Source: Spirochaetaceae bacterium (GTDB lineage: Bacteria; Spirochaetota; Spirochaetia; B11-G9). From it: a stretch of 64,000 bases of DNA. A model generated the notes under the pieces. The model ran no database searches, was not told the origin of the DNA, and was given only the letters and a program-made list of their open reading frames with translations. The number at the start of each line of letters is the position of its first letter. The first letter of the stretch is position 1. Where the stretch lies: assembly GCA_015493635.1 (NCBI GenBank), contig WGCU01000053.1, forward strand, positions 813 to 64,812, in the 5' to 3' direction. Positions 1 to 64,000 of the stretch are shown in pieces. The position numbers and the translations under genes are program-made.

Positions 1-548
1 AAAAATCTATTTCTGTTCATGTACGACTGGTTATCCATAAATCCAATCCCTGTGGGAAAAGGAGGTTGATGAAGAAAAACCATCGTATCGTGGTTTGATG
101 CCAGTTCATCTTCAAGTGCATCGAGTTCACCATCTGTCAAACTTCCTGATGCTTTTCCGGGTTCCACAGAATCCAGGAGAATTATTTTCTTGCCATGTTC
201 CTGAAACGAGTGGAATATTCGGCTATCCTTATAATTTTTCAGGTATGAAAGTTCACTGAAAACCTCTGCCATATTTGCTTTATTATCGTGATTTCCCGGG
301 ATAATGTAGTAGGGGATGGTAATCCCTGACAGTAAATCTTTTGCAATCTCATAGGACGAGATACTTCCGTCGTCACTTACATCGCCGGTTATACAAAGAA
401 AATCTACGTTAAACGGCAGTTTGTTTATATGCCGTATAAAATTCTTTAAACTCTGCAAAGAATCAGATACTTCATATGCGTTTATACCGTTTCTACATAT
501 ATGAAAATCTGAGGCTTGAGGTATTGTCAGAAAATTTCTTCCCATCAT
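1..548 (-). CDS. Calcineurin-like metallophosphoesterase, CpdA/Icc/GpdQ type (3' end truncated by window edge)
   Basis: Manual translation from ATG at 548 (or 545): MMGRNFLTIPQASDFHIC...CITGDVSDDG...IIPGNHDNK...LLDSVEPGKASG...VFLHQPPF, i.e. DxH, GD, GNHD and H metal-ligand motifs. RBS AGAGGGA upstream. Open to position 1; absent from ORF track because no stop lies in the window. Confidence 0.88.
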   Translation of the reverse strand, partial: MMGRNFLTIPQASDFHICRNGINAYEVSDSLQSLKNFIRHINKLPFNVDFLCITGDVSDDGSISSYEIAKDLLSGITIPYYIIPGNHDNKANMAEVFSELSYLKNYKDSRIFHSFQEHGKKIILLDSVEPGKASGSLTDGELDALEDELASNHDTMVFLHQPPFPTGIGFMDNQSYMNRNRF

Positions 549-570
549 TTTCCCTCTAAAGCTGCTGTTT

Positions 571-1668
571 TTAAGCAAGAACTTCTTTCATTATTTTTAG
601 AAAATCTTTACAGTCTTGCGGATATATTTGACCCATATTTGCAATCTGAAACATATTCTGTTCCAGAAGCGGACCCTTTCCCAAGTAGAGCACATACCCC
701 CGTTCTTCCATGGTACTGATAAAAGTATCAATATTCTTATCTTCAGGTAAAAACACAGAGGTCACTGTGTTAGACATAGTATGCTCATCAGAGAGGAGCA
801 TTTTTAAATGAAGATCCCTGACCCCTTGCCGTATAATTTCCGCGTCTTTTTTATATCGGGCTATTACCTCTTCCTGACCCTCCTCAAAAAGTACATCCAG
901 GGCTTTATTCAATGTAATAAACATGACGACTGAAGGGGTGTTAGGTGTTTGATTATGTTTCTCTGCTTCTCTTACATGATGTTGTAAATTCAAATAGACA
1001 TTTCTGGGAGGTACCGTATTTTCTATTTTTTTGTAGGCATTTTTGTTAATGCAGATAAAAGAAACACCGGGCTGCCCGGCAACTGCCTTATTCGGAACTC
1101 CGGTGCAGAAATCTATGTGGTCTCTGACAACATTAACCTCTTCGCCTCCTATGGCGCTTATTGCATCGACATGGTACATTTTGTTATATTTTACCGCTAG
1201 ATCTCCTACTTCATGAACAGGATTTACCATTCCCGTACTTGTTTCCTGAAATACCATTGAAATGAGACTGATATCCTGATCATTTTTTAAGGCTGTCTCT
1301 ATTCTTCCTAGATCAGGAGACGTTCCCCATTCAAATTCAAGCAGATTTAAACCGAGGTGGTAACATTCAATGATATCTTTCAACCGGTTACCGAATACAC
1401 CGTTTGTTATAAGGAGTACCTTTTTCCCATCTCCAACAACCGACGATAATACTGTTTCATTTGAAGATGTTCCTGAGCCGCTTACAACAACGGTGGTATA
1501 TTCTTCTTCCGTTGCACGGAAGAGGCGTATGAGTTTTTTCCGAACCTCTCCATATACATGTTCAAACGAGGGCCTTCTGTGGCATAGATCCGGTGCTAAA
1601 GCAGCTTCTTTTACTCTTTTGTCCGTTAATACCGGGCCTGGCGCAAATAAAAATTTCCTTTCGAGCAT
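571..1668 (-). CDS. PLP-dependent class V aminotransferase, PhnW/AEP-transaminase-like (substrate uncertain)
   Basis: Motifs FAPGP, GSGTSSNE, NGVFGNR, ETSTG, DAISAIGG, PNK (PLP lysine); RBS GGAGG. C-terminal FQIANMG instead of FRIGxxG. Confidence 0.85.
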   Translation of the reverse strand: MLERKFLFAPGPVLTDKRVKEAALAPDLCHRRPSFEHVYGEVRKKLIRLFRATEEEYTTVVVSGSGTSSNETVLSSVVGDGKKVLLITNGVFGNRLKDIIECYHLGLNLLEFEWGTSPDLGRIETALKNDQDISLISMVFQETSTGMVNPVHEVGDLAVKYNKMYHVDAISAIGGEEVNVVRDHIDFCTGVPNKAVAGQPGVSFICINKNAYKKIENTVPPRNVYLNLQHHVREAEKHNQTPNTPSVVMFITLNKALDVLFEEGQEEVIARYKKDAEIIRQGVRDLHLKMLLSDEHTMSNTVTSVFLPEDKNIDTFISTMEERGYVLYLGKGPLLEQNMFQIANMGQIYPQDCKDFLKIMKEVLA

Positions 1669-1706
1669 TGTCTCTCCTCCGATTGGATATAGCTAAACTA
1701 GGTAAT

Positions 1707-1767
1707 ATGATATCTAGTTGTCAAGTTGTTATGATAACCTTATAACACAAATTAAATGACAAGTCAA
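1707..1767 (-). promoter_or_regulatory. sigma70-type promoter of the aminotransferase with overlapping operator
   Basis: Minus strand TTGACT (1767-1762), 17 bp, TATAAG (1744-1739); palindrome TGTTAT-N9-ATAACA at 1727-1747; ATGATATC at 1707-1714. Colinear with 6627-6687. Confidence 0.75.
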
Positions 1768-1804
1768 GAAATTCTTACATAAAGGTTCTCATGATATTTT
1801 AATG

Positions 1805-1836
1805 AAACTTCTGCAGTAAGCCAGCAGAAGTTTTTT
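1805..1836. terminator. Intrinsic terminator after dctM (potentially bidirectional)
   Basis: Inverted repeat AAACTTCTGC (1805-1814) / GCAGAAGTTT (1824-1833) with A/T tracts on both sides, about 80 bp after the dctM stop. Confidence 0.7.
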
Positions 1837-1916
1837 CTACGAAAAATAGAATAGGTCATAATCCCTGGATCTCATTCTCTCATTCTCCCTTGGGGTTATG
1901 ACCATTTTGAGATGTA

Positions 1917-3236
1917 TCAATTACCGAAATACTTGTAAGGTAGCCATGTAACAATATCCGGAAACAGAATCAAAATTGCAATTGTTCCTGCCATTATAAA
2001 TACAAAGGGAACTATTGATCGATATATATCTCCAATTGTAATTTCTTTGGGGGCCATAGCTTTCATAAGAAAAAGATTATACCCGAAAGGAGGAGTCAGA
2101 TAAGCTATCTGACATGTGATGGTATAAAGCACACCATACCAGATTGGATTAAATCCTAAACTTATTACCAACGGGATATACAGGGGAGCAACGATGATCA
2201 GCATAGCAGTATCATCAAGAAAAGTTCCTAAAAGAAGGAAAGAAACCTGCATGGAGACAATCGTTCCAATCGGCCCAAATCCATGGCTAAGGAAGAGCGT
2301 TTTGATAGCATGCACAGCTCCAAGACCATCAAAAATTGCAGCAAAAGCCATTGCTGACATAACAACCCACATAAACATGGCACTTACACTTAACGATTGG
2401 GTCATGACCTTGTTCATAACCTTCCAGTTTAACCGCTTTTTTATCGCGGCAGCAATAATGGTAGCAACGGCACCGGTAGCAGCACTCTCAACCAGGCTTG
2501 TTACTCCCATGAAAAATAGTCCTGACATCATCAAGATAATAAAGAGAGGGAGAATCCCGCCGCGCAGTGCATGAATTTTTTCTTTAAACGGTACGTCCCA
2601 TTCTTCTCTGGACAATGCCGGTCCTAATTTTGGTTGGATCTTACACCGGACAACAATATAGATAACAAATAATGTTGCCATTAAAAGACCCGGCATAACA
2701 CCGGCCAGCCAGAGTTGTCCTACCGGCTGTCTGGCAATCATGCCATAAAGCACCAGTACAACACTCGGAGGTATCAAAATACCCAAGGAACTACCAGCCT
2801 GAATGACTCCTGTTACCATTTTTTTGTCATATTTCTTTTTTAGCATTTCAGGAAGTGCAACACTGCTCCCGACGCTCATACCGGCAACGCTCAACCCATT
2901 AATAGCAGATATTATTGCCATAAGTATAATGGTCCCGATAGCTAAACCGCCTTTAAGGGAGCCCATCAAAATATGAATTAGTTTATACAGGTCTTCCGAT
3001 ATTTTTGACTCAGAAAAAAGATAACCGATGAATACAAAAATAGGCAGCGTAACAAGAGGATACCAGTTTATAAGGGTAAAAGCGGAATGAAACCCCATAT
3101 CTATACCACCGGGTCCCCAGAGAATGACTGCAAATATGGAAGCAACCCCTCCTATAACAGCATAAATATGCCGGCCTGACAGGAGTACAACAAACATGGT
3201 AAGAAACATCAATAATGCGATAAATGAATAACTCAC
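1917..3236 (-). CDS. dctM: TRAP transporter large permease
   Basis: About 12 hydrophobic helices; GSSLGILIPPS and LTPPFG motifs. Start placed at GTG 3236 (GGAGG upstream, GTGA overlap with dctQ stop) rather than 3263. Confidence 0.92.
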   Translation of the reverse strand: MSYSFIALLMFLTMFVVLLSGRHIYAVIGGVASIFAVILWGPGGIDMGFHSAFTLINWYPLVTLPIFVFIGYLFSESKISEDLYKLIHILMGSLKGGLAIGTIILMAIISAINGLSVAGMSVGSSVALPEMLKKKYDKKMVTGVIQAGSSLGILIPPSVVLVLYGMIARQPVGQLWLAGVMPGLLMATLFVIYIVVRCKIQPKLGPALSREEWDVPFKEKIHALRGGILPLFIILMMSGLFFMGVTSLVESAATGAVATIIAAAIKKRLNWKVMNKVMTQSLSVSAMFMWVVMSAMAFAAIFDGLGAVHAIKTLFLSHGFGPIGTIVSMQVSFLLLGTFLDDTAMLIIVAPLYIPLVISLGFNPIWYGVLYTITCQIAYLTPPFGYNLFLMKAMAPKEITIGDIYRSIVPFVFIMAGTIAILILFPDIVTWLPYKYFGN

Positions 3237-3781
3237 AGGTTTTCCTCCACATTTTTGATCCACGAAGTATCTTGACCGAGTGCTATGGTAATATCCTTTA
3301 TAAGTTCAGATATAACCTGCAATAACATTAATGAAATTCCTACTGTTGCAATTAACTTCATTGGTGCTATTGGTGGACCCCAAGCCGAATAATTTTTCTG
3401 CGCATATTTTATTGCAAATGAGGTACTGCTTATTCCCCCAAGTAAGAGTCCTGTTAGATACGCAAGACTGAACACAAATGTAATAACATCAACAATAGCT
3501 TTCTTTCTTCGTGACCATTTATCATAGAAAACATCCATTCTGACATGACCGCCGATGAGAAGAACAAAAGCACCTCCCAAGAGATAATAGGTACCGTTGA
3601 TAAATTCGGTCATTTCCAAAGCCCATTTGTCTGGATGATTAAAAATCGTTCTTGAAATGGCTTCATAAGTCAAAACACCTATCATCACCAGAATCAGATA
3701 TTTTATTACCTGACCTACTATTGTGCTTATTGAGTCTACAGAACGTACGTAAATTTTTAATGGCTTAATCATAAAATCCAT
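3233..3781 (-). CDS. dctQ: TRAP transporter small permease
   Basis: 4 TM segments, GHVRMDVFY motif, lies between dctP and dctM. Confidence 0.9.
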   Translation of the reverse strand: MDFMIKPLKIYVRSVDSISTIVGQVIKYLILVMIGVLTYEAISRTIFNHPDKWALEMTEFINGTYYLLGGAFVLLIGGHVRMDVFYDKWSRRKKAIVDVITFVFSLAYLTGLLLGGISSTSFAIKYAQKNYSAWGPPIAPMKLIATVGISLMLLQVISELIKDITIALGQDTSWIKNVEENL

Positions 3782-3810
3782 TTCTCTCCTTACTCAATTA
3801 GTATCAAACG

Positions 3811-3848
3811 CTGCCATATCTACTGTGTGAAACAGCAGAATATGGCAG
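3811..3848 (-). other. Intergenic stem-loop between dctP and dctQ (mRNA stabiliser or attenuator)
   Basis: CTGCCATAT (3811-3819) / ATATGGCAG (3840-3848) inverted repeat with internal pairing. Confidence 0.5.
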
Positions 3849-3904
3849 TGAAACAAGCCACCCTGAAATAAATCAAGGATTAGCAGAATAAAACTACTGA
3901 CTTA

Positions 3905-4999
3905 TTATTTACCGCACGTATAGGGAGGACCCGCTTTTGCTCTAACTGCTGCGTATTTCTTGAAAGCTGCAATTACTCTAGCAGAACGGGGACTCTTTTT
4001 GGAAAGTGTATCCCAGTACTTTTCAGCCTGTTTGTCAACGCCTGTCCACTCATTTGCCGGGATTGATGTAAGTTCCATTTTGTCACCACTCGTCCGGTAT
4101 TTAGCTTCACCCCACCAGTACCAGTTCAATCTATAATAATTTGATGCCTGAATTGTCATCATCAGCAGCCTCTGTAAATGATCAGGAAGAGCTTTCCATG
4201 ATTTTGTATTTACAAAGAATCCGCCGGACCATGCACCTGAAATAGGATTAGTCAATAAATATTTACATACATCAGCTACTCCGGTAGTGTAAAGTTCTGT
4301 GGCACCTGACCAGGATACTCCATCGAGCATCCCTGTCTGAAGCGCCATCTGTACATCTTCAACCGGCATTACTACAGGTACAACACCGTATGTTTCCTCA
4401 AGAAATTTGCCATTGAAAAGGGATGTAAAAAGTCTTAATCCTTTAAGATCTTTTACATGACGGATTGGTTTATTACTGGCAATAAGACAAGGATCCCAGC
4501 TGCCCTGAGCCAGCCAGGTTACACCTGGTATCTCATCATAAGCCTCTTTCCAGATCTCATTCAAACCATAACGATTCCACAAAACGTCAATATCAAGTCC
4601 TATTCTCCCTGCAGCTGGAAAATATGCGGAGAATATTGCAACATCAGCAGGTGAACCCATGGACTCATCATCACTGACAACCATATCTAAAGTTCCTTTT
4701 TGAAGAGCGTTAAACATTTCCCCTTGAGGGACCAGCTGATCAGCTCCGTATAATTCAATTTCCATTTCTCCATTGGCGATCTTGTTAAATTCTTTAACCT
4801 TGTTGCCAAAGATTTCATCGTTCATTGATGGGCCGGCATACGTTTGCAGCCTCCACTTAATCATTTTCTTTTTTGGTGCAGCCTGCGCAGTTCCTCCTGT
4901 TTCTGCCTTTTGGCCGCAACTAATGAACACTATGGAAGCCATTACTACCAATGCAGTAAGTCCCAAAACCAAGGGTCGCTTAAAAAGATTTTTTTTCAC
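3905..4999 (-). CDS. dctP: TRAP substrate-binding lipoprotein (DctP/TakP family, non-carboxylate type)
   Basis: GTG start with AGGAGG; signal peptide with lipobox FISC; WRLQTYAG, DLKGLRLFT, LQTGMLDG motifs. Confidence 0.9.
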   Translation of the reverse strand: MKKNLFKRPLVLGLTALVVMASIVFISCGQKAETGGTAQAAPKKKMIKWRLQTYAGPSMNDEIFGNKVKEFNKIANGEMEIELYGADQLVPQGEMFNALQKGTLDMVVSDDESMGSPADVAIFSAYFPAAGRIGLDIDVLWNRYGLNEIWKEAYDEIPGVTWLAQGSWDPCLIASNKPIRHVKDLKGLRLFTSLFNGKFLEETYGVVPVVMPVEDVQMALQTGMLDGVSWSGATELYTTGVADVCKYLLTNPISGAWSGGFFVNTKSWKALPDHLQRLLMMTIQASNYYRLNWYWWGEAKYRTSGDKMELTSIPANEWTGVDKQAEKYWDTLSKKSPRSARVIAAFKKYAAVRAKAGPPYTCGK

Positions 5000-5046
5000 T
5001 TTTACCTCCTGTGTAAAATCTGATAATATTTTTACGAACTTAATAT

Positions 5047-6540
5047 TTAAGTCCGATATTCCAAAATTCCAATCACTTTAAATAATTTTTCCCAGATACG
5101 AAAACGTTCATCAAGGAAAGGATCAAACGGCTCTTGAAAAACAATTGAATCCAAATTAAAGGCTAAAATATCATCATAGCTTTTCAGAAGCCCCATTTCC
5201 AAAGACGCAAGAAAAAAACAACCTAATGAAGTAAGATCCTCATTCTTAGATTTAATAATTTTAATACCAGTTAGTTGGGCAATGGTCTTAAGAATATAAC
5301 GGGACTTGCTGACTCTGCCGTCAACAGAAAGATTTCTTATTTCAATACCTGTTTCTTTCTCTATAAGTTTAATGTTTTGTACTATTCTAAAAGCAATTGC
5401 CTCCAGAACAGAACGAACCAAATCACTTTTGGTAGTTTGTAAACTCATGCCGAGAAATGCAGCAAAAGGCTCACTCTTCCAGTAGGGAGCTGAAACGCCG
5501 GAAAGAGCAGGAATAAAGAAGGGTTGTGTAACAGGCTTGATATTTTCAATAGTATCAATATCAGAATATTCTTCTAACAGGTCGTTTTTTTTAAGCCATT
5601 CTATTGCTGAGCCTACTGAATATATTTGACCCTCATATATATATGATTTTTGATCAAACATTTGAGGAAAAAGAGATTTTATAATTATACTGCTTTTATT
5701 TTTGGAATCTTTTCCACTGTTTACTTGTAAAAATCCACCGGTACCCAAGGTTAATTTGGCTTCACCTTTTCTGAAACATCGATGCCCAACAAGCGCTGCC
5801 TGTTGATCTACGACAGAAACCAGAATGGGAGCCTTGACCCCGAAACACATTTCAGGATCAGTTGTACCATAATTATTCATGGCCGGGGAAATAGCCGGCA
5901 TACTCTTACTATTAAGGTGAAAAAAATTAAGTATCTTATTATCCCATTGCAATGTTTCAATATCCAGCAGCATCGTCCGTGAAGCAGTTGTAAAATCAGA
6001 TTTTAATTCTTTTTTGCTGATTAATTTGTTAATTAACCATACTTCTGATGTTGCCATTACAAGATTGTTATTATCCATCTCTTTTTTTACATTACTGACG
6101 TTTTGAACTAACCATTCCATTTTGGCAGCTGAAAAATATGAACTTGCAAACAATCCTGTTCTATTCTTGACGTAATCATTTAAATCGGTATCTTCGATTA
6201 ATTGTTGAATCCGATCTTCTCCTCTTCCGTCCTGCCAGCTGATTGCATTATATAAAGGAGACAAATCATTTTTTCTGAACGGAATAATCGTTTCTCCCTG
6301 GTTATCAATAGCTACAGCACATACTGTTTCAGGATGAATTTTTGACTTTTTAATAACATCTTCAATACCTTTTCGAATGCTTCCTAATACTTCTTCAGGA
6401 TTCTGCTCTATAAAATTTTCAGAACTTTCAACAAAACGGATAATATTTGTAGATTCTGCTATTTTACTGCCGGAAGTATCATACAAAATAACCTTTGTAG
6501 AGCTTGTGCCTTGATCAATAGTAAGTATATATTTTTTCAC
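5047..6540 (-). CDS. FGGY-family carbohydrate kinase, glycerol-kinase-like but divergent
   Basis: DQGTSSTK, NQGET, WQDGR, YFSAAK, ASRTML, DQQAAL, GTGGF, APYW motifs; GTG start with GGAG. Confidence 0.85.
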   Translation of the reverse strand: MKKYILTIDQGTSSTKVILYDTSGSKIAESTNIIRFVESSENFIEQNPEEVLGSIRKGIEDVIKKSKIHPETVCAVAIDNQGETIIPFRKNDLSPLYNAISWQDGRGEDRIQQLIEDTDLNDYVKNRTGLFASSYFSAAKMEWLVQNVSNVKKEMDNNNLVMATSEVWLINKLISKKELKSDFTTASRTMLLDIETLQWDNKILNFFHLNSKSMPAISPAMNNYGTTDPEMCFGVKAPILVSVVDQQAALVGHRCFRKGEAKLTLGTGGFLQVNSGKDSKNKSSIIIKSLFPQMFDQKSYIYEGQIYSVGSAIEWLKKNDLLEEYSDIDTIENIKPVTQPFFIPALSGVSAPYWKSEPFAAFLGMSLQTTKSDLVRSVLEAIAFRIVQNIKLIEKETGIEIRNLSVDGRVSKSRYILKTIAQLTGIKIIKSKNEDLTSLGCFFLASLEMGLLKSYDDILAFNLDSIVFQEPFDPFLDERFRIWEKLFKVIGILEYRT

Positions 6541-6618
6541 AATAACTCCATAATTACTCTCTTAAGCATACTCTCATTCCTTTTCTATATATTTTTAAAA
6601 ATAAGGCAGTTAGTCCAA

Positions 6619-6687
6619 ATAACAACATGATATCAAATTATACGGTTGTTATGATATGATAATAACATGAATATATGACCATGTCAA
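6619..6687 (-). promoter_or_regulatory. sigma70-type promoter of the kinase-TRAP operon with overlapping operator
   Basis: Minus strand TTGACA (6687-6682), 17 bp, TATTAT (6664-6659); palindrome TGTTAT-N9-ATAACA at 6647-6667; ATGATATC at 6627-6634; extra half-site ATAACAAC at 6619-6626. Confidence 0.75.
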
Positions 6688-6816
6688 TTATTTTTTTTAA
6701 CTTTTTGCTACCCCTGCTGGGGTAATAAAAATCCGCCTATAAGTGGGGAGTTTAAGGTTGTTAACGGATATCTAATAGTGTGGTATCTGAGAAAAAGAAA
6801 TTTATACACGTACAGA

Positions 6817-8190
6817 TTAAATGGAGCCGCTCAGTTTCAATACCATGGATCGGAAGGTATCCCCACGGTCAAACTCGTTTAAAAACATACCGAATGAAGT
6901 TGCGCCGGGAGAAAAAATAACAGAGTCGCCCCGTCTGCTGTCGTTATAAGCTGCTGAGACAGCATCCTGAAGATGTACGAAGGGTCCCTGGAAAGAGATG
7001 TGCTCAGCCTTAAGAAGAGGTATCATTCTGTCTGTTGCTGTGCCTTTCAGAAGATAAATGGATTCCGGTATTCGTGCGGCTTCGGCAAATCCGGTAAAAT
7101 CAAGATTCTTGTCTGTCCCCCCGCAAATAAGAAGAACATGCTCCTGAATGCTTTCGACGGCAGCTGCCGCAGCCTGAGGAATCGTTGAAGCGCTGTCATT
7201 GTACCAGGTAACCCCGTTTATAACCGTTACTTTTTCCATACGGTGCGGAATACCACTAAAAGCGGAAAGTTCTTGTGCAATAAAATTGTTATCCAGCCCC
7301 TGAAAATTAAGAACGGAGGCAGCGTAGAGAAGGTTCAGTTTGTTGTGTTTCCCCTTGATATTTGTTTCTTCAGGAAGAACCTTTTTTACCTTTCCGTTTT
7401 CCTGAATAAAACCGGATTCTTCTGTCAGAAACGCACCGTCAATAGAAGGGGGCAGGGGGTCCTTTGAAACAAAAAAAGATTTTGCAGTTGATTCAGAGGC
7501 AAAAATTCTTCCTGTTGGTTCATCGAAATTGCAGATAAGATGACTAGTACTGTTCATATCCTGATATATTAGTTTTTTGTCGTCAATATATTCCTGCATA
7601 CTTGAATATCTGTTCTGGTGATCATGCATTATATTTGTTATAACTGCTGTTTTGGGATACAGCAGATGCTTATCCTTGAGATCCGCCAGCTGCCAGGAGG
7701 AAAGTTCAAGAATAACAGGATCTTCCCTCTCTACGGTACATTTATCTGCAAAAGTAAGGGGAGAGACGGTAATATTTCCTCCAAGTTTTGTTTCGGGAAA
7801 ATGTTTTTTCAATACATGGTATATGGCTGAAACGGTTGTTGATTTCCCCTTGCTTCCGGTAACAGCTATTAAAGGCCGTTTGTTCAGAGAAAGGAAAATT
7901 GATATATCTGTCTCTACCTGTTTTGCTGCTCTCAGGAAGGGGGATGAAGGGAGTACTGCCGGGTTTTTAATAACGATGTCCGCTGTTTCAAAATCTGAAA
8001 GTTTATGTTCTCCCAGAGTATAAGATATCGGGTACTTTTCAAGTTTTTGCATGGATGGGGCAAGGACTTCTTCAGATCTCAGATCTGTCACTGTGACACG
8101 GGAACCGTGTTCTGCGAAAAAAAGAGCGGAGGCGAGCCCTCCTCCGTGAAGGCCAAGTCCCATAACGGTTACTTTTATATTAAAATTCAA
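6817..8190 (-). CDS. murD: UDP-N-acetylmuramoyl-L-alanine--D-glutamate ligase
   Basis: GLGLHGG, TGSKGKSTT P-loop, ELSSWQL, HQNRY, NDSASTIP, SPGATSF...F..RG motifs; exact start uncertain (TTG). Confidence 0.92.
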   Translation of the reverse strand: MNFNIKVTVMGLGLHGGGLASALFFAEHGSRVTVTDLRSEEVLAPSMQKLEKYPISYTLGEHKLSDFETADIVIKNPAVLPSSPFLRAAKQVETDISIFLSLNKRPLIAVTGSKGKSTTVSAIYHVLKKHFPETKLGGNITVSPLTFADKCTVEREDPVILELSSWQLADLKDKHLLYPKTAVITNIMHDHQNRYSSMQEYIDDKKLIYQDMNSTSHLICNFDEPTGRIFASESTAKSFFVSKDPLPPSIDGAFLTEESGFIQENGKVKKVLPEETNIKGKHNKLNLLYAASVLNFQGLDNNFIAQELSAFSGIPHRMEKVTVINGVTWYNDSASTIPQAAAAAVESIQEHVLLICGGTDKNLDFTGFAEAARIPESIYLLKGTATDRMIPLLKAEHISFQGPFVHLQDAVSAAYNDSRRGDSVIFSPGATSFGMFLNEFDRGDTFRSMVLKLSGSI

Positions 8191-9124
8191 TAGAGTATTC
8201 CTTCATATCAAAATCATTAAGGTACGCTTGTACGGTAAAAGACCGCCATACATTTTTCCAGAATAGCGGTACTTTTGATTTTAAAGTTTTAAATTCCGGT
8301 AGATCTGAACTAAACGGAGTATGATGCAGCGATTGTTGAATTTGATCAAGTGCGGGAAGAACAAATTCTCTTGCTTTATGGAGGTAGATAAGGTGCTGTT
8401 TCCTCCCTTCAGGGCTTAGATCAATAAGGGTATTGCACAGTGTTCTGTACTTACAGGTAAAGGGATAGTAGGGGTAGAGGGTTTTTCCCTCCGGAATAAA
8501 AAGCTTGGAAAGAAATTTTGTAAGTTCGGAATCTATCCATATCCCTTCTATGTAATAACCTCTCCCTGTTTCACCAATCCATGTCTGCGATATATTCTGT
8601 TCGATAATAAATTTTTTAACCTTTCCTTTTTCTGTTACAACATCCTTCAAGGGCATGAGGTCAGATTCGAGGAAGATATTTCGTGTTTTAAAACGATTTG
8701 TAGTATCATTTGTACCCCGTATCAGTATTTTCCCATCATTTGGTCTGAAACTTAAATCGAGCCTTAGAAGATACAAATACATCTGCTCTTTTATCTTGAG
8801 TATCTGGTAAAAAGAGGGATGAAATATTTCAGCAGGATCAAAAAAATAGGTAACTCTGCTGAAAACTGACGGAAGTACCGGCAGGAGCTGCAGAAGCAGG
8901 TCTTTAAGGGCGGAAATGTAGGTTTTGCCGGGGACCGGAATGGTTACATCGTGATGAATAGGAAAGGAATAGATGGTAAAAGGCGCCGGCAGCTTGAGGA
9001 AAAACTCTTCATTTTGGTTAAAATGAGTTGTATGGACTTTTTTCATTTTATAATTGTTTTTTAAAACATCATTTATTTCTTTGCTGGCAGAATGCACAGT
9101 AATTTCATTGTGTATCTTCCTCAT
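8180..9124 (-). CDS. Hypothetical cytoplasmic protein, translationally linked to murD
   Basis: 314-aa ORF overlapping the murD start; no family recognised. Confidence 0.75.
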   Translation of the reverse strand: MRKIHNEITVHSASKEINDVLKNNYKMKKVHTTHFNQNEEFFLKLPAPFTIYSFPIHHDVTIPVPGKTYISALKDLLLQLLPVLPSVFSRVTYFFDPAEIFHPSFYQILKIKEQMYLYLLRLDLSFRPNDGKILIRGTNDTTNRFKTRNIFLESDLMPLKDVVTEKGKVKKFIIEQNISQTWIGETGRGYYIEGIWIDSELTKFLSKLFIPEGKTLYPYYPFTCKYRTLCNTLIDLSPEGRKQHLIYLHKAREFVLPALDQIQQSLHHTPFSSDLPEFKTLKSKVPLFWKNVWRSFTVQAYLNDFDMKEYSIEF

Positions 9125-9160
9125 TACAAGTACTATACCCCCTCAGTACCAATATTGCAA
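9125..9160 (-). promoter_or_regulatory. sigma70 promoter, probably producing a leaderless transcript of the hypothetical-murD operon
   Basis: TTGCAA (9160-9155), 17 bp, TATAGT (9137-9132), 7 nt, then ATG at 9124; no Shine-Dalgarno. Confidence 0.55.
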
Positions 9161-9194
9161 CATGGAAATAATCAATGAAAGGGGCGTAAACCCC

Positions 9195-9223
9195 TTGACT
9201 ACCTGGCCTTCTATTTGCATAAT
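9195..9223 (+). promoter_or_regulatory. sigma70 promoter of the bS22 gene
   Basis: TTGACT (9195-9200), 17 bp, CATAAT (9218-9223). Confidence 0.6.
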
Positions 9224-9263
9224 CCTATGAAGATATTGATATTCAGCTAAGGAGCGGACTGTA

Positions 9264-9353
9264 GTGCCTTGTGGAAGAAAACGAAAACGGCATAAAATTG
9301 CTACTCATAAGAGAAAAAAGAAACTGAGAAAGAACAGACATAAGAATAAATAG
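9264..9353 (+). CDS. Small basic ribosomal protein, bS22/mS38 (AURKAIP1/COX24-domain) type, 29 aa
   Basis: GTG start with AAGGAG RBS; translation MPCGRKRKRHKIATHKRKKKLRKNRHKNK; stop TAG 9351-9353. Below the ORF-track length cut-off. Confidence 0.85.
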   Translation: MPCGRKRKRHKIATHKRKKKLRKNRHKNK

Positions 9354-9373
9354 TTTTTATGTTCAGACAAAAA

Positions 9374-9423
9374 GGATTTCATTGGAATCTCGTAAGCGGT
9401 TCTTATGGAATCCTGATTTTTTT
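9374..9423 (+). terminator. Probable terminator after the small ribosomal protein gene
   Basis: GGATTTCAT...ATGGAATCC imperfect stem followed by a T-run. Confidence 0.45.
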
Positions 9424-9458
9424 CACTATCTCTTATCCTGTGAGTTGGTTCAAATGAA

Positions 9459-11366
9459 ATGGAATCAGAAACAATTCTTTCCCGTATAAAATCACCAAAA
9501 GATGTTAAAGCTCTTCTCCCTTCAGAGCTCCCCTTTCTTGCACAGGAGATCCGTGATCGGATTATCGATGTTGTTCATAAAAACGGCGGTCATCTTGCTT
9601 CTAATCTTGGTGTTGTTGAGCTAACCATTGCGATGCACCGTGTGTTTGATTCCCCGCAGGATCAGTTTGTCTGGGATGTCGGCCATCAGTGCTATACTCA
9701 TAAAATCATAACGGGAAGAAATGACAGCTTTGACACTATTCGCCTTAAAAATGGTTTAAGCGGCTTCCCCAAGCGTAATGAGAGTATACATGACCCTGTT
9801 GAAACAGGGCATGCCTCAACTGCAATCTCAGCGGCTTTGGGAATATTACGGGGGAAGAGACTCCAAAAAGATTCAGGAAAAGTTATTGCGGTAATCGGAG
9901 ACGGGGCAATAACCGGCGGTATCGCTTTCGAGGCACTGAATCATGCCGGGCAGCTTAAGGATGATTTAATTGTTATCTATAATGATAACAATATGTCCAT
10001 AAACAAAAATGTCGGAGGTTTCTCCTCCCGTTCCACTATTTCAAGAAGTGCTTCCTATATCAGCCGTGTTACCGCTACAAGAAATTATCAGCGTATACGG
10101 GACATGATAGACAAAGGGCTGCTTAAAACACCTTTTTTCGGCTACAGAATTTTTCAGGCTGTCATGCGTTTGAAAAAGAGCGTGAAAGCTGTGTTCCTCC
10201 ACGAAACATTTTTTTCTGAACTCGGTTTTGAGTATGTCGGGCCTTTAGACGGGCATTCGTTTTCAATGCTTATACGGGTACTCAAGCGGGTGAAAAAACT
10301 CCATAAACCGGTTGTTGTTCATGTTGTGACCCAAAAAGGGAAAGGGTTTAAACTGGCTGAAGATAATCCTGTACGGTATCACGGTATAGGGCCAATGACT
10401 TCTGTTGATGGTAAAATTGAACCGCAACTGGGGGTAACCTTTACAGAGGCCTTTGCTGAGGCCCTTGTAAAGCTTGCAGACAAGGATGAACGGATTACCG
10501 CTGTGTCAGCGGCAATGGTAAAGGGTACCGGTCTGACCCGTTTTCAGGAAAAATATCCTGAAAGGCTTTTTGATGTCGGAATTGCCGAACAGCATGGAAT
10601 TACCTTCTCCGCGGGGCTGGCAGTATCGGGTATGAAACCGGTAGCAGCTGTCTATTCAACTTTTATGCAGAGGGCTGTGGACCAGGTTATTCATGATGTT
10701 GCTCTTCCCGGGTTACCGGTAGTTATTGCCATGGACCGTGCGGGCCTTGTTCCGGGAGACGGTGAAACCCATCAGGGAGTTTTTGATATTTCGATATTCC
10801 GGGCTGTTCCGGGAATAGAGTTCCTGGCTCCCGCTTCTCAAGATGAAATGGAGAGTATGCTTGCGTATGGTATTGATGCTTCCGTGCCGGTTTTGATCCG
10901 ATACCCAAAAGCTGTTTGTCCTCCTGAATTTTCAGGGACAGATAAACCTCTCGAACGGGGAAGGGGCGTTTTTATTAAAAAAGATACTTCCAGTATCCTT
11001 CTTGCTGCTACCGGCGGTCTTGTTGGAGAGGTGCTGAGTGCTTCTGAAGGCCTTGCGGCAAGGGGTGTCAAAACTGATATTTATAATCTGCGGTTTATCA
11101 AACCAATTGATGAAAAATATCTGGAAAGTATTCTTTCTCAGTATGAAAAAGTTTTTTTTATTGAAGAAAATTCCGGTAAAGGCGGTGTTGGAGAATATAT
11201 TGCTTCCCTCATTCAAAAGCATAATCGGGATATTGATTTCCGTTATCTCTCTGTTCCCGATCTCTTTATTCCCCAGGGGACCCGGGCTGAACTTCTTGCA
11301 TTCTGCGGTATAGATTCGAAAAGTATCATGAATTCAGTTTTATCAGCAGTGAAAGTAAAGGTTTAA
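9459..11366 (+). CDS. dxs: 1-deoxy-D-xylulose-5-phosphate synthase
   Basis: [22 protein letters not shown] motif, [24 protein letters not shown]. Confidence 0.97.
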
Positions 11367-11749
11367 TACTTCTTATAGATATCTTCCGGATTAAAAACTT
11401 TTTTCCCGCTTATTCTCAGTTCTCCATTTTTTTCAATAACTTTGTGAAAACAGCTGTAGTATCCGGTATGACAGGCCCCGACCCTTTGATGCACTTTATA
11501 GAGGAGACTGTCGTTGTCACAGTCCAGACGCACCTCTGCAACTTCCTGAATATGCCCTGATGAAGCTCCCTTTTCCCATATTTTTTTTCTGCTCCTGCTG
11601 TAGTAGTGTGCTCTGCCTGTTTGCAGCGTTAATTTTACCGCTTCTTTATTTGCAAAAGCGAGCATGAGAATTTCTCCGGTATCCGAGTCCTGGGCAATGA
11701 CCGGGACAAGACCTCCCATTTTGTTAAAATCAATATCAGGCAATTTCAT
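11363..11749 (-). CDS. hisI: Phosphoribosyl-AMP cyclohydrolase
   Basis: [25 protein letters not shown] motifs. Confidence 0.95.
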
Positions 11750-13602
11750 GTTGAATCTCCTTTCCGGGAACGCTCTGCGAGCAAAATTATATTTTTCAGG
11801 TCCTTTTCGTGAAGGGCTTTCATCCAGTGGTTTTTAAAAAAGGAACTCTGGACAATCTGGGCAATTGCCATGAGTGCCTGGAGATGGAAGTTCCGTTCTT
11901 TCCTGCTTCCAGCCAGAGCAAATATGGTATGTACCGGCGGCATTTCCTTTGTAAAAACAATACCCTTTTTTGAACGGACAACGATGATTTCGAATTGATC
12001 CTTCTCTCCTATAATGATATGGGGAATGGCAAGTCCCGGATGAATAACTGTTGTCGATTCTGTTTCCCGTTTTTCAAGAAGATGCAGTATTTTTTCAGCA
12101 GGTTCAGTAAAGTAGACTGAAATTTCCTGAGCAAGAAGCTTGAAAAGATCCGCTCTGCTATAAAGGCCGTTAAGATCAAAAATCCTGGCTTCAGAAATAA
12201 TTTTGTCAAAACGGTCTTCGATAATGTTATCCCGTTCCATAAGGATGGTTTTTAACTCATCTGACAGTGTGTCAGTTTGAATTTCTTTTGCAGCAATTCG
12301 CTTGACAATGTGAATAAGAGCTGAATCTTTTTTATTCTTAATACCGGAATAGAAAAGAAACCAGAGAGCAGAAAGGATAATGAATATTCCTGTAAGTATT
12401 AAAACGTAGGATCCCATCTGAGTAAGAACAAGAATGTAGAATACAATTCCCGTTATCTGCATCCATGGATAGAATGGAGATTTGTATGCCGGATGATATG
12501 AGGCAATTCTGCTTTCCCTCATAAGGATGAGTGACACGTTTTCAAGCATGAAAAGCAGCAGCATCATGGCTGATGCAACCTTTACCAGGTGTTCAAGATC
12601 AAGAAAAACAATGAATAAAATCATTACAATCACTGTTGAAATAATTGATACTAAAGGAGTTTTTGTACGCTTGTTTACCAGAGAAAAAAAATGAGGGAAA
12701 AGGCCGTCCCGTGCCATGGCCATCGGACTCCGTGAAGCTGACAGGATCCCTCCGTTTCCGGTAGTGAGAAATGCCATAAGGGCTGCCAGCTCCAGAAGTA
12801 TGAATCCTGGTTTTCCAAACAGAACCTCAGCACCGGTAGAAATAGGTGTAAGTGTAGTCAAAAATTTATCCGGCTTTAAAATTCCAACAGTAACAAAAAC
12901 GATAAGGACATACAGGAGTGTCACAACAAAAAAGGCTGAAAACATTCCCCGGGGAATGGTTTTCCCCGGATTTTTTACTTCCTCGGCAACAGATGCAATG
13001 GATGTAAGGCCTCCGAAAGATATAAATATGATGCCTGAAACGGAAATGATGCTCATTTTCCCCTGTGGAATAAAGGGAACGAAGTTGTGAACATTTATTT
13101 TTCCCATTCCAAAGAAAATGTAGATACCAAGCATGAAAATCATTACAAAAACAAGTATAATTTGAAGGTTGCTTGTGTGTTTGACACTGACAGTATTTAT
13201 GATTCCGAAAAAAACGGCAAAAAAAACAGCAACAGTTTTCAGCGTAACATAAGGAAGTGATACATAAGAACCAAGAAAGATACCAATACCAATAAGTGCG
13301 AAAGAGGCCTTCAAAATTAAAGAAATCCAGCTTGTAAACCCCGCGATGGTACCGAAAAGAGGACCAAGACTTTTATCTACAAAAAAGTAGGTTCCTCCAG
13401 CCTTCGGCATTGCTGTTGCAAGTTCTGCTTTGGATACAAGGGACGGTATAATGATAAATGCAGCGATTATGTACGAGAGAATAATTGCAGGTCCTGCCTT
13501 GGAGTAAACAATTGCGGGTAGAATGAACAATCCGGAACTTATCATGGCTCCGCTGGCTAATGAAAAAACATCAATCGTTCCCAGGGCTTTTTTTAATGCC
13601 AT
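11746..13602 (-). CDS. APC-family amino acid permease fused to a C-terminal PTS EIIA (Ntr/fructose-type) domain
   Basis: [23 protein letters not shown]...AEEVKNP; C-terminal RE...ST...GLAIPH EIIA motif. Confidence 0.88.
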
Positions 13603-13644
13603 TGTGCCTCCCGGTAAAAAGGTTACTGTATTTGACAGGAGTAA

Positions 13645-15150
13645 TCAAGTATATTCCCGTATAAGCTGTTCTACCGGTTTAGGAACCCAGAAGCCGCTTT
13701 CCTTTGAGAAACCGTAATCAAGTTCAAGCACGGAGGTTAATCCTCTGTTAAGATTTTCTGCAGTCATTTTTAATGCTGAGGCTTGTAACGCTTCAGATTT
13801 TATTCCACTGGTCAGAAGGCCTTCCATAAGTATTTTTGCTGCAAGGAACCGTCTGTATTTATCCACTGCAAATACAATAAAATCATCCAGGATCCCCATA
13901 ACTTCCCATGTTACCTGTTCCGCCTGGGAATACTGTCCCGCATCCTTATCCTGGTTGCTGAACCGCACAGGGAGCTGATCTATAATCATATCAATATGCT
14001 CTACAAGATATTCAAGGTTGAATAATCCGGTAGCACAGTTAAAAAGTACCGCCTTTCCCGAGTTTTCGTTTTGCTGTACCTTTTCCGGAGATATTGCCGG
14101 ACCAATATCGACACAGTTTAATTTCCCTGATTTTTCCCGGATAAGGATACCGCCCTTCACATCTACCGGGGTTTTATATGAAAAATCAAAGGCGGCCTGC
14201 CTGCCTGTCATTGCCAGAATGGCAAGGGATACCGGATCAACCGTACTTCCGAGGTTGTCAATATTTCCGAGATAGGCAAACCTTTTTCCGCTGGAAAACA
14301 GTTCTTTATAAATATCCTTAAGGACCGAAAAGTTCTGTCCATGCCCGCCGGGGAGGGGAAGAAGTGTATTCTCTTTACCCCATGCCGTTGTAAATATTTC
14401 CAGTGGTTTATTATCTTCAAGAGGTTTGAAAGCTGCTATGAGAGGCTGTACCCCTGTTTTTGCTCTTGTGATATCAATCCCGGTTTCTTTTATAAGGTCA
14501 TTCAATAGAGGGCTTTCTTTGTATTTTACCAGTTCCCTCTGAATCTGGTTGTTGTTGTAGGTACTTGTCATCTGAAAAAAGGGAAAGAGCGCTTTGTCTT
14601 TTTTACCAGTTAGTATCTGGTACCGGAGTGCCTGTATTAAAAGGGCCCGCAGCTTTAATTCCATGAACGAAGGACCGGGTTCTCCGTTAAACTGAACAAA
14701 TGCGGGAGTAATCCCCTTTGCTTTACCCTGCGAAAGACCGGATAGTTTGTTAAAAAGTGCTTCATTCTCTGCAAAAAGCTCAGGATTAAACGATTTGTTT
14801 TTTTTCCGGTCGATATAACTTGTTGCTGAACCTCCATTGAGAATACCGAAAACTGTTTGAGGGTACAGGAGAACCCCTATGGTTTCCAGTTCTTTTTTTG
14901 TTAAACGAAGTGAATCTCCACTATGCTTTCCAAACGCGTGAATAGAATATTCCGGAAGCAGGAGCTCGAAATTACGAGTAAATGTCTCCTTATGGAAAGA
15001 AAAGGTCTCCATTACTCTACGATCGATGATTGTACTGTTATCTATCTCAGGTATTTCAATGTCAGTATCCTGATGCACTGCCTTCAAGATACCTGAATTA
15101 TATTTTTCAAGTATGGTGAAAGTCAGTGTTTTATCTATTTGCTTCATCAT
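13645..15150 (-). CDS. UTP--glucose-1-phosphate uridylyltransferase, eukaryote-like UDPGP family (divergent)
   Basis: LNGG, PGGHG, GNIDNLG, DVKGG, FNCATG motifs typical of the UDPGP/UAP superfamily. Confidence 0.8.
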   Translation of the reverse strand: MMKQIDKTLTFTILEKYNSGILKAVHQDTDIEIPEIDNSTIIDRRVMETFSFHKETFTRNFELLLPEYSIHAFGKHSGDSLRLTKKELETIGVLLYPQTVFGILNGGSATSYIDRKKNKSFNPELFAENEALFNKLSGLSQGKAKGITPAFVQFNGEPGPSFMELKLRALLIQALRYQILTGKKDKALFPFFQMTSTYNNNQIQRELVKYKESPLLNDLIKETGIDITRAKTGVQPLIAAFKPLEDNKPLEIFTTAWGKENTLLPLPGGHGQNFSVLKDIYKELFSSGKRFAYLGNIDNLGSTVDPVSLAILAMTGRQAAFDFSYKTPVDVKGGILIREKSGKLNCVDIGPAISPEKVQQNENSGKAVLFNCATGLFNLEYLVEHIDMIIDQLPVRFSNQDKDAGQYSQAEQVTWEVMGILDDFIVFAVDKYRRFLAAKILMEGLLTSGIKSEALQASALKMTAENLNRGLTSVLELDYGFSKESGFWVPKPVEQLIREYT

Positions 15151-15598
15151 TGTCTTCTGTGTCTGTCATGAGGAATGTCATTTCTTCCTGGCTTATCTGA
15201 TCGGCATTTTCTTCTGAATCACTATCAGTATTTAAAAGATTTTTGATTTCGTCCATGGATTCTTTTTTAACTGCAATACTTTCCTTAAGGCGGGGAACAA
15301 GACCGGAAAAATTGATGGAACGGCCGGTTTCACTGTTAACGATCTGTTCTCCGATGGAAGTGAACAGTTCCATTGTTTTAAAAAGTAATCTAAAATACTG
15401 GTCTTTATCCAGCTGAAGCGTACTCTCTTTAAGGGCAAGGAAAAGCCTCTGGAGTCCTGTTTCAGCAAAAAGAAGGTCTGAAACTATTTTCTCTCCAAAG
15501 TAATCTTCATCTATGTCAAGTTTTAAGCCTCGTTCAATATGTTTCAGGAGATCAAGAACCATAAAAATATTATCTTCGTAATGAATACATTGTGTCAT
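15131..15598 (-). CDS. Hypothetical acidic helical protein
   Basis: 155-aa ORF overlapping the uridylyltransferase start; no family recognised. Confidence 0.7.
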   Translation of the reverse strand: MTQCIHYEDNIFMVLDLLKHIERGLKLDIDEDYFGEKIVSDLLFAETGLQRLFLALKESTLQLDKDQYFRLLFKTMELFTSIGEQIVNSETGRSINFSGLVPRLKESIAVKKESMDEIKNLLNTDSDSEENADQISQEEMTFLMTDTEDNDEANR

Positions 15599-15629
15599 AC
15601 TGTACTAATCGGTACGATATGCTTCTTAC

Positions 15630-15713
15630 TTGACAATGATTCTATGCTGTGGTAGCGTGCGTTGACCTCTTTATCCGTGTTACTACGGATCAAAAAGACC
15701 ATAAGGAGGGTTT
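15630..15713 (+). promoter_or_regulatory. rpsF operon promoter and leader with candidate S6:S18 autoregulatory element
   Basis: TTGACA (15630-15635), 17 bp, TAGCGT with TG extension; leader hairpin ATCCGT-gttact-ACGGAT followed by ACCA and AAGGAGG. Confidence 0.55.
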
Positions 15714-15995
15714 ATGAGAACCTACGAATTAACGTGCATCTTTCGCATAGATGAAGATGCATATAACAAGGGAAAAGAACTTGTTAAAACCTTAAGTGAG
15801 AAACTTTCATCCAAAATTATCAAAGATGAGGATATGGGAGTAAAAGATCTTGCTTATGAAATTAAAAAAGAAGCTAAAGGTCATTACAACTATTTCGAAA
15901 TTGAAGCTGATCCGGAAAGTGTTGCTTCCATGGAGAAGGAATTCCGCCTTTCGGCACCTTTTTTGAAATATCTTTTCGTTAAAAAAGAAAAATAA
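15714..15995 (+). CDS. rpsF: 30S ribosomal protein S6
   Basis: MRTYEL, G.KDLAYEIKK..KGHY; first gene of rpsF-ssb-rpsR. Confidence 0.97.
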   Translation: MRTYELTCIFRIDEDAYNKGKELVKTLSEKLSSKIIKDEDMGVKDLAYEIKKEAKGHYNYFEIEADPESVASMEKEFRLSAPFLKYLFVKKEK

Positions 15996-16016
15996 AAACA
16001 GGGGGTCTTTAAGTCT

Positions 16017-16457
16017 ATGGCTAATGATATCAATGTGGTCATGCTGGTGGGAAGACTTACGAGAGATGCGGAACTGAAATATACCAATACCGGAACTGCT
16101 GTATGTAATTTCAGTCTTGCTGTGAACCGAAAAAAGAGGTCGGGGGATCAGTGGACGGATGAAGTGAATTATTTCGATATAGTACTCTGGGGAAAACAAG
16201 GGGAAGCTATCCATCAGTATCTTGGCAAGGGAAAGCAAGTCGCTGTCAGCGGTGAGCTGCGGCAGGATCGATGGGAGCAGGACGGACAGAACAGGAGTAA
16301 GGTTAAAATAACTGCTTCAAATGTTCAGCTTCTTGGAGGAAGCACCAGTGCTTCTTCAGGTGGAAGAAAAGATCAGAATTCAGCACCTTTTGAGAACTTC
16401 AGTCAGCAGGCCCCGTCAAGCAGCCCAAAGGATTTTGAAGATGATATCCCATTTTAA
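16017..16457 (+). CDS. ssb: Single-stranded DNA-binding protein
   Basis: [14 protein letters not shown]-terminal DDIPF. Confidence 0.98.
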
Positions 16458-16471
16458 GCAAGGAGAACAGT

Positions 16472-16837
16472 ATGTCTGATGAAGATAAAAAAGAAATAAA
16501 TGAAGCAAGTGCACCGCAGAGGTCTGCGGATGCTGCGCCTGCGGCACCTGAAAGTCCTCGGCCTGCCCCAAATAGACGCCCTTCCGGCGGAAACAGAGGT
16601 GGATATAACAGGAATTCAGGTGGAAATAAATTTTTCAGGAAAAAGGTCTGCCGGTTCTGTACCCAGAAAATTGTTGCAGACTACAAGGATCCTGATACTT
16701 TACGCCGTTTTACAACGGAACGTGGTAAAATACTCCCCCGGAGAATAACAGGTACCTGTGCGAAGCATCAGAGAGTGCTTGCAAGAGAAATTAAACGGGC
16801 CAGAGTTCTTGCGTATCTTCCCTTTGTAAAACAGTAG
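16472..16837 (+). CDS. rpsR: 30S ribosomal protein S18 (zinc-type, N-terminal low-complexity extension)
   Basis: [31 protein letters not shown]. Confidence 0.97.
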
Positions 16838-16844
16838 GGGAACC

Positions 16845-17804
16845 ATGGAGGATCTACTCAGAAAGGACAGAATAGTTGAACTCATCATTGTAACTGGTGT
16901 TTCCTTTCTGCTCTTTCAACTGAGTTTTGTTTTTTTCCTTTTTGTCGTGCCTGTGTTTTACATAGGCCGTAAGAGAGGTTGGCATGCGGCAGTTATTGCG
17001 GCTCTCGTTCTGCTCATTGCCATAGCAGTTCAGCTTACTTTAAGAATCAGGACTGTGGAAAGTACAACACTCAGACGGTTTGTAACTATCTACGGATTGT
17101 CATATCCGGTAATGCTTCTGGCAGGAGCACTGATCGTTGCAATGTTTTCAGGTAGATCCCTGACGAAGATCCTTGCAGCAACCGCTCTTTTTGCGGTTGT
17201 CAGTATACCTGTTGTTCTTATATATTCGGGGAATAACGAAGTTGTTTCATTCCTGAGAGAACAGATCTCCTATGTAGCCGGGATGTTTACAAAAGGGCTT
17301 TCGAAATCATCATCAGGAGATGCATCGGTTCTTCTTGATGCGCTTCAGCCTGCAAAGTTAATGGAGATGATTAAAGTTATATTTTTCAGGGATTTTATAG
17401 CAGCTTATTTTTTGCTGCTTGCTGGAACATGGTATATTGCAGATTTGTTTTCAAGTCGCAGAAATAAATCAGAACGGTTTTCTATTGCATATTTTACTGT
17501 CCCGGAACAGTTTATATGGGCGCTTATTGTTTCCCTTTCCGGTGTTCTTGCTGATCATTTGTTCACGTTGGGAATGTGGGGATACTTATTCTGGAACAGT
17601 TCACTGATTTTGCTGTTTATATACGGTATAAATGGACTGGGACTGATAAAGCATTTGTTTAAAAAATATAAGATTACACAGCAAAAACAAAGATCTTTGT
17701 ATATGCTGATTTTTATTCTGTTGATTATTCCGGGTTTGAACCTCATTGTTCTGCTTGGAATTCCAGGTTTGGGTATTTCCGAGCTCTGGGTACGATATCG
17801 ATAA
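16845..17804 (+). CDS. YybS/DUF2232-like membrane protein
   Basis: Multi-TM protein between rpsR and rplI, the usual position of this family; ends G...LW..YR. Confidence 0.75.
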   Translation: MEDLLRKDRIVELIIVTGVSFLLFQLSFVFFLFVVPVFYIGRKRGWHAAVIAALVLLIAIAVQLTLRIRTVESTTLRRFVTIYGLSYPVMLLAGALIVAMFSGRSLTKILAATALFAVVSIPVVLIYSGNNEVVSFLREQISYVAGMFTKGLSKSSSGDASVLLDALQPAKLMEMIKVIFFRDFIAAYFLLLAGTWYIADLFSSRRNKSERFSIAYFTVPEQFIWALIVSLSGVLADHLFTLGMWGYLFWNSSLILLFIYGINGLGLIKHLFKKYKITQQKQRSLYMLIFILLIIPGLNLIVLLGIPGLGISELWVRYR

Positions 17805-17824
17805 TTCGAGAAGGAGATAATGAT

Positions 17825-18406
17825 ATGAAAGTCATTCTTAATCAGGATGTCTATAACCTCGGTGAAGAGGGTGATGTATGTGAAGTTACGAGCGGGTATG
17901 CCAGAAACTATCTTATACCTCAGGGATTGGCTGCTTTACACAATAAGCAGAATGTTGCGATATTTCAAAGTAGAAAAGCTGCTATTGAAAAGAGAAAAGA
18001 AGAAAAACGGAAAGCTTCTCTCTCCCTTAAGGAACAAATTGAAAATACTGAAGTTATCCTAAAAGTTCCCAGTGGTAATAATGGTAAGCTTTTTGGCTCT
18101 GTCACCAATGCTCACGTTGCGGAAGAATTGAAAGTTCTGGGAATTACCCTGGAAAGAAAAAAAATAGAATTACCTGAACATTCTTTAAAAATGCTCGGCA
18201 CCTATACAGCCAAGATTAAACTTTATGGAAATGAAACTGCCGATTTAAAAGTTACGGTAAAAAGTGACAAAGAGGAAACGGTTACCTCTGCAGAAAAGAA
18301 ACCGGTAAAAAAAGTTGAAGAAGTTGAAGAAGTTAAAGAAGCAGAAAAAGAAGAACAACCGGTAGAAACAGAAGTACCGTCAGAACCGGCAGAAGAGCAG
18401 GAATAG
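17825..18406 (+). CDS. rplI: 50S ribosomal protein L9 with acidic C-terminal tail
   Basis: MKVIL.QDV.NLG..G, GYARNYLIP, GKLFGSVT. Confidence 0.97.
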   Translation: MKVILNQDVYNLGEEGDVCEVTSGYARNYLIPQGLAALHNKQNVAIFQSRKAAIEKRKEEKRKASLSLKEQIENTEVILKVPSGNNGKLFGSVTNAHVAEELKVLGITLERKKIELPEHSLKMLGTYTAKIKLYGNETADLKVTVKSDKEETVTSAEKKPVKKVEEVEEVKEAEKEEQPVETEVPSEPAEEQE

Positions 18407-18419
18407 CAGACGTTGCTGT

Positions 18420-19769
18420 ATGACTTCTGATGGTCTGAAAGATAAAATACCGCCCCACAGTAATGATGCCGAAATGGCTACTTTGGGGGCGGTTCTTCTT
18501 GATCCTGAAGCTCTGGGCGCTGTTCTCAAGTATCTGCGTCCGGATGATTTTTTTAAAAACGCACATACAAAGATATTCAGAGCTATTCTGGGATTGTCCG
18601 GCAGGGGAGAAGCAATAGATCTGTTAACCCTTACAGAAGAGCTCCGTTCGACCGGTGAACTTCGTGCGGCTGGAGGTGCTGCATATATTTCTTCCCTTAC
18701 ATCTGTTGTCCCCACCAGTGCCAATATAGAGTACTATGCTAAAATCGTGCAGGAGAACAGTATACGCCGGCTCATGCTGCGTATAGCAAGTGAGATGATT
18801 TCCAGTGCCCATAATGAATCGCTTAACAGCAGAGCCATTATTGAAGAAGCTGAAAAAAAGGTTTTTGAAGTTACTGACAACCAGCAGCGCGGAGGGTACC
18901 GTGCAGCGAAGGAAATTATACAGGATACTGTTGTAGCGATAGAGAAACTCTACAAACGCAAGGGCAGCTATACGGGGATACCTTCCGGTTTCGGCGAACT
19001 GGATACCATGACAAGCGGGTTTCAGAATTCCGAATTTATCATTATTGGTGCACGTCCATCAGTTGGGAAAACAGCTCTGGCTCTTACCATGGCAGCAAAT
19101 ATGTCTATCGAAAAAAAAATACCGGTAGGTTTCTTTACCCTTGAAATGTCCGAAAATGCGCTTATGATGCGTTTGATCGCAAGTGAGTCAAGAATAAATT
19201 CAGAAAAACTCAGATCGGGCCTCCTGAAATCTTCAGATTTTAAGAGCCTTACTGATGCCGCCGGGAAAATTTACGAAGCACCGTTATTTATTGACGATAC
19301 ACCAAATATGAAACTTCTCGATCTAAGAGCTCAGGCACGAAGATTGAAAAGTAAAGAGGGTGTAAAGGTTATTTTTATTGACTACATCGGTCTTATTGAA
19401 CCTGAATCGAAATCCAATGTACCGAGACATGAACAAGTTGCTGAAATATCCCGGTCTTTAAAATCTCTCGCGAGGGAGTTGGAATTGCCCATTATATGCC
19501 TTTCACAGGTTGGCAGGCAATCAGAAGGTAAAGCTCCGAATCTTGCAGATCTGAGAGAATCAGGTTCCATTGAACAGGATGCGGATGTTGTTATGTTTCT
19601 GCATCGAAAACGGGAAACCGATAGAGATGTGGAGCATTCCAGTAAAGTTACCAATGTCGTAACAGAGTTGATTGTTGCCAAACAAAGAAACGGACCAATT
19701 GGGACAATAGAAATTGCTTTTATACCAAAGTATACCCGTTTCGAAAATTTAAGCCGTGACAGCAGTTGA
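18420..19769 (+). CDS. dnaB: Replicative DNA helicase
   Basis: PPHS..AE, GARPSVGKT, FTLEMS, IDYIGL, DLRESGSIEQDAD, KQRNGP; no intein. Confidence 0.98.
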   Translation: MTSDGLKDKIPPHSNDAEMATLGAVLLDPEALGAVLKYLRPDDFFKNAHTKIFRAILGLSGRGEAIDLLTLTEELRSTGELRAAGGAAYISSLTSVVPTSANIEYYAKIVQENSIRRLMLRIASEMISSAHNESLNSRAIIEEAEKKVFEVTDNQQRGGYRAAKEIIQDTVVAIEKLYKRKGSYTGIPSGFGELDTMTSGFQNSEFIIIGARPSVGKTALALTMAANMSIEKKIPVGFFTLEMSENALMMRLIASESRINSEKLRSGLLKSSDFKSLTDAAGKIYEAPLFIDDTPNMKLLDLRAQARRLKSKEGVKVIFIDYIGLIEPESKSNVPRHEQVAEISRSLKSLARELELPIICLSQVGRQSEGKAPNLADLRESGSIEQDADVVMFLHRKRETDRDVEHSSKVTNVVTELIVAKQRNGPIGTIEIAFIPKYTRFENLSRDSS

Positions 19770-19811
19770 ATAATCACATAAGCTGTATATGATACAGTGA
19801 GGAGTTGAATA

Positions 19812-20108
19812 ATGAGTCTGAAAGATAGTTATGATTTCCAGAATCTTGTTAATGAAACTGAGCGTCTTGTAATGGAACAGCTAGAGGTGCAGCTGCAGGA
19901 AGATTTTGCTAAAGATATCTGTAAATGTCAGGATTGTGTTCTTGATATGGCCGCCTATGCCCTTAATTCACTGAAACCTGTTTACCGGGTCTCACTTATT
20001 GGAACACTGTACGCCCATAATCTTGATACTACTGAATACGGAGAAGAGGTGAAAAAAGCGGTTCGAACTGCAATTGAAAAGGTAGCCGCTAATCCTTCAC
20101 ATGATTAG
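19812..20108 (+). CDS. ComFB-family protein
   Basis: 98 aa; N..E..V, CKCQDCVLDMAAYALN.L.P.Y, terminal P.HD. Confidence 0.8.
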   Translation: MSLKDSYDFQNLVNETERLVMEQLEVQLQEDFAKDICKCQDCVLDMAAYALNSLKPVYRVSLIGTLYAHNLDTTEYGEEVKKAVRTAIEKVAANPSHD

Positions 20109-22096
20109 TTTTTTAATCTTATAACTGCCGGCTTGGCATTCGAAGAAGCAAAAACTTTTCCGTCTTTCCGTATCGCTACCCAGCCTCCATTTTTAAGTAG
20201 ATACATGTCCATAATAATGGTTCCTCTTGTTGTATCCCACAGGGTAACAGATGAGTCACTGTTAACAGAAAATAGTATATTTTTATAGAGGTGCAATTTC
20301 CTGGGAATATGCGATGACGATTCCAGCGAAGTAAAGCCATTCCAGGAAAGCATGCTGATACCCCCAAAGCCAAGAGAAGTAAATACCCGTGATTTGTTTT
20401 TATCAACGATAAAAGAGGCTGCCGAATCTTCTCCAGGATAGGTAAGAAGTGTACGCGTTATCTCCAATGAAGAACCCCTGTGAGATTTGAGTACTGTTTT
20501 AAGTGAGTCCCCTTTCTGTTCAAAGCCTAGTGAATACAGCGTCCTTGTAACAGGATCGTAGCCGACCATGAAAGACAGTATATTGGTATCCCGAATAGGA
20601 ACAACCTCTTCCGTTTTTATATTTATTTTGAGGAGCGGATCTTTTATCAGTCCTGTTTGTGTTCTTCCTGCGACAATATTTCCATTAAAAATACGGGTTA
20701 CCGATTGAATTCCGTATGACGTATATGAAAAAAGCGTATTCCCTGTATCTTCATCAATAATGGAACAACGGCCATTATTTTCAAGAGAAAGGAAGGTATT
20801 ATCAATATTCTGTATCGAAATAAGAGGCGACGAAAAATTACTGGAAAACTTTATATCTCCGTAAGGAGAAAATTTCTCCAGTACTCCAGGGGTGGTTCCC
20901 TTGGAGTACAGAAAAAATGAATTGTCATGTGATGTAACAATCCCTGTCGGACCGTTAAGACTATTTTGGAATGAAGAAACGGAAAACCGGTTAAAGGATT
21001 GTGTATCCGTACTGCCATTAAATAGTTCCGATTCAACCTTAACAATGTTTTCTTTGGTAGCTATCAGCATGGCTCCCTGTATAATTCCAATATCTGAAAT
21101 TGTCTGCAGGATATTTTTGGAAAAAAGGGCCGTTCTGCCAGTTTGTACCGTTGTCTTATAGAGAGATCCATCTTTTAATGAAAAATAGATGCATCCATTG
21201 CTAAAAGTTATACCAGACTGAGACGGAGCAAGAGTAAGTTTTATTGATTTTATCAAATAAAAAGCCGGACTATCAGATACTGCGTAAATTGACAGATAGT
21301 ATGTTCCCTCTTTTTTTGATACGAGTGCAATATCGCCGGTAGCGGAGTCGAGTGCCGCATATTCAACGTTATTGAGAGGGATGGTATCTTGTACCTGCCC
21401 TGAAACAAGATTTATTAGATAATAGAGTCCATCATAATAGCCAGACATGTATTTACCATTTTTAAGTATGTGTACTGATGACAAACTGCCGATAGTACGA
21501 ATTGGATGAATTTTAGATTTTCCTGTTTTTAAATCCCAGTATTGAATAGTACCTGAAGGGGTATAGAGAAGTATCGTTTTTTCAGATGAGGAAATAAATG
21601 AGGTTGAAACAATTCCCGTACCCCCGGTGAGCATCTGCTTTCTGTACCCTTTTTTTGCGTCAAGAAAGGTTACACTGTCCCATGAAGGTTTTCCATACAC
21701 AAGATATGTTCCTTTTGGTGAATATCTAAAAAAGAGCGGCATTTCACTAAGCCGATGAGAAAAGAGTTTTTTTCCTGTTTTCCAGTTCCATACACTTAGT
21801 TTAAAGTTCGAAAGGCTGTCTGTTGTCAATACTGCGATTGTTGTATCTGCAGGGTTTACTGCAATCGCTTTAACGGGCAGATGGGATACCTGGAGATTCA
21901 TGCTCAGCTGGTTTTTGTAAAGATCCCATATCTTTACCGTCCCGTTATCATCACCAGAAAATAGTTTTTGGTTGTAATTATCAAGGGCAAGTGCCTCTAC
22001 AGAACTGCTGTGACCGCTGTTTATCAGAATTCGTTCTGCTGCATTTATCTGCATTGTCAAAAAGAATGTAATGAAAAGAATGATTAATTTTCGCAC
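20105..22096 (-). CDS. Secreted WD40/beta-propeller repeat protein
   Basis: Signal peptide; GH...V.AL, SGDDNGTVKIWD, SDSSVTLWD repeats. Confidence 0.8.
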   Translation of the reverse strand: MRKLIILFITFFLTMQINAAERILINSGHSSSVEALALDNYNQKLFSGDDNGTVKIWDLYKNQLSMNLQVSHLPVKAIAVNPADTTIAVLTTDSLSNFKLSVWNWKTGKKLFSHRLSEMPLFFRYSPKGTYLVYGKPSWDSVTFLDAKKGYRKQMLTGGTGIVSTSFISSSEKTILLYTPSGTIQYWDLKTGKSKIHPIRTIGSLSSVHILKNGKYMSGYYDGLYYLINLVSGQVQDTIPLNNVEYAALDSATGDIALVSKKEGTYYLSIYAVSDSPAFYLIKSIKLTLAPSQSGITFSNGCIYFSLKDGSLYKTTVQTGRTALFSKNILQTISDIGIIQGAMLIATKENIVKVESELFNGSTDTQSFNRFSVSSFQNSLNGPTGIVTSHDNSFFLYSKGTTPGVLEKFSPYGDIKFSSNFSSPLISIQNIDNTFLSLENNGRCSIIDEDTGNTLFSYTSYGIQSVTRIFNGNIVAGRTQTGLIKDPLLKINIKTEEVVPIRDTNILSFMVGYDPVTRTLYSLGFEQKGDSLKTVLKSHRGSSLEITRTLLTYPGEDSAASFIVDKNKSRVFTSLGFGGISMLSWNGFTSLESSSHIPRKLHLYKNILFSVNSDSSVTLWDTTRGTIIMDMYLLKNGGWVAIRKDGKVFASSNAKPAVIRLKN

Positions 22097-22693
22097 TTAC
22101 TTACCCTCAAATCTAATTTTCTCTATTGAAATATATGGAGGAGTTATTATTTTCTCCAAGGCTTTATCATAGGTTCTTGTATCAATTTCATGTTTAAATG
22201 TGGCATATATCTGAAAAGAAACGTGTGTAACCGCAGTTTCAGCATCTTTCAAACCCTCAATATAGAAAGAAAGCTGATCGTTTTCCTTTTTACCAAAGTA
22301 GATATGAATCCCTTCTGAAGTTTCAGCCCGTTCCAGGAAATAAACTTTGATGAGCTCGACAGCCCGTTCATCCAGACCCGCATCGTAAATTTTAAACTTT
22401 TCCTGTAATTCAGGAAAGCCTATAACTATAGTTCTGGCAGAATAAGAGTTTTTTCCCATCATGAAGGAATTCCTTTCACGTTCCGGAATAAAAAAAAGAT
22501 CAATATTTTTTTCATTATCAATAAGATGAACAGGTAATTCCGGCTTCAGTACATTGCCGCATTTAGGGCAGGTGTAGGTCATGAATGTTCCGTTAAGAAT
22601 TTCTGTTTTTATTTCCGGTTGATCATGTAGATTGATCGTTTCAGGAATTTCAACAGAAAAAGTATGTTCACAAAAACAGGTAATTTCTTGCAT
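22097..22693 (-). CDS. CpXC-domain (zinc-ribbon) protein
   Basis: N-terminal ITCFCEHTF and CPKCG cysteine pairs. Confidence 0.7.
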   Translation of the reverse strand: MQEITCFCEHTFSVEIPETINLHDQPEIKTEILNGTFMTYTCPKCGNVLKPELPVHLIDNEKNIDLFFIPERERNSFMMGKNSYSARTIVIGFPELQEKFKIYDAGLDERAVELIKVYFLERAETSEGIHIYFGKKENDQLSFYIEGLKDAETAVTHVSFQIYATFKHEIDTRTYDKALEKIITPPYISIEKIRFEGK

Positions 22694-22702
22694 TTTTCTC
22701 CT

Positions 22703-24070
22703 CTAGCCTTTTGAAAATAAAAAACTAATATCGCCGAACGTCGTTAAGAAGAAGAGAATAAGGAGTATAAATATCCCTATAGACTGGTAACGATAATAAA
22801 TAACTGGCTTAATTGGTTTACGAATAACAATGGCGAGAAAGGTAAAGAGAATAAGTCCCCCGTCAAATATAGGAATGGGAATAAGATTTGCAAAACATAA
22901 TGCCACACTGATAATACTTAAAAACCTGAAGAGTGTTGTTGTTCCCGTTTTAAACCCATCTTTGAAGCTCTGTGTAGCTACTTCCCCAACAAAATAGCTT
23001 ATGCGGATAGGCCCTGAAACTGCCTTATTCAGGTTAATCCCTGAGAAAAGCATACCCATGCTTTTTACGGTAAGAAAAAAGTTGTTGAACGTTTCTTCGG
23101 TACCTTTAGCAATTGATTTAAAAGGGTTCGACTGCCTCTGCTTGATGGTTTCTGAAGCAAAGCTTATCCCGAGCGGGGTATTACCTTTATCCGTATAAAA
23201 AGGAATAACGGTTTTCTCACTTTTTTTACTGCCGGATAACACTTCCATTTTTAGAATTTTAGGTTTTGCTGAAAGGGCTGCAAGGATATCAAGGTAGGTA
23301 CGAACAATCTTTCCATTTACAGAAAGAATCCTGTCGTTGGCCCGCAAACCGGCCAGGTCCGCAGCAGACTGTTCTTTTACTGATTGTACAACAGGCTGAA
23401 TATAGGGAGAGACTCCTATCTTTCCTGCTCCGGAGTCTTTGTCAAGGGCCGGTGTAATGGTGAGTTTTATCTTCCTGCCGTTACGTATAACAGTAAAGAT
23501 GAGAGGTTTTGACGGAGACTTGTACACAATATCCTGAATGTCAGCGTAGGTTTTTATTGTGTGATTATCGATACGTAGAATAGTATCACCCGTTTTTAAT
23601 CCGCCTTTATCAGCCGGGTTATCAATAGAATGAAAAACCTCCGGATAATCTGAAATAAGTACAATCCGGTTGCTGTAGGTATGTATGGCAAATCCGGAAA
23701 ACCAGATTATAGAGAGAACGATAATGGAAAATAACAGGTTTGCAAAAGGTCCCGCAAAGTAGGTTGCAATACGTTTTAAAGGAGATACGGAAAAAATGGA
23801 TCCCTGTTCATAGGGGATTACGTCTGCTTTTTCCTTAAGAGCCCTGGAAAATTGTTCTTCTCCTTTCATCTTGCAGTATCCGCCGACGGGAAGGATACTA
23901 ATCCGGTATTCAGTTCCTTTAAAAATAAATGAGACAAGTTTTTTACCCATCCCTATGGAAAAAGCTTCAACTTCAATTCCTGAAAGTTTTGCTACCGCAA
24001 AATGTCCAAGTTCATGGACGAGAACAACAATATCAAGGCCAAGAACACCTAAAAGTATAGTATAAATCAT
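22703..24070 (-). CDS. rseP: Site-2 intramembrane zinc metalloprotease with PDZ domains
   Basis: HELGH, FSIGMG, GGYCKM, AGPFAN, two PDZ-like regions, NLIPIPIFDGG. Confidence 0.95.
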   Translation of the reverse strand: MIYTILLGVLGLDIVVLVHELGHFAVAKLSGIEVEAFSIGMGKKLVSFIFKGTEYRISILPVGGYCKMKGEEQFSRALKEKADVIPYEQGSIFSVSPLKRIATYFAGPFANLLFSIIVLSIIWFSGFAIHTYSNRIVLISDYPEVFHSIDNPADKGGLKTGDTILRIDNHTIKTYADIQDIVYKSPSKPLIFTVIRNGRKIKLTITPALDKDSGAGKIGVSPYIQPVVQSVKEQSAADLAGLRANDRILSVNGKIVRTYLDILAALSAKPKILKMEVLSGSKKSEKTVIPFYTDKGNTPLGISFASETIKQRQSNPFKSIAKGTEETFNNFFLTVKSMGMLFSGINLNKAVSGPIRISYFVGEVATQSFKDGFKTGTTTLFRFLSIISVALCFANLIPIPIFDGGLILFTFLAIVIRKPIKPVIYYRYQSIGIFILLILFFLTTFGDISFLFSKG

Positions 24071-25200
24071 AGTTCAGTTAATCTCTTCACAATCCCGGCA
24101 GTATGTGTGCGCACAGCTCTGTCAATTTTCATAACAGAATCCAGTGTTTCCGCCTGTAATGACCAATCCGCATTTAAAGCTTCCATCACTGTTTGATGAA
24201 TAGCTGTAAATCCAATGTTTCCTCTCAAAAAAGCATTAACAGCAATTTCATTCGCAGCATTAAAAGCTAAAGGATAACTTCCCTCCAATTCAAGTGCCTG
24301 GTATGCCAGAAAAAGAAGAGGGAATCTCTCTTTATCAGGATTGTAAAAAGAAAGAGAAGATTGTGCAAGATCAAGGAATCCAAAAGTGCTGTATTTAATA
24401 TCCGGATAGGTAAGGGCATTTTGAATGGGAATGCGCATGTCAGGACTGCTGATCTGTGCATACATTTCTCCATCAAGAGTACGAATAAGAGAGTGAACCA
24501 TACTTTCTGGATGTATGAGAACTTTAATGTTTTTGGCCTTGATATTAAAAAGCTCATGAGCTTCAATTACTTCCAGTCCCTTGTTTGCCATTGTTGCTGA
24601 ATCAATGGAAATTTTCCTGCCCATGGACCACGTAGGGTGCTTCAGTGCATCCCTTAACGTGATATTTTTAAAATCATCTACTGCTGTCTTCCTGAAAGGT
24701 CCTCCTGAAGCGGTGAGAATAATTTCGGCAATTTCCTCTTGTTTTTTATTTCTAAGAAGCTGGAATACAGCAGAATGTTCAGAATCAACAGGAAGAAGGT
24801 TTACCCGATTTTTATGTGCTAATTCGTTTATGAGTCTGCCTGCCATAACAATCGTTTCTTTGTTGGCCAGGGCAAGATGTTTTCCGCTGCGTAGTGCTGC
24901 TGTTGAAGGAAGCAGACCGGAAGATCCCGCAATTCCGTTTACCACAATATCTGCTTCCGTTTCTTCTATCATCTGTAGAAGTCCCTTTTCCCCTGTGTAA
25001 TCAATGTGGTCGGAATCAGGTTTTTTCCCTGAAAGGCAGAGGTGAGAGATATTAAATTCATGAGCACACTTTAGAAGTTTTTCTTCGTTAGTATGAGCTG
25101 AAATTGCTGCAATTGAAAAATCATCTCTATTGCTGCGGATAACACTCAGTGTATTTTTTCCAATAGAGCCTGTTGCTCCAAGAATTATTATTTTTTTCAC
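24067..25200 (-). CDS. dxr: 1-deoxy-D-xylulose-5-phosphate reductoisomerase
   Basis: LGATGSIG, LANKET, LPVDSEHSA, HPTWSMG.KI.IDSATMANKGLE. Confidence 0.98.
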   Translation of the reverse strand: MKKIIILGATGSIGKNTLSVIRSNRDDFSIAAISAHTNEEKLLKCAHEFNISHLCLSGKKPDSDHIDYTGEKGLLQMIEETEADIVVNGIAGSSGLLPSTAALRSGKHLALANKETIVMAGRLINELAHKNRVNLLPVDSEHSAVFQLLRNKKQEEIAEIILTASGGPFRKTAVDDFKNITLRDALKHPTWSMGRKISIDSATMANKGLEVIEAHELFNIKAKNIKVLIHPESMVHSLIRTLDGEMYAQISSPDMRIPIQNALTYPDIKYSTFGFLDLAQSSLSFYNPDKERFPLLFLAYQALELEGSYPLAFNAANEIAVNAFLRGNIGFTAIHQTVMEALNADWSLQAETLDSVMKIDRAVRTHTAGIVKRLTEL

Positions 25201-25212
25201 AAAAAACCTTTC

Positions 25213-26061
25213 TTATTTTAAAAGTACTGTTAACAAAAAATAGAATAGAGGAGCACTTAACAGAATAGAATCTATTGAATCAAGTACTCCACCCCTGCCA
25301 AGCATCAGCTTCCCTGAATCCTTGACATGTGCTGATCGTTTCAAAACAGATTCTATAAGATCGCCAATATCCGCAGTTATGGAGAGAAGGAATGAAAATA
25401 TTCCCGTAGCCCAGAGAGGTATGGAAATAACTTGCGGAAAGAAATATCCAAATATCATACCGGCACAAACGGCTGATAATGATCCTGAAATATATCCGAC
25501 GATACTCTTTTTGGGGCTTGATTTAAAAGGTTTCCACGACTTGCGTCCGAATAGAAGCCCAAAAACATACGCTGCTGTGTCGTTCGTAAAAACAACAAGA
25601 AGAAAAAATATAATAAGCCCCGATGTATGAGGGAGGTTGATTAACTTGAGTAGATACGCCAGGAAAAGGCCGGGATAAAGAATCGCAGTCATCCCTGTTG
25701 TTAAACGGGCGATAGACCGGGTCGTTTTTCCTTTTTCAAAATTAATAAATTCGTTTAAAAGAATAATTCCTGCTACAAGAACAAAAAAAGCTTCTGAAAG
25801 ATCTCTGGAAATTATTCCAATACTTTTAAAATAGGATAGAAGCGGAAACGTAACACCAAGTAACCCAAATGGATAAATCCACTTTGTTTTTTTACTAATT
25901 TGCATGGAGAGTGAAATAAATTCAATGGTACCAAAGTATGAAAAAAGTGTTACCACCAGGGAAAAAAGAATATAATTTCCGAAGGGCAGGAATAGTATGA
26001 TAACAATAAGAAGGGGAATACTGATAATAACGAGAAGAATTCTTTTTGAGAGTTCACTCAT
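25213..26061 (-). CDS. cdsA: Phosphatidate cytidylyltransferase
   Basis: DT.AY..G, SPKKS..G, GDLIES.LKR...KDSG....GRGGVLD.IDS. Confidence 0.95.
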   Translation of the reverse strand: MSELSKRILLVIISIPLLIVIILFLPFGNYILFSLVVTLFSYFGTIEFISLSMQISKKTKWIYPFGLLGVTFPLLSYFKSIGIISRDLSEAFFVLVAGIILLNEFINFEKGKTTRSIARLTTGMTAILYPGLFLAYLLKLINLPHTSGLIIFFLLVVFTNDTAAYVFGLLFGRKSWKPFKSSPKKSIVGYISGSLSAVCAGMIFGYFFPQVISIPLWATGIFSFLLSITADIGDLIESVLKRSAHVKDSGKLMLGRGGVLDSIDSILLSAPLFYFLLTVLLK

Positions 26062-26753
26062 TTAATACCTCCGAATTTACGGTTTCTGTGTCCATAGCTT
26101 TCCATAGCTTTTTTAAAGTTTTCTTCGGTGAAATCCGGCCAGAGTGTATCTGAGAAATAATATTCCGAATAGGCGCTTTCCCAGAGAAGGAAGTTGCTTA
26201 AACGCTGCTCACCTGCTGTTCTGATAATAAGATCAGGGTCAGGGATATCACCGTTATCAAGATACGTATTAAAATTCTCTTCCGTAAAAGAGGTGCGGGA
26301 AGTATCATTTTCCAATAACCACCGGTTTACTCCTCGGACAATTTCATCCCGTCCCCCGTAATTTATGGCAAGGATTACCGTAATTGCGTCAAAATCAGCA
26401 GTATTTTTTATTGATTTATTAATTTCCTTTTGAACATCTTTCGGAAGTTTGGACATATTGCCCGCATGCCTTACACGTATCCGGTTGTTCCTGTAGAACG
26501 AAGCTTCAGTTTTCATATGATAGACAATAAGCTTCATAAGAAAACCTACTTCTTTTTCTGTTCTTGACCAATTTTCCGTTGAAAAAACATACAGGGTAAG
26601 ATAGGGAATATGAAGCCTGATTGCTTCTTTGATAATCTTTTTTGCCGTCGTTATACCCTGTTTGTGTCCGGCAGTTCTCGGTAACGACCGTTTCTGTGCC
26701 CACCGGCCGTTTCCATCCATAATAATGCCTACATGTTCAGGGTATTCCTTCAC
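26058..26753 (-). CDS. uppS: Undecaprenyl diphosphate synthase (cis-prenyltransferase)
   Basis: HVGIIMDGNGRWA, FSTENWSR, YGGRDEI, IRTAGEQRLSNFLLWE. Confidence 0.97.
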   Translation of the reverse strand: MKEYPEHVGIIMDGNGRWAQKRSLPRTAGHKQGITTAKKIIKEAIRLHIPYLTLYVFSTENWSRTEKEVGFLMKLIVYHMKTEASFYRNNRIRVRHAGNMSKLPKDVQKEINKSIKNTADFDAITVILAINYGGRDEIVRGVNRWLLENDTSRTSFTEENFNTYLDNGDIPDPDLIIRTAGEQRLSNFLLWESAYSEYYFSDTLWPDFTEENFKKAMESYGHRNRKFGGIK

Positions 26754-26757
26754 TGCA

Positions 26758-27312
26758 CTAAATTTCCATTATCTCTTTTTCTTTGTTTTCCAAATGGGAA
26801 TTTATTTCTTTTATATATGAATCCGTTAGTTTTTGTATGTCTTCGGCTCCTTTTTTTTCATCATCCTCGGTAATTTCATGTTTTTTTTCCATTTTTTTCA
26901 GTTCGTCATTAGCATCCCGGCGAATATTCCGTATTGCAACTCTGCCTTGTTCTGCGGTATTTTTGGCGACTTTAACCAGTTCTTTCCGCCGTTCTTCGGT
27001 AAGAGGCGGAATATTTATCCGTAACACCTTCCCATCATTATTAGGATTAACTGATAATTCTGATTTCTGTATCGCTTTTTCTATTTCATTTAGAATACCT
27101 TTATCCCATGGCTGAATAACCACAAGACGGGCTTCAGGTATGGAAATAGTTGCCACCTGGGACAGCGGAGTAGACTGTCCATAGTAGTCAACCCTGATTT
27201 TATCAAAAAGTGCCGCTGACGCCCTTCCTGTTCTGATAGTATTAAAATCGGAAATGAGGGCTGCCACACTCTTTTTCATCCGTGTCTCCGCATCCTGTAT
27301 TACTGATTTCAT
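26758..27312 (-). CDS. frr: Ribosome recycling factor
   Basis: IRTGRAS, PLSQVA, QPWD, NPNNDG, RNIRRD; start moved to ATG 27312 (AAGGAG upstream). Confidence 0.97.
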   Translation of the reverse strand: MKSVIQDAETRMKKSVAALISDFNTIRTGRASAALFDKIRVDYYGQSTPLSQVATISIPEARLVVIQPWDKGILNEIEKAIQKSELSVNPNNDGKVLRINIPPLTEERRKELVKVAKNTAEQGRVAIRNIRRDANDELKKMEKKHEITEDDEKKGAEDIQKLTDSYIKEINSHLENKEKEIMEI

Positions 27313-27333
27313 AGTGGTCTCCTTTAAGGTAAA

Positions 27334-27356
27334 CCGCTCCATCGTAGATGGAGCGG
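27334..27356 (-). other. Perfect 10-bp hairpin between tsf and frr
   Basis: CCGCTCCATC-gta-GATGGAGCGG, followed on the minus strand by only a short T-run. Confidence 0.65.
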
Positions 27357-27366
27357 GTAGTGAATA

Positions 27367-28209
27367 TTATTCCTCGCTGCCGACTTTGTAGTATACAAAA
27401 CCGCCAATAGCGAGTGAACCGCCTGCTTCCTTTGCTACCGCAGACATAACTTTTGCTACACTCTGTTTATCATCCTTGACAAAAGGTTGATCGAGAAAAC
27501 AAATCTCTGAAAAATGCTTATTTAATTTCCCCTTGACAATACCTTCAAGAACCTTTTCGGGTCTTCCCAGGTTTTTCGCCTGAGCAAGGAAAATTTCCTT
27601 CTGCTCATTAACATAATCAGCGGGAACATCATCCCTTGAGAGATACTGCGGGTTGAATGCCGCAATATGCAGTGCGCAGTCAAAAGCAAAGGTTTTAACT
27701 TCCTCTTTCTGAAGAATTTCCGGTTTGTCAGTAGTCAGCTTTAGTAAAATACCGATAGAACCTTCGCCATGAATGTAGTCAACAACAAGATCATTCGCCG
27801 TTATATCAATAACTTTAAATCTTTTTATTGACATATTCTCTTTAATAGTGCTTATCGCTTCTTTAACGGCAGTTTCAAGTTCTTCTGTTATGGTTGTGAT
27901 ATTCTTATTCAGTATGGTTGCGGTAAGGTCATTTCCCAAAGCGATGAAATCGGCATTTCGGGCAACAAAATCGGTTTCACAGCCTATTTCAAGAATTACA
28001 GCTTTTGATTCTGTAATTTTTGTAAAAACACGGCCCTGATTCGTTGCTCTTCCGCTTCGCTTTGCAGCTGCAGCAAGACCAAGTTCTTTTAGAATTTTTT
28101 CAGCTTTATCAAAATCCCCGTCAGCTTTGGCAAGCGCATTTTTACAGTCAAGCATTCCAGCCCCTGTTTTATCTCTCAGTTTTTTTACATCTGCTGCTTT
28201 GATTCCCAC
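27367..28209 (-). CDS. tsf: Elongation factor Ts
   Basis: VKKLRDKTGAGMLDCK.AL, CETDFVA, ALHIAA..P, LDQPFVKD. Confidence 0.98.
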   Translation of the reverse strand: MGIKAADVKKLRDKTGAGMLDCKNALAKADGDFDKAEKILKELGLAAAAKRSGRATNQGRVFTKITESKAVILEIGCETDFVARNADFIALGNDLTATILNKNITTITEELETAVKEAISTIKENMSIKRFKVIDITANDLVVDYIHGEGSIGILLKLTTDKPEILQKEEVKTFAFDCALHIAAFNPQYLSRDDVPADYVNEQKEIFLAQAKNLGRPEKVLEGIVKGKLNKHFSEICFLDQPFVKDDKQSVAKVMSAVAKEAGGSLAIGGFVYYKVGSEE

Positions 28210-28212
28210 AAT

Positions 28213-29079
28213 TTACTCCTTATCCTCAGTTGGCTCTTCAGAAACTTCAGTATTATCATCAGGGGCAGACTCTTCTGCAGGTGCCTCAACAGGTGCCTCA
28301 ACAGATTCTGTCGCAGGTTCCTCTATTGGCTTTTGTGCAGGGGTATCCGTTTCTGCTAACTCTTCTTCCTGAAGGTTCTCGATAATTTCGATTCCGACTT
28401 CATTATCAGCATCAACAACCGCGTTCGCAATAATCTGGGTAAACAGTGTTATTGCACGAATAGCATCGTCATTCCCCGGTACAGGGTAATCGATATCAGT
28501 AGGATCACAGTTAGTATCTACTACCGCAATAATGGGAATTCCCATACGTTTAGCTTCTGCTACAGCTATGGCTTCTTTCCGGGTATCAATAATAAAAATT
28601 GCACCGGGAAGGTCTTTCATCTCTTTTATTCCGCCGAGATTTTTTTCAAGTTTCGCCCGTTCTTTATTGAGTTTTGAAACTTCTTTTTTGGTAAGGCTTT
28701 CAAATGTCCCGTCTACTTCCATCTTTTCAATTTTTTTAAGACGATGAATTGATTTTTTAATTGTTTTAAAGTTTGTAAGCATTCCGCCAAGCCAACGGTT
28801 ATTTACATAGTACATGCCGCACCGTTTTGCTTCACGTTCAATAGCCTGCTGTGCCTGTTTCTTTGTCCCGATAAAAAGAATGGCTTTTCCGTCTTTTACC
28901 TGTTTACGAACGACTTCGTAAGCTTCTTTTATGGCTACAACGGTCTTTTGAAGATCGATGATGTGTATCCCGTTTCTCGCTGTGAAAATATATTTTTTCA
29001 TACGGGGGTCCCAGCGTTTTGTCTGATGGCCGAAATGAACTCCGGATTCCAGCAGACTTTTCATAGTAACTACTGACAA
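28213..29079 (-). CDS. rpsB: 30S ribosomal protein S2 with acidic tail
   Basis: [40 protein letters not shown]; start moved to TTG 29079 (AGGAGG 5 nt upstream). Confidence 0.97.
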
Positions 29080-29092
29080 TGTGTCCTCCTGT

Positions 29093-29123
29093 TTACGGCT
29101 TTGCTTATTTTTAAAAGCCGTAA
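29093..29123 (-). promoter_or_regulatory. Hairpin in rpsB leader immediately 5' of the SD
   Basis: Perfect inverted repeat TTACGGCTTT (29093-29102) / AAAGCCGTAA (29114-29123). Confidence 0.55.
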
Positions 29124-29156
29124 TCCTTCTCTTATTCTCACCATTTGGTGGAAAAT

Positions 29157-29750
29157 TTACAGATTCCACAGTGTGAACTGCGGATTCTGCTCTGTTAACA
29201 TGCCATAAAACAGCCGTATTGGCAACCCCATAATGTTATAGTAAGAACCTGAAATAGATTCGATAAGGAGTGCTCCGTTCCCCTGAATACGGTATCCCCC
29301 TGCAACATCTTTCCATTCGTCTGTAGACAGGTACCAGGCAATTTCCTTATCACTGAGAGAAGCGAACGTTACATCAGAAAGTTCACTTTTCTGGGTATAC
29401 TTCAGGGTTTGTCCGTTGTAAAGAGTAAGCCCTGTAATAACCTGATGGGTTTTCCCGGAAAAGTCTTTCAGCATCTTTTCAGCATGGGCGGAATCTGAAG
29501 GTTTACCCATAATTGTATGATGAAATGAAATGCAAGTGTCTGCTCCAAGAATAAGGGATTCAGATAATTCAGGTTTTTCTTTCAGGAGGGCATCAATTTT
29601 CTCTTTTGAAAGGCGTATAACCTGCTCCTTGGGAGGATCATCAGTGAATTCCTCCTTCAGGGGAGAAGGGACAGCAGAAAAGGGGATAGAAAATTTTTTT
29701 AAAATTTCCATTCTCCGGGGGGATTGTGAAGCAAGAATAAGTTTTTGCAT
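29157..29750 (-). CDS. maf: Maf/YhdE-family nucleoside triphosphate pyrophosphatase
   Basis: [32 protein letters not shown]. Confidence 0.95.
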
Positions 29751-29754
29751 GATG

Positions 29755-30027
29755 CTACAGTCTCATAAAAATAAAAAATCCTGCTCCAATACCAAGAACA
29801 GTTCCCGGGTTAATACTCAGGTAAAATGCAATGACCTGAATATCAAACCCTATTCGGCCGGTGGTAAGAGAAATGTCAATGCCTTCCAGGAGAAGTATTT
29901 TAACCAGCAGTGCCCATGTAAATGCCCCTGCAACCGTTGTAAGGATAACAATAATAAGGAGCGGCCGGGTGTTTTTCTTTGTCAGTTTCATAGATGCAAG
30001 AATAAGGGAAAAAGAACGGTTCGACAA
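29755..30027 (-). CDS. Small two-TM membrane protein (DUF4321-like); start possibly ATG near 29992
   Basis: Two hydrophobic segments; directly upstream of maf in the same orientation. Confidence 0.55.
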   Translation of the reverse strand: MSNRSFSLILASMKLTKKNTRPLLIIVILTTVAGAFTWALLVKILLLEGIDISLTTGRIGFDIQVIAFYLSINPGTVLGIGAGFFIFMRL

Positions 30028-30127
30028 TAGTTGAATTGGTTCATCCGCTTTATGATCTGGATTTTTTGTTTTGGCAGTGATATATTCGCATTTGGTTTTA
30101 TATTGGAAATACTATGTAGGAGGATAT

Positions 30128-30919
30128 ATGAGTAACAAATTTGTAACAGTATTGTTGCTGTTGATAGCAAGTACTCTCCCCATTATGGCTCTTCCCGGTT
30201 CCTCGGGAAAGCTTGCGGGAACAGAAACGGCATATATTGACAGCAGTTATGCAAATATCGGGTTAATGGATACCACCGCAAATCTTTTTGAGGTTGTATC
30301 CATTAAATCAAACCTGTTATTTGACGGACTCGGGTTGTATAACATTGGAGTAAAGGCCGGATACCGGTTTGAAAGCATGATGAACCTTCGTCTGGCAGCG
30401 GGATATACCTGGTTTTTTTTAAATGAGAATCAGGTCTTGCTGAGTATTGTCAACAACCTTGCAGAAAGTTCCGGGATAACGGTAAACAGTATGGACCTCG
30501 GAATAAAGGGCCAGAAAGTGTATGCAGCGGCAATGCTACCTCTGTTCGGGTTTAATATCCATGCAAACTATGGGATGTATACTACCGATGCAAAGACATG
30601 GTTTTCAAAAGCAACTCTCGGTCTTGAAAAAACCTTTTTTAACAACCATCTTTCAGTGTTTGCCAACAGCGGTATGTATTTTAACCTGCCGGTATCTACG
30701 GCATCTACCGGAGCACAGTCAATCTACTATAACACCCTTGTAAGCAGTTTCTATGCGGATGGCGGCCTTCGGCTGTACATGGGGAACCACTTTAACCTTG
30801 AATTGGGAGCCATCTATCCCGGAATGAATATTCCTCTGGGGACGGACGCTGATACAGGGGAGAATAAAGTATTAAATCTACCGGTTATTCCCCTGTTTAA
30901 CATAGCATACAGATTGTAG
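30128..30919 (+). CDS. Secreted protein, candidate outer-membrane beta-barrel
   Basis: ATG 30128 preceded by AGGAGG; signal peptide; alternating hydrophobic/aromatic strands; C-terminal NIAYRL. Confidence 0.6.
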   Translation: MSNKFVTVLLLLIASTLPIMALPGSSGKLAGTETAYIDSSYANIGLMDTTANLFEVVSIKSNLLFDGLGLYNIGVKAGYRFESMMNLRLAAGYTWFFLNENQVLLSIVNNLAESSGITVNSMDLGIKGQKVYAAAMLPLFGFNIHANYGMYTTDAKTWFSKATLGLEKTFFNNHLSVFANSGMYFNLPVSTASTGAQSIYYNTLVSSFYADGGLRLYMGNHFNLELGAIYPGMNIPLGTDADTGENKVLNLPVIPLFNIAYRL

Positions 30920-30929
30920 GGAGGAGAGA

Positions 30930-31613
30930 ATGAAACATAATAAAAATATAAAATGGATGCTCCTGGCTCCTGTTGCGGCTTTTGTCCTTCTTGTTTCATC
31001 CTGCGGGCAGGCAGGATTTGATGTTACAATGAAACCTGCGGATGTAAAGGATATTGATCTTTCACTTTTGACTGGAAGTGGTTACACTATAAAGGTTGAA
31101 ACTTATGTGGAAACTGGTGATTTGGGGATTGATCTTTCAAAACTTGTCTATAATTATACATTGAAAAATAAAAGTTCCTCAAAAGATCTGAAGATCGAAG
31201 TAAGGTTATCACTGTTTGGTGAAGCAACATCAACTGATAATAACAAGATATCTATTCTGAATGATTCGACTGGTAACGGTTATGAAGATGAAGACAAGGC
31301 CTGGTTGGCTTCAACATACAAAGATACTGTTTCTCCCGAAGGGTATGGTTGGGTGTCAATGATTGGATCTTATACTGACCCCGTGTCTCTTGCTGCAGGT
31401 AGTACAATTCCAGATAAAACAGAAATAATTAATAACCAGGTAATTAATCAGGTAATGAAACAGAAGGGTGTCTGGATCGATGTGTATATCTCGCCTGATT
31501 TTTCAATTTTTACTTTCTCATCAAGTGATTTTATGGATTTAATAAATCAGTCCATCAAGGCTGTGGGGTCCAAACCTACCGGATATTTTCCCGGAGCTTT
31601 CGGGGGGCTGTAA
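30930..31613 (+). CDS. Lipoprotein of unknown function
   Basis: GGAGGAG RBS; signal peptide with VSSC lipobox; Ser/Thr/Asp-rich body. Confidence 0.7.
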   Translation: MKHNKNIKWMLLAPVAAFVLLVSSCGQAGFDVTMKPADVKDIDLSLLTGSGYTIKVETYVETGDLGIDLSKLVYNYTLKNKSSSKDLKIEVRLSLFGEATSTDNNKISILNDSTGNGYEDEDKAWLASTYKDTVSPEGYGWVSMIGSYTDPVSLAAGSTIPDKTEIINNQVINQVMKQKGVWIDVYISPDFSIFTFSSSDFMDLINQSIKAVGSKPTGYFPGAFGGL

Positions 31614-31622
31614 AATTATGAG

Positions 31623-31658
31623 CAGCCCTTTCTGAAAGACAAGCGGGAAGGGCTGTTT
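31623..31658. terminator. Terminator between convergent genes
   Basis: CAGCCCTT (31623-31630) / AAGGGCTG (31648-31655) followed by TTT. Confidence 0.55.
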
Positions 31659-31676
31659 GACCCTTTATGGGAATGT

Positions 31677-32024
31677 TTAGGTGAATTTAATAATCCCGAT
31701 AATGAGACTGGCAATGGTAACGGTAAATCCGAAGGACCATATCATGAAATGAAACATTTTGGTCTGCATATGTTCTATGCTTGCCTGCATATGTTCTATA
31801 CTTGCCTGCACCTGCTCAAAGCGTTTATCAACCTGCTCAAAGCGTTTATCCATCTGCAGAAAACCTTGTTTCATCAGTTCCCGTTGGTTTTTAAGTTCCT
31901 CCTCAACACGTACAATCCGTTCACCAAGTTCGAATGGATACCTGTTCGGAAGCCATTCCGATAGATGGCTTTGAACATATTCCCCTATGGATTCCATCTC
32001 TTCCTTTCTTAAAGCCATAGCCAT
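31677..32024 (-). CDS. Coiled-coil heptad-repeat protein with C-terminal TM anchor (DUF1640/Bdr-like architecture)
   Basis: AGGAGG RBS; repeats FEQVDKR x2, FEQVQAS, IEHMQAS, IEHMQTK, then a hydrophobic C-terminal helix. Confidence 0.75.
   Translation of the reverse strand: MAMALRKEEMESIGEYVQSHLSEWLPNRYPFELGERIVRVEEELKNQRELMKQGFLQMDKRFEQVDKRFEQVQASIEHMQASIEHMQTKMFHFMIWSFGFTVTIASLIIGIIKFT
31766..31856. repeat. In-frame 21-bp tandem repeats of two unit types
   Basis: TGCATATGTTCTAT(G/A)CTTGCC x2 followed by ACCTGCTCAAAGCGTTTATC(A/C) x2; each unit encodes one heptad. Confidence 0.85.
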
Positions 32025-32118
32025 ACCTTCCTCCTTTCATAATAATACACACTACCTTTACTAACAAGAGGGAGAGTGTTTTTGCTTTAAATTTGAAAAG
32101 AAAGAAATAGACATAAAA

Positions 32119-32153
32119 AAACGGTGTGCCTGGACGTTTTACGCACACCGTTT
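32119..32153 (-). terminator. Intrinsic terminator after the DUF115 gene
   Basis: AAACGGTGTGC (32119-32129) / GCACACCGTTT (32143-32153); A-run at 32115-32121 gives a U-tract on the minus strand. Confidence 0.75.
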
Positions 32154-32194
32154 AAGAATATATTTTTAAGACCAATATAATCAGTCTCTCTATA

Positions 32195-34021
32195 TTATAG
32201 TTCGGTGTAACGGGAAGATTCTTTATAGTTTTTTACAAATAATTTAAGCAGTTCCAGATGATAATCCGATGATTTTTTTATTTCACTATATAGATTTTTG
32301 GATGTCATGAGAGGGTTTACTCCACTGGCTTTCATAACATCTCTTAAAAGAGGCTGAATAAGGAATCCTGATATTTTTTTGCTCTTCATATTTATTATTT
32401 CACGGTCCAGGGAATCAAGAATGGATAGTGCTTTTTTATAAGGTAATCCTGAAGGGTTATTAAGATGGGAATTAATGGTTTCTATACTTTTCCCGGTCAG
32501 TGAGCTGAGTTTTTCCAGTTCGTCTATGAGAATATTTACTCCCTTGAGAAGATTTTCAGTTGTTTGATTTTTTACAGCTTCGGGAGGGGGAGACAGTGTT
32601 TCTAACAGTGTATTTATAGTATCCCTTTTTTGGGGAAAACAGAGTAGCTCTTCTACCGGTAAAAAGGGGATACCCTTTATTTTTACTCCCTTTGGTGAAA
32701 GGTTGCAGGTTGTTCGTTCCGGAGATTGTTCTATCCGTTCTTCAAACCATTGTTTGTAGACAATAAGACGTTGATCGGTAAGGGTCGTTCCTTTTTCGTT
32801 GTTTTCTGCGGGAAAAGGTTGTGCGCTGTGGAGGGCCGAAAATGCCTGTTGTGCTGCAGGATTAAGTCGTGAAGAGATGATATGTGCTCTTTCTTCAAAA
32901 AAACTTCCTTTATAATGAGTTTCCTTTTCGGGAAAGCCGAGATCAAGACCTGCACAGTATACCGGTGCGGAGCTTATGAGGTGGCAGAAATCCCATGCTG
33001 AGGTGGAAACAGATCCCCCTGCACCAAGACGTTTCCGGAATCCAGTGAATGTTTCCATAAACTGTCCTAATGGAAAGAGTGAGCCTGAAAGATACTGTAT
33101 ACGATGATTTTTCCTGAATACAGAAGGGTACGTGGAAGCTTCAGAAACAAGAATGGTTTTTGACATATCAATGCGGTCAACATGGCGCGTATTCCAGTAT
33201 TGGGGATCTATGACAATAAGAAAATCCGGTGTTATTCCATACTGTACAAGAGCTTCACTCACGGTATCGACAGCGACGATAACTAGTTTTTCCTTGAGTT
33301 CCTCCAGATAGGGAAGAATTGCGGTGAGTGACGGCCCGGCAGCAAGCAGAAGGACCGGAATAGGTGAAAAGAGATTTTCAAGGTCCTGCAAAGCTCCGGA
33401 TTCAGGTAGAATATTCATGTTATAAATAAGATTGCGTATCCAAATCTGGCCGAATCTTTTTAAAGTAGCTTCATTTACCTGTTTTCTTGCTGTATACCGG
33501 GAAATGTAACTTTCTGTTTCTTTATAGTATTCAGTATCTGCCATATAGAGTGTTCTGTTGCGAATAACAGCAATATCACCCGGATTGGTTTTTAAAAGGA
33601 TAGCAGCTAATACTTCCGCATTTTCTCCAATGAGGAGCGTCACCTGCTGAGAAGCCAGAAGAGCGGATAAATCCCGTATAGCAAGAGCTTGCTTAAAACG
33701 TTCAAGAGAAGGATCAATAATAATAATCTGAACTGTGGCCGATGCGAGTAAAACTTCTTCAGCATAATACCCCAGACCGAACCCTTCAATGACACAGGTT
33801 GTTACGCCTGGGACAAGATGGTGTTTCGTAATATTTTTTGCTTCTTTTACCGGATCTCTGCTGGAATGAATAAACTTTCCGTCAATCTGAGCTGTTATTT
33901 TCCCTGAAGCAGAAGGTGATACGGTCAGGTCTTTTTCCTCTGTTTGAATTTGAGTAAGTTTATTAAACAGCGGGGTATTTGAATATTGAATGATTGAGAT
34001 GTTATGGTCCAGATATTTCAT
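32195..34021 (-). CDS. Motility-associated factor (Maf/DUF115, MptE-like) putative flagellin glycosyltransferase
   Basis: IHSSRDP.KEA N-terminal region; LLAAGPSL, AVDT, D...IDPQ, GGSVST, GLDLGF motifs. Confidence 0.8.
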   Translation of the reverse strand: MKYLDHNISIIQYSNTPLFNKLTQIQTEEKDLTVSPSASGKITAQIDGKFIHSSRDPVKEAKNITKHHLVPGVTTCVIEGFGLGYYAEEVLLASATVQIIIIDPSLERFKQALAIRDLSALLASQQVTLLIGENAEVLAAILLKTNPGDIAVIRNRTLYMADTEYYKETESYISRYTARKQVNEATLKRFGQIWIRNLIYNMNILPESGALQDLENLFSPIPVLLLAAGPSLTAILPYLEELKEKLVIVAVDTVSEALVQYGITPDFLIVIDPQYWNTRHVDRIDMSKTILVSEASTYPSVFRKNHRIQYLSGSLFPLGQFMETFTGFRKRLGAGGSVSTSAWDFCHLISSAPVYCAGLDLGFPEKETHYKGSFFEERAHIISSRLNPAAQQAFSALHSAQPFPAENNEKGTTLTDQRLIVYKQWFEERIEQSPERTTCNLSPKGVKIKGIPFLPVEELLCFPQKRDTINTLLETLSPPPEAVKNQTTENLLKGVNILIDELEKLSSLTGKSIETINSHLNNPSGLPYKKALSILDSLDREIINMKSKKISGFLIQPLLRDVMKASGVNPLMTSKNLYSEIKKSSDYHLELLKLFVKNYKESSRYTEL

Positions 34022-35880
34022 TTCAAGTGTACTTTAATAGACATCCCTTTTGTTATTTTTGTACCGGGATCAGGATACTGAGACACTACCCATCCCTCAC
34101 CATCTATTTCGACAGAAACCCCCTCAAGTGAAAAAAGAGGAAGAAGCTGTTTTTTGGATAATCCTTTCAAATCGGGCAGCATCGTTCCAATAGCAAGTTT
34201 TTTAGGTAATGAAATTTTTACTTCTCCCGAGTGTTTTATAACCGTGTCAGTTGATTTTTTGATTCGCATTACCGGGATTAGTTTTTCTATCAGTTCTTTT
34301 ACAAGAGGAGCGGCGATCCTTCCGCCGTAATACTCCCGTCCCCGGGGGGTGTCGATGACAGTATAGATGATGACCCGGGGATTATCTGTCGGAAAAATTG
34401 CCATTGTTGAAGCTACAAACGCATCTTTGGAATATTTTCTCGTATGGGGATCTATTTTCTGTGCTGTTCCTGTTTTTGCTGATATCCTTAAACCATTAAT
34501 GCGGAGTCGCCGTGCTGTACCATAAGGCGATGTTGCTGTTTCCATATAGAGAAGCATTTCCTGTGCAACAGAAGGACTTATGACAGCCCTGACAGGCGTA
34601 CGGGTATATTCTTTTATCAGTTTCCCTTCGGGAGAAACAATCTTTTTTATAATGTGAGGCTTTAAAAGTGTTCCCCTGTTTGTAAGAACAGTTGCGGCGG
34701 TTATCATCTGAATAGCGGATACGGATATTTCCTGGCCGATTGCTATAGTGGGTTTTGTTCTTCCCGACCAGAGTTCCGGTTTTTTCAACAGTCCGAATGT
34801 TTCTCCCGGTAACGGTAGACCCGTTCTTTTCCCAAAACCGAAATCACTCAGTTTAAGATAAAAATCGATAGCAGAAACAGTATCAGATGCAAAAGCTGCT
34901 CCCACATTGGAGGAAAACTGGATGATCTTCTGGGGGGTGACATCACCATAAACACCAAGATCATGAATTGTGACCGTTTCATCCGGAAATACTTTCCTGT
35001 ATCCGCCGTTTGTAAAAAAGTGGCTGTTTGGTGTTATCCCGCCGATTTCCAGCATTGATGATATACTGAATATCTTGAAAACAGAACCCGGTTCATAGGC
35101 ATAGGTTACCGGACGATCATCTTTTTCACTTTTTGTGGCACGGGAAAAGGTATTCGGATCAAATTCCGGAATTGATGAGTAACCAAGAAGATCTCCGTTC
35201 CTGGCATCCATTACAAGAATCATGACATTATCGGCATTGTATTTTTTATACGCTTCTCTGGCAAGTTCTTCTGTAAAGTACTGTATTGCCAGATCTATGG
35301 TAAGGAAAACCTGGTTTCCATATATTACACCGTCAACAGCCCCGGTTTTGGGAGAAAGGATATCATTTAATGTCAATTCAAGTCCGGCGAGACCTATATT
35401 ATCTGTTCCCGTAAATCCTGTAATGTGTGCTGTCAATTCTTTTTCGGGATATGTCCGTCCGTATTCCGGTTCGAGTGAAATACCGGGAAGCATCCCCTGT
35501 GCAATGGGTATGGTGATTTTTTTACTTTCTGTAGGTGTGATTTTTCTTTTTATATATACAAAGCCTGAATGAGAATTAAGGGTAGCAAAAATATTTTTTT
35601 CCGAAAGATTAAGAACTCCGGCAAGGATCTGTGCTGTTTTCCTTTTATCCTTTACAGTTGGCATCCATGCGGTCACTGAATCCAATCTGGTTTGTATGGC
35701 AAGAATTCTGCCGTTTCTATCTAGTATAGGGCCTCGTTCTACAATCGGCTTCTGATGTTTAAAAGGCGAACCGGACGGAGGAGAAAAAATCATTATCTGA
35801 AAATACCGGAAAATGAGGAGGAATACAAAGATTAAGGTTAGAATTGCAAAAAAAATGAAACGTGTTTTTTTAACCGGCAT
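34018..35880 (-). CDS. Class B penicillin-binding protein (FtsI/PBP2-like transpeptidase)
   Basis: N-terminal TM, RGPILDRNG, EPGSVFK (SxxK), SSN (SxN), KTGT, C-terminal PASTA-like domain. Confidence 0.92.
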   Translation of the reverse strand: MPVKKTRFIFFAILTLIFVFLLIFRYFQIMIFSPPSGSPFKHQKPIVERGPILDRNGRILAIQTRLDSVTAWMPTVKDKRKTAQILAGVLNLSEKNIFATLNSHSGFVYIKRKITPTESKKITIPIAQGMLPGISLEPEYGRTYPEKELTAHITGFTGTDNIGLAGLELTLNDILSPKTGAVDGVIYGNQVFLTIDLAIQYFTEELAREAYKKYNADNVMILVMDARNGDLLGYSSIPEFDPNTFSRATKSEKDDRPVTYAYEPGSVFKIFSISSMLEIGGITPNSHFFTNGGYRKVFPDETVTIHDLGVYGDVTPQKIIQFSSNVGAAFASDTVSAIDFYLKLSDFGFGKRTGLPLPGETFGLLKKPELWSGRTKPTIAIGQEISVSAIQMITAATVLTNRGTLLKPHIIKKIVSPEGKLIKEYTRTPVRAVISPSVAQEMLLYMETATSPYGTARRLRINGLRISAKTGTAQKIDPHTRKYSKDAFVASTMAIFPTDNPRVIIYTVIDTPRGREYYGGRIAAPLVKELIEKLIPVMRIKKSTDTVIKHSGEVKISLPKKLAIGTMLPDLKGLSKKQLLPLFSLEGVSVEIDGEGWVVSQYPDPGTKITKGMSIKVHLK

Positions 35881-35953
35881 GTACTCCTCTATATCTTCTG
35901 GAATAATTTATAGTAATATGAAGCAGGGAAATTGTCGATATGTATAATACATT

Positions 35954-37036
35954 ATGAACACATCTAAGTATACAGCGAAAAAAATGAAATTAAGCAAAGC
36001 ACAAGAAACTCCGCAGCTCATGCTCATAAACAAGGTACAAAAACGCCAAAAGAAGGGAACTCATTATAAACTGTTTAAAACCCTTACACCTGCGAAACTT
36101 ATATCAGGAGGAGTTGTCCTTTTCTTTCTCCTTTCTGCCGTGGGCTATGATTGGTATCATAACTCATACGTTTCCCTTGATATTCCCCTGTCAGCACCGC
36201 GTACAGTTGTAAATGATTACCTTCTGTCATACGCAACGTTGTCGTTTGACGGGAAAGGGTCCGGTGATGCCGCGGCAATTGCCGGCGCGGGGACAGTGAT
36301 GCCGGTAGTGAAAACACTTTCCTATGTTATCAAACCGGGAGATACTCTTTCCGGTATTGCAAAAATCTATCACCTTGATGTTGGAACGCTTATCAGTTTT
36401 AACAAAATACCTGATGTGCGGCGGGTTATGGCCGGTACAACCCTTAAAATACCTGATATTGATGGTGTTCCCTATACCATAAAGCGCGGTGATACGCTTG
36501 AAAAAATTGCGAAACAGTATAATGTTCCCCTCAATTCAATTCTTGACGCAAATGATCTCGTCTCTGATATTCTAGACCCCGGGAAAAGCATCTTTATCCC
36601 CGGCGCGCGGATAAGCGATTACGAATATAAAAAAGCAACAGGGACGCTCTTTATCTATCCAACAAGGGGGAGACTTACGTCTCCTTTTGGAATTCGCACT
36701 GATCCCTTTACCGGTACACGAAGAATGCATTACGGAATTGATCTTGCAAACAGGATTGGTACGCCTGTGCGTGCTACCATGGCCGGGGTTGTCGTTGTTA
36801 TTGCTAATCATCCTCAGGGATATGGGAATTTTATCGTTATACGGCACGCAAGAGGTTATCAGTCTTTGTACGGGCATTTAAGCGCCATACTTGTCCACAA
36901 AGGGCAGCGGGTTGCTCAGGGGCAGAAAATTGGTCTTATGGGAACAACGGGAAGAAGTACAGGCCCGCATCTGCACTTCTCCATCTATAAGAATCATGTC
37001 CCGGTTAATCCGCTTGCAGGATATCTTTACCGGTAA
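35954..37036 (+). CDS. LysM-repeat M23 peptidoglycan endopeptidase
   Basis: TM anchor, two LysM domains (Y.IK.GDTL), HYGID, YGHL, HLHF zinc motifs. Confidence 0.92.
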   Translation: MNTSKYTAKKMKLSKAQETPQLMLINKVQKRQKKGTHYKLFKTLTPAKLISGGVVLFFLLSAVGYDWYHNSYVSLDIPLSAPRTVVNDYLLSYATLSFDGKGSGDAAAIAGAGTVMPVVKTLSYVIKPGDTLSGIAKIYHLDVGTLISFNKIPDVRRVMAGTTLKIPDIDGVPYTIKRGDTLEKIAKQYNVPLNSILDANDLVSDILDPGKSIFIPGARISDYEYKKATGTLFIYPTRGRLTSPFGIRTDPFTGTRRMHYGIDLANRIGTPVRATMAGVVVVIANHPQGYGNFIVIRHARGYQSLYGHLSAILVHKGQRVAQGQKIGLMGTTGRSTGPHLHFSIYKNHVPVNPLAGYLYR

Positions 37037-37037
37037 T

Positions 37038-39758
37038 CTATCTTCCGTGGCAGTACTTGTATTTCTTGCCGCTTCCACAGGGGCATGGATCATTTCTGCC
37101 AACTTTCGGGTATGTACGAACTACCTGTGCTCCCTCAGGCTTTGATCCTTCCGGGTGCTGTCCCCCGCCGCCTGTAAACTGGCTTATATCATTATGGCTT
37201 GCCGTTGCTCCTCGGTGTCCGCTTCTTCTGTAGTGGTCCGCCGGTGATTCCGAAATCTGAACTTTCATAATCATTCGGGCAATATTTGTTTTTATTTCAA
37301 GAATAAGTTTGTCAAATATATCAAACCCTTCAAGTTTGTATTCCAGGAGCGGATTTTTCTGTCCGTATGAACGGAGGTATACTGCTTCCCTGAGAGCTTC
37401 AAGGGTTTCAAGATGTTCCTGCCACCTGTTGTCTATATTTTTAAGGTATTGAAACTTGATAAAATCGTTAAATTGTATTTCACCAACCTGCTCAATCTTC
37501 TCTTTCAGCTGAGCTTCCATTTCCGAAAAAATGGTGTTGGTAAGTTTTTCATCTCCCATATCCCTCATTTCTTTGAATGGAATGGTCAGGGAATAGAAAA
37601 AGTTTTCTTTAAGACCGTTAGTAAGCGTTTCTGTGGCTTTTCGGTAATCATCTTTATTGTCAAAGAAGTCAGTAACAAGGTCTGATATAATTTCTTTTAC
37701 TGCATTCAGAACCCGTTTATAAAGGTGATTGTCAGCAAGAATGGAATTGCGTTGTTCATAGATAAAGGTTCTCTGTTCATTTAAAACATCATCATACTCA
37801 AGCAGGTGCTTACGTATTTCAAAGTTACGTTCTTCAACTTTGCCCTGAGCACGTTCAATAGCTTTATTAATAAGAGAATGATGGAGCGGTTCACCGGTAT
37901 TCATTCCAGCCCGGGCCATAAGTGATTTTAAATTATCCCGCGCAAAGAGTCTCATGAGATCATCATCGAGAGAGAGAAAAAAACGTGATTGGCCGGGATC
38001 TCCCTGCCGTCCTGAACGTCCCCGGAGCTGATTATCAATCCGCCGTGACTCATGACGCTCGGTTCCAAGAATAAAAAGGCCGCCTGCTTTTTTTACCTCT
38101 TCATAGTCTTTCTGCCATTTTTTATATTCCACGGCAAGCGCTTCACGGTATTCTTCGTCAGTAGCTTCTGTACCGCAGCGTTTACGTGCCCTGAACTCCG
38201 GGTTTCCCCCCAGCTTAATATCCGTTCCGCGTCCAGCCATGTTGGTAGCAATGGTTACAGACCCCTTAGAACCTGCTTCCGCAATAATAAGGGCTTCCCG
38301 TTCATGGTTTTTTGCGTTGAGAATGTTATGTTTAATTCCGCGTCTTGATAGAAGTTTTGCTATATGTTCTGATTTCTCTATCGAAACGGTACCGACAAGG
38401 ACCGGTTGTCCTTTTTTGTGAAGATGTTCTATTTCATCACAAATAGCATTGTATTTGAATTCTTCATTAAGATAGATAACATCATGATCGTCTATTCTGG
38501 CCAAAGGCCTGTTTGTGGGAATAACCATGACATCGAGGTTGTATATTCTGCCGAACTCCCGGGCCTCGGTATCCGCTGTACCGGTCATGCCCGAGATTTT
38601 GTCGTACATTCTGAAGAAATTCTGAAATGTAATGGTAGCAAGAGTGCGGTTTCTCCGCGCTACTCTTATTCCCTCTTTTGCTTCAATAGCCTGGTGAAGA
38701 CCTTCAGAATACCTCCTGCCATGAAGTACCCGTCCGGTAAACTCATCTACAATCTCTACTTTTCCATCCTGAATAACATAATCAACATCAATTTGAAACA
38801 GATGATGTGCTTTCATAGCTTGGGTAAAGTAATGAACGTATTCAAAGTTTTCATCACTGTACAGCGACCCTGAAATAATATGGTGTTTAAGGAGTAATTC
38901 CTCTATTCTGGTCATTCCCTGCTCGGTAAAAGTTATCCTTTTACTTTTCTCTTCAATTTTAAAATCTCCGTCAGGTTCTTCATAGTAGTCGTTTGTTGCA
39001 GGATCCTTGCTGCATTCCTTTAAATACTCAACCAGTCTGTTTACCTCATGAAATTTCTTTGTGTCATCCTCTGCCTGACCTGAAATAATTAAAGGGGTTC
39101 TCGCTTCATCTATGAGAATGGAGTCAATTTCATCTATAATACAATAATGGTGATTTTTCTGGACCCGTTCGTTAAGATCCCAACCCATATTGTCCCGGAG
39201 ATAATCAAACCCGAATTCATTGTTTGTACCGTATGTTATATCTTTGCCGTAGTTTATTTTACGTGCTTCATTATCCATAGGGGAAAGAATGGAGCCGACA
39301 CTTACTCCCATAAAGGAATAAACAGGTTTCATCCATTCAGCATCCCGTTCAGCAAGGTAGTCATTTACCGTTACAACATGTACTCCCTTCCCTTCAAGAG
39401 AATTTAAATAGCCGGCAGGTACACATGATAGTGTTTTCCCTTCACCGGTTTTCATTTCCATAATTCTACCCTGGTGCAGAACGATGGCGCCCAGGATCTG
39501 TACATCATAGTGACGTTCACCGAGAGTCCGCCGTGATGCTTCTCTCGTTAAAGCGAAAGCTTCGGGGAGAAGGTCATCAAGAGTTTCCCCTTTTTTGAGC
39601 CGTTCCTTAAACTCAGCTGTTTTTTTGGGGAAGTCCTCATCTTCGAGTTCCATAGCCCATATTTCAAGTTCATTTATCTTATGGAGGATGGGGAGTAATT
39701 CTTTCAGGTCCCGTTCATGTTTTGACCCGAAAAGAGCTGTTACTATATTTTCAGACAT
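37038..39758 (-). CDS. secA: Preprotein translocase ATPase SecA
   Basis: EMKTGEGKT, DEIDSILIDEARTPLIISG, TNMAGRGTDI, QLRGRSGRQGDPG, C-terminal GRNDPCPCGSGKKYK.CHG. Confidence 0.99.
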   Translation of the reverse strand: MSENIVTALFGSKHERDLKELLPILHKINELEIWAMELEDEDFPKKTAEFKERLKKGETLDDLLPEAFALTREASRRTLGERHYDVQILGAIVLHQGRIMEMKTGEGKTLSCVPAGYLNSLEGKGVHVVTVNDYLAERDAEWMKPVYSFMGVSVGSILSPMDNEARKINYGKDITYGTNNEFGFDYLRDNMGWDLNERVQKNHHYCIIDEIDSILIDEARTPLIISGQAEDDTKKFHEVNRLVEYLKECSKDPATNDYYEEPDGDFKIEEKSKRITFTEQGMTRIEELLLKHHIISGSLYSDENFEYVHYFTQAMKAHHLFQIDVDYVIQDGKVEIVDEFTGRVLHGRRYSEGLHQAIEAKEGIRVARRNRTLATITFQNFFRMYDKISGMTGTADTEAREFGRIYNLDVMVIPTNRPLARIDDHDVIYLNEEFKYNAICDEIEHLHKKGQPVLVGTVSIEKSEHIAKLLSRRGIKHNILNAKNHEREALIIAEAGSKGSVTIATNMAGRGTDIKLGGNPEFRARKRCGTEATDEEYREALAVEYKKWQKDYEEVKKAGGLFILGTERHESRRIDNQLRGRSGRQGDPGQSRFFLSLDDDLMRLFARDNLKSLMARAGMNTGEPLHHSLINKAIERAQGKVEERNFEIRKHLLEYDDVLNEQRTFIYEQRNSILADNHLYKRVLNAVKEIISDLVTDFFDNKDDYRKATETLTNGLKENFFYSLTIPFKEMRDMGDEKLTNTIFSEMEAQLKEKIEQVGEIQFNDFIKFQYLKNIDNRWQEHLETLEALREAVYLRSYGQKNPLLEYKLEGFDIFDKLILEIKTNIARMIMKVQISESPADHYRRSGHRGATASHNDISQFTGGGGQHPEGSKPEGAQVVRTYPKVGRNDPCPCGSGKKYKYCHGR

Positions 39759-39857
39759 CGTATCGTTCCTTATTTTATAAGAGTTTCCTTTTTATCAATA
39801 TACTGTAAATATACCCCGGTGTACAAGCTCAATCGTATATTATATACTCGGTCTACA

Positions 39858-41081
39858 ATGCGAAAACTAATAATTTTGTTGTTATTCGTTCTTTTTGTTC
39901 TTACCGCCTGTTTGAGTAAAAAAACGGATATTATTGAGAAAAAAGTCCTGTTCCATCTGGCTATGGGAAAAGCGGATAATCAGATTGATCTTATTCAGCT
40001 GCCGGGGATCCCTTTTAAGAGAAAAAGCCGTATTGTTATGAAAAACGGTCTTTTCTTTATAAGTAACGGAAATACAGGGAAGATTATGGAATTTACCAGT
40101 TATGGTGATATCATCAATCTGTACTACAATGCAAAGAAAAACCCCGAGCCGATCATGCTTTCTTCTTCTCTGGGGGCAAATACAGTTTCTAATAAGAAAG
40201 CATTTAAATATCCCTTTAACACGATTGGTGAAATTGAAGTTACCAATACCGGAGAACTTCTCGTTGATGACGCGGTTTCAGCAGGAAGGGTTGAAAAAGA
40301 TGATACAACAGGGTCTGTTTTGGATAGAATTGTGCTGCGATTTTCCAAAGACGGAAAGCTAATCGGGTACTTGGGGCAGGAAGGACCTGGAGGAACCCCT
40401 TTCCCGTATATAGAAAAACTTGAAGTAAACGCTCATAATGATATTATTGTTTTTACCCGGACAACAGCTTCCCGTATTATATTCTGGTTTGATGCAGAAG
40501 GAACACTGCTTTATAAAGTACAAATTCGGCTGAATGATCTTCCTCTTCCGGAGGGAACATCTAACCCGATTGCATTTTTAGATACCATGACAGCAGACAG
40601 AAATATGATGATGCTGTATGTAAAAATTGATTATTACGTTCCTGTTTCTAGTGAGGGTGCTCAGGGGAAGGGTACCCCTGAATATAAAGAATCAAAAATT
40701 TGGGAGTTCTCAGTTCCTGAAAATGCTTTTACAAAGGGCATTTCCATCCCTCCGATTACGGCAGAGATGTACGGTCAAGTAAAAAACGGGACAAATTTTA
40801 CCGATGAAGTATATCAGTTTCTTGGATGTGATATTTCCGGGAAACTTTATTTACTCATTCATGTTAAACTTAATACTTTTCAGATGCTTATCCTGTCTCC
40901 CAATGGAACTGTTCTTGCAAGAAGAGATCTTACCATGGACGATCAGCATATTTCCTACAGCAGCTTTTATCTTACTAAAGACGGGTTGTTAACAGCACTC
41001 CTTGGTAAAGAGAAGAAAGCTGATGTTGTATGGTGGAGAAGTGATAAAATACCGGGAGTGAAGGATGCATCGGATAATTAG
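39858..41081 (+). CDS. Spirochaete-type lipoprotein with beta-propeller-like body (LIC_12708-like)
   Basis: Likely start ATG 39858 (MRKLIILL), lipobox LTAC; GQEGPGGTPFPYI segment; family name recalled, not verified. Confidence 0.65.
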   Translation: MRKLIILLLFVLFVLTACLSKKTDIIEKKVLFHLAMGKADNQIDLIQLPGIPFKRKSRIVMKNGLFFISNGNTGKIMEFTSYGDIINLYYNAKKNPEPIMLSSSLGANTVSNKKAFKYPFNTIGEIEVTNTGELLVDDAVSAGRVEKDDTTGSVLDRIVLRFSKDGKLIGYLGQEGPGGTPFPYIEKLEVNAHNDIIVFTRTTASRIIFWFDAEGTLLYKVQIRLNDLPLPEGTSNPIAFLDTMTADRNMMMLYVKIDYYVPVSSEGAQGKGTPEYKESKIWEFSVPENAFTKGISIPPITAEMYGQVKNGTNFTDEVYQFLGCDISGKLYLLIHVKLNTFQMLILSPNGTVLARRDLTMDDQHISYSSFYLTKDGLLTALLGKEKKADVVWWRSDKIPGVKDASDN

Positions 41082-42573
41082 TTCAAAAAAGATGGCTGCA
41101 CTGGATGAGGAAGCACAACAGCGGTACCAAATCCCCGGAAGTATTCTTATGGAAAATGCCGGGTTAAAAACATGGCAGTACCTTGCAAATCTGGAAGTTA
41201 TTTTACAGTCTGATAAACCGCTTCTTTTTGCAGCCGGTTCAGGAAATAACGGCGGAGACGCTCTTGCTGCGGCCCGTCATGCATTCAGTATGTATCCGGA
41301 AAGAGTTGTTGTTATTTTTTCCGGTGAAAGCCGGAGTGAAAACTGTATCCTCCAGGCAAAAATGATCCGTTCTCACAGTATACCATCGTTATACTGGCCG
41401 AAAGACAGGCTGGAGATAACCAAAATTGTTAATACCGCTGGACTCATTGTTGATGGTCTAAACGGTACCGGTTTAAGGGGAAAGTTGAGTGACCATACCG
41501 CGGCACTGGTTGCGCTGCTCAATGCTTCTCCAGCTTTCAGAGCGGCAATTGATATCCCCAGCGGTGTTACCGAAGGGTTCAGCCGGGAATATCCCCACTT
41601 TAATGCGGATGTAACACTTACCATGGGTCTGCCGAAGATTTCACTCTTTCTGCCGGAGAGCCGCTCAGCCTGTGGAGATATCGTCGTAATAAATCCGGGT
41701 TTTCCTGAGAAGCTTCTTCAGGATGAGCAGGGCACCGGGTATCTCTATTCATTAAAAGATTTTTCCCTGCCCGGTATAGAAAAAACTGCGTATAAAAACA
41801 CCCGGGGGCATGCCGCCGTCTTTGCCGGGTCTGTCGGGTTTACCGGTGCAGCAGTTCTTTCCGCTTCCGCTGCCGCACGGGTCAGAACCGGTCTTGTAAC
41901 ACTGCATGTTGATGACAATCTCTACCCCTCGCTTGTATCCGGGGCGGATTCCGTCATGGTCAGACCCCTTCCCGGTCCGTTTCCCCTTGAATACCTGTCA
42001 TCCTTTTCCGCATATTTGGCAGGTCCCGGATGGGGGATGGACCCTTCCCGGGAAGAGTACCTGCGTGTTCTATTGAAAAGTTCTCTTCCCGGTGTCATTG
42101 ATGCGGATGGTATCCGGCATTTGAAGAACATATTCCTGAAAGGGGAAGGGAAGGGGAATATCCATGGAACTGAATGTGTCATAACGCCGCATCCTGGGGA
42201 ACTGGCCCTTTTTTCCGGTATCTCGAAGAAAGAGATTCTTGTAAACCCGCTTCCTCTTCTTGAGGAAATTGCAAAGAGGTACAATCTCGTTGTTGTCTTG
42301 AAATCTCATGTTACCTACGTAACTGCTCCTGACGGAAGGGTAGGTATTGTCGATGGAATGAATCCTGCACTGGGTACAGGCGGGACAGGGGATATCCTTG
42401 CAGGAATAATAACCGGGTTTCTTGCTCAGGGTATTCCTGCCTTTGAAGCTTCAGTACAGGGAGTTTTGCTGCATCAGGAAGCCGGTACGAGATGTTTTAA
42501 ACAAAGAGGATGGTTTTTATCCGAAGATCTGTTCCCCTATCTTTCAAAGCTGATAATGGAAGCTGGTATGTAA
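41065..42573 (+). CDS. nnr: Bifunctional NAD(P)H-hydrate epimerase/dehydratase
   Basis: LMENAG, GSGNNGGD, DGLNGTG, AIDIPSG; K..RGH, GPGWG, DADG, TPHPGE, GGTGDILAG. Confidence 0.93.
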   Translation: MHRIISSKKMAALDEEAQQRYQIPGSILMENAGLKTWQYLANLEVILQSDKPLLFAAGSGNNGGDALAAARHAFSMYPERVVVIFSGESRSENCILQAKMIRSHSIPSLYWPKDRLEITKIVNTAGLIVDGLNGTGLRGKLSDHTAALVALLNASPAFRAAIDIPSGVTEGFSREYPHFNADVTLTMGLPKISLFLPESRSACGDIVVINPGFPEKLLQDEQGTGYLYSLKDFSLPGIEKTAYKNTRGHAAVFAGSVGFTGAAVLSASAAARVRTGLVTLHVDDNLYPSLVSGADSVMVRPLPGPFPLEYLSSFSAYLAGPGWGMDPSREEYLRVLLKSSLPGVIDADGIRHLKNIFLKGEGKGNIHGTECVITPHPGELALFSGISKKEILVNPLPLLEEIAKRYNLVVVLKSHVTYVTAPDGRVGIVDGMNPALGTGGTGDILAGIITGFLAQGIPAFEASVQGVLLHQEAGTRCFKQRGWFLSEDLFPYLSKLIMEAGM

Positions 42574-43082
42574 TGGGAAAAGATGAGTTTAAGAGAAAAG
42601 ATGAGTTTACATACTATTTTAACAAGGAAGAATATAATCACCGGCGGATATCCCGCGTGGAAGTACCGGCTAAATCCCGTCCCTTTAAAGATAATAAAAC
42701 ACTCTGGATAATTCTCCTTGACCTTGGTGTTATTTTCCTTTTTGCTGTTATCCTTTTGCCGCTGCTCAGAAAACCGTACAGTGTAAAAAATTTTGAGGGG
42801 TACAGTCTGAAACTTACATCATTTATTTCCAGCGGAAAGGTTTATGCTGTTCTTGATGTTGCTGACAACGGTAAGAAAGAGCAGGATGCTGCTCCGCTTG
42901 CTTCTATTCAATTTTATATATCTGATGAAAAAGATTCCTGGACTATTTCGGATTCTCTCCCTGAAAAAGGGAAGTCAACCAGTTATTCCCATTTTTTTTC
43001 ACAGTCTTCTGCCAAACGGGTGTATGCAAAGGTACGTATTGGAAATAAAACCGTGATCCTGAGAGTAAAAGTTACAGAATAA
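42573..43082 (+). CDS. Hypothetical single-TM protein
   Basis: Start placed at ATG 42573 (TAATG overlap with nnr stop); one TM helix. Confidence 0.65.
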   Translation: MGKDEFKRKDEFTYYFNKEEYNHRRISRVEVPAKSRPFKDNKTLWIILLDLGVIFLFAVILLPLLRKPYSVKNFEGYSLKLTSFISSGKVYAVLDVADNGKKEQDAAPLASIQFYISDEKDSWTISDSLPEKGKSTSYSHFFSQSSAKRVYAKVRIGNKTVILRVKVTE

Positions 43083-43146
43083 TTTTTTTCTGATTGACCC
43101 ATTGATTGCTTTTCTTTATTTTAAAGTATAGACAGGAGGTAAAATA

Positions 43147-43560
43147 ATGGTCCAGTTTTATTTTTTAGCAGTTTGTCTCAATATTATTGGAGGGCTTATT
43201 CTTGCTGCACCTTATTTCCAGGAGAAAATGCCTTTTCTTGGAAGTATGAAAAAAGCTCTTGTTGGAAAACAGTCCGGAAGGGTTATTTTTGTTCTCCTTC
43301 TTCTTTTTACCGGTCTCTTTAAAATTTTAAGTGTTACGAAAGGTGATGTTCCCATTGTAGGTGATCTTATCCCTGCTTTAAGTCTTTTTTTACTTGCTTT
43401 GACTCTGATAGTTGATTTTTTTGCAGAGAAGTCAAGTGTTGAGGGAACGATGGTTCACAAGCTTGAAGGTGTACTTGTAAAAAACAGTCAGGTAATCGGT
43501 GTAACTGCTGTTGTTGTTGGAGTACTTCACTTTATTTTCCCCGGTGTACTTTTTCTTTAG
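43147..43560 (+). CDS. Hypothetical four-TM membrane protein
   Basis: AGGAGG RBS; four hydrophobic segments; ends HFIFPGVLFL. Confidence 0.75.
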   Translation: MVQFYFLAVCLNIIGGLILAAPYFQEKMPFLGSMKKALVGKQSGRVIFVLLLLFTGLFKILSVTKGDVPIVGDLIPALSLFLLALTLIVDFFAEKSSVEGTMVHKLEGVLVKNSQVIGVTAVVVGVLHFIFPGVLFL

Positions 43561-43575
43561 ATCAAGGGAGGTTTT

Positions 43576-43986
43576 ATGACAGATGGCAGAAGAATTTCTA
43601 CAGCAGGAATAGCTCTACGAGAAGGGAAGGTTTTTGTCGCTCTGCGGAAACCCGGTACAACGATAGGTGAGAGCTGGGAGTTTCCCGGAGGAAAAGCGGA
43701 ACCGGGAGAAACCCCTGCAGATACACTGAAGCGGGAATACATTGAAGAATTTGATCTGAAAATAACCGTGGGAGATCAGCTTTGTGAAGGGAGTTTTAAT
43801 AACGGGGATAACGAGTACCGCCTTGTTGGGTACCAAATATACTTTAAGGGTGGCAGTCCGGTTCTGAAAGAGCACAGTGAATACCGCTGGGTATCTATTG
43901 ATGAGCTTCCCGCACTCCCCATGGCGGCTTCAGATAAACAGATTGCCCGGTGTCTCATGGAAAAAAGGAGCAGCCTTGTTTCGTAA
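43576..43986 (+). CDS. NUDIX hydrolase, MutT-like
   Basis: Nudix box WEFPGGKAEPGETPADTLKREYIEE; GGAGG RBS. Confidence 0.9.
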   Translation: MTDGRRISTAGIALREGKVFVALRKPGTTIGESWEFPGGKAEPGETPADTLKREYIEEFDLKITVGDQLCEGSFNNGDNEYRLVGYQIYFKGGSPVLKEHSEYRWVSIDELPALPMAASDKQIARCLMEKRSSLVS

Positions 43987-43994
43987 ATTTTTTC

Positions 43995-45275
43995 CTATAT
44001 AACCGTTCCGTCAGGAATTATGGTATTTTTAGGAATAATGATTATACCGTCTTCTATAGAATAGTTGCTGTATTCCCCGTCTTCCCTTGGGATGTGGTCA
44101 ATTCCTATTCTGCAGCTGTCGCCTATACGGGCATCAAAATCGATAATTGCCCTTTTTATAAGTGTTCCTCTTCCTATACCAAGATTCGGAATTCTCATTT
44201 TTTCATTGCGCTTTTTTTCTTCTGGAGTTTCATAGTATGTTGCTCCCATGCAGTAAACCCCTTCCAGATTTGCTCCTGTTTCTATAATGGTTCTGATACC
44301 TATTATCGAGTTTCCAATTGAAGCATTTGTTATAATACTCCCTTCTGCGGCTAGGGTTGTGGATACGGTGCAGAAATTCATTTTTGTAGCAGGAAGATGC
44401 CGTCTATGAGTATAAACCGGCATAGTTTCATCATAAAAGTTAAAACTTGGTGACAAAGATGCCAAATTTATATTCGCTTCGTAGAATGCTTTAACTGTTC
44501 CGATATCTTCCCAGTAACGGGTAAAGGGATAGACGTTAACGTGCCTCTTTTTAATAGCATCCGGAATAATGTGTTTACCGAAATCAGTAAGATCATTGCT
44601 GAGAAGTTCTTCCATAACAGAAGCATTAAAAATATAAATTCCCATGGATGCGAGGTAGTCTTCTCTGTCAGCAACTTCTCCGGAATTCCCAATAATTTCT
44701 TTTGGATATTTCAAATGGGTAATATCAGTATCAGCAAAAGGTTTTTCAATAAACTCCGTTGCACTGCCGGTTTTGTCCACATTGATAATTCCAAGACCTT
44801 CCGCATTCTCCCGTGTAACAGGTTTCGCAGCAATACTTACTTCAGCACTGCTTTCGATATGTTTGTTCAACATGTCGGCAAGATCCATCCTGTACAACTG
44901 GTCGCCGGAAAGGATTATATAGTGGGAGGGGTGCTGGCTTCTAAAGTGAACCAGATTTTTCCGGACAGCGTCAGCGGTCCCCTGATACCATTCTGATCCC
45001 TGGAACGTCTGTTCCGCAGCAAGTATCTCAACAAATCCTTTTGTGAATACATCAAAGATGTAGGTGTTGGCCAGATGATTATGCAGAGAAGCGGAATTAA
45101 ACTGTGTAAGGATGTATATCTGCTTGATCCCCGAATTGATGCAGTTTGAAATAGGTATATCGACAAGCCGGTACTTTCCTCCAAATGGTACTGCGGGTTT
45201 TGCACGTTCTTTTGTAAGAGGGTAGAGTCTGGTCCCCTTTCCGCCGCCCAGTACTATAGCAAGTGGTTTGGCCAT
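43995..45275 (-). CDS. glgC: Glucose-1-phosphate adenylyltransferase
   Basis: LGGGKGTRLYPLT..RAKPAVPFGG, WYQGTADAV, LSGDQLY, FIEKP, ASMGIY, YWEDIGT. Confidence 0.97.
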   Translation of the reverse strand: MAKPLAIVLGGGKGTRLYPLTKERAKPAVPFGGKYRLVDIPISNCINSGIKQIYILTQFNSASLHNHLANTYIFDVFTKGFVEILAAEQTFQGSEWYQGTADAVRKNLVHFRSQHPSHYIILSGDQLYRMDLADMLNKHIESSAEVSIAAKPVTRENAEGLGIINVDKTGSATEFIEKPFADTDITHLKYPKEIIGNSGEVADREDYLASMGIYIFNASVMEELLSNDLTDFGKHIIPDAIKKRHVNVYPFTRYWEDIGTVKAFYEANINLASLSPSFNFYDETMPVYTHRRHLPATKMNFCTVSTTLAAEGSIITNASIGNSIIGIRTIIETGANLEGVYCMGATYYETPEEKKRNEKMRIPNLGIGRGTLIKRAIIDFDARIGDSCRIGIDHIPREDGEYSNYSIEDGIIIIPKNTIIPDGTVI

Positions 45276-45364
45276 TTTTTCCTCCTGGCGTTCTCTTCCG
45301 ATACTTCAGTATACCAGAATTTATCCCGGACTGAAAGTTTTTTATCAATTATTTGAAACAGGTA

Positions 45365-45380
45365 TGGTATACTGCTTAGT
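45365..45380 (+). promoter_or_regulatory. Extended -10 promoter, probably leaderless mrfA transcript
   Basis: TG-g-TATACT (45365-45373), 7 nt, ATG 45381; no SD. Confidence 0.5.
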
Positions 45381-47678
45381 ATGAAAACCCTTGAACAAGT
45401 ACTTGATTTTTTTGAGTCTGACAGACGATTTATGGACAACGTTACCCGCTGGGAAAAGATTCCGCCGTCTGAAGGGGTGTATGCTCCCCTCCCGGAAACA
45501 CTGGACCCGGCCATTGCATCAGCTCTCGCCGGTAAGGGGATAACAAAACTTTACTCACACCAGAGGGAAAGTTATGATGCGGTTATGCAGGGACAAAATA
45601 TTGTTGTGGTTACTCCTACTGCCAGCGGGAAAAGTCTCTGTTACAATCTGCCTGTTTTACAGAGTCTGTTAAAAAATCCTGAGGCCCGGGCACTGTATCT
45701 TTTCCCCACAAAAGCACTCAGTCAGGATCAGCAGTCTGAGCTGAATACTATTATCACCTCCGGCCGGCTGCCGTTGAAAGTTTCCACGTACGATGGTGAT
45801 ACTCCATCATCGGTGAGGGTTTCAGCGAGGAATACCGGAAGAATAGTTATTACGAATCCTGATATGCTTCATACAGGGGTGCTTCCCAATCATCCCAAGT
45901 GGATAAAATTCCTGAGCCATCTTGAGTACATTGTTATTGATGAGATTCATACCTATACAGGAATTTTTGGATCCCACATGACAAATCTCATGCGCAGATT
46001 AAAACGGATAGCACAGTTCTATGGAGCTTCACCCGTTTTTATCTGCTGCTCAGCGACGATCCATAACCCCGGAGAACTGGCTGAAGGTATTGTTGAACAG
46101 GCTGTCCACCGGATAGACAAAAACGGTGCTCCTTCCGGGGCGAAACAGGTTATTCTCTATAATCCGCCTCTGGTGGACCACATTCAGGGGATACGCCGGG
46201 GGGTTGTTCTTGAATCCAGGCATATCGCGCTGAATTTTATAAAAGAAAAAATTAAAACAATTGTTTTTGCAAAATCGAGGGTGCGTACAGAGCTTATAGC
46301 TTCCTACATAAATGCATCACTGCAAAATTTATTTACTGACAATAAAAGGATCCGGGTCGAGGCATACAGGGGCGGCTATCTTCCTTCACAGAGAAGGGCA
46401 ATAGAAAGAGGGCTCCGCGAGGGAAAGATCCACGGGGTAGTTTCTACAAATGCTCTTGAGCTTGGAATTGATATTGGAGGCCTTGATGCAGCTGTTCTCG
46501 CAGGGTTTCCTGGTTCTATTGCATCCGTCTGGCAGCAGGCTGGAAGAGCGGGACGGCGAAATAATCTTTCCGCTGCTGTCATTGTTGCTTCCGCGTCTCC
46601 CACAGATCAGTATCTTGTAAAACATCCCGATTACTTTTTCTCAAAAAATCCGGAATCAGGGTGGATCAATCCGGATAATATTTTTGTACTCTCCGACCAT
46701 TTAAAGTGTGCAGTTTTTGAGCTGCCTTTCAGTGAGGGAGATGAGTTCAGCGGAAGAGTTGATGAGTTTATGGAGCTCCTGGAGGAAGAAGGGGTTGTCC
46801 GGTATGCCGGCGGGAAATGGTTCTGGGCTGACCGCTCATATCCTGCTGAACAAATCAGCCTCCGCAGTTCAACTCCCGAGAACATCGTTATTATAAATAC
46901 AACGAAGGGTAAAAATGAGGTTATCGGAGAGATGGATCTTCCTTCGGCCAAGGAACTGCTTTTTAAAAATGCGGTTTATATTCATCAGGGAGAGCAGTAT
47001 CTGTCAAAGCAGCTCGACCTTGAAAATAAATGCTGCTATGTTGAAGAATCGGAGATTAACTACTATACAGATTCCATTGTAAAAACAGATATAAAATTAC
47101 TTAAAGTTGATAACGGCGGGATACTCTCCGGCGTATCCTATATTCTGGGGGATGTTCTTGTAAGGAGCCAGGTTGCAAAGTACAAGAAACTTAAATTCGG
47201 TTCTCATGAGAATATTGGATATGGTGAAATATTTTTACCGGAAGAAGAGATGCACACCCGTTCCGCTGTTTTGTATTTAAAACCTGAGACTCCGGCAGGA
47301 GCTGCCTTTGCTCTGTGCCCGGAACAGATAAAAGAGAAAGTTATTGCAGGCGCAGGGACCTTGATAAAGAATTCAGCACCTGTTTTTCTTCTCTGTGATA
47401 TTCATGATATCGGAATTGCTGAACGGCTTAAAGATCCCCATAGCGGGGATCCGTCTTTCTATCTTTATGATTCCGCCCCTGGAGGATCGGGGCTCTCGGA
47501 AGGTTTTGTTAACCGTCTTGATGAGATTATCCAGGCAGCCTTTGATATTGTTTCTTCCTGTCCCTGTGAGAGAGGCTGCCCGTCATGTATCGGAGCCGAA
47601 GATGCAGGTACCGCGGAAGAAGAGAACGTGAAAGAGGAAGTTGCTGCATTTTTAAAACGATGGCTTCGGAAAGAGTAG
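45381..47678 (+). CDS. mrfA: DEAD/DEAH-box helicase with C-terminal Zn-binding DUF1998 (MrfA/SftH/Hrq1 family)
   Basis: LYSHQ, TPTASGKS, FPTKALSQDQ, DEIH, TNALELGIDIG, QQAGRAGR, LCD..D and CPCERGCPSC. Confidence 0.9.
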   Translation: MKTLEQVLDFFESDRRFMDNVTRWEKIPPSEGVYAPLPETLDPAIASALAGKGITKLYSHQRESYDAVMQGQNIVVVTPTASGKSLCYNLPVLQSLLKNPEARALYLFPTKALSQDQQSELNTIITSGRLPLKVSTYDGDTPSSVRVSARNTGRIVITNPDMLHTGVLPNHPKWIKFLSHLEYIVIDEIHTYTGIFGSHMTNLMRRLKRIAQFYGASPVFICCSATIHNPGELAEGIVEQAVHRIDKNGAPSGAKQVILYNPPLVDHIQGIRRGVVLESRHIALNFIKEKIKTIVFAKSRVRTELIASYINASLQNLFTDNKRIRVEAYRGGYLPSQRRAIERGLREGKIHGVVSTNALELGIDIGGLDAAVLAGFPGSIASVWQQAGRAGRRNNLSAAVIVASASPTDQYLVKHPDYFFSKNPESGWINPDNIFVLSDHLKCAVFELPFSEGDEFSGRVDEFMELLEEEGVVRYAGGKWFWADRSYPAEQISLRSSTPENIVIINTTKGKNEVIGEMDLPSAKELLFKNAVYIHQGEQYLSKQLDLENKCCYVEESEINYYTDSIVKTDIKLLKVDNGGILSGVSYILGDVLVRSQVAKYKKLKFGSHENIGYGEIFLPEEEMHTRSAVLYLKPETPAGAAFALCPEQIKEKVIAGAGTLIKNSAPVFLLCDIHDIGIAERLKDPHSGDPSFYLYDSAPGGSGLSEGFVNRLDEIIQAAFDIVSSCPCERGCPSCIGAEDAGTAEEENVKEEVAAFLKRWLRKE

Positions 47679-48829
47679 GGGGCTCGTCTCTTTCTTCACG
47701 GCTTCAGTATCTCAGGAAGACCGGAAAGAAACATGTCCGTAAACCTTTATCTACAGCCGGAAACGGGTTATCCTCGGAATGGAAGAGGAAAAGCGAATTT
47801 GTTTATTCAAGGACAACGGTGTATGATCTGCCTCCTTCTGCGGGAAATGATACGCTTTCCCGTATGTCATTGTTTTTAAAGGGCAGGCCGGTAAGAATGA
47901 GAGATCTTCTCTTTTATGATCTTGAAACGACAGGTCTTTCCACCGGAGCGGGGGTTGTAGCTTTTCTTGCGGGATTTGGAAAAATAACTGACAGCTCTCT
48001 TACGGTAAAGCAGTACTTTCTGGATGATTTCCCGGGTGAAAATGAGTTCCTGCAGGCAGTTATGTCAGAGCTGAAACCTGAAACAGTGCTTGTTTCCTAT
48101 AACGGCAGAACCTTTGACCGTCACCTTCTTACAAGCCGTTTTCTCATGAACGGGATGCGGTTCCCTGATATTCCGGAAATTGATCTTCTGTATGCTGCCA
48201 GACGGTTATGGAAGGAACATCTTCCTGACTGTACTCTTTCTACGGTAGAACACCGTATTCTCGGTATTCAGCGGACAGGAGATATTCCCGGTAGAGATAT
48301 CCCTGATGTATATTTTATGTTTCTACGATTAAGAAAGAGTGCCCTCCTTGAGAAAGTTTTTTACCACCATCGACAGGATATTGTGTCACTGGCATTTCTC
48401 GCTATTCATATAAACAGTCTTCTGCATTTTCCTTCCCGTTGTACCGGTAATGATCGGTACAGTCTGGGAAAATATCTTCTTTATGAAGGAGAAAAGAAAG
48501 GGGAACAGCTTTTGAAGGAAATATGGAAGGAAGGGGGTGAGTTTTCTTTAAAGGCAGGAAGCATTTTAAGTATATTTTACAAGCGGACCGGCCGGCTTGC
48601 TCTGGCTGTTGATCTCTGGAAAAAAATGTGGAAGGTAGATCACGGATATTTTGAAGGTATTGAACTTGCAAAGTTCTATGAGCATGCATTGAAAGATTAT
48701 CCCGAGGCATTAAAATATACAAAAATCCTTCAGCGTGCTGCTGACAGAGAGAAAAATGAAAACCGTAATCAGGAACTTCTATACCGCCTTGAGAGGTTAA
48801 AGAGAAAGCATGATCGCTTCGGTCTATAA
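47660..48829 (+). CDS. mrfB: RNase H-like DEDD exonuclease with TPR-like C-terminus (MrfB/YprB family)
   Basis: Likely start ATG 47660; FYDLETTGL, SYNGRTFD, DLLYAARR, L..VE..ILG, HHRQD; overlaps mrfA end. Confidence 0.85.
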   Translation: MASERVGGSSLSSRLQYLRKTGKKHVRKPLSTAGNGLSSEWKRKSEFVYSRTTVYDLPPSAGNDTLSRMSLFLKGRPVRMRDLLFYDLETTGLSTGAGVVAFLAGFGKITDSSLTVKQYFLDDFPGENEFLQAVMSELKPETVLVSYNGRTFDRHLLTSRFLMNGMRFPDIPEIDLLYAARRLWKEHLPDCTLSTVEHRILGIQRTGDIPGRDIPDVYFMFLRLRKSALLEKVFYHHRQDIVSLAFLAIHINSLLHFPSRCTGNDRYSLGKYLLYEGEKKGEQLLKEIWKEGGEFSLKAGSILSIFYKRTGRLALAVDLWKKMWKVDHGYFEGIELAKFYEHALKDYPEALKYTKILQRAADREKNENRNQELLYRLERLKRKHDRFGL

Positions 48830-50281
48830 TCCGGTAAGATTTTTGTAGAGCGTTTCATATTCCAGTACCGAGATATCCCAGGAAAAATTCTTTTCCATTC
48901 CCCTGTGCTGTAGTACTTTAATAGCTTGTTTATCTTGATACCAGAGTGAAACAGCTTTTTTTACGGTGTTAAAAATGGCTTCCGGTGTCTTATCCTTTAT
49001 AAGAAAGCCGGTCCCCTTTTCTTTGTCAGCTGCGTAATCGGTTACAGTATCAGCAAGTCCTCCTGTCTCGCTGACAATGGGAATAGTTCCGTATTTCAGG
49101 GAATACATCTGATTCAGCCCGCACGGTTCATACCTGCTTGGCATAAGAAAAAAATCAGATCCAGCTTCAATAAGATGGGCGAGCGTATTGTTGAAGGTTA
49201 CAAATATTTTAAGCACAGAATACTTTCCGGCAAGAGCTTCAAGAAATTCTTCTATCTTTTTTTCCCCGTTTCCAAGAATGATTATCTGTGCATCAAGTTC
49301 CTTACATATTCTTTCAAGCGTACTCTTACGGGTATCACAAAGTTCATTGAAACCTTTCTGGGATACAAGTCTGCTTACCATCCCAATGAGCGGTTTATCG
49401 GGATGTACCGGTAGACCGCATTCGTTCTGGAGCATTGCCTTCAGTTGTGCTTTCGGTGCCGGATTTTCTGCTGAGAAATGAACAGGCAGATACGCATCAT
49501 GTTCAGGGTTCCATTCGGAATAATCTGCACCGTTCAGAATACCTGAAAGAATATCTTTTCTTTCCGCAAGAATATTTTCCATTCCCTCACCATATTCCGG
49601 GGTTTGTATTTCTTCGGCATAGCGAGGGGAAACCGTTGTTATCCGGTCACTGTTCAGAATGCCGGTACGCAGAAAATTAAGGTGGTCATTGTAGCCGGCA
49701 TCCTGTTCGCTTGTTTTGTCCCATGAAAGTCCGGTAACATGAATATCATGTTTTGAAAAAACTCCCTGGTATCCTATATTGTGAATGGTAAGAACAGATT
49801 TTACAGACTGAAACGTTTTCCCTTCTATTCCCGACTTTATATACGCTGCTGTCAGTGAAGCCTGCCAGTCATGGGAGTGGATAATATCAGGAATCCATGC
49901 AAGGATACGGCAGAGAGCAAAGGCGCCTTTGTTCAGAAGGGTAAAACGCCGGTGGTTGTCCCTGTATGTACCGGTTTCCCGGCTGCCGTACATCCCTTCC
50001 CTCCGGGAAAAAAAAGGGTGTTCCAGAAAATACACCATTACGCTGCTTTCGGGGAGTTTCTCTGTGGAAAAAGTGACATCTTCCCGGTTGAAACCAAGCG
50101 GAATTTGTGTCTTTTGAACGAAACTTCTCTTGTCGGCGGGAATAAAACGGTATCCCGGAATGAGGATCTTTATATCATGACCCCGTTTACTCAATTCTTT
50201 TGAAAGGGAAAACACCACATCCGCTAATCCTCCGGATTTAGCAAAGGGAGCGCATTCACTGGAAACCATCAGTATCTTCAT
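48824..50281 (-). CDS. glgA: Glycogen synthase (ADP-glucose)
   Basis: MKILMVSSECAPFAKSGGLADV, HSHDWQ, TIHNIGYQG, SRLVSQKG, MPSRYEPCGLNQMY; start moved to ATG 50281. Confidence 0.96.
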   Translation of the reverse strand: MKILMVSSECAPFAKSGGLADVVFSLSKELSKRGHDIKILIPGYRFIPADKRSFVQKTQIPLGFNREDVTFSTEKLPESSVMVYFLEHPFFSRREGMYGSRETGTYRDNHRRFTLLNKGAFALCRILAWIPDIIHSHDWQASLTAAYIKSGIEGKTFQSVKSVLTIHNIGYQGVFSKHDIHVTGLSWDKTSEQDAGYNDHLNFLRTGILNSDRITTVSPRYAEEIQTPEYGEGMENILAERKDILSGILNGADYSEWNPEHDAYLPVHFSAENPAPKAQLKAMLQNECGLPVHPDKPLIGMVSRLVSQKGFNELCDTRKSTLERICKELDAQIIILGNGEKKIEEFLEALAGKYSVLKIFVTFNNTLAHLIEAGSDFFLMPSRYEPCGLNQMYSLKYGTIPIVSETGGLADTVTDYAADKEKGTGFLIKDKTPEAIFNTVKKAVSLWYQDKQAIKVLQHRGMEKNFSWDISVLEYETLYKNLTGL

Positions 50282-50313
50282 TCTTTGATTATGAAGGTAA
50301 ACAGTATTTCTAG

Positions 50314-51180
50314 TCAATATTGTATATAGGTAATTCGGTAATCTCCCTTTTTTGAAAAACCAAGTTTACGGTAGAGAGTATTTGCCGGCAGGTTGGATTT
50401 TTGGACAAAGAGGATACTCTTTTTTCTCATCCCGGCAAGTTCAAAGATCAGTCTTTCCATTACAAGGGAGGAATACCCCTTTCTTCTGTATATGTAATCG
50501 GTAAAAACACCTCCTATTTGAGCATAGTTAATACCTATTGCGTTTGTATTCGCTTTTGAAGCTGTGACACCCTTTTGTTCAATGTAGAAAACAATCTGTG
50601 AAGTACATGTCTTTTTAAGATTCCTGAGAACGGCTTTCTCTTTAAAGTTTTCTCTGTGAATAAGCACTTCCTCAAGCATATATTTTTTTTCAAGATGATA
50701 GAGTTTTTCGGTATCTTCAATTCCTGCTCTTCTTATTTTTACTGGTAAATTTTCCGGATTCCGGAATGGAGAAGATGCTATATGTTCAAGAAGATTGTAT
50801 TTCCTTTCTGTGTCTATAGATAGTCCAGTATTATCCAGTATTTTCAGGACATCAGGAGTGTAGCCGAGAATACAAAAGACTTTTCCTTTTTTTTGGAATA
50901 GGTTATGAATATTTTCAAAACCACTGTGTACTATATCTGAAATATCATCATCAAAGAGAGGAAGGAGGAGTCCTTCCCTTGACAGCAGCAATATCCCTTT
51001 TACCATCTGCGGGGTTTTGCCTATGAGACAGAAAATGGTGTCAGTAATATCCGAAGGATGTTTTATTGAGTCGTCACTGTTTACAAACCGTGAACTGAGA
51101 GATACTGATTTCCATTCGTTTCGAATAATAAACTTTATGAACTCCGGGAAACGGATCTGTGCAAAATGTACCCATTTCAT
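50314..51180 (-). CDS. GNAT-family acetyltransferase
   Basis: C-terminal QIGGVFT...YRRKGY, LFV..N.PA..LYRKLGF. Confidence 0.85.
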   Translation of the reverse strand: MKWVHFAQIRFPEFIKFIIRNEWKSVSLSSRFVNSDDSIKHPSDITDTIFCLIGKTPQMVKGILLLSREGLLLPLFDDDISDIVHSGFENIHNLFQKKGKVFCILGYTPDVLKILDNTGLSIDTERKYNLLEHIASSPFRNPENLPVKIRRAGIEDTEKLYHLEKKYMLEEVLIHRENFKEKAVLRNLKKTCTSQIVFYIEQKGVTASKANTNAIGINYAQIGGVFTDYIYRRKGYSSLVMERLIFELAGMRKKSILFVQKSNLPANTLYRKLGFSKKGDYRITYIQY

Positions 51181-52910
51181 TCTTCAGCAGTCCACTGGGG
51201 GGTAAGGGGGATGGGAACTTTTCCTGACGGTACGAAACTGCCGAGAAGTGCTGAGAATCCCGCAGTAAAAGATTCCACTCCTGTTCCGTAAACTGCGATG
51301 GCATCTTTAATCCAGGGAAGATCTTTCAGGTAAACAGGTGTTAAAGATGAAATGACAATAATACGAGCATCTGTAGTTTTAAGTTTTTCCAGCATTTGTA
51401 AACTGTTTCTGTTTGCAAGAGAAAAAATAATAGTATCATAGTTTTCGGCAATAGAGGCAAGATACGTGCTGTATTTCTCCATGTTGTTATTTTCAGGACT
51501 GAAAGGGAAGTAATAGGTATCTGCTTCGGGAAAGTAGCTGCTGCCGGTGGTTAAAAAAAGATGATACGGTCCGGTAACAAGTACTTTACCTGTTTCCCCC
51601 GGGTTTAGGGGGAGATGTTCGTCCCTGATAATACTGACTGACCGGCAGGCCTCATTAAAAAAGTAATTTTTTGCTCCCGGTGCGGGGATGTCTTTTTCTA
51701 TTTTTTTTATATCAGGGTACAGCGGAACGGAAGAACCGGGGCCTAGGTACTTCATCTTTATGGTAAGAATTGTCTTTACTGATGACTGGATTTCTTTTTT
51801 AAACGAAGGGTCATGATTTATTTCGTAAAAGAGTTTGTTCCAGATCCTTTCAAACATATCAGTGCCATGTGAAATCATAATCATGTTGTTTCCCGCTTTT
51901 AAGGCATCAAGGCAGGCGGTTGGGGTATTTCCCGTACCGATAATTGCACCGGTCATTCTCATGTCGTCAGTAATAATGATACCTTTAAATCCCATTTTTT
52001 TTCTAAGAACGGTACGAAGAAAGTAGGGGGACAGGGATGCGGGTTTCTTGTTCCCTGTAATTTTAGGAAATGATAGATGCCCGCTCATAATTGCAGGAAT
52101 ATCTCTCTTTATGAGAAACCGGTATGGAAGAAGTTCTCTTTCCCAGAGCGTATCAAAGTTGACATCAATAATGGGAAGTGTCCCGTGGGAATCCTGGGTA
52201 ACATCACCGTGTCCGGGAAAATGTTTTGCTGTGCTGATAATACCTGACGTATCAAGTCCTTTATAAAATGCGACACTTAAGGAAGCTGTTTCCAAGGGAT
52301 CGTGGGAAAATGACCGGGGACCGATAACATCGGCTTCGGGATTAGTATATACATCCACCGTAGGGGCAAAATTCATGTTTATTCCCAGCGTCTGCAGTTC
52401 TTTTCCAATGTAGAGACCTGTCATGTATGCATCATAAGGGAGGGCAGTCGCACCAATACTGAGGTTGCCCGGCGTAATGGAAGTCTTGCCTTTTATATGA
52501 CGTACCCATCCCCCTTCCTGATCAGTAGCAATTAACAGCGGTATTTTAAAATGGGTCCGTGCTGCTTCATGTTGGAGAGCTCCTATGGTTTCCCCAAGAG
52601 TCGGCAGGTCAGCGACATTCCAGCCGAAAAGTTTGACCCCTCCAATGTTCCTTCTGCTTATCCATGAAAGTATGGAATCAGACGGAACCGTTCCGAAGAA
52701 GCCGAGCATCATGACTTGCCCGAGAAGTTCGGTGTTGTTCATTGATGCAACTATTTCGTTAATACGTGTGGTATTATCCGTTTTATCATAAAAAGTTACT
52801 GCTCCGGCAGGAAGTGTAAAAAAGAGGAGCAGCAAAAAAAACATTGCGAAGGGAAAAGGAATATTTCCTTTTCTCCTTCTGCAGTTCTGCGGTGCACGGC
52901 TGTTCAGCAT
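51177..52910 (-). CDS. Secreted GH3 glycoside hydrolase, beta-N-acetylhexosaminidase (NagZ-like) with C-terminal domain
   Basis: ATDQEGG.V, NFAPTVDV, KHFPGHGD..QDSH, IMSGH, ITDDM; N-terminal hydrophobic signal; exact start uncertain. Confidence 0.88.
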   Translation of the reverse strand: MLNSRAPQNCRRRKGNIPFPFAMFFLLLLFFTLPAGAVTFYDKTDNTTRINEIVASMNNTELLGQVMMLGFFGTVPSDSILSWISRRNIGGVKLFGWNVADLPTLGETIGALQHEAARTHFKIPLLIATDQEGGWVRHIKGKTSITPGNLSIGATALPYDAYMTGLYIGKELQTLGINMNFAPTVDVYTNPEADVIGPRSFSHDPLETASLSVAFYKGLDTSGIISTAKHFPGHGDVTQDSHGTLPIIDVNFDTLWERELLPYRFLIKRDIPAIMSGHLSFPKITGNKKPASLSPYFLRTVLRKKMGFKGIIITDDMRMTGAIIGTGNTPTACLDALKAGNNMIMISHGTDMFERIWNKLFYEINHDPSFKKEIQSSVKTILTIKMKYLGPGSSVPLYPDIKKIEKDIPAPGAKNYFFNEACRSVSIIRDEHLPLNPGETGKVLVTGPYHLFLTTGSSYFPEADTYYFPFSPENNNMEKYSTYLASIAENYDTIIFSLANRNSLQMLEKLKTTDARIIVISSLTPVYLKDLPWIKDAIAVYGTGVESFTAGFSALLGSFVPSGKVPIPLTPQWTAEE

Positions 52911-52912
52911 CC

Positions 52913-53848
52913 CTAGATGTAGCTCATACCTTTAATATCATCAATATGCTGAGATGCACAATGTGTGGCTACTGCCCCTTCACCGGCGGCTACAACAACC
53001 TGTCTGAAAGGTGTTGCTCTTACGTCACCGACTGCATACAGTCCCTTTGTTTCTGTTTCCATCCGCTGGTTGGTAATAACGTATCCAGCTTCATCTTTCG
53101 GCAGATCCGGAACAAGAGCTGTCTGGGGCATGGTACCGATAAAGATAAATACAGCATCGACTTCTTCTTCGTAGGTTTCTCCGGTTTCTGTATTTTCAAA
53201 CAGGACTGTCGAGACCTTCATTGTTCCCTTTATCTCTTTTAAAATATGATTAAACCGAACCTCAATATTGTCATTATGCAGAACACGGTCCGCAAGAGCT
53301 TTCTGAGCTCTGAATCTGTCTCTTCTGTGTATCATTATTATTTTATCACTGAGATTTGATAGATAGGAAGCTTCATCACATGCTGCATCTCCCCCTCCCA
53401 CAACGAGAATTTTCTTGTTTTTGAAAAAAGGACCGTCACATGTCGCGCAGTATGATACTCCTCTGCCAGTAAATTCTTTTTCTCCGGGGATTCCGAGAAG
53501 TTTATTTTTTGAACCGGTTGATAGAATGACAGCGTACGATGAAAAGCTTCCTTTTGAAGTTTCTATATGAAAAGTGTTATTTTCCTTTTTTATGCTCCGT
53601 GCTGTTGCCGTAATGAATTCGGCTCCAAAATCATGTGCCTGTTTCTCCATAACCTGGCAAAAATCAATACCGGAAACAGGTCCGCTTACACCAGGATAAT
53701 TTTCAAGATCATCAATAACAAGAGCCTGCCCTCCGGGAGCCATTTCTTCAATAACCAGTACCTTCAGATTTGCTCGTGCTCCATATTGTGCGGCTGCCAG
53801 ACCTCCGGGGCCGGCGCCTATTATAATAAGGTCTTTATCTGGTTCCAT
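52913..53848 (-). CDS. trxB: Thioredoxin reductase
   Basis: IIGAGPGGL, GGQ, VSYCATCDG, GGGDAACDEA, GDVR; start moved to ATG 53848 (AGGAGG upstream). Confidence 0.96.
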   Translation of the reverse strand: MEPDKDLIIIGAGPGGLAAAQYGARANLKVLVIEEMAPGGQALVIDDLENYPGVSGPVSGIDFCQVMEKQAHDFGAEFITATARSIKKENNTFHIETSKGSFSSYAVILSTGSKNKLLGIPGEKEFTGRGVSYCATCDGPFFKNKKILVVGGGDAACDEASYLSNLSDKIIMIHRRDRFRAQKALADRVLHNDNIEVRFNHILKEIKGTMKVSTVLFENTETGETYEEEVDAVFIFIGTMPQTALVPDLPKDEAGYVITNQRMETETKGLYAVGDVRATPFRQVVVAAGEGAVATHCASQHIDDIKGMSYI

Positions 53849-53928
53849 TCTATCTTCCTCCTGCGTGGTTATAATATCAGGAAAGGTAAGAAAAAACCAA
53901 TACTTAGTCAAGAGAAATAAACCTCTCC

Positions 53929-53955
53929 TAAACTCCTGCCGTAAAACTCCGACTA
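53929..53955 (+). promoter_or_regulatory. Candidate sigma28 (FliA) promoter of flgN-flgK-flgL-fliW-csrA
   Basis: TAAA (53929-53932), 15 bp, TCCGACTA (53948-53955), similar to TAAA-N15-GCCGATAA. Confidence 0.55.
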
Positions 53956-53979
53956 TAGAAATAAGGGGAATTTGCTTAT

Positions 53980-54483
53980 ATGAAAACATCGTTTGAAACC
54001 GTTGAACAGCTTGATGACAGTATGCGCAGGGAAGCGGATTTACTCAAGAAATTTGCACTAAACGGAAGCAGAATTATGGAAGATCTGACTGACATGAATT
54101 GGAAAGATCTTCAGATCCATCTTACGGTATCTCAAAACCTCAGCAAAATTATCGAAAACTTGGAATTCGAACGTAATAGATTGTATCAAAAATTCTGTAG
54201 TGAAACAGATGCGGTCGAAAGTGCTAATTTTTATCAGGTTGTGGAACAATCTCCGGAAGCTATCCGGATCAGCTTAATAAGTCAGTTCCGGGAGCTTAAA
54301 CTGGCACTACTGCAGGCTCAGGGAATGAACTGGAAGATTGAAACGTACGTTGCTTCAGCGGGAGGTACCATGAAAGAGTTCTTGAACCGTATGTTTCCTC
54401 ACCGGAAGGGGACGATGTATTCGAAAGAGGGTGTAATCAGAGAAGCTGATAACAATCCTCTTGTACTTAACAGAGAACTTTAG
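53980..54483 (+). CDS. flgN: Flagellar export chaperone, FlgN-like
   Basis: Helical 167-aa protein directly upstream of flgK; called mainly from context. Confidence 0.65.
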   Translation: MKTSFETVEQLDDSMRREADLLKKFALNGSRIMEDLTDMNWKDLQIHLTVSQNLSKIIENLEFERNRLYQKFCSETDAVESANFYQVVEQSPEAIRISLISQFRELKLALLQAQGMNWKIETYVASAGGTMKEFLNRMFPHRKGTMYSKEGVIREADNNPLVLNREL

Positions 54484-54504
54484 GGTTCTTTACAGGAGAA
54501 GTAT

Positions 54505-56382
54505 ATGCAGTCAACATTTACAGGAATTGAGATTGGTAAAAGAAGTCTTGTTGCTCACAACACCGGCCTGACAACAGTTGGTCATAACCTCAGTAACGCC
54601 TCTGTTGAAGGATACAGTCGTCAGCGGGTCATAATGACTGCCTACGATCCTATCTATGCGCCTGAACTAAACAGAGAGGAAACGCCGGGTCAGATTGGAC
54701 AGGGTGTAACGGTAGAGAGAATTGAACGTGTCCATGATCAGATACTTGAAGGAAGAATAGTAAGCCAGGCAAGCGGTCAGGGATACTGGAATGCGAAAGA
54801 TAAATACCTTCTGATGGTTGAGCAGGTGCATAATGAACCAAAAGACACTTCTCTCCGTACCAGGCTTGATCAATTCTGGAGCGGATGGCAGGAGCTGTCC
54901 CTTCATCCTGAGGAAACGGCAGCACGGGAAACGGTTATCACGAGGGGAAAAACACTTATAGATTCAATTCATCAGCAGTACAATGGTTTTAAGCAAATCC
55001 GGGATATGGTTGAGGAAGATGTCAGTGCTACGGTAAAAGAGGTAAATTCACTGCTTTCAAATATTGGTGCTCTCAATGCGCAGATTGTTAAAGTTAAAGC
55101 CATGGGTGATAATCCTAATGATCTTCTGGATAAACGGGATTTATTTGTCAAAAAACTGTCTGGTTTGATTAATATAAGTGTTGATAACAGGGATCCTGAT
55201 GAATACACCGTAACAACCGGCGGATTTCATCTTATTCAGGGACGTGTTATTTCAAAACTGAAAGGGATTCCAAACCCGGATGATGAAGGGTATTCCACCG
55301 TAGCATGGGCAAAAAGCGGGAAAGAGGCCTATTTCTCCGGTGGTAAGCTTGCTGCGCTTCTGGACCTCAGGGATAACGATGTAAAAAAGGAAATCCAGAA
55401 TCTGGATACCATGACGATAAATTTTATTGATCTTGTGAATGAAAATCATCGTGCAGGATTTGGACTGGATGGAAAAACTGGTCTGGATTTTTTCACGGAA
55501 TACCCGTTTGTCAATAATGTTGCAGGAAATTATGACCGTAATGGTGACGGAGCTTTTGATTCCACTTATCTTTTTAGAATTACAGGAAACAACAGTCTCA
55601 AACCTGAGGATCAGGTGGGTTTAAAAGGTACAATGACCCTTTCCGGGCCGAAAGGGAACATTTCCATAGACTATTTCCCCACAGATACCGTTGAAGATGT
55701 TATCAAGCGGATCAATATGTCTGGTTCAGAGGTTGTTGCCCGGCTTAATAAAGATGGGAAACTGCAGCTGAAAGCATCGGCTGCGGAAGATGCAAAAAAT
55801 CCTGATTTTGTTATCCGTCATGTGGAAGATTCAGGTCAGTTCCTTGTGGGGTACAGCGGAATACTAATCAATTCCGGGAATGGAGGCGCGTATAATTTCA
55901 ATCAGCCAAATGCAGTAGCCCTGCTGCGGGGAGGGGGACTCAGGTATGCTGTGACTCCGACGCTTCATCCTGCAGCCTGGCTGGAAGTGAATAAAGCATT
56001 ACAGGAAAATCCTGATTCCATAGCTGCCGGGTTCGGTGTAAACGGACATCCTGCCAATTCAGGCGACGGTTCTGCTGCAGTAGCAATTGCCGCACTGAGA
56101 AACAGTGATGTTATGGTGGGGAAAATGCCGACATTTGACGACTATTTTGCTTCAGCTGTTGCAAATGCCGGGCTTAAGGGGCAGGCGGCTGCCCAGGCAC
56201 ATGACACGCAGGATCTCATCATGAAAAAACTCTACGATCTGAAGGATTCTATTTCCGGTGTAAACATAGATGAGGAATTATCACAAATGATAAAGTTCCA
56301 GCATGGATATAACGCAGCTTCCCGGTTCGTTTCAGAGATAAATAAAATGCTGGATACCATTATCAACAGGATGGGAGTATAA
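54505..56382 (+). CDS. flgK: Flagellar hook-associated protein 1
   Basis: HNLSNAS.EGYSRQ, NDLLDKRD, SGVNIDEE...MI.FQ.GY.AASR. Confidence 0.96.
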   Translation: MQSTFTGIEIGKRSLVAHNTGLTTVGHNLSNASVEGYSRQRVIMTAYDPIYAPELNREETPGQIGQGVTVERIERVHDQILEGRIVSQASGQGYWNAKDKYLLMVEQVHNEPKDTSLRTRLDQFWSGWQELSLHPEETAARETVITRGKTLIDSIHQQYNGFKQIRDMVEEDVSATVKEVNSLLSNIGALNAQIVKVKAMGDNPNDLLDKRDLFVKKLSGLINISVDNRDPDEYTVTTGGFHLIQGRVISKLKGIPNPDDEGYSTVAWAKSGKEAYFSGGKLAALLDLRDNDVKKEIQNLDTMTINFIDLVNENHRAGFGLDGKTGLDFFTEYPFVNNVAGNYDRNGDGAFDSTYLFRITGNNSLKPEDQVGLKGTMTLSGPKGNISIDYFPTDTVEDVIKRINMSGSEVVARLNKDGKLQLKASAAEDAKNPDFVIRHVEDSGQFLVGYSGILINSGNGGAYNFNQPNAVALLRGGGLRYAVTPTLHPAAWLEVNKALQENPDSIAAGFGVNGHPANSGDGSAAVAIAALRNSDVMVGKMPTFDDYFASAVANAGLKGQAAAQAHDTQDLIMKKLYDLKDSISGVNIDEELSQMIKFQHGYNAASRFVSEINKMLDTIINRMGV

Positions 56383-56387
56383 AATAG

Positions 56388-57632
56388 ATGGACCGTGTAA
56401 GTACAAATATGTCTAATAATGACATGCAGTATTACTTGAGAATGCGTAATTCCGAAATGAATGATCTGCAGAACAAGATGGGTGAACAAACGAGAATACA
56501 TGAACTCCGCGACGATCCAGTCGCTGCCGCTCATTCAGTACGGTATCTTTCAAAGTTAAACCGTATGCAGCGTTACACAAGGAATATCGATTCAGTGCTT
56601 GGTGAAAATAAAGTTGCTGAAGGATACATGAAAAGTGCCAATAATATTCTTCAGCGGGTACGGAGCCTTGCCATTCAGGGAGCAAACGATACATACACAA
56701 CCGGAGAAAAACGGATAATGGGTAATGAGGTTAACGAGCTTCTTAATGAGCTGGTTTCCATAGCAAATGCAAAAACACCGGATGGAACGAGTATGTTTGC
56801 CGGAGACAGAACACATACAGAGGCGTTCAGGGTCCTTTCATCTCATGTTCCTGAAGCAAACGGGAATGTTATCACCGCTGTTGAGTATCGGGGAACGATC
56901 AACAGCCCTAAAGTGGAGATATCCGATGGAAGTTATACTGACAACGGGTTTGCCGGCGACAGGATATTCTGGGCGGAACAGCAGCAGATTATTGCAGATA
57001 AGGATGCTCAGCGATATGTAGCTACTGCTGATTCAAGAATACGTATTGACAACGCGTATATCAATATAAAAGCGGGAGATAATGTCTATGCTCTTATTGC
57101 AAAGATAAACAATTCCGATGCGGCGGTAAAAGCATCGATTGATCCTGTAAAAAACTCACTTGTTCTTGAAACAACAACGCCTCATCAGATTTGGCTGGAA
57201 GACGGTAAGGGTGGGACAGTTCTGAAGGATCTCGGACTTATTGCTGATACAGGCAAACCTCCGTACAATATTAACCGTGATGCTGTTGTCGGAGGCGGAT
57301 CACTTTTTGACATGATCATAAATATGCGGGATCAGCTGTATAAAGGAAACACTCTGGCCATTGGAAGCAGCGGATTAAAGGGGATTACTCAGGCACAGGA
57401 TAATCTTATTGGATCCATTTCCAAACTGGGAGCAAAGAATGAGCGTCTTCAGACTGTAAGTGAGCGTCTTGCAAATGAAATTCCTGAAGTACAGGACCGA
57501 AACTCCAAAGAAACAGATATCGATATGACAAAAGCAATAACTGATTTAAAAATGCTTGAATACACACATAAAGCAGCGTTGCAAACAGCAAGTAGAATTC
57601 TGCAGCCGACACTGCTGGACTTTTTGAGGTAA
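56388..57632 (+). CDS. flgL: Flagellar hook-associated protein 3
   Basis: MDRVST, DDPVAAA, D.DM.KAI.DL, AALQ...RILQPTLLDFLR. Confidence 0.96.
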   Translation: MDRVSTNMSNNDMQYYLRMRNSEMNDLQNKMGEQTRIHELRDDPVAAAHSVRYLSKLNRMQRYTRNIDSVLGENKVAEGYMKSANNILQRVRSLAIQGANDTYTTGEKRIMGNEVNELLNELVSIANAKTPDGTSMFAGDRTHTEAFRVLSSHVPEANGNVITAVEYRGTINSPKVEISDGSYTDNGFAGDRIFWAEQQQIIADKDAQRYVATADSRIRIDNAYINIKAGDNVYALIAKINNSDAAVKASIDPVKNSLVLETTTPHQIWLEDGKGGTVLKDLGLIADTGKPPYNINRDAVVGGGSLFDMIINMRDQLYKGNTLAIGSSGLKGITQAQDNLIGSISKLGAKNERLQTVSERLANEIPEVQDRNSKETDIDMTKAITDLKMLEYTHKAALQTASRILQPTLLDFLR

Positions 57633-57635
57633 CAG

Positions 57636-58091
57636 ATGGAAATACAAACGAAAGCGTACGGATTAATTGATGTTGATGAAAGACAGAAAATAATTTTTCC
57701 TACCGGCATTCTTGGTTTTGAGAATTTAAAAGAATATGCGCTCCTCGATGCGTCCCAGCAGCCATTTTACTGGCTTCAGTCACTTGATATGTCTGAAATA
57801 GCCTTTGTTCTTATCAACCCGTTGATTTTTAGGCCGGATTATACTCCCGATGTATCTGCTGCTGAATTGCAGGAGATTAATCTTACCGCTGACGATAAGG
57901 AAAATTCATTAATCTTCACCATTGTTACTATTCCGGAAGACCAGTCCCGGATGACGGCAAATTTGCAGGGTCCAGTCATAATAAACAGAAAAGAGCGTAT
58001 AGCCCGGCAATGTATATCGACTAATGCGAAATGGCAAACCCAGCACTTTATTCTTGATGAACTTGCTGCTCTCAAGGATAGTGTATGCTGA
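57636..58091 (+). CDS. fliW: Flagellar assembly factor FliW (CsrA antagonist)
   Basis: I.FP.GILGFE, F.WLQS, F.LINP, TANLQGP..IN. Confidence 0.96.
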
Positions 58092-58309
58092 TCCTATCCA
58101 GAAAGAAAAACGAAAGTATTATCATCAATGATAATATTGAAATATCTGTTGTTGAGATAAAGGGTGATCAGATAAAGCTTGGTATTAACGCACCGCGGTC
58201 TGTAAAGATCTTTAGACAGGAAATATACCGGGCCATTCAGCAGGCAAATAAAGAAGCGGTGAAAACAAGTTCCAACCTGCCGGATATCGAAATTTTCAAG
58301 AATCCTTAA
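58085..58309 (+). CDS. csrA: Carbon storage regulator
   Basis: [35 protein letters not shown]. Confidence 0.98.
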
Positions 58310-59351
58310 GTTTCTCAAAAATACTGTTAAACTGGTTCTCCATGGTGAGGAAAGCAGCTACAAGAGCAGGATCAAAGTGAGATCCAGAGTCTTTTTTTAT
58401 AATGGAGACACTTTCTTCGTGTGTGAAGGGTTCCTTGTAGCTTCTTTTCATTCTGAGTGCATCATAAACATCAGCAATGGCAACAATTCGGGGAGCGAGC
58501 GGAATTGTTTCATGGTCTATTCCATAGGGATATCCGGAACCGTCCCATTTTTCATGATGGAAAATGGCGATATCTTTAGCCATTGGATTTGGATATGCCT
58601 GGAGAATATACGCACCGTTTTTTGTGTGTTCTTTCATGATAACCCATTCTTTTTCATCAAGAGGTCCTGCTTTATTCAAAATGTCATCCGGTGTACCGAT
58701 TTTTCCAACATCATGCATCGGGGCAAGGAAAAGAATATTATCAACAAATTCTCTGCTTACCTCAGGGTATTCAGGGTTTCCGAAAAGATGTTCGGCCAAT
58801 ACTTTGGAGTATTCTCCCACTCTTTTAATATGATTACCAGTATCGTTATCCTTGAGCTTTGAAGCTTCCAGAAGGCTTGTAAATGTTTTCTGCAGAAGAT
58901 TCTTTTGCTCCCGTGAAAGATCATCAAAAAAAGCTGTGTAGTATGACGGCGGAGTTTCCTTTTCTATGCCGGGCTGCTGAAAAAGGGGGAGAATAATGAC
59001 ATTAGCTATAACGGGTAACCGGTCCTTTTTCTTTGATTCCAGACGCCCCCTGTAGGAAAATCCTTTTTCCGGGCTGGTTAGAGATGTGTATATCTGCCTT
59101 AGTTTTACTGTATCTATGAAAGGGGCAAAATCTTCAACGAGATTCCAGGGGAGTTTTCTGTCTCCGGGAGAAAAAAGATCATGATAACTTCTATTCTCCC
59201 ATACAATATTTAATCTTGCATCCAGTATGACAACAGGTATTATACTGGTTTTAAACCCTGTCCGCAGTTCTTTGCGTGATGGCGGAGAACTGGTAACGGA
59301 CTTATCAGATGAATCGATGGGGAGAAGTTCTGCAGCATTATCATCTTTCAT
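58296..59351 (-). CDS. PAS-like domain plus HD-GYP c-di-GMP phosphodiesterase (RpfG-like)
   Basis: [35 protein letters not shown]; N-terminal PAS-like [12 protein letters not shown] segment. Confidence 0.9.
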
Positions 59352-60007
59352 CGCGTTATTCCTATTTCAGCTTCACTCTTTCGCAGATACAGTGGTCCCT
59401 GCCCGTCAGGAGCTGGGCCTGCCTGTTTGAAACGTTCTCTTCCTAACGGAAGGAGATAGCGGGCATATCCCTTTTTAAAATCAGGATCAAGGAGGTATTT
59501 CTCCTTTGAGACCTTGTTGAAAATATCAGCGTCTGCCCCTGTTATCAGTACGTTGGAATGTTCAGATAACAGAGATGAAAGAGAATCGTAAGAAATATCA
59601 AGAAAATCTGATATTCTCTCCCCTTTTTTGTATAGTGCGGTGTAAAATCTTTTTTTTCTGGCATCGATTACAGGGAGAATGATTCCTTCAAAATAATTCT
59701 TGCCGTAGGACATCATATCAAGGGTTGGAACGGTAACATAAGGTTTATTCAAGGCAAAAGAGATACCCTTTGCTGTTGACAGGCCGATACGCAGACCGGT
59801 GAACGATCCTGGACCTTCAGGACATACGATAAGATCAATGTCCTCCATATTGATCCGGGCAGTTTGTGTGATATATTTAATTTCAAGAGCAAGATTTTCA
59901 GAATGTTTAAATCCTTCTGCAATAAAATGTTCAAAGAGACCTTTCCCGGTTTCAAGAGCTATACTAAGCAGTTTAGAAGTTGTATCAAACGCAAGAACAT
60001 TTACCAT
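59348..60007 (-). CDS. tsaB: tRNA t6A biosynthesis protein TsaB
   Basis: LAFDTTS, HSE.L, GPGSFTGLRIG, IDARK, P.YLR. Confidence 0.95.
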   Translation of the reverse strand: MVNVLAFDTTSKLLSIALETGKGLFEHFIAEGFKHSENLALEIKYITQTARINMEDIDLIVCPEGPGSFTGLRIGLSTAKGISFALNKPYVTVPTLDMMSYGKNYFEGIILPVIDARKKRFYTALYKKGERISDFLDISYDSLSSLLSEHSNVLITGADADIFNKVSKEKYLLDPDFKKGYARYLLPLGRERFKQAGPAPDGQGPLYLRKSEAEIGITR

Positions 60008-60423
60008 CCTGACCCCTCAACTGTAATTGTTCTTTTCCTGTCGTCCTCTATTTTTATCGATATCATAATAGTCCTTTCCGGGAAAAAATCTTTAACTTTG
60101 TGAGCCCATTCTATAACTGAAATGCCATCACCGTCTATCATTTCCTCCGGGCCGATAAGTTCAAATTCCTCAATACTGTCAATACGGTACAAGTCCATGT
60201 GATATAGGGGAATTGTCCCATGGTATTCTGAAATAATGGTAAATGAAGGACTTGTTACTACTTCCAAGATACCTAATGCCCGGGCTATTCCCTTGACAAA
60301 GGTTGTCTTTCCCGCGCCGAGAGGACCATCCAGTGTTATTACCGATCCAGGTTTAAGCATTTGACCGATATATTCTCCGTATTTTTCTGTTTCTTCTGAA
60401 GAATGAGAAAGATAAGTTTTCAG
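60001..60423 (-). CDS. tsaE: tRNA t6A biosynthesis ATPase TsaE, probably starting at CTG 60423
   Basis: G.LGAGKT, VTSPSF, YHMDLYR, IEW. In-frame conserved N-terminus (S.EET..YG..IG..L) lies upstream of ATG 60360 and begins at CTG overlapping the upstream TGA. Confidence 0.93.
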   Translation of the reverse strand: MKTYLSHSSEETEKYGEYIGQMLKPGSVITLDGPLGAGKTTFVKGIARALGILEVVTSPSFTIISEYHGTIPLYHMDLYRIDSIEEFELIGPEEMIDGDGISVIEWAHKVKDFFPERTIMISIKIEDDRKRTITVEGSGW

Positions 60424-60686
60424 CGTATCTTCCTTACCTTGTCCAGAGAGAGAATATGATTTTTTATCAGTTCCACAAGGGGATCTACTGGATAATCAAC
60501 AGATGTTTTCAGAGATACTTCAACCGATTTATTGCCGAAAGCATTGGTTTCAAGAGAAAACTCTACTGGAATTTCAAGATTTTGCTGTGTGTTGGTATCT
60601 CTGAAAACAGCAAGAGCTGAAAAATCCTCCCGGTAGTGTAAAGGTACGTCGCGCTTTAAAATATTCTTTATCTCTATTAAATCCAT
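60420..60686 (-). CDS. Hypothetical 88-aa protein upstream of tsaE
   Basis: Clean ORF, operon-coupled to tsaE; no family recognised. Confidence 0.7.
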   Translation of the reverse strand: MDLIEIKNILKRDVPLHYREDFSALAVFRDTNTQQNLEIPVEFSLETNAFGNKSVEVSLKTSVDYPVDPLVELIKNHILSLDKVRKIR

Positions 60687-60746
60687 GATTCACTTTAAGG
60701 GAAAAAGTTAAAATCGTCAAGAAAATGAGAGTGATTCTTATAAAAA

Positions 60747-61859
60747 TTATGATGAAAAATCATAGATGAAATTGTTTATTTTATTTATGTTGTCCCGTGA
60801 AACTTTTGTAAACTGGATATGCATTATTCCTCCGATGGGTCTGAGTTTTACGGTGGATTTTACTTTACCGTAGGCGGTAACTTTCTGCCCGTGGAATGTC
60901 TCAAATTCAATTTTAATCAGTTCTCCGGCTCCGAGAGGGTAGGTGCTTTTTAAAGAGCAGCCTCCTGCTGATACTTCAAGAATTGTTGCAAGAGCACCGC
61001 TTTTTGTATCAACGATTGCTTTTCTCTGCGCGTTTTTACCCAAACCGCTCGTAATAATTCTAATGGTGTACATATATGCGGGTTTACCGAGTTGTTTTCG
61101 TCTAAAACGCCGCTGCTGCGCCTGATGTATACTTTTAGAATGCTGTAGGAAGAGGGATGGTACTCCACGCACATTATTATATCCAGCAACTTTCGAATCG
61201 AAGGAGTAGCCCTGACCGTTGCTTTTCCAGAAAAAAACAAGGACTTTAGTTCCTTTCCTCCATCGTATCTGGTTCCCGTGTTCATCAACAGGTATTTTTG
61301 TACCTAGATAATTGTTCAGGTTGGAAGTTACCATAGAAGGATACCGTGTTCTTCCCGGTGTTGATATATGAAGTTTTTGTCCCGGTTTAAGCTGTTTCGT
61401 ACCTGACATAATTTCTTTTTTTTCTGAATTAAGTTCTACTTTCTGTTTTATACGGTACAGGATAAGCTTCTGCCCTTCTTTTACTTCTTTTGAAGCAACA
61501 TCTTCTTCAATCCTGAGAATTGCTTTACGAAGGGTACTGTTGAGGGTGGCACTGTTTTTTAACAAATTGTATGGATATTTAATTTTAAATGTTTTAATAA
61601 GATACTCAAGAGTATTTATTTCCGGTTTTGAAAATCCAAGAGCAGCCGCCCTTTTTCTGAATGTTCTCTTGTTGTACGTTCCTCCAGAAGAATGGGGAGT
61701 CCTCCTTCTGCTGCTAGTACGGGAGGAAGAGGAAGTTGATGATTTGCCGCTGAGTATAATAAAAATGATAAACGCAAGAAATAATCCAAGACCTACATAA
61801 ATTGATGTAGGATTGCTCTTCTTAAGCGTTGGAATGGTTGTAATAATCAGATAGAACAA
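60747..61859 (-). CDS. Membrane-anchored PilZ-domain protein (YcgR-like c-di-GMP effector)
   Basis: N-terminal TM; QRRRFRR (RxxxR) and EVSAGG (DxSxxG variant) motifs; C-terminal beta-barrel pattern. Confidence 0.8.
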   Translation of the reverse strand: MFYLIITTIPTLKKSNPTSIYVGLGLFLAFIIFIILSGKSSTSSSSRTSSRRRTPHSSGGTYNKRTFRKRAAALGFSKPEINTLEYLIKTFKIKYPYNLLKNSATLNSTLRKAILRIEEDVASKEVKEGQKLILYRIKQKVELNSEKKEIMSGTKQLKPGQKLHISTPGRTRYPSMVTSNLNNYLGTKIPVDEHGNQIRWRKGTKVLVFFWKSNGQGYSFDSKVAGYNNVRGVPSLFLQHSKSIHQAQQRRFRRKQLGKPAYMYTIRIITSGLGKNAQRKAIVDTKSGALATILEVSAGGCSLKSTYPLGAGELIKIEFETFHGQKVTAYGKVKSTVKLRPIGGIMHIQFTKVSRDNINKINNFIYDFSS

Positions 61860-61862
61860 AAT

Positions 61863-62771
61863 CTACTCCTTACTATGTTCTATAACCGAGATATACTCAA
61901 GGAGGGTATCTATTTTAGGTACAATTTCGTATTCAAGGAGATCTCCTATAAGAACAGTATCGGAAGATTCAAAAGCATCGGCAAGTTCTTTTAAAATATC
62001 ATTGAAATCTTCGTAAAAAGAATTGAAAGCAATACCATCTACAGTGATGGAATTCAGATCAATGGCTTGTGTTTCCTTGATAATGGAGTAAAGGCGAATG
62101 ATATTTTCCGATAATTCAACAAAAGTGATAACAGAATTGAGCGCCTGTTTATCTTTCCCCGTTTGAAGAAGGACAGATACATTTGAGATCTCTGGAATAA
62201 GATCGGAAAGTGTCTGTGAAGAAGCCTGAAGCATACCCACAGGATCAGTAACTTCATTTATACGCTGTTGGAGGAGGAATGCGGTTTTTGTAAGAAACTC
62301 AACCAATTCTAAGTTCTCCGGTGACTCCTGTGCCTTGCGTATGCTTGATTTTTCTATCAGTTTTTCCAGCTTGCTGGAATATTCTCCTTTATGACCTCGT
62401 TTTGGGAAAAAATAATCCAGTGTTTCTCCTATAATTTTGGAGTCTATAATCAAGTCAGCAGCCAGGGGGAAATTTTGGGATTGAACTGCTTTACCCAACA
62501 TGGTTATGTACTGGTATACAATTTGGAGATCTTCTGTGTATTTTTCGAAATTTGTAAGAGCCACAATATCAAGCTTGGTAATCTCAGAAATATTTCTATT
62601 CCACCATGTTCCCGTTTGATCCATGGACAAGTTCTCGCCATCCTGAAAGATTTCCTTGATATTCATGTTTGACTCAGCAAGCCATTGTGTTATAGCTTCA
62701 ACAACTTCGCCCAGGTATTTTTCTTTTTCAAGTGTTGTATCAAGAACTGTATTATTTATCATAATTTCCAT
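61863..62771 (-). CDS. Hypothetical helical protein downstream of fliD
   Basis: 302-aa ORF with GGAG RBS; C-terminal D.VLIGDLLEYEI; no function recognised. Confidence 0.75.
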   Translation of the reverse strand: MEIMINNTVLDTTLEKEKYLGEVVEAITQWLAESNMNIKEIFQDGENLSMDQTGTWWNRNISEITKLDIVALTNFEKYTEDLQIVYQYITMLGKAVQSQNFPLAADLIIDSKIIGETLDYFFPKRGHKGEYSSKLEKLIEKSSIRKAQESPENLELVEFLTKTAFLLQQRINEVTDPVGMLQASSQTLSDLIPEISNVSVLLQTGKDKQALNSVITFVELSENIIRLYSIIKETQAIDLNSITVDGIAFNSFYEDFNDILKELADAFESSDTVLIGDLLEYEIVPKIDTLLEYISVIEHSKE

Positions 62772-62788
62772 GTGTCTTTCTCCGGTTA

Positions 62789-64000
62789 TTAATTAGATGA
62801 ATTCCTTTTGCTAAAATTATCTATTGATTTAGAGCTTTCCTGAAGATTCTGCAAGGCGCCTTCCATTTTACCATACTTAAGCTTTAGGTCCTGCTCTTTC
62901 CGGTCAAGATCGCTCTTCATGGTAAGGATACTGTTGTCCAGACGGGAGACTCTGCTGTTAATGCTTGAAATACGTGAAGCAATAACACCTCCGACTTTTG
63001 TGTAAACTGAAATATAAGTATTCATTGAATAGGCAACTCCAGAATCAATAATGAGATCATTATTAGTGTCTCTCCCAAAAAGTTCTTTCACTGCCGGAAT
63101 ATTGTTTTTCAGGGAATCATCCAGCTTATTTTCATTTATTTCAAGATAACCCCGGAGCTTGGTTCTGTCAATTCCTCCTCCGAATCCCGATGAATTCGTG
63201 GAAATCCCTATCTGGGCAAGGAGATCCAGTGCTTTCCCTTTTGAAGTGGGGTAGGGAGCCATTGCTATCTGCTGGAGTCTATTTTTCATTTGAATAAACA
63301 TGTAATCTCCCTGAAACATTCCAAGGTGTTTTTTTGCGGATTTTTTTTCATCATCAGACAGATAATTAATCTCATTAATAATACTCTCATCGTTGCTTGT
63401 GAGTATCTGAATGTTCTGCATTACCTGATTATAATTTCCTACGAAACTGATAATATCATTCTTTATAAGTTCTCTGTCAGGCTCTATACTAAGTGTCAAT
63501 TTTTTCGGACTTGTTGCGTGAAGGTCGAGTGTTACTCCGTCAAGAAGATCTTTTATGGTATTCCCCGGGCGGATAACGGTTATACCCTCCATTTCTATAA
63601 CAGCATTCCGGGCCTTACTTACCGGATTAAGGGGAGCATATCCTCCTCTGGCATTTGGGTCAGATGCTTTTATATTTGATATGGTAATTTCCCTGGAGGT
63701 ATTGTTGTTATGAATTGTCAATTTTTGAAGAGTGCTGCCAAGATCAGATGCCTTAATGGTAAAATGCTGAACCTGGTTTATATCTTTCAATACAGGAAGC
63801 GGTTTCCCGTCTACGGTAAGCACCTGTAATGTTTCGTGGAAAACTGGTTTTGGAGGGGGTGTCCATTTTGGGAGTATAACCTGGCTTCCTGCATCCTGAA
63901 TGGTAACTCCTTCAAAGGTAACCGATCCAGGTTTCGTAATAGATGGTCCAGGAGGAGGTGAGGGAGGAGTAAACTGTTTTTTATCAAGGTTTTTTATGGC
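62789..64000 (-). CDS. fliD: Flagellar filament cap protein, spirochaete long form (5' part outside window)
   Basis: FliD C-terminal features (A.NA.I..EGI...R..N, FV..YN, L.QIGI, L.INE.KL, Y.KMEGAL). Frame stays open from 63823 to 64000, including a Pro-rich segment, so the track start is not the true start. Confidence 0.93.
   Translation of the reverse strand, partial: AIKNLDKKQFTPPSPPPGPSITKPGSVTFEGVTIQDAGSQVILPKWTPPPKPVFHETLQVLTVDGKPLPVLKDINQVQHFTIKASDLGSTLQKLTIHNNNTSREITISNIKASDPNARGGYAPLNPVSKARNAVIEMEGITVIRPGNTIKDLLDGVTLDLHATSPKKLTLSIEPDRELIKNDIISFVGNYNQVMQNIQILTSNDESIINEINYLSDDEKKSAKKHLGMFQGDYMFIQMKNRLQQIAMAPYPTSKGKALDLLAQIGISTNSSGFGGGIDRTKLRGYLEINENKLDDSLKNNIPAVKELFGRDTNNDLIIDSGVAYSMNTYISVYTKVGGVIASRISSINSRVSRLDNSILTMKSDLDRKEQDLKLKYGKMEGALQNLQESSKSIDNFSKRNSSN

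Follow-up and report, generated by a model that had tools for sequence, protein, structure and literature searches.

A candidate locus for importing and degrading a small 2-amino alcohol in a Spirochaetaceae bacterium

Why would a glycerol-kinase-like protein, an importer related to ethanolamine-binding systems and an aminotransferase-like enzyme be encoded side by side, and on which substrate could they act together? The question is raised by one end of a 64,000-nucleotide stretch of DNA, which as a whole is called the window here.

Gene arrangement and shared regulatory elements

Gene calls combined with profile searches place six genes on the minus strand of positions 1-6687. In the direction of transcription these encode a GlpK-like FGGY kinase (5047..6540, 497 aa; Pfam FGGY_N and FGGY_C), which we propose to be an amino-alcohol kinase; the TRAP proteins DctP (3905..4999), DctQ (3233..3781; Pfam PF04290) and DctM (1917..3263; Pfam PF06808), that is the solute-binding lipoprotein and the small and large membrane subunits; a class-V PLP enzyme of a PhnW-related clade (571..1668); and a GpdQ-like metallophosphoesterase of the GpdQ/CpdA class (1..545). 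Translation of dctM starts at GTG 3263 or at ATG 3236, the latter being the 439-aa call on contig L001. The phosphoesterase extends past the window start, which leaves the N-terminal 181 of its 277 residues in the window; the complete protein was obtained from contig L001. The set is flanked by murD (8190..6817) and dxs (9459..11366), and the kinase gene is the most AT-rich gene, with a GC content of 0.344 versus 0.409 for the window. The initial annotation had described such a group of same-strand genes, phosphoesterase included, in two units beside core genes and with an AT-richer kinase, and all of this is borne out; within the span of 1-6687 that it gave to the module, positions 6541-6687 are promoter and not coding.

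Aligning the two upstream regions reveals promoters of the same build: TTGAC(A/T), followed after a spacer of 17 nt by a TG-extended -10. The kinase-dctPQM promoter (6647..6687, minus strand; -35 TTGACA at 6687-6682, -10 TATTAT at 6664-6659) matches 11 of 12 consensus positions and has the TG, and the aminotransferase-phosphoesterase promoter (1727..1767, minus strand) carries its -35 TTGACT at 1767-1762. Both are overlapped by an operator palindrome, TGTTAT-N9-ATAACA, which a search of the 64 kb finds only at 6647-6667 and 1727-1747; the chance expectation is 0.29, and two occurrences were reached in 1 of 100 shuffles. Comparable sites precede the PLP-enzyme gene by about 100 bp in L090, L092, L097, L102 and L105. 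Two hairpins follow dctM (1806..1903, minus strand), one at 1903-1854 with a U-run behind it (folding energy -17.9 kcal/mol, z -1.6) and one at 1833-1806 (-13.6 kcal/mol, z -3.5). A scan for consensus terminators detected neither; they likely act as a terminator or attenuator separating two plausible transcription units, kinase-dctPQM and aminotransferase-phosphoesterase.

Substrate pockets of the binding protein, the kinase and the PLP enzyme

The binding protein matches Csal_0678/EtoX (PDB 4UAB/4XF5) with a phmmer E-value of 2.3e-108 and about 51% identity. It thus falls into the ethanolamine-binding EtoX/Csal_0678 family, with which it also shares its DctQ and DctM partners. Csal_0678 has been crystallised with ethanolamine and is a proven ethanolamine-binding TRAP protein, and EtoX binds ethanolamine with a Kd of 7.9 uM. 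The platform Glu is conserved (Csal Glu220 is E235 of the window protein), and Phe occupies the position of SiaP Arg147; this assignment was made by hand alignment to Csal_0678, and of Csal_0678 in turn to a SiaP sequence. An equivalent of Arg147 is likewise absent from Csal_0678 (PMC4646407).

Differences from the known EtoX systems are found both in the protein and in its surroundings. The window protein is a lipoprotein of an anaerobe, whereas the proteobacterial EtoX-type protein is Tat-exported, and a comparison of cassette DctPs with 119 proteobacterial EtoX sequences yields 28 positions that are invariant within each group and different between them, Trp195 to Val and Phe176 to Ser among them. 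Given these group-specific changes, the ligand may be other than ethanolamine. While the EtoX systems of Chromohalobacter, Agrobacterium and Phaeobacter use the gamma-glutamyl-ethanolamide pathway, the window locus is without the gamma-glutamylase, dehydrogenase and amidohydrolase genes and has the kinase and the PLP enzyme in their place.

In common with GlpK (TIGR01311) the kinase has an FGGY fold, conserved motifs for ATP, the catalytic residue Asp245 and, in the glycerol site, Glu84, Trp103, Tyr135 and Phe270. Unlike GlpK, it has an amine transporter and a PLP enzyme as linked partners and not glpF, glpD or glpP; it scores 385 and 375 bits against GlpK models with cut-offs of 590 and 498, and Arg83 of GlpK is replaced by Gly (NQGET versus NQRET). 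Arg83 is absent from all 31 complete FGGY kinases that adjoin a PLP enzyme of this clade in loci chosen by the PLP enzyme alone, and 28 of them carry the triple change R83G/C105D/G244V (G82/D104/V244). Conversely, a PLP enzyme of this clade lies near none of 67 Arg-type GlpK loci checked. Since certain triple-change kinases share about 50% identity with true GlpK and only 30% with the window kinase, the signature tracks the partner enzyme rather than overall similarity. It leaves the pocket net two units more negative, as would suit an ammonium group.

For the PLP enzyme, PhnW/AepZ (2-aminoethylphosphonate:pyruvate aminotransferase) is the best-matching family. The class-V fold, the Schiff-base Lys194 and the pyridine-N Asp168 are retained, but the score against TIGR03301 is 283 bits at a cut-off of 361. 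PhnW Arg340 has become Gln (FQIAN versus FRIGN), as in 120 of 120 relatives, and HRxxxF stands where PhnW has WDDDY; nor are phnX, phnY, phnA or a phosphonate transporter present. Another class-V enzyme, SerC/PSAT, is a remote relative (E ~1e-12 to SerC models), with whose phosphate-binding H41-R42 the clade-invariant H30-R31 aligns, whereas the equivalent of its carboxylate Arg335 is Gln. Arg280 is invariant across the clade as well as Arg31. On these sequence features we propose an O-phospho-amino-alcohol aminotransferase, possibly a phospho-lyase.

The absence of a substrate-anchoring Arg from all three proteins, claimed in the initial annotation, was thus found in each of them. The arginines lost are the canonical anion-anchoring ones, and a small cationic amino alcohol is still the best substrate class.

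One reading reverses the order of the two enzymes: the free amino alcohol would be transaminated to dihydroxyacetone, glyceraldehyde or glycolaldehyde and only then phosphorylated, with phosphatases acting upstream on imported phospho-amines. GlpK phosphorylates both dihydroxyacetone and glyceraldehyde, which suits this order, as does the lost phosphonate-binding Arg, fitting for an anion-free substrate. A kinase pocket that has gained an Asp and lost an Arg would, however, be unexpected for a neutral triose.

Gene neighbourhoods beyond the window

Do these genes also travel together elsewhere? Spirochaetia, Desulfobulbaceae and metagenomes all have loci that combine kinase, PLP enzyme and EtoX-type TRAP, whose DctQ is co-conserved with the cassette. 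At least three gene orders are represented, and the genes form a co-conserved module. Many cassettes consist of transporter, kinase, PLP enzyme and regulator and nothing else. The module is widespread among sediment and gut anaerobes. The claim that the combination is undescribed agrees with the literature searched, in which we found no description of it.

Could the locus nevertheless hold just an ordinary glycerol kinase and a 2-aminoethylphosphonate transaminase that lie by chance beside a TRAP transporter? Automatic annotation does label the relatives 'glycerol kinase' and '2-aminoethylphosphonate-pyruvate transaminase'. Against this stand the scores of both enzymes below curated cut-offs, the loss of their defining arginines, the failure to find phnX, phnY or phnA nearby, a linkage that spans phyla and gene orders, and the one operator common to two promoters. 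We disfavour this reading and regard it as hardly credible.

The genes found around the PLP enzyme in other loci suggest that it acts on a phosphorylated amino alcohol. In several loci without a GlpK-like kinase its gene adjoins alternative means of producing a phospho-amine: either a choline/ethanolamine-kinase-family gene (L113, L123) or a full PTS that includes HPr and EI (L116, L121), and in several metagenomic loci, also without that kinase, MttB/corrinoid demethylase genes flank the clade; a member of the MttB family acts on phosphocholine (PMC12155760). These contexts favour the kinase-before-PLP-enzyme order of the initial annotation, and the PTS and the choline/ethanolamine-kinase-like gene imply that phosphorylation precedes the PLP step, which argues against the reversed order. 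TAL/FSA proteins beside the PLP enzyme (L119, L151, L161) would fit the reversed order as aldolases replacing the kinase in dihydroxyacetone or glycolaldehyde assimilation, and so would the co-occurrence of ABC importers with phosphoesterases; on balance we consider it improbable.

The transporters found with the PLP enzyme are all of amine type: EtoX-type TRAP, PotD-like ABC or APC permease. Five unrelated phosphoesterases adjoin its gene: an ENPP-like protein, two of Metallophos type, a Cof-type HAD and an HAD-IIA. In a pattern reminiscent of phnW-phnX, the gene immediately after it is often one for a phosphohydrolase. Among NCBIfam models the HAD-IIA matches a 2-phosphoglycolate phosphatase family best, and the Cof-type HAD matches one of that kind more weakly, all below cut-off. 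Taken with the choline/ethanolamine-kinase-like, MttB, GpdQ-like and ENPP-like neighbours, these phosphoglycolate-phosphatase-like HADs suggest the C2 chemistry of phospholipid head groups no less than C3 chemistry.

The best structural relative of the phosphoesterase in the window is 2DXL/2ZO9 (E 7e-25), deposited as 'phosphohydrolase', which we take to be GpdQ; SpdA and CpdA models match below cut-off. It is present in four loci, and the three other than the window each also carry a PotD-type ABC system. Counted as a module gene in the initial annotation, it does adjoin the aminotransferase gene, but it is truncated at the edge of the window and is accessory, neither a conserved core member nor a fixed pathway step.

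Candidate routes and their products

In our leading reading, to which we give about even confidence, the locus is under the control of a repressor and serves to import and break down a small 2-amino alcohol, most likely ethanolamine from phospholipid head groups. The EtoX-type TRAP (DctPQM) would take up the amine, and the glycerol-kinase paralogue, its pocket acidified by Arg83 to Gly, Cys105 to Asp and Gly244 to Val, would phosphorylate its hydroxyl. The PhnW/SerC-related class-V PLP enzyme would then strip the amino group from the O-phospho-amino alcohol, with the SerC-like His-Arg serving the phosphate and Gln replacing the carboxylate/phosphonate Arg, and would yield phosphoglycolaldehyde from ethanolamine or DHAP from serinol. 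As an accessory step, the GpdQ-like phosphoesterase might act on glycerophosphodiesters to free the amine or its phosphate, or might dephosphorylate the product. Step order, amine identity and PLP reaction type we infer, alongside the observed gene content, co-conservation, residue changes and homology to an ethanolamine binder. The module looks like an undescribed route by which anaerobes consume ethanolamine or a closely related amine, for instance serinol.

Several observations count against the ethanolamine model. Phosphoglycolaldehyde is not a central metabolite, and the minimal cassettes better suit a product like DHAP or acetaldehyde; a transaminase must accommodate a keto acid, for which the usual Arg is missing; and the triple-change kinase of L009 sits within an apparent glycerol-type cluster.

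The initial annotation had favoured serinol, which would be imported, phosphorylated and transaminated to DHAP, or alternatively 3-amino-1,2-propanediol, leading to glyceraldehyde-3-phosphate; in either case two enzymes would feed glycolysis directly. Its amino-alcohol class and kinase-first order are supported, serinol itself less so, the nearest characterised binder taking ethanolamine. Such a C3 amino-diol is a possible but doubtful substrate. It would suit minimal cassettes, with a product already central in metabolism, and the bulky-to-small changes Trp195 to Val and Phe176 to Ser could enlarge the DctP pocket, in a fold that tolerates C3 ligands if PDB 4XF5 is, as we presume, Csal_0678 with (S)-2-amino-1-propanol. 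Serinol phosphate is phosphoserine with -CH2OH for -COO-, and an enzyme that keeps the SerC-like His-Arg and carries Gln at the SerC/PhnW carboxylate Arg has the very change needed for that switch. SerC-type PSAT1 itself slowly converts DHAP to serinol phosphate as a side activity (PMC9283133). In L084, L009 and L049 a glycerol-3-phosphate-oxidase-like flavoenzyme takes the PLP enzyme's place beside the same kinase type, as if the glycerol route had been copied for 2-amino-glycerol. On the other hand, serinol is rare in nature (PMC3222319), at odds with so widespread a module; a phosphatase encoded directly after the PLP enzyme would destroy DHAP; and nothing obvious ties the MttB, choline-kinase-like and ENPP-like neighbours to serinol.

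Rather unlikely, in our view, is that the class-V PLP enzyme is a phospho-lyase turning phosphoethanolamine into acetaldehyde, ammonium and phosphate. If true, it would amount to a non-homologous copy of the ethanolamine kinase/ETNPPL route, without B12 or a microcompartment. Phosphorylation would make chemical sense as leaving-group activation, the universal loss of the amino/keto-acid-binding Arg would fit an enzyme with no need of a keto acid, and the minimal cassettes would be enough for anaerobes, which readily handle acetaldehyde. In L090, L099 and L105 an aldehyde:ferredoxin oxidoreductase is indeed encoded upstream of the PLP-enzyme gene, and in L110 one follows a few genes later; this neighbour also counts for the leading reading, as do the TAL/FSA proteins. 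The kinase/phospho-lyase paradigm is established among class-III enzymes, but we know of no class-V phospho-lyase. Substitution by an FAD oxidoreductase in the three flavoenzyme loci suggests an amine-to-carbonyl reaction over an elimination, the clade-invariant Arg31 and Arg280 could stand in for the lost Arg, and the recurrent phosphatases and TAL/FSA neighbours would be left unexplained.

The ethanolamine model shares with the ethanolamine/aminopropanol kinase and ETNPPL-type route the phosphorylation of an amino alcohol and a PLP enzyme acting on the phosphate ester; it differs in that the kinase is of FGGY and not choline-kinase/APH fold, the PLP enzyme is of class V and not class III, and lyase activity is here only a candidate. 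Amino alcohols are also handled as phosphate esters in the MthK/MthB phosphocholine demethylation of Eubacterium limosum, a system described without a PLP enzyme, whereas the window is without MttB-family/corrinoid genes.

Layout of the locus, its promoters and its relatives

The module encoded at positions 1-6687 of the window appears to be an undescribed amino-alcohol catabolic route built from familiar protein families. Its genes all lie on the minus strand: an FGGY kinase (6540..5047), three consecutive TRAP transporter genes that encode the P, Q and M subunits, namely the binding protein dctP (4999..3905, PF03480), dctQ (3781..3233, PF04290) and dctM (3263 or 3236..1917, PF06808), a class-V PLP enzyme (1668..571; PF00266, E 1.6e-21), and, 25 nt past the PLP-enzyme gene, a metallophosphoesterase with its start at 545 that is cut off by the window edge. 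The start of dctM is ambiguous: translation from a GTG at 3263 would yield 448 aa and overlap dctQ by 31 nt, while the ATG at 3236 would yield 439 aa and reduce the overlap to the usual 4 nt. The latter was chosen in the gene call of L001, a 7.6-kb metagenomic contig with genes identical to those of the window. On the kinase side the locus is flanked by murD and dxs, and the kinase gene has the lowest GC content of the region (0.344, compared with 0.409 for the window), in line with the AT-richness noticed earlier. Further along, a gene on the minus strand (8180-9124) overlaps the murD start by 11 nt and encodes a 314-aa protein without a Pfam or NCBIfam match in our scans; its orthologue in the related locus L082 is assigned to DUF8295, and synteny is kept in the sister genome.

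Two hairpins set dctM apart from the PLP-enzyme gene, and each of the two resulting units has a strong sigma-70-like promoter, that of the kinase matching 11 of 12 consensus positions and carrying a TG extension. The promoters had been called near-identical, which is correct: both are overlapped by the same palindrome, TGTTAT-N9-ATAACA, which is absent elsewhere in the 64 kb (chance expectation 0.29 copies; two copies were reached in 1 of 100 shuffles). Since both promoters have this palindrome in common, the two units are most likely controlled by a single repressor. In five related loci, palindrome-like sites precede the enzyme gene by about 100 bp, and two of these loci (L092 and L105) contain a GntR-type regulator. 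An Rfam scan of the whole window returned no riboswitch or other RNA family.

How far is this gene set conserved? When 185,579 species genomes were scanned with the kinase alignment, three close relatives emerged, one in Desulfocapsa and two in Spirochaetia MAGs. All three have the same TRAP genes at 71-85% identity, and the PLP enzyme is present in both loci free of a contig-end cut. The bulk of the matches were ordinary Arg-type GlpK-like genes of Bacteroidota, detected via the IDQGTxxTK pattern, and were kept as a negative control only. Among further kinase relatives there are three arrangements. In a sister spirochaete, at the same murD/dxs locus, the order is enzyme-kinase-PQM and a GntR regulator is present; two separate kinase relatives show enzyme-PQM-kinase-LysR; and in Desulfomarina, kinase-PQM is accompanied by a phosphoesterase and a DeoR regulator. 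That the module is a functional unit is well supported.

Within the cassettes (TRAP transporter, kinase and PLP enzyme) of L003, L004, L082, L085 and L087, the TRAP proteins are far more similar to those of the window (DctP 71-91%, DctM 78-93%) than the enzymes are (kinase 40-70%, PLP enzyme 51-84%). Possible reasons are that the transporter is strongly constrained or that the parts have had separate histories.

The phosphoesterase belongs to the locus as annotated, but as an accessory member, because it recurs in four loci only, each with a PotD-type ABC system. The full protein of 277 aa, taken from L001, has as its nearest structures 2DXL and 2ZO9, deposited as 'phosphohydrolase', which we take to be GpdQ. 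Aligned to 2DXL, it contains the metal motifs DxH, GD, GNHD, H and GHxH (SDFH, GDVSDDG, GNHD, FLHQPP and GHIH), and with neither the CpdA nor the SpdA model does it reach the cut-off. At L001:7245-7596, immediately outside the window past position 1, the phosphoesterase gene is followed by a gene for a PotD-like polyamine-type ABC binding protein, which reads as a 33-aa ORF up to a stop and then continues in another frame; this points to a frameshift or to faulty assembly. PotD-like genes are also located 3' of the PLP-enzyme gene in L090, L095, L105, L150 and L154.

Arginine positions in the binding protein, the kinase and the PLP enzyme

The binding protein matches PDB entries 4UAB/4XF5 with an E-value of 2.3e-108. 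These represent Csal_0678 of Chromohalobacter salexigens, which was crystallised with ethanolamine and uses Glu220 to hold both amine and hydroxyl. Its orthologue EtoX from Phaeobacter binds ethanolamine with a Kd of 7.9 uM, but not phosphoethanolamine, glycerol phosphates or phosphocholine, and in those bacteria the EtoX-type transporter serves the gamma-glutamyl-ethanolamide pathway. While the importer is common to both systems, the genes of that pathway are absent here: no gamma-glutamylase (glutamine-synthetase-like), set of two dehydrogenases or amidohydrolase was found in the window or any cassette locus.

All three anchoring arginines that had been reported missing are indeed replaced. 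In the binding protein, the position of SiaP Arg147, which selects for carboxylates, is occupied by Phe192 in 'DLKGLRLF', aligned with Phe174 of Csal_0678 (with the link to SiaP aligned by hand); Csal_0678 likewise has no Arg147 equivalent (PMC4646407). Because the protein lacks this selectivity Arg, a carboxylate was rejected as TRAP substrate. The platform Glu is retained, as Glu235 aligns with chain Glu217, taken as native Glu220 by an inferred chain-to-native offset. At the same time, 28 positions that are invariant within each group separate 15 cassette-type binding proteins from 119 proteobacterial EtoX sequences. Among these differences (EtoX to cassette) are W195V, F176S, T178F, D218L and E206M, which are candidate pocket positions; in a hand alignment, EtoX Trp195 lines up with SiaP Phe170, presumably a ligand-contact residue. 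Given so many group-specific differences despite the kept Glu, the ligand is best predicted as a class, 'ethanolamine-like', rather than as proven ethanolamine.

The kinase aligns with glycerol kinases along its full length, yet scores below the cut-offs of TIGR01311 (385 bits, cut-off 590) and NF000756 (375 bits, cut-off 498). The glycerol-binding Arg83 of GlpK is replaced by Gly82, turning NQRET into NQGET, invariantly across the sequences P0001-P0060, while GlpK residues Glu84, Trp103, Tyr135, Phe270 and the catalytic Asp245 are kept (E83, W102, Y135, F270 and D245; all invariant). The loss of Arg83 is accompanied by changes from WQC to WQD and from GDQQ to VDQQ, which together make up the triple change R83G/C105D/G244V in GlpK numbering. 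The glycerol pocket thereby loses a positive charge and gains a negative one, a shift that, we infer, would be expected with a substrate that carries an ammonium group.

A metagenome scan with the PLP-enzyme alignment yielded 80 loci, and Arg83 is absent from every complete FGGY kinase adjoining the enzyme: 28 carry the full triple (G82/D104/V244 in the window kinase) and three are close variants, to which five fragments consistent with the triple can be added. In none of the 67 loci with an Arg-type kinase does the enzyme lie near by. At about 50% identity to true GlpKs, some carriers of the triple change exceed the NCBI GlpK cut-off, yet their identity to the window kinase is only 30%; the triple change thus follows the partner enzyme and not overall relatedness.

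In the Bathyarchaeia loci L006 and L007:10001-14113, an archaeal GlpK-scoring kinase has Gly at position 83 and Val at 244, with Cys at 105; the genes after it encode a class-IV aminotransferase of the IlvE type and an APC permease. This aminotransferase was discarded as a pathway member, since it passes the IlvE cut-offs and is probably an ordinary neighbour.

The PLP enzyme is closest to the PhnW/AepZ family and scores below the cut-offs of TIGR03301 (283 bits, cut-off 361), TIGR02326 (216, 401) and NF010006 (221, 296). Arg340 of PhnW, which binds phosphonate and carboxylate, corresponds to Gln341 here, as in 120 of 120 relatives. Invariant in this clade are the Schiff-base Lys194, Asp168, which contacts the pyridine nitrogen, and His30-Arg31 within an HRxxxF motif. 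The latter falls on SerC His41-Arg42, the phosphate site of phosphoserine aminotransferase, in a weak hhalign match (probability 26%).

2-Aminoethylphosphonate would be the expected substrate of a PhnW-like enzyme, but was rejected: about 90 loci showed no linkage to phnX or to phnY/phnA, its pathway has no place for a kinase, the enzyme lacks the Arg, and the binding protein belongs to the ethanolamine type. The HADs near the PLP enzyme are of the Cof and IIA types, and an ENPP-like protein has only 264 aa.

Genomic contexts and the order of steps

Four types of transporter accompany the enzyme-kinase pair, namely an EtoX-type TRAP, a PotD-like ABC, a Dpp-type ABC and an APC permease with an AraC regulator. 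Elsewhere the GlpK-like kinase is absent, and the enzyme has neighbours that could supply a phosphorylated amine in other ways. In L113 and L123 a gene of the choline/ethanolamine-kinase family lies beside the enzyme, and in L116 and L121 a full PTS with HPr and enzyme I together with a corrinoid methyltransferase pair. The operon of the latter two (L116:831-11104) encodes a PRD-type regulator, PTS EIIA, EIIB and EIIC of the ascorbate/galactitol type, a URO-D-like methyltransferase, a corrinoid protein, HPr and enzyme I, and then the Arg-less class-V PLP enzyme. To our knowledge, a PTS coupled to corrinoid demethylation is not a known arrangement. A shorter version in L128 is devoid of EIIB, EIIC and enzyme I and retains only the regulator, EIIA and HPr.

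Genes for non-pyrrolysine MttB-family methyltransferases and corrinoid proteins lie beside the enzyme clade in seven loci (L108, L110, L113, L117, L118, L123 and L124). These may represent a route of demethylation from phosphocholine to phosphoethanolamine; MthB, a member of the MttB family, demethylates phosphocholine and not choline, after the action of a dedicated choline kinase (PMC12155760).

Several loci have a phosphohydrolase gene directly 3' of the enzyme gene, and five unrelated kinds of phosphoesterase adjoin it: two Metallophos types, an ENPP-like protein, a Cof-type HAD and a HAD-IIA. In NCBIfam, the HAD-IIA best matches a 2-phosphoglycolate phosphatase family, and the Cof-type HAD shows a weaker match of this kind, all below cut-off. 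An aldehyde:ferredoxin oxidoreductase gene is located upstream of the enzyme gene in L090, L099 and L105 and a few genes downstream in L110, and a transaldolase/FSA-family protein adjoins the enzyme gene in three loci. A HisJ/PHP phosphatase and a histidine kinase convergent to the APC-type loci were discounted, as they recur only in closely related contigs.

Taken together, the kinase, PTS, MttB, phosphoesterase, aldehyde oxidoreductase and TAL/FSA contexts favour phosphorylation before the PLP step, and with it a phospho-amino alcohol as the substrate of the enzyme. The amine would be imported and phosphorylated, and the PLP enzyme would then act on the product. A reverse order, with a transaminase ahead of the kinase, is less likely on the same grounds.

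Known routes and the choice of substrate

Ethanolamine from membrane lipids is a major source of nitrogen and carbon in guts and sediments, and bacteria are known to use it by the B12-dependent Eut microcompartment, the gamma-glutamyl pathway or a class-III kinase/phospho-lyase route. The ethanolamine-kinase/ETNPPL pathway has only its logic in common with the module, as it combines a choline-kinase-fold kinase with a class-III PLP lyase, in contrast to an FGGY kinase and a class-V PLP enzyme here. Logic is also shared with the phnW-phnX pathway, and folds with GlpK, PhnW and SerC. In what defines GlpK and PhnW, however, the module enzymes differ: they score below curated cut-offs and are without the key Arg and the typical neighbours. 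In agreement with the initial annotation, the searched full-text literature described neither such a gene combination nor an FGGY amino-alcohol kinase nor a catabolic route for serinol, and a review on serinol mentions no such route (PMC3222319).

It is quite possible, if on balance slightly doubtful, that these loci reflect a widespread catabolism of amino alcohols (ethanolamine or serinol) in anaerobes that works without B12 or a microcompartment. Its core would consist of an amino-alcohol kinase of GlpK lineage, marked by R83G/C105D/G244V, and an Arg-less PhnW-related enzyme, the first dedicated class-V O-phospho-amino-alcohol aminotransferase/phospho-lyase, with TRAP, ABC, APC and PTS uptake and MttB demethylases feeding the same step, depending on the lineage. 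If true, this would add a fourth ethanolamine route, for which a glycerol kinase and a phosphonate transaminase were retooled, and provide two new enzyme activities useful for amino-alcohol production. A simple three-residue marker for a new kinase specificity would become available, many automatic 'glycerol kinase' and 'AEP transaminase' annotations would be corrected, and genome-based predictions of ethanolamine or serinol use would change. It would also be a clear case of pathway recruitment via loss of an anion-binding arginine in three unrelated proteins.

Two reactions of the PLP enzyme fit. A phospho-lyase with acetaldehyde as product would explain phosphorylation as leaving-group activation and agrees with the lost keto-acid-binding Arg. 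A transaminase-type conversion of amine to carbonyl is consistent with the flavin oxidoreductase that replaces the enzyme in some loci and with the phosphatase genes 3' of the enzyme gene.

As for the substrate, the binding-protein family, neighbouring genes related to head groups and natural abundance all favour the C2 compound ethanolamine. Several points favour a C3 compound, serinol or 3-amino-1,2-propanediol. Many cassettes comprise transporter, kinase, PLP enzyme and regulator only, as would suit DHAP or glyceraldehyde-3-phosphate, products that are central metabolites already, and the Arg-to-Gln replacement is the change needed to read -CH2OH and not -COO- in a SerC-like site. Moreover, PSAT1 slowly interconverts DHAP and serinol phosphate (PMC9283133), and L084, L009 and L049 pair the same kinase type with a glycerol-3-phosphate-oxidase-like flavoenzyme in place of the PLP enzyme. 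Of the model first proposed, in which serinol is imported, phosphorylated and transaminated to DHAP, the amino-alcohol class and the kinase-before-PLP order are favoured, whereas the ligand reads as 'ethanolamine-like' and relatives of the binding protein bind ethanolamine.

In the flavoenzyme loci themselves (L009:9995-15514, L049:9989-14141 and L084:5597-11491), a DAO/Fer2_BFD protein and a Pyr_redox_2 protein, with DUF1667 in L009, lie beside the R83G/C105D/G244V kinases. The flavoenzyme of L169, the single canonical sequence compared, shares 31-43% identity with those beside the G-type kinases, and the comparison gave no active-site difference that could be interpreted. The set looks like a diverged paralogue of the canonical glpK-linked dehydrogenase cluster, as found in L169.

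Follow-up and report, generated by a model that had tools for sequence, protein, structure and literature searches.

A glutamine-type relative of 2-aminoethylphosphonate transaminases, linked to a glycerol kinase paralogue and an EtoX-like importer, in a probable amino-alcohol catabolism module of a Spirochaetaceae bacterium

Introduction

The closest described relatives of the PLP enzyme reported here are the 2-aminoethylphosphonate (AEP) transaminases PhnW/AEPT (PDB 1m32, 9kk8 and 7e7g, and the AEPT domain of Tde1415, 6pd1), with which it shares 29-32% identity, the class V fold (TM 0.93-0.95), the Schiff-base lysine, the aspartate on the pyridine nitrogen, the 'YxGK' motif, a dimer-type architecture and, as proposed below, an amine substrate without an alpha-carboxylate. 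It differs from them in the replacement of Arg340 by glutamine and of the NGxYG tyrosine by phenylalanine, in its sub-cut-off family scores, and in its genomic partners, a GlpK paralogue and amine importers, in a genome without PhnX or PEP mutase. Phosphoserine aminotransferase (SerC; PDB 1bjo) and plant AGT1 are more distant (approximately 13-19% identity); the SerC His41-Arg42 pair aligns with an N-terminal 'HR' pair of the enzyme, but SerC keeps the alpha-carboxylate arginine which the glutamine clade has lost. In SerC and AGT1 (6pk1/6pk3) the His-Arg pair comes from the partner subunit and contacts the side chain of the substrate or a group that mimics phosphate, while the Arg347 equivalent is the alpha-carboxylate ligand (PMC6797613). 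Serinol phosphate, the substrate considered below, differs from phosphoserine in having CH2OH where the latter has COO-.

Three further systems invite comparison. Ethanolamine kinase with the phospho-lyase ETNPPL, and aminopropanol kinase with its aminopropanol-phosphate phospho-lyase, likewise phosphorylate an amino alcohol and then apply PLP chemistry, but their kinases are of the APH/choline-kinase type and their PLP enzymes of class III, whereas the locus described here combines a GlpK paralogue with a class V enzyme. Cj1437 (presumably of the class I/II fold) and RtxA run the proposed reaction in reverse, but are biosynthetic enzymes. Finally, the ethanolamine-binding TRAP protein Csal_0678/EtoX (PDB 4uab/4xf5) is a close homologue of the binding protein of this locus, but belongs to a gamma-glutamyl ethanolamine pathway; a kinase and a PLP enzyme are found here, and no gamma-glutamylase or dehydrogenases of that pathway.

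Gene organisation

The window, a stretch of 64,000 nucleotides from contig WGCU01000053.1 of a Spirochaetaceae bacterium, carries the gene of the PLP enzyme within one co-directional run of six genes, all on the minus strand. The features of this region are as follows:

3..578, minus strand: metallophosphoesterase (PF00149), first 192 of 288 amino acids, the gene running past the start of the window
571..1668, minus strand: Gln-type PhnW-like class V PLP enzyme of 365 amino acids (PF00266, PDB alignments, model)
1669..1916, minus strand: 248-nt gap between dctM and the PLP-enzyme gene
1917..3263, minus strand: TRAP large permease DctM
3233..3781, minus strand: TRAP small permease DctQ, overlapping dctM
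3905..4999, minus strand: TRAP solute-binding lipoprotein, Csal_0678/EtoX homologue (PDB match, E 2.3e-108)
5047..6540, minus strand: GlpK paralogue of 497 amino acids (385 bits against a cut-off of 590)
6659..6687, minus strand: promoter-like site upstream of the kinase gene, TTGACA-17-TATTAT with TG (11 of 12)

The start of the metallophosphoesterase gene overlaps the stop of the PLP-enzyme gene by 8 nt, and the metal-ligand motifs DxH, GD, GNHD and GHxH are visible in its product. Its best PDB matches (2dxl/2zo9/3d03, E 7e-25) are titled 'Phosphohydrolase' and are entries which we take to be Enterobacter aerogenes GpdQ, an enzyme that cleaves glycerophosphoethanolamine. When read by eye, the gap at 1669..1916 and the region upstream of the kinase were found to share the words ATCATAACAAC and GATATCAT; the gap may therefore hold a second promoter and operator, co-regulated with the region upstream of the kinase, and the six-gene run probably consists of two co-regulated units. 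This operon context was absent from an earlier note made on the same DNA, as were the paired change in the kinase and the large glutamine-defined family with its second, biosynthetic branch, which are described below.

Active site and fold of the PLP enzyme

The protein encoded at 571-1668 matched Pfam PF00266 (E 1.6e-21). The minus strand of positions 628-660 reads cag aat atg ttt cag att gca aat atg ggt caa, which translates as QNMFQIANMGQ, with the Gln341 codon (CAG) at positions 646-648. When the protein was compared with PDB chains using phmmer, this stretch paired with 'FRIGNIG' in two PhnW structures, from Salmonella (1m32) and Vibrio (9kk8), and with 'FRIANIG' in the PntC-AEPT fusion from Treponema (6pd1); Gln341 thus aligns with the arginine of FRIG/FRIA in all three and occupies the Arg340 position of Salmonella PhnW. 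Both the reading of the codon and the three alignments agree with the earlier note, which had proposed that the conserved FRIG arginine is replaced by glutamine while the PLP motifs and catalytic lysine are intact: Lys194 ('vpNKav', opposite 'saNKci' of PhnW) and Asp168 (the aspartate on the pyridine nitrogen, in 'HVDAIS') align with their PhnW counterparts. Phe92 is found where the PhnW-type NGxYG motif has tyrosine, and an N-terminal 'CHRR' motif contains His30-Arg31, which in a profile alignment falls on His41-Arg42 of E. coli SerC.

An AlphaFold2 model of the protein (pLDDT 96.6) confirmed the PhnW fold (TM 0.93-0.95 and rmsd 1.5-1.6 A to 1m32) and placed residue 341 on strand 339-343. By domain, lysine, aspartate and fold, the protein is a class V aminotransferase family member.

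Automatic annotation assigns these proteins to the AEP-pyruvate transaminase or alanine-glyoxylate aminotransferase families. The PLP enzyme scored below the cut-off of each of three curated models, namely TIGR03301 (282.7 against 360.8), which was the best family match, NF010006 (220.7 against 296) and TIGR02326 (215.8 against 400.8). The lack of phnX and pepM, which the earlier note had remarked on for the vicinity of the gene, extends to the whole genome (97.9% complete), in which neither a phosphonatase (PhnX) over the cut-off nor a PEP mutase (PepM) was found.

A glutamine-defined clade with two branches

The Gln341 column was invariant in an alignment of 38 sequences reaching down to 52% identity, and glutamine was present at this position in 119 of the 120 best database matches (113 by pattern, and 6 read as 'FQAANMG'). 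The remaining match, P0112, was set aside as a false pattern match; it is itself in the 38-sequence alignment. As Gln341 is invariant in the close family, the substitution is not a chance one. Among the 150 nearest cluster representatives at 50% identity, 61 had glutamine and 73 had arginine at position 341, and these formed two largely separate blocks in the tree. Only positions 92 and 341 discriminated the blocks, with Phe92 in 54 of the 61 Gln-type representatives and the NGxYG tyrosine in 67 of the 73 Arg-type ones. A motif scan of GTDB species genomes yielded 356 relatives from Spirochaetota, Atribacterota, Chloroflexota, Bacillota, Desulfobacterota and Synergistota. Judged by these sequence comparisons, the Gln-type proteins are a large sister clade of the AEP transaminases, in which the PhnW anion site (Arg340 and the NGxYG tyrosine) appears to have been dismantled.

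No clade-wide compensating arginine was found among the Gln-type sequences compared, and Arg31, Arg95 and Arg280 are common to both clades. Arg32 was considered as a replacement and dropped, being present in 27 of 38 close relatives and replaced by glutamate in the biosynthetic branch. Similarly, His30-Arg31 was dropped as a specific gain resembling phosphoserine aminotransferase, the 'HR' motif being general in Arg-type AepZ-like enzymes as well.

A second branch of the Gln-type clade retains His30, Arg31, Asn70, Phe92, Lys194, Lys331 and Gln341, and its genes adjoin those for a cytidylyltransferase and a CDP-alcohol phosphatidyltransferase; the PEP mutase motif was found at none of 80 second-branch loci. 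One cassette of this branch is carried by a plasmid of Sulfitobacter sp. SK012. In the window the same active site stands downstream of a kinase, and its occurrence both there and upstream of CDP activation fits a reversible interconversion of a central oxo-phosphate and a phospho-amine. A search for longer fused relatives returned only Mur-ligase fusions and one 779-amino-acid protein, and no RtxA-like protein, which is weak evidence.

It is very improbable that the enzyme is an ordinary AEP:pyruvate transaminase in which another residue replaces Arg340. Its fold is essentially identical to that of PhnW, TIGR03301 is its best family match and Arg32 has been gained in many close relatives, but all three PhnW models scored below their cut-offs, Arg32 is not conserved, and PhnX over the cut-off and PEP mutase are missing from the genome, as is the PEP mutase motif from the sister-branch loci. 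The genomic partners, moreover, are a kinase and amine importers and not PhnX, PhnA or PhnY. The proposal of the earlier note that the substrate or chemistry differs from AEP transamination, with an amino-alcohol (phosphate) transaminase, a lyase or deaminase, and a decarboxylase among its options, is supported by these scores, by the co-variation of positions 92 and 341, by the absence of PhnX and PEP mutase and by the identity of the partners; its suggestion to collect homologues and their neighbourhoods revealed that the glutamine state is clade-wide and that the GlpK paralogue and amine-type importers recur as neighbours.

The linked GlpK paralogue

The kinase encoded at 5047..6540 has the motif 'IDNQGET' where GlpK has 'ITNQRET', with the changes Arg83 to Gly, Thr80 to Asp and Cys105 to Asp (mature E. 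coli numbering), while Glu84, Trp103, Tyr135, Asp245, Gln246 and Phe270 are kept. Arg83 is one of five specificity-determining GlpK residues (Arg83, Glu84, Tyr135, Asp245 and Phe270) and contacts glycerol hydroxyls; the other four are retained. With Arg83 lost and a score of 385 bits against a cut-off of 590, the linked kinase falls outside GlpK proper. A canonical GlpK (724 bits) is encoded elsewhere in the source genome.

The same three changes (T81D, R84G and C106D in full E. coli numbering) were present in 52 of 52 linked kinases from several phyla, while the canonical GlpK copies of the same genomes keep 'ITNQRET'. A 'D-x-x-G-E' GlpK paralogue was found within 7 kb in 31 of the 42 loci whose two flanks each extended to 6 kb or more, and canonical GlpK at none of 81 loci. 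The Chloroflexota loci have no adjacent kinase; there the kinase lies elsewhere in the genome, beside an APC permease, and a divergent transaldolase/FSA-family gene takes its place beside the PLP-enzyme gene (five loci). Occasional neighbours of the PLP-enzyme loci were GldA (downstream in 4 loci), a transaldolase-like protein, GAPDH and DeoR, and the kinase-linked loci encode AraC, DeoR, GntR or LysR regulators and occasionally a diesterase, an amidase or demethylases; MttB-like and dimethylglycine-dehydrogenase-like genes adjoin some loci. XylB-like FGGY kinases and sugar isomerases were seen to adjoin related Gln-type genes.

It is likely that the locus encodes a module for the uptake and catabolism of a small amino alcohol. 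The loss of Arg83, together with the two added aspartates, would suit the kinase to an ammonium group. Whether the operon could instead supply a CDP-activated head group whose synthesis is encoded elsewhere in the genome, with the kinase (salvage) and the PLP enzyme (de novo, for example as a phosphoserine decarboxylase) producing the same phospho-amino-alcohol, was also considered. The sister branch, where PLP enzyme, cytidylyltransferase and CDP-alcohol phosphatidyltransferase occur together, is clearly biosynthetic, and losing the in-plane anchor of the carboxylate would be in keeping with decarboxylation. Cj1436 and Cj1437 of Campylobacter are, moreover, reportedly related, and would illustrate how small a distance can separate a decarboxylase from a transaminase. 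The supply reading nevertheless has a slim chance, as no conserved cytidylyltransferase or phosphatidyltransferase was found across the 81 kinase-linked loci, which are instead accompanied by high-affinity importers and regulators, as is usual for catabolic operons, with the diesterase, amidase and demethylases as occasional neighbours.

Transamination might also come first, converting serinol to dihydroxyacetone or 3-amino-1,2-propanediol to glyceraldehyde, with the GlpK paralogue then phosphorylating the triose. Loss of the arginine fits a substrate without any anionic group, GldA (a glycerol/dihydroxyacetone enzyme) lies downstream in some loci, the transaldolase/FSA-family protein replaces the adjacent kinase in Chloroflexota, and ordinary GlpK already accepts dihydroxyacetone and glyceraldehyde. 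This order of steps is improbable, however: it leaves a dedicated paralogue with the Arg83 loss and two invariant aspartates unexplained unless the substrate is cationic, His30-Arg31 is conserved, and the biosynthetic branch feeds a cytidylyltransferase, which requires a phosphate monoester.

The importer and the identity of the amino alcohol

The binding protein (3905-4999) matched 4uab with an E value of 2.3e-108, well past the e-60 homology cut-off used for calling EtoX (PMC10132767), and is predicted from its sequence to be EtoX-like. The glutamate of the acidic platform is aligned ('GITEDY' in the binding protein and 'GATELY' in Csal_0678), although it corresponds to Glu220 only under an assumed numbering offset. 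Importers differ across loci and are all of amine type, being EtoX-like TRAP systems, PotD/PotF-like ABC systems or an APC permease.

This homology bears on the main rival to the serinol reading, in which the module is a B12-independent route of ethanolamine catabolism: the TRAP, ABC or APC system would import ethanolamine, the GlpK paralogue would be an ethanolamine kinase and the Gln-type enzyme an O-phosphoethanolamine phospho-lyase, yielding acetaldehyde, ammonium and phosphate and needing no 2-oxo acid. Besides the match of the binding protein to Csal_0678 and its aligned platform glutamate, the loss of both carboxylate ligands (Arg341 and Tyr92) fits the absence of an oxo-acid co-substrate, a kinase followed by a PLP phospho-lyase is an established logic for amino alcohols, and gut, oral and digester habitats are rich in ethanolamine. 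The GpdQ-like diesterase in the operon, and the MttB-like and dimethylglycine-dehydrogenase-like neighbours in some loci, as expected for choline-type demethylation, point the same way. EutB was found in 4 of 55 module-bearing genomes compared with 43 of 201 in one related order (Fisher one-sided test, P ~0.01, uncorrected for phylogeny or MAG incompleteness), a confounded anti-correlation which is suggestive; EutB and the module do occur together in the four genomes.

Other observations make the phospho-lyase unlikely. The kinase retains all ligands of a three-carbon triol but Arg83, and no conserved acetaldehyde or alcohol dehydrogenase was found near the loci, the iron-dependent alcohol dehydrogenase (Fe-ADH) seen being of GldA type. 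By our own accounting, spending one ATP per ethanolamine would be energy-neutral or negative for fermenters in ammonium-rich habitats. A lyase would, in addition, be senseless in the biosynthetic branch, which has the same active-site residues, except if the branches differ in reaction specificity (phosphoserine decarboxylase in one and phospho-lyase in the other).

Ethanolamine could also be the substrate of a phosphoethanolamine transaminase, whose product, glycolaldehyde phosphate, would enter pentose-phosphate metabolism via transaldolase- or transketolase-type enzymes. The importer homology, the status of phosphoethanolamine as the oxygen analogue of AEP and the divergent transaldolase-family gene adjoining the enzyme in the five Chloroflexota loci are in line with this scheme. 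It has, however, only a slender prospect, as most loci are without an extra enzyme for glycolaldehyde phosphate, for which we know of no established route into central metabolism, and it shares the problem of oxo-acid binding with the favoured model.

The favoured pathway

We infer a step order, an amino alcohol and a reaction type as follows. The EtoX-like TRAP system would import a small cationic amino alcohol, which the dedicated GlpK paralogue would phosphorylate; the Gln-type enzyme would then bind the phospho-amino-alcohol, which has no alpha-carboxylate, and convert it to a central metabolite. As in phosphoserine aminotransferase, His30'/Arg31' from the partner subunit would hold the phosphate, with Gln341 facing a neutral group. 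The favoured chemistry would be the conversion of serinol (2-amino-1,3-propanediol) to serinol phosphate and, by reversible transamination, to dihydroxyacetone phosphate, while the metallophosphoesterase may free the amino alcohol, or its phosphate, from phosphodiesters. This serinol and transaminase version has a little short of an even chance.

A three-carbon substrate is favoured by the retention of all other glycerol ligands in the kinase and by the occasional GldA, transaldolase-like, GAPDH and DeoR neighbours, and with dihydroxyacetone phosphate as product no further conserved enzyme is required. Against this model, transamination requires a binding site for a 2-oxo acid, whose usual ligands, Arg341 and the hydroxyl of Tyr92, are gone; the generality of the HR motif in Arg-type AepZ-like enzymes means that it is not specific evidence for the proposed phosphate site; the Chloroflexota loci have no adjacent kinase; and the binding protein most resembles an ethanolamine binder, which counts against serinol in particular. 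Serinol does occur, as N-acyl derivatives from gut bacteria and as amides in capsules, but is not known as an abundant compound of these habitats.

Nothing relevant was found in the literature searched on a serinol kinase, a phosphoethanolamine transaminase, CDP-serinol, phosphatidylserinol or serinol catabolism with a glycerol kinase, and the breakdown route looks undescribed.

Implications

The names AEP-pyruvate transaminase and alanine-glyoxylate aminotransferase are probably wrong for approximately 40% of the nearest sequence clusters, and estimates of phosphonate metabolism would be inflated as a result. The locus also offers a case of paired specificity switches, in which two successive enzymes each lose an arginine as the substrate changes from a hydroxyl or acid to an ammonium or neutral group. 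The module occurs in at least six phyla and in cultured gut and oral species (Hominibacterium faecale, Anaerovorax odorimutans, Hornefia butyriciproducens, Lentihominibacter faecis and Brotomerdimonas butyrica among the carriers) and, if it works as proposed, connects amino alcohols with glycolysis, or with acetaldehyde, through two enzymes.

The chances are about equal, for and against, that the Gln clade as a whole is an uncharacterised family interconverting a central oxo-phosphate and a phospho-amino-alcohol, with a catabolic, B12-independent branch and a branch for CDP-activated head groups. Amino alcohols of the serinol or ethanolamine type would be consumed through the catabolic branch, with its co-evolved GlpK-derived 'amino-glycerol kinase', by many anaerobes, among them human gut and oral Bacillota, Spirochaetota, Atribacterota and Chloroflexota. 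In marine and soil bacteria, the other branch would supply an amino-alcohol head group activated with CDP, either for a novel phospholipid or solute or for a Kennedy-type route of bacteria.

The module and its surroundings

The PhnW-like PLP enzyme belongs to a module of six genes which run in one direction on the minus strand, as follows:

5047-6540, minus strand: FGGY kinase, first gene of the co-directional run
3905-4999, minus strand: DctP, TRAP binding protein
3233-3781, minus strand: DctQ, TRAP
1917-3263, minus strand: DctM, TRAP
571-1668, minus strand: PLP enzyme, ORF of 365 amino acids that matches the class V aminotransferase domain (PF00266, E 1.6e-21)
3-578, minus strand: metallophosphoesterase, 288 amino acids in full, its start overlapping the PLP-gene stop by 8 nt

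The contig ends 812 nt past the window start. A strong promoter-like site (TTGACA-17-TATTAT) was found ahead of the kinase gene, and the 248-nt gap ahead of the PLP gene has the words ATCATAACAAC and GATATCAT in common with the kinase upstream region (window 1700-1760 and 6640-6690, minus strand). The kinase-proximal copy (6640-6690) also carries an inverted repeat, ATAACAAC...GTTGTTAT, which overlaps the promoter-like site and looks like a putative operator; no regulator gene adjoins the module within the window.

The nearest solved structures to the metallophosphoesterase were 2dxl/2zo9/3d03 (E 7e-25), which we take to be Enterobacter GpdQ, a glycerophosphodiesterase. DctP matched 4uab/4xf5 (E 2.3e-108), the ethanolamine-binding TRAP protein Csal_0678, whose acidic platform Glu was aligned in DctP; homologues at e-60 have been called EtoX.

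Gln341 in the PLP enzyme and its relatives

In a phmmer search of all PDB chains, the nearest structures to the PLP enzyme were two PhnW enzymes, from Salmonella (1m32, E 1.3e-47) and Vibrio (9kk8), and the PntC-AEPT fusion of Treponema denticola (6pd1). In all three alignments 'FRI(G/A)NIG' fell on 'mFQIaNMG', so that Gln341 (codon CAG, 648-646) occupies the position of PhnW Arg340, while the Lys of 'pNK', which forms the Schiff base, and the 'HVDAIS' Asp also aligned; the earlier note had read both the substitution and the intact catalytic Lys correctly. It had also suggested structure prediction and a collection of FQI-motif homologues with their neighbourhoods. The AlphaFold2 model (38-sequence alignment as input; pLDDT 96.6) has a PhnW-like fold (TM 0.93-0.95 and rmsd 1.5-1.6 A to 1m32), with residue 341 in strand 339-343.

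Judged from the alignments, Gln341 is a family trait and not a lesion. The column was invariant among the 38 aligned relatives, down to 52% identity, and Gln was present in the best 120 database matches, the one apparent exception being an artefact of the pattern search. When HMMER was run over the full set of 1.84 billion cluster representatives, 563 proteins passed E <= 1e-30; in the top 150 of these, column 341 held Gln in 61, Arg in 73 and His in 5, and Gln-types and Arg-types formed two largely contiguous blocks in the tree. Only positions 341 and 92 separated them cleanly (position 92 being Phe in 54/61 Gln-types and Tyr in 67/73 Arg-types), which argues that the classical anion site is dismantled as one unit in Gln-types.

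The PLP enzyme scored under the cut-off of all three curated PhnW models (282.7 vs 360.8, 220.7 vs 296 and 215.8 vs 400.8). The absence of phnX and pepM noted nearby extends across the 97.9%-complete genome, in which no protein reached the phosphonatase cut-off and PEP mutase was absent. Two database proteins (P0269 and P0270; 940 and 892 aa, 44-45% identity) join Mur-ligase domains to a Gln-type domain; they may be gene-call fusions, as the window has murD (6817-8190) immediately upstream of the module.

Conserved neighbourhoods

With family motifs as the query, a scan of GTDB species, each represented by one genome, yielded 356 relatives. The best 80, from which neighbourhoods were taken, came from Spirochaetota, Atribacterota, Chloroflexota, Bacillota (including Anaerovorax, Hornefia, Hominibacterium, Lentihominibacter and Eubacterium nodatum), Desulfobacterota and Synergistota; their ORFs were clustered and the cluster representatives annotated. 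The constant partner was a special GlpK-like kinase, at most 7 kb away in 31 of the 42 loci whose two flanks each extend to 6 kb or more, while canonical GlpK was in none of the loci. Importer type differed: loci of Spirochaetota and Atribacterota have TRAP systems, those of Bacillota an APC permease accompanied by an AraC regulator, and a further variant is an ABC system resembling PotD/PotF. Occasional neighbours were GldA, MttB, an amidase, an M20 peptidase, GAPDH, DeoR, GntR or LysR regulators, a GpdQ-like esterase (5 loci) and, in Chloroflexota, a divergent member of the transaldolase family paired with a dimethylglycine-dehydrogenase-like protein.

In 24 Bacillota loci the APC permease and AraC regulator are separated by a conserved 131-aa protein without Pfam or NCBIfam match (e.g. 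L067:6924-7322). In about 20 Bacillota loci (e.g. L069:10861-11688, L052:8345-9826) the region directly downstream of the PLP gene holds, in convergent orientation, a HisJ-family PHP phosphatase and a two-component pair resembling PhoR/PhoB, which may reflect lineage synteny or a functional link; HisJ-family enzymes are of the histidinol-phosphate phosphatase type, acting on an amino-alcohol phosphate. A Gln-type subgroup ('CHRSKEF', 'IQIANMG') in loci L070, L076 and L082 (e.g. L082:7391-11080) adjoins XylB-like, not GlpK-like, FGGY kinases, near a hydroxypyruvate-isomerase-like protein, a HAD-IIA phosphatase and a PHP-type hydrolase, and may handle a longer amino-polyol by a parallel route.

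The linked kinase

Aligned with E. coli GlpK, all linked kinases had Gly for Arg83 (mature numbering), one of five specificity-determining residues and one that touches the glycerol hydroxyls, and retained Glu84, Trp103, Tyr135, Asp245, Gln246 and Phe270. T81D, R84G and C106D (full numbering) occurred together in 52/52. Module-bearing genomes also encode a canonical GlpK ('ITNQRET', 712-735 bits; 'IDNQGET' in the linked paralogue), and where Chloroflexota loci have no kinase alongside, the genome encodes a 'DNQGET' kinase at another site, adjoining an APC permease. One cationic ligand residue has been lost and two carboxylates gained beside the substrate pocket, as expected if one hydroxyl of a glycerol-like substrate became ammonium; this points to the amine itself as the kinase substrate and hence to a phospho-amino-alcohol as what the PLP enzyme would receive.

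Open frames of 587-592 aa, longer than the kinase, run antisense to its gene at L041:8186-9949 and L027:8183-9961. One genome has a third GlpK-like gene (G000:C99:14973-16490, locus L085; 430 bits, under cut-off).

A second branch with CDP-alcohol genes

A second branch of the Gln-type clade is biosynthetic in context. In 80 metagenome loci (L111-L190) a conserved three-gene cassette combines a Gln-type gene ('FQVGNIG') with genes downstream of it for a CDP-alcohol phosphatidyltransferase and a LicC-like cytidylyltransferase; the PEP mutase signature EDKxxxxxNS was in none of the 80. Gln-type domains were also found fused to nucleotidyltransferase domains. Annotated examples come from two plasmids, NZ_CP025806.1 of Sulfitobacter sp. 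SK012 (L192:8001-10816) and pYGD36 of Bacillus thuringiensis (L191:7272-17074). On the latter, a nucleotidyltransferase-Gln-type aminotransferase fusion (613 aa) precedes another cytidylyltransferase and a pair of NRPS genes.

Both branches share His30, Arg31, Asn70, Glu71, Phe92, Arg95, Trp114, Asp168, Lys194, Tyr225, Gln240, Thr241, Arg280, Tyr328, Lys331 and Gln341. Since a cytidylyltransferase substrate must be a phosphate monoester, the intermediate common to the kinase and CDP contexts is probably a phospho-amine that does not originate from PEP mutase; the cassette product may be a CDP-activated amino-alcohol head group or solute.

Substrate and chemistry

A profile alignment placed His30-Arg31 on SerC His41-Arg42. 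In SerC and Arabidopsis AGT1 this pair reaches the substrate side chain or phosphate mimic from the partner subunit, and the equivalent of the position-341 Arg holds the alpha-carboxylate (PMC6797613). Serinol phosphate has CH2OH in place of the COO- of phosphoserine, and phosphoethanolamine has H there; by analogy, a substrate resembling phosphoserine without the carboxylate would fit His30-Arg31 and Gln341.

The module parts are members of known superfamilies and kinase-then-PLP-enzyme logic is already known for amino alcohols; the searchable literature, of incomplete coverage, held no description of this kinase/PLP-enzyme pair. The reading tentatively favoured, at a confidence a little short of even, is that the kinase would convert serinol to serinol-P and the PLP enzyme would transaminate it to DHAP. 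Cj1437 and RtxA perform the same chemistry in the opposite direction, and serinol-containing products exist in gut bacteria. The weak point of transamination is that a 2-oxo acid must bind too, yet both usual ligands are gone, and comparison of residues across the Gln-type clade revealed no clade-wide replacement. Further, the importer looks like one for ethanolamine, the esterase is similar to a glycerophosphoethanolamine esterase, and EutB was rarer with the module (4/55 module-bearing genomes vs 43/201; P about 0.01, phylogeny not corrected for). On these grounds a phosphoethanolamine phospho-lyase yielding acetaldehyde after the kinase step is the main rival, a serious though less likely alternative. 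If phospho-lyase activity holds, the second branch would be a phosphoserine decarboxylase acting via the same quinonoid intermediate.

Serinol transamination is preferred because the kinase retains all other ligands of a three-carbon triol, no additional conserved enzyme would be required and related Gln-type genes adjoin XylB-like FGGY kinases and sugar isomerases. The route would also be energy-yielding for fermenters, and a reversible reaction would explain how one active site may work downstream of a kinase in one context and upstream of CDP activation in the other.

What the first reader, a model, noticed from the sequence alone, without database searches (positions are those of the whole stretch)
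1707..6687. Two promoters 4920 bp apart share a composite operator of unknown regulator
Seen: 1707-1767 and 6627-6687 align without gaps: ATGATATC, N10, GTTGTTATGATA, N5, ATAACA, then GTCAA (-35 on the minus strand). Both contain the palindrome TGTTAT-N9-ATAACA (1727-1747, 6647-6667) covering the -10 box, plus ATGATA direct repeats 24 bp apart. The intervening spacers differ, so selection appears to act on the boxes rather than reflecting a recent duplication. Inference: one repressor controls both units, defining a regulon. Mixed direct and inverted repeats next to an aminotransferase resemble MocR/GabR-type (GntR) operators, but no regulator is in the window; it may lie left of position 1.
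Basis: partly seen in the sequence, partly recalled or inferred. Interest (0 to 1): 0.7.

Follow-up and report, generated by a model that had tools for sequence, protein, structure and literature searches.

The report
Shared repressor operator at two promoters
Two promoters of a nutrient-uptake and breakdown gene cluster in an uncultured vent spirochaete carry the same conserved DNA boxes, most likely the binding sites of an ordinary GntR/HutC-type repressor whose gene lies about 5 kb outside the window; this is a routine, previously undescribed regulon rather than a new kind of system.

Summary
Sites 1707-1767 and 6627-6687 align without gaps at 42/61 identity, against 31±1.4 (maximum 37) in shuffles. 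GTTNTYATGATA occurs three times in 64 kb, only in these two promoter regions.

Both sites are sigma-70-type promoters on the minus strand. P2 drives a glycerol-kinase-like gene plus TRAP dctPQM. P1 drives a PhnW-like aminotransferase, a metallophosphoesterase and, beyond the window, a PotABCD-like ABC importer.

Footprinting over about 20 orthologous loci and unbiased motif discovery give a 14-bp pseudo-palindrome, (G/C)AT(A/G)TTATGATA(A/T)(C/T). It sits right after the -10 (window 1725-1738, 6645-6658). A second box, GATATCAT…, lies 24 bp downstream (1701-1714, 6621-6634).

The same motif lies about 20-30 bp upstream of a GntR+UTRA (HutC-subfamily) regulator gene, which neighbours this gene cluster in 14 of the fetched loci (regulator identity 50% or more). 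Loci that use LysR or DeoR lack the motif.

The window organism's copy of the regulator (P0122) lies on a contig from the same run. That contig abuts the window's locus about 4.4-5.1 kb left of position 1.

The MocR/GabR assignment is not. The TGTTAT-N9-ATAACA palindrome is half extended -10. All of this is computational. The pathway's substrate is unknown.

The parts
6682..6687 (-). P2 -35 hexamer TTGACA
   Evidence: Invariant in related strains. Aligned with TTGAC[ATC] in five of the six orthologous promoters of alignment A2.
6659..6667 (-). P2 extended -10 (TGT-TATTAT).
   Evidence: 17-nt spacer, TG before the hexamer. A related strain has 6661 A>G, which gives TATCAT, the -10 seen in L082 and L084.
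6645..6658 (+). Operator O1 of P2: GTTGTTATGATATG, a 14-bp pseudo-palindrome that abuts the -10 and covers the expected transcription start
   Evidence: De novo EM motif, 16.1 bits. Invariant in related strains. TTATGATATGATAA is shared with the regulator gene's own upstream region in L171.
6621..6634 (-). Operator O2 of P2: GATATCATGTTGTT, centre 24 bp downstream of O1. The left half-site is perfect and the right half is weak.
   Evidence: Alignment A2. GATATCAT (6627-6634) is invariant in related strains, while 6623 and 6626 vary.
5047..6540 (-). FGGY, glycerol-kinase-like kinase; first gene of the P2 unit
   Evidence: NCBIfam GlpK 385 bits, below the 590 cutoff. Pfam FGGY_N and FGGY_C.
1917..4999 (-). 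TRAP transporter: dctP 3905-4999, dctQ 3233-3781, dctM 1917-3263
   Evidence: Pfam DctP, DctQ and DctM.
1806..1832 (-). Terminator-like hairpin between dctM and P1 (AACTTCTGC…GCAGAAGTT)
   Evidence: Read. A similar hairpin followed by a T-run sits at the same position in L086. It did not pass the scan's T-run rule on the minus strand.
1762..1767 (-). P1 -35 hexamer TTGACT
   Evidence: Invariant in related strains.
1739..1747 (-). P1 extended -10 (TGT-TATAAG), 17 nt from the -35
   Evidence: Invariant in related strains.
1725..1738 (+). Operator O1 of P1: GTTGTTATGATAAC. It contains the perfect palindrome GTTATGATAAC at 1728-1738.
   Evidence: EM motif, 17.7 bits. PWM 19.3 bits. Invariant in related strains.
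1701..1714 (-). Operator O2 of P1: GATATCATATTACC, centre 24 bp downstream of O1
   Evidence: Alignment A2. The only strain variant is 1709 G>A, which gives GATATTAT, a form allowed by the consensus.
1785..1798 (+). Doubtful third box, GTTCTCATGATATT, about 20 bp upstream of the P1 -35
   Evidence: Matches GTTNTYATGATA and the PWM at 16.2 bits. It is altered in two related strains and has no counterpart in orthologs, so it is probably not functional.
571..1668 (-). PhnW/AepZ-like class V aminotransferase; first gene of the P1 unit
   Evidence: TIGR03301 282.7 bits, below the 360.8 cutoff. Pfam Aminotran_5.
3..548 (-). Metallophosphoesterase (CpdA/SpdA-like phosphodiesterase). Only the N-terminal 182 of 277 aa are in the window.
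   Evidence: Pfam Metallophos. Full length in L001.

Best explanation
Both sites are sigma-70-type promoters whose start regions carry operators for one HutC-subfamily GntR repressor (GntR wHTH plus UTRA domain). In this organism the repressor is protein P0122. Its gene is convergent with the ABC-transporter genes that continue the P1 operon, about 4.4-5.1 kb left of window position 1.

The operator unit is a 14-bp AT-rich pseudo-palindrome with consensus (G/C)AT(A/G)TTATGATA(A/T)(C/T) and half-site G-W-T-R-T-Y-A. Each promoter has a strong copy, O1, directly after the -10 and over the transcription start. A second, weaker copy, O2 (GATATCAT…), is centred 24 bp further downstream.

Bound repressor would block RNA polymerase or open-complex formation. 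An unknown pathway metabolite binding the UTRA domain would release it. The regulator gene carries the same box at its own promoter, so it is probably autoregulated.

The regulon would then be: (1) kinase plus TRAP dctPQM; (2) aminotransferase, phosphodiesterase and a PotABCD-like ABC importer; (3) the regulator itself.

Shown computationally: the motif, its conservation and position, its co-occurrence with the regulator gene, and its absence where other regulators are used. Inferred: binding by this protein, repression, the effector, and the physical link between L001 and L171.
For: Motif and position:
- Gene-oriented alignment of eight promoters from five genomes shows -35, 17 nt, -10, then ATATTATGATAAC-type box, about 10 nt, then GATATCATGTTATCA.
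- EM started from unbiased seeds finds the 12-14-mer in most of the 25 operon and regulator promoter regions. 21 of them score 14 bits or more; the four weakest are L179, L004 copy 1, L178 and L090. The window's GTTGTTATGATA(AC/TG) is among the matches.
- The 9-mer TTATGATAW has a background of 0.03-0.05 per kb over 2.3 Mb, yet it sits at the operon and regulator promoters of the GntR-linked loci.

Link to the regulator:
- A GntR+UTRA gene lies beside or close to the cluster, or its transporter, in L082, L084, L170, L004, L005, L087, L088, L090, L092, L138, L176, L177, L178 and L179.
- ACAGATATTATGATAT, or a near variant, lies 18-44 bp upstream of the regulator's start codon in L171-L174, L082, L084, L170, L087, L088, L004b, L175, L176 and L177.
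- Loci where the same operon is paired with LysR (L003, L006, L168, L169) or DeoR (L167) have no PWM hit of 13.6 bits or more and no 9-mer at their promoters.

Regulator in this organism:
- P0122 is 90% identical to the L082 regulator. It is on L171, from run SRR10312499, the same run as L001, which matches the window.
- L001 ends at SBP residue 109 and L171 starts at residue 107.
- The L171 flank (MarR, MetRS, FemAB) matches the flank of the regulator in L084.

Other support:
- In related strains, O1, the -10, the -35 and GATATCAT are invariant while the spacers change.
- The protein's nearest solved relatives are the repressors DasR and NagR/YvoA.
- Many GntR-family operators fit a GT-Nx-AC palindrome, and weaker adjacent half-sites are documented (PMC4494728).
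Against: - There is no experimental binding, transcription-start or expression data, and no RNA runs were found.
- The motif is GT-N10-AC. It departs from the HutC consensus GTMTAKAC (GT-N4-AC) given in PMC4494728, so family knowledge does not predict it.
- The window's O1 boxes are in the opposite orientation from those of orthologs, or shifted 3 bp under another reading. The right halves of O2 are weak.
- Part of the conservation, the box over the -10, is explained by promoter function alone.
- The join between L001 and L171 is inferred from a shared gene break. No overlap was found by blastn.
- The longest contigs on record differ for the kinase (72.5 kb) and the regulator (87.4 kb).
- The regulator scores below the curated cutoff of every named NCBIfam model.
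Confidence: 0.75

Rival explanations
1. The shared sequence is only promoter architecture (-35, extended -10, AT-rich initial transcribed region), kept or inherited from a duplicated promoter. No dedicated regulator binds it.
For: The -35 and TGn-10 elements are part of the aligned block.
Against: The best-conserved columns, TTATGATAAC and GATATCAT, lie downstream of the -10. The same word sits at the regulator's own promoter in at least 10 genomes, and it is absent from promoters of the same operon where a LysR or DeoR regulator is present instead. The two window promoters are no closer to each other than to orthologs.
Confidence: 0.08
2. The conserved boxes act in the mRNA leader. ATGATAAC…GTTATCAT (ATAACAAC…GTTGTTAT in P2) would form a 5'-terminal hairpin that controls stability or translation.
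For: Eight-bp complementarity occupies the same alignment columns in L082 and window P2, with two changed pairs. Seven of eight pairs hold in both L086 promoters. The hairpin appears in the MFE folds.
Against: Covariation and pairing do not exceed shuffles. Fold z-scores are about 0 for four of five leaders. The pairing is absent in window P1 and both L170 promoters. The regulator-gene promoters carry a single box with almost no leader. There is no Rfam match.
Confidence: 0.05
3. A different transcription factor binds the boxes: a MocR/GabR-type regulator, a Pho-regulon response regulator, or a TnrA/GlnR-like nitrogen regulator.
For: A PLP aminotransferase gene is adjacent. In L086 the cluster lies next to pstSCAB-phoU-phoBR. 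TGT…ACA arms loosely recall TnrA boxes (my own recollection, not tested).
Against: A profile of the GntR wHTH finds nothing in the 64-kb window at E<1. No MocR-type gene was noted next to the cluster in the loci whose genes were listed or checked. The TnrA box is 17 bp (TGTNAN7TNACA, my recollection), whereas the arms here span 21 bp. The -35 hexamers are near consensus, which is unlike activator-dependent Pho promoters. The motif tracks the HutC-type gene and its own promoter.
Confidence: 0.07

Closest known systems
HutC-subfamily GntR repressors with solved or studied operators (NagR/YvoA and DasR at dre sites; HutC, TreR, PhnF)
   Same: The domain architecture is the same: GntR wHTH plus UTRA. 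The best PDB sequence matches are DasR and YvoA, at E about 1e-27 to 1e-28. The regulator gene lies next to the catabolic and transport genes it would control. The operators are palindromic and overlap the promoter, there is probably a site at the regulator's own promoter, and auxiliary boxes lie nearby (PMC4494728).
   Different: The operator is GWTRTYA|TRAYAWC (GT-N10-AC in the window). It is not the GTMTAKAC core typical of the subfamily. Scores fall below the curated cutoffs for HutC, PhnF, PhnR, TreR and LSA1692. The effector and pathway are unknown.
Salmonella-type phnR-phnSTUV-phnWX 2-aminoethylphosphonate system
   Same: A GntR/HutC-type regulator is paired with a Pot/PhnSTUV-like ABC importer and a PhnW-like aminotransferase. 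The organisation of the Salmonella system is from my own knowledge.
   Different: There is no PhnX or PhnA-type C-P hydrolase. Instead there is a glycerol-kinase-like FGGY kinase, a metallophosphoesterase and a TRAP transporter. The PhnR model scores 97.6 against a cutoff of 296.75, and PhnW-AepZ scores 282.7 against 360.8.
MocR/GabR-type regulators
   Same: They have a GntR-family wHTH and regulate amine or aminotransferase genes through mixed direct and inverted repeats (PMC5320631 abstract, listed).
   Different: MocR proteins carry a large aminotransferase-like C-terminal domain. The linked regulator here is about 240 aa with a UTRA domain.
BioR (FadR subfamily) operator TTATMKATAA
   Same: It has a similar AT-rich core, TTAT-NN-ATAA, and is cited as a non-canonical GntR-family motif in PMC4494728.
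   Different: It belongs to a different subfamily, and its central spacing is two bases against one in TTAT-G-ATAA. The resemblance was noted only; it was not tested.

Membership tests
GntR family, HutC subfamily (for the presumed regulator P0122 and its orthologs) | N-terminal GntR winged helix-turn-helix (PF00392) | tested here: met
   Precomputed Pfam PF00392 on the full-length proteins among P0121-P0226 and on the neighbour genes. The L084 ortholog (86% identical to P0122) matches the NCBIfam GntR-type models.
GntR family, HutC subfamily (for the presumed regulator P0122 and its orthologs) | C-terminal UTRA / chorismate-lyase-fold effector domain (PF07702) | tested here: met
   PF07702 is present on the same proteins. 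The L084 ortholog aligns over its full length to DasR and YvoA chains.
GntR family, HutC subfamily (for the presumed regulator P0122 and its orthologs) | Operator matching the subfamily consensus GTMTAKAC (GT-N4-AC) | tested here: not met
   The motif found is (G/C)ATRTTATGATAWY; in the window it reads GTTGTTATGATAAC, that is GT-N10-AC. The consensus, and documented exceptions (FarR, NagQ, SdhR), are from PMC4494728. This is a typical feature of the subfamily, not a strictly defining one.
GntR family, HutC subfamily (for the presumed regulator P0122 and its orthologs) | Sequence-specific binding of the protein to the proposed operator, relieved by an effector | not testable with these tools
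   This needs EMSA or footprinting and ligand assays.
MocR/GabR subfamily | Large C-terminal class I aminotransferase-like, PLP-binding domain fused to the GntR wHTH | tested here: not met
   The linked regulators are 240-254 aa with a UTRA domain. MocR models match only the N-terminal ~70 residues. No GntR wHTH ORF is present in the window.
PhnR / PhnF equivalogs (phosphonate regulators) | Score above the curated NCBIfam cutoff | tested here: not met
   For the L084 ortholog, TIGR03337 (PhnR) scores 97.6 against 296.75, and TIGR02325 (PhnF) scores 123.4 against 156.8.
Sigma-70-type promoter with overlapping repressor operator | -35 and -10 hexamers with 16-18 nt spacing upstream of the gene | tested here: met
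   P2 scores 11/12 with TG. P1, TTGACT-17-TATAAG, was read. The same layout appears in L082, L084 and L170 and at the L086 aminotransferase promoter.
Sigma-70-type promoter with overlapping repressor operator | Mapped transcription start within or next to the operator | not testable with these tools
   No RNA runs hold this locus.

The most novel reading that the evidence does not exclude
The regulon may encode an undescribed catabolic route for an anionic, amine-bearing, glycerol-containing compound. Candidates are glycerophosphoethanolamine or the glyceryl ester of 2-aminoethylphosphonate released from phospho- or phosphonolipids. The compound would be taken up by both a TRAP and a Pot-like ABC system, cleaved by the GpdQ/CpdA-like diesterase, and processed by a GlpK-like kinase and a PhnW-like transaminase. 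A HutC-type repressor with a non-canonical operator would sense one of the intermediates. The substrate assignment is my inference from family-level annotations only.
Probability: 0.2. Interest if true: 0.5.

Novelty: new member of a known kind. Interest (0 to 1): 0.3.

Why it matters
It defines, by comparison alone, the operator and likely regulon of an uncharacterised orthologous group of HutC-type regulators. The group is found in uncultured Spirochaetota and in a few other vent and sediment lineages. It also flags a conserved four-part gene cluster (kinase, aminotransferase, transporter, often a phosphodiesterase) whose substrate is unknown. The operator adds one more exception to the GT-N4-AC rule for this subfamily. 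This is useful for annotation and for choosing a target for pathway discovery, but it does not change how such systems are understood.

Tried and rejected
- Single-protein scan of genome contigs with the kinase: no relatives found.
- JGI metagenome scan with the kinase alignment: only relatives at 43% identity or less, although several carried the regulator.
- tblastn of the regulator against the window and L001: nothing found. A GntR wHTH profile against all window ORFs also found nothing.
The regulator was found through the search for homologous proteins and the look-up of encoding contigs instead.
- RNA-level reading: Rfam at gathering and E-value thresholds gave nothing. The candidate leader helix showed no covariation above controls, and leader folds were not more stable than shuffles.
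- Literature search for the motif strings returned only unrelated primers and cloning sites. A search for the gene combination returned nothing relevant.
- Cluster-member look-up gave no names or organisms.
- No RNA-seq runs were available for mapping transcription starts.
- A third box at 1785-1798 looked significant in the window but is not conserved in close strains.
- TnrA/GlnR and Pho-box readings were considered by eye and set aside on spacing and on the strong -35 hexamers.
Full report
**Observation**

They align without gaps at 42 of 61 positions. Dinucleotide shuffles of the two intergenic regions give a best 61-bp match of 31.0 ± 1.4, with a maximum of 37 in 500 trials. Three patterns were counted in the whole window:
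- TGTTAT-N9-ATAACA occurs only at these two places, even with one mismatch allowed (expected 0.29).
- GTTGTTATGATA occurs only at these two places (expected 0.34).
- GTTNTYATGATA has three hits in 64 kb, all inside the two promoter regions (expected 0.11).

**Genes and promoters**

All genes here are on the minus strand:
- murD: 6817-8190.
- [site 2].
- FGGY, glycerol-kinase-like kinase: 5047-6540. GlpK model 385 bits, below the 590 cutoff.
- TRAP dctP 3905-4999, dctQ 3233-3781, dctM 1917-3263.
- A terminator-like hairpin: 1806-1832.
- [site 1].
- PhnW/AepZ-like class V aminotransferase: 571-1668. 282.7 bits, below the 360.8 cutoff.
- A metallophosphoesterase that runs off the left end: 3-548.

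Read on the minus strand, P2 is TTGACA-17 nt-TATTAT with an upstream TG. It is the best promoter match in 1-9500. P1 is TTGACT-17 nt-TATAAG, also preceded by TGT.

No Rfam family matches anywhere in the window, or at relaxed threshold in 1500-7000.

The organism is an uncultured spirochaete from hydrothermal-vent metagenomes. Its Dxs is 73% identical to that of a Guaymas "Spirochaetes bacterium" MAG. The nearest reference genomes do not show the cluster next to murD (in L255 the contig ends about 390 bp beyond murD), so it looks like an accessory insertion.

**Orthologous loci**

Kinase homologs fall into a clear orthologous set at 55-77% identity. Their contigs, plus more distant loci from the collection scans, show a conserved cluster:
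- kinase;
- aminotransferase;
- a TRAP or Pot-like ABC transporter;
- often the metallophosphoesterase.

The accompanying regulator differs by lineage.
- GntR+UTRA (HutC subfamily): L082, L084, L170, L004 (two copies), L005, L087, L088, L090, L092, L138, L176, L177, L178 and L179.
- LysR: L003, L006, L168, L169.
- DeoR: L167.

L084 has the same surroundings as the window (UDPGP, permease, dxs, DUF8295, murD). There the regulator gene follows dctM directly.

**Footprint**

Eight promoters from five genomes were aligned in gene orientation. They share this order:
- -35 hexamer;
- 17-nt spacer;
- TGn-extended -10;
- a box of the type ATATTATGATAAC;
- about 10 nt (13 in the window under one reading);
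- GATATCAT(GTTATCA).

I then ran EM motif discovery on 25 upstream regions: 13 operon promoters and 12 regulator-gene promoters. Seeds were taken from every second position of four of them. It converged on (G/C)AT(A/G)TTATGATA(A/T)(C/T). 21 of the 25 regions score 14 bits or more; the four weakest are L179, L004 copy 1, L178 and L090. In the window it picked GTTGTTATGATAAC (1725-1738) and GTTGTTATGATATG (6645-6658) on the plus strand.

The unit reads as a 14-bp pseudo-palindrome, GWTRTYA|TRAYAWC. The second box, GATATCAT… (1701-1714 and 6621-6634), has a perfect left half-site and a weak right half.

**Link to the regulator**

- ACAGATATTATGATAT, or a close variant, lies 18-44 bp upstream of the regulator's start codon in L082, L084, L170, L087, L088, L004 (second copy), L175, L176, L177 and L171-L174.
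- The 9-mer TTATGATAW has a background of 0.03-0.05 per kb over 2.3 Mb. In the GntR-linked loci it falls at the operon and regulator promoters.
- Loci that pair the same operon with LysR or DeoR have no such word at their promoters and no PWM hit of 13.6 bits or more.
- Regulator orthologs drop sharply from 52-74% identity to 38% or less in the reference genomes, so this is a distinct orthologous group.
- The regulator scores below the curated cutoffs for HutC, PhnF, PhnR, TreR and LSA1692. Its nearest solved relatives are the repressors DasR and NagR/YvoA.

**The regulator of this organism**

The window contains no GntR-type wHTH. A search with the L082 regulator returned P0122 (240 aa, 90% identical). 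P0122 is encoded on L171, a 14.3-kb contig from run SRR10312499. The same run yielded L001, which matches the window's locus and extends 690 bp beyond its left end.

Several observations place L171 next to L001:
- L001 ends inside a PotD-like SBP gene at residue 109.
- L171 begins inside the same gene at residue 107. It continues with the ATPase, two permeases and the convergent regulator gene.
- The far flank of L171 (FemAB, MetRS, MarR) matches the flank of the regulator in L084.

The two contigs therefore most likely abut. That puts the regulator gene about 4.4-5.1 kb left of window position 1. It also makes the P1 unit aminotransferase-phosphodiesterase-ABC importer, as in L170.

Two cautions apply. 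No sequence overlap joins the contigs. The longest contigs on record for the two proteins differ.

The upstream region of P0122 reads TATACAGATATTATGATATGATAAAG. It shares TTATGATATGATAA with window P2.

**Variation among close strains**

Contigs from four other runs are 82-95% identical over these regions.
- In P1 they show no differences in 1710-1749, which covers O1 and the -10. Changes occur in the -10/-35 spacer (1750-1760) and in the flanks. One change, 1709 G>A, turns GATATCAT into GATATTAT, a form the consensus allows.
- In P2, O1, GATATCAT and the -35 are unchanged. The spacers and the weak half of O2 vary. One change, 6661 A>G, turns the -10 into TATCAT, as in L082 and L084.
- The extra box at 1785-1798 is altered in two strains, so I do not count it.

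The two window promoters are 66% identical over the aligned core. Each is 46-74% identical to promoters from other genomes. This argues against a recent internal duplication.

**Mechanism**

O1 abuts the -10 and covers the expected start site, and O2 lies in the early transcribed region. This is the usual layout for repression by occlusion. It fits what is known of HutC-subfamily proteins: repressors released when a pathway metabolite binds the UTRA domain (family knowledge; PMC4494728). The box at the regulator's own promoter suggests autoregulation. Binding, repression and the effector are all inferred.

**Comparison with known systems**

The family review gives NyGTNxACNy for GntR regulators and GTMTAKAC (GT-N4-AC) for most HutC members. 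It lists exceptions (FarR, NagQ, SdhR) and frequent weaker adjacent half-sites.
- The window's GT-N10-AC box departs from the typical HutC core but fits the general family pattern.
- The MocR/GabR idea fails on domain architecture.
- The layout recalls the Salmonella phnR-phnSTUV-phnWX system (my own knowledge). However, the C-P hydrolase is missing, and a kinase, a diesterase and a TRAP system are present instead.
- The ABC components score as Pot/PhnSTUV-like, below cutoffs.

The near arm of TGTTAT-N9-ATAACA is part of O1. The far arm coincides with the extended -10 (TGT-TAT…). The exact palindrome is absent from 13 of the 14 related loci checked; it is present only in L179. L088 and L092 show a different symmetric arrangement over the -10, ATGATAT-N4-ATATCAT. 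Whether the -10-overlapping box also contacts the repressor cannot be decided from sequence.

**Rivals**

- Promoter-only conservation does not explain the boxes downstream of the -10. It also does not explain their tracking of the regulator gene.
- A leader hairpin (ATGATAAC…GTTATCAT; ATAACAAC…GTTGTTAT in P2) exists in some promoters. It shows no covariation above controls and no unusual stability, and it is missing in P1 and in L170.

**Verdict**

This is a real, conserved operator pair for a HutC-type repressor whose gene lies just outside the window. It is a new member of a known kind, of modest interest. The unknown substrate of the regulon is the most interesting open point.

Noticed in passing
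L001 7245-7570 and L171 11463-12318 (left of window position 1): The PotD-like SBP gene (in L001) and the first ABC permease gene (in L171) are each split into two reading frames. This could be an assembly error in the Logan contigs or real decay of the ABC importer in an organism that also has the TRAP system.
   Followed up: partly
L003, L006, L168, L169 (LysR); L167 (DeoR); compared with L082, L084, L170 and others (GntR/UTRA): The same kinase-aminotransferase-transporter cluster, with DctP and DctM 61-85% identical, is paired with three unrelated regulator families in different lineages. This is a clear case of regulator replacement on a mobile catabolic module.
   Followed up: partly
L086 about 7850-7915: An 11-bp unit (CACAAATCTAA) repeats five to six times in tandem just upstream of the kinase promoter. 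The locus lies directly beside pstSCAB-phoU-phoBR.
   Followed up: no
window 6541-8190, compared with L255-L257: The cluster follows murD in the window and in L084. It is not seen next to murD in the nearest reference spirochaete genomes (in L255 the contig ends about 390 bp beyond murD), and in L082 its position differs. The cluster looks like an accessory insertion.
   Followed up: partly
window 1783-1887: In run X7 a related strain replaces about 103 bp between dctM and P1, the stretch that holds the terminator-like hairpin, with 95 unrelated letters. Run X5 has a 7-bp deletion at 1880. This intergenic segment is a hotspot of variation, in contrast to the invariant operator.
   Followed up: no
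L004 7914-8630 and 15049-15765: This contig has two copies of the HutC-type regulator gene with the same alignment statistics. The first 36 bases shown from each gene are identical, but the upstream regions differ. Only the second copy carries ATATTATGATAT.
   Followed up: no
L088 281-312 and L092 about 500-525: In these more distant loci the aminotransferase promoter carries a long perfect palindrome (CATGTTATGATAT-ATAT-ATATCATAACATG in L088) centred on the -10. This is a different arrangement of the same half-sites.
   Followed up: partly
window 8180-9124: A 314-aa protein upstream of murD has no Pfam or NCBIfam hit in my scans. Its orthologs carry the precomputed label DUF8295, and it is conserved next to murD in L082 and L084.
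   Followed up: no

Follow-up and report, generated by a model that had tools for sequence, protein, structure and literature searches.

A GlpK-like kinase with a rebuilt substrate pocket, encoded beside an ethanolamine-type TRAP transporter and a PLP enzyme in a spirochaete, is a probable amino-alcohol kinase

The 64,000-nucleotide stretch of Spirochaetaceae DNA analysed here (the window) encodes a GlpK-like FGGY kinase of a DNQGET/VDQQ clade (positions 5047..6540, minus strand), which is probably an active enzyme, descended from glycerol kinase and re-tooled for a small amino alcohol. On balance we favour a role as an amino-alcohol kinase, acting on ethanolamine, serinol or aminopropanediol and feeding a PLP-dependent deamination. 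The gene is the first of an operon, all on the minus strand, with the order kinase, DctPQM TRAP transporter, PhnW-like class V PLP enzyme and GpdQ-like phosphodiesterase.

The kinase open reading frame encodes 497 residues from a GTG start codon, with GGAG 8 nt upstream. Both Pfam FGGY domains score above their gathering scores (FGGY_N, PF00370, 178 bits; FGGY_C, PF02782, 96 bits). The nearest solved structures are glycerol kinases at ~28-33% identity, on which the AF2 model (pLDDT 89.8) gives a TM of ~0.9. The first-pass annotation had listed motifs of glycerol kinase that are kept and others that are altered, and all are present: DQGT (residues 9-12), YFS (135-137), ASRTM (186-190), VVDQQAAL (243-250) and GTGGF (266-270) among the former, and IDNQGET (78-84), the VDQQ of VVDQQAAL (243-250) and the DGR of VDGRVS (406-411) among the latter. 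The phosphate-1 motif DQGTSS (9-14), the phosphate-2 motif GTGGF and the catalytic Asp, D245, are invariant across the clade. The best NCBIfam model is the glycerol kinase equivalog TIGR01311, yet the score of 385 bits falls 205 bits below its cut-off of 590, and a protein atlas returns only generic 'glycerol kinase' clusters.

In glycerol kinase Arg83 (E. coli GlpK numbering) hydrogen-bonds the glycerol hydroxyls. The corresponding residue is Arg in all 118 canonical sequences aligned and Gly82 in the window kinase, and none of the solved glycerol kinases with displayed alignments has Gly there. The other glycerol-site residues (E83, W102, Y135, D245 and F270) are retained, such that five of six contacts are kept. 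Among ~210 aligned sequences the sets R82/G244/F307 and G82/V244/Y307 co-vary with zero exceptions, and in a further unbiased sample of 146 representatives 107 combine R with G and 11 combine G with V or C, mixed pairs being absent. Because the Arg-to-Gly change always co-varies with Gly244Val and Phe307Tyr, NQGET belongs to a rebuilt pocket and is no lone lesion. Throughout the window clade the Thr before NQ (Thr79) is also replaced, by an invariant Asp79. The loss of a cationic side chain, combined with the gain of an acidic residue and of a Tyr hydroxyl beside the retained Trp, Tyr and Phe, would be the pattern expected of an ammonium site, with the placement of D79, V244 and Y307 relative to the substrate predicted from sequence.

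A phylogeny within the FGGY family had been proposed as a check on the kinase, and a 74-row tree places it apart from the clade of canonical NQRET kinases, in a clade of 27 rows (SH-aLRT 100) where D79-N-Q-G-E-T is invariant. This clade has three subclades, each with at least one locus carrying TRAP genes. With the clade profile, just three representatives of a 50%-identity library (1.84 billion proteins) exceed 700 bits and the next reaches 544, so the family is small with sharp bounds. Related loci were gathered by alignment query; a second pattern also drew many Bacteroidota NQRET kinases, which were set aside as irrelevant.

Only part of the altered-motif set proved to be a family trait: NQGET together with V244 stood, and DGR, seen in just 8 of 62 DNQGET relatives, was ruled out as family-defining. 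DGR occurs with N413S in these nearest relatives of the window kinase only, which itself carries G409R and N413S at adenine-site positions; on the UniProt annotation we take these positions to contact ADP in E. coli GlpK. Such changes raise the question of whether the protein is degenerate, with impaired nucleotide binding, and kept by chance or for regulation, or else phosphorylates another neutral polyol or ketose, since FGGY specificities shift readily. We give this only a slight chance: every catalytic motif is intact, the DGR variant is kept in eight related sequences while the remaining clade has DGG with the same operon type, and the closest characterised relative of the transporter binds an amine rather than a polyol.

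The genome (3.27 Mb) contains a separate canonical glpK on contig C66, scoring 724 bits with TIGR01311, carrying NQRET, GDQQ and DGGA and adjoining a DeoR regulator; the description of the window gene as a paralogue, for which a search for such a copy had been suggested, is thus borne out. A third GlpK-like gene, on contig C99, is strongly divergent. A canonical glpK scores above cut-off in five of five genomes with a clade kinase, which makes the window kinase an extra paralogue and not the organism's glycerol kinase. That it is nevertheless an ordinary glycerol kinase isozyme, with Gly82/Val244/Tyr307 holding glycerol otherwise and the TRAP and PLP linkage reflecting joint use of lipid head groups (glycerol and ethanolamine), has in our estimate a small chance. 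In its favour, the fold is that of glycerol kinase, five of the six residues that contact glycerol are retained, and the GpdQ-like diesterase of the operon could free glycerol derivatives. This isozyme would, however, be added to a canonical copy in every carrier genome, would fall far short of the GlpK cut-off, and would have at the Arg83 position a residue found in none of the canonical or displayed solved enzymes. The window genome also has no MIP-family gene, and the diesterase is present at the window genome's locus only, among the loci compared; the conserved core consists of the kinase, an amine-type transporter and the PLP enzyme.

The operon has its own upstream signals. A putative sigma-70-like promoter on the minus strand (6659..6687; TTGACA-17-TATTAT with a TG extension) matches the consensus at 11 of 12 positions, and this site, read from 6687 to 6659, is the top match within 7 kb. 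Two overlapping inverted repeats, ATAACAAC/GTTGTTAT and ATGATATCA/TGATATGAT (6619..6660), both located from the -10 hexamer to the kinase start codon, form a candidate operator, and a hairpin is found 3' of murD. With a promoter-like site, inverted repeats and a hairpin after murD, the kinase operon resembles a separate transcription unit. The 278-nt leader gave no match to a riboswitch or any other family in Rfam. At the other end of the operon the GpdQ-like metallophosphoesterase (1..578, minus strand; PF00149) runs past the start of the window; the full gene (C53:524-1390) encodes 288 residues, and its first 8 nt are shared with the 3' end of the PLP-enzyme gene. Its top solved relatives are 2DXL, 2ZO9 and 3D03 (91 bits), presumably all the glycerophosphodiesterase GpdQ.

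The transporter genes, all on the minus strand, encode a DctP-family solute-binding protein (3905..4999; PF03480) with a lipoprotein-type signal ending in FISC, a small membrane subunit DctQ (3233..3781; PF04290) and a large membrane subunit DctM (1917..3263; PF06808, 223 bits). The binding protein is a homologue of Csal_0678, matching PDB entries 4UAB and 4XF5 with 365 bits (E 2e-108, 319 residues aligned), and the next-best solved TRAP protein scores 59 bits. We take 4XF5 to hold (S)-2-amino-1-propanol; the original report on Csal_0678 is said to be that of Vetting et al. 2015, and the identity of the ligand is taken here from three citing papers. In two of these, 4UAB is described as Csal_0678 with bound ethanolamine, and the protein as being without an equivalent of the Arg-147 that makes TRAP systems carboxylate-specific, using a platform Glu and aromatic side chains in its place (PMC12410723, PMC4646407). 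A Glu of the window protein aligns with the presumed Glu220 of Csal_0678, by a hand count that assumes a tag offset of 3. EtoX, the Phaeobacter homologue of Csal_0678, has a Kd of 7.9 uM for ethanolamine, and in Chromohalobacter, Agrobacterium and Phaeobacter the ethanolamine TRAP transporter is linked to a gamma-glutamylation pathway (PMC10132767). The suggestion, made from the kinase motifs, that the altered pocket would accommodate an amino group thereby gains independent support from context, in the form of an ethanolamine-type TRAP binder and a strictly co-occurring PLP gene.

That gene (571..1668, minus strand) encodes a class V PLP enzyme related to PhnW and AepZ, in which Gln341 occupies the position of the anion-binding Arg, and we propose it for the deaminating step, as either a transaminase or a phospho-lyase. 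It scores below all equivalog cut-offs (TIGR03301, 283 against 361; NF010006, 221 against 296; TIGR02326, 216 against 401), and its best solved match is PhnW (1M32, 165 bits), from which it keeps the equivalents of Lys194 and Asp168. In the class V fold, PhnW holds the phosphonate, and keto-acid carboxylates as well, through the Arg of its FRIGN motif. This residue, Arg340, is replaced by Gln in each of four orthologues and throughout the 120 nearest relatives. Near the N-terminus of the subfamily an invariant His-Arg stands in place of Thr-Trp. By these sequence characters the Gln-for-Arg enzymes are a distinct subfamily. Genome G085 encodes a further Gln-bearing member, whose surroundings include a histidine phosphatase, a type I phosphodiesterase and an FGGY kinase of another kind. 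No PhnX above cut-off is present in five carrier genomes.

The Gln substitution may fit a substrate with its anionic group placed elsewhere, such as a phosphate ester, which is one atom longer than a phosphonate, or serinol phosphate ('decarboxy-phosphoserine'); it may also be compatible with a lyase that has no keto-acid requirement. Loss of the Arg could equally mean that the substrate is free of phosphate, with the PLP step coming first and the kinase acting on a neutral triose. The free amino alcohol would then be transaminated (serinol to dihydroxyacetone, 3-amino-1,2-propanediol to glyceraldehyde) and the kinase would yield DHAP or GAP. An amine substrate with no anionic group is just where loss of the PhnW phosphonate-binding Arg would be expected, this order agrees equally well with the net reaction and with the genes that are conserved, and E. 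coli GlpK accepts dihydroxyacetone and L-glyceraldehyde. We nonetheless regard this order as unlikely, although with a modest chance of being correct, as it leaves both the loss of Arg82 and the invariant Asp79 of the kinase unexplained, gives no sensible product from ethanolamine, which the closest binding protein is verified to bind, and needs a transaminase that must still hold a keto-acid carboxylate, the normal job of the lost Arg.

The kinase, TRAP and PLP genes form a conserved module. All three are adjacent in the window and at six further loci: two Spirochaetia MAG chromosomes (L021 and L022), each with a LysR gene after the kinase, one Spirochaetales MAG (L011), two contigs from metagenomes (L101 and L102) and the locus of a more distant DNQGET kinase (L118). 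In a Desulfocapsa MAG (L020) the kinase and TRAP genes are followed by the contig end, such that the set recurs in Spirochaetia, in Desulfobacterota (kinase and TRAP) and in metagenomes. Equal sizes of the longest contigs suggest that 14 pairs of kinase and PLP-enzyme homologues share contigs. Of 401 genomes sampled evenly from the class, seven have the kinase (>769 bits, clade profile), and the same seven have the PLP enzyme (>625 bits), the two genes sitting a few kb apart; an eighth contains decayed, frameshifted copies of both, side by side. The module is found in just 3 of the ~60 families of the class, and since the seven carrier genomes belong to these few families they represent few independent events. 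EutB is present in none of the carrier genomes tested.

Both composition and distribution point to lateral acquisition, as had been suggested from the AT-rich composition of the kinase gene. Its GC content is 34.4% and its GC3 26.5%, each at the 2nd percentile when ranked among the genome's 1835 long ORFs (mean 43%), and the kinase is absent from 10 other genomes of the same family. The TRAP proteins are 82-85% identical to those of the Desulfocapsa MAG (85% for DctM), and in the 74-row tree the Desulfobacterota kinases are nested within the window's clade. Low GC, patchy distribution and this cross-phylum identity support a lateral transfer as the probable origin.

Other NQGET kinases have different partners. 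Among 45 NQGET-type loci the ANQGET kinases almost always have downstream of them a DAO+BFD flavoprotein and a SoxA-like partner, at times with an APC permease, and the DNQGET kinases have TRAP and PLP genes, PotD-like ABC importers with an HAD-IIB phosphatase, or the flavoprotein pair. Transporters beside NQGET-type kinases are TRAP systems of the ethanolamine type, PotD-like ABC importers and APC permeases, and no recurrent neighbour family resembles a glycerol facilitator, as judged by family assignments made independently of a MIP profile, which also weighs against the glycerol isozyme. DAO+BFD flavoproteins lie beside 15 of the 45 loci (9 of 10 ANQGET, five DNQGET and one TNQGET), an arrangement also expected of a true glycerol kinase operon, and many NQGET-type kinases precede flavoproteins that resemble glycerol-3-phosphate oxidase or GlpA. 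Those tested match type-2 glycerol-3-phosphate oxidase best, at 225-252 bits (cut-off 460). They could oxidise glycerol-3-phosphate, which would favour the glycerol-kinase reading, or could alternatively deaminate oxidatively a 2-amino analogue of glycerol-3-phosphate; PF01266 enzymes are described as deaminating aminoalkylphosphonates in parallel with PhnW (PMC10590968). Two Bathyarchaeia loci (L024 and L025) were considered as an independent pairing of kinase and aminotransferase and rejected, their aminotransferase being a bona fide IlvE (398 bits, above 363).

For the amino-alcohol kinase favoured here we propose the following sequence of events. Fold, motifs, paralogy, operon structure, synteny, co-occurrence and transporter homology are observed, and from them we infer which compound is the substrate, whether kinase or PLP enzyme acts first and what each substituted residue does. 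The EtoX/Csal_0678-type TRAP transporter would import an amino alcohol, either ethanolamine or a C3 analogue (serinol or 3-amino-1,2-propanediol), and the kinase would phosphorylate its hydroxyl, with the ammonium group taking the place of Arg83 of glycerol kinase in a pocket rebuilt by Arg82Gly, Gly244Val, Phe307Tyr and Thr79Asp. The PhnW-like PLP enzyme would then take the amino group off the phospho-amine. Transamination would convert serinol phosphate to DHAP, or 3-amino-2-hydroxypropyl phosphate to glyceraldehyde-3-phosphate, and a phospho-lyase would convert phosphoethanolamine to acetaldehyde, phosphate and ammonia. The source of the substrate in the window genome may be phosphodiester head groups, cleaved by the GpdQ-like phosphodiesterase. 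The C3 substrates need no extra enzymes and so agree with the minimal conserved gene set and with a three-carbon pocket derived from GlpK; the case for ethanolamine lies in the transporter homology, the abundance of the compound, the GpdQ-like gene and the absence of Eut.

More tentatively, with the balance tilted somewhat against it, the whole NQGET/V244/Y307 branch, about one tenth of GlpK-like representatives, may consist of amine-alcohol kinases, in which case the window clade would give anaerobes the first step of a route independent of B12 and oxygen. Ethanolamine or serinol-type head groups would there be turned into acetaldehyde or triose phosphate; the Gln-for-Arg class V PLP enzyme would carry out the deamination, a task that flavoproteins resembling glycerol-3-phosphate oxidase would take over in sister clades. 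Ethanolamine is a major product of membrane-lipid breakdown, and its anaerobic use is thought to proceed mainly via the B12-dependent Eut system. With EutB absent from the carrier genomes tested, the module could be their alternative ethanolamine route, and a compact one, with one transporter and two enzymes.

To our knowledge FGGY kinases act only on sugars, polyols and sugar acids, and an amine-bearing substrate, if true, would therefore widen the chemistry of the family. A full-text literature search of incomplete coverage found no FGGY amino-alcohol kinase, serinol kinase or serinol catabolic pathway, nor a link between phosphoethanolamine and PhnW or a description of a kinase/TRAP/PLP module. 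The proposal makes predictions at the level of residues (kinase residues G82, V244, Y307 and D79 and residue Q341 of the PLP enzyme), and the automatic labels 'glycerol kinase' and '2-aminoethylphosphonate transaminase' on genes of these types are probably wrong.

The components of the module each resemble a known system and depart from it. The kinase shares with GlpK of E. coli and Enterococcus casseliflavus (1GLF, 3H3N) the two-domain fold, the catalytic Asp245, the DQGT and GTG loops and the equivalents of Glu84, Trp103, Tyr135 and Phe270, but differs by Arg83 to Gly, Gly244 to Val, Phe307 to Tyr, Thr80 to Asp and Arg17 to Lys, by its sub-threshold score and separate clade, and by a context of amine-type transporters and a PLP enzyme rather than glpF and glpD. 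The transporter is close to EtoXVW/Csal_0678 in its binding protein, with a Glu that by hand count aligns with the presumed platform Glu, whereas its partners are an FGGY kinase and a class V PLP enzyme instead of the gamma-glutamylation pathway. The PLP enzyme is, like PhnW and AepZ, a class V enzyme of fold-type I with the Lys194 and Asp168 equivalents, but its subfamily has Gln for Arg340 and His-Arg for Thr-Trp, scores below the cut-offs and has no PhnX partner above cut-off.

The closest parallel in proposed logic is with the ethanolamine kinase/ETNPPL and aminopropanol kinase/phospho-lyase routes, in which a hydroxyl is phosphorylated and a PLP enzyme then removes amine and phosphate. 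The known amino-alcohol kinases have the choline/aminoglycoside kinase fold and the known phospho-lyases are class III aminotransferases. ETNPPL provides the precedent for a phospho-lyase acting on an O-phosphate (PMC8154272). Compared with such a route, the FGGY kinase and the class V enzyme of the window would be non-homologous replacements of both its kinase and its phospho-lyase.

The genome carrying the window encodes a third GlpK-like paralogue of 518 amino acids, located on contig C99 (14973-16490; positions 1483-3039, forward strand, of the compared locus L002). It scores 431 bits, below the GlpK cut-off (TIGR01311, 590 bits), has SVQRTT in place of NQRET, His in place of Tyr135 and a GDQMSAL motif, and its branch in the tree is very long. 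Its neighbors are a DEAD-box helicase gene on one side and an acyltransferase-like gene on the other. No MIP-family (GlpF) gene was found across the whole genome (97.9% complete), although a canonical glpK is present.

Within the window, a 10-codon open reading frame (MLKRVIMELL; 6541-6573, reverse strand) lies immediately 5' of the kinase gene, and its TGA stop overlaps the kinase GTG start as GTGA; this overlap may be a coupling device or mere chance. A 314-residue open reading frame (8180-9124, reverse strand) is located upstream of murD.

Decayed copies of the kinase and PLP enzyme genes adjoin each other at L188 (G039, contig C38; about 5731-8054), in a genome from a different family of the same class. 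The kinase is in two fragments, as is the PLP enzyme, which has internal stops, and no TRAP genes are present within 10 kb; the module here appears to be on its way to loss.

Kinases of a sister DNQGET clade (about 35% identical) repeatedly have, upstream of their gene, a HAD-IIB phosphatase gene together with genes for a PotD-like ABC importer, which is made up of a binding protein, a TOBE-type ATPase and two permeases (L062, L063, L162, L168 and others). At L189 (G085, contig C13; 89-7747), a PLP enzyme of the same Gln-type subfamily (48% identical) has in its vicinity an FGGY kinase that differs from the window's (26% identical), together with genes for a DeoR regulator, an ornithine-cyclodeaminase-family protein, a histidine phosphatase and a type I phosphodiesterase, a set that may represent a related pathway with another phospho-amine as substrate.
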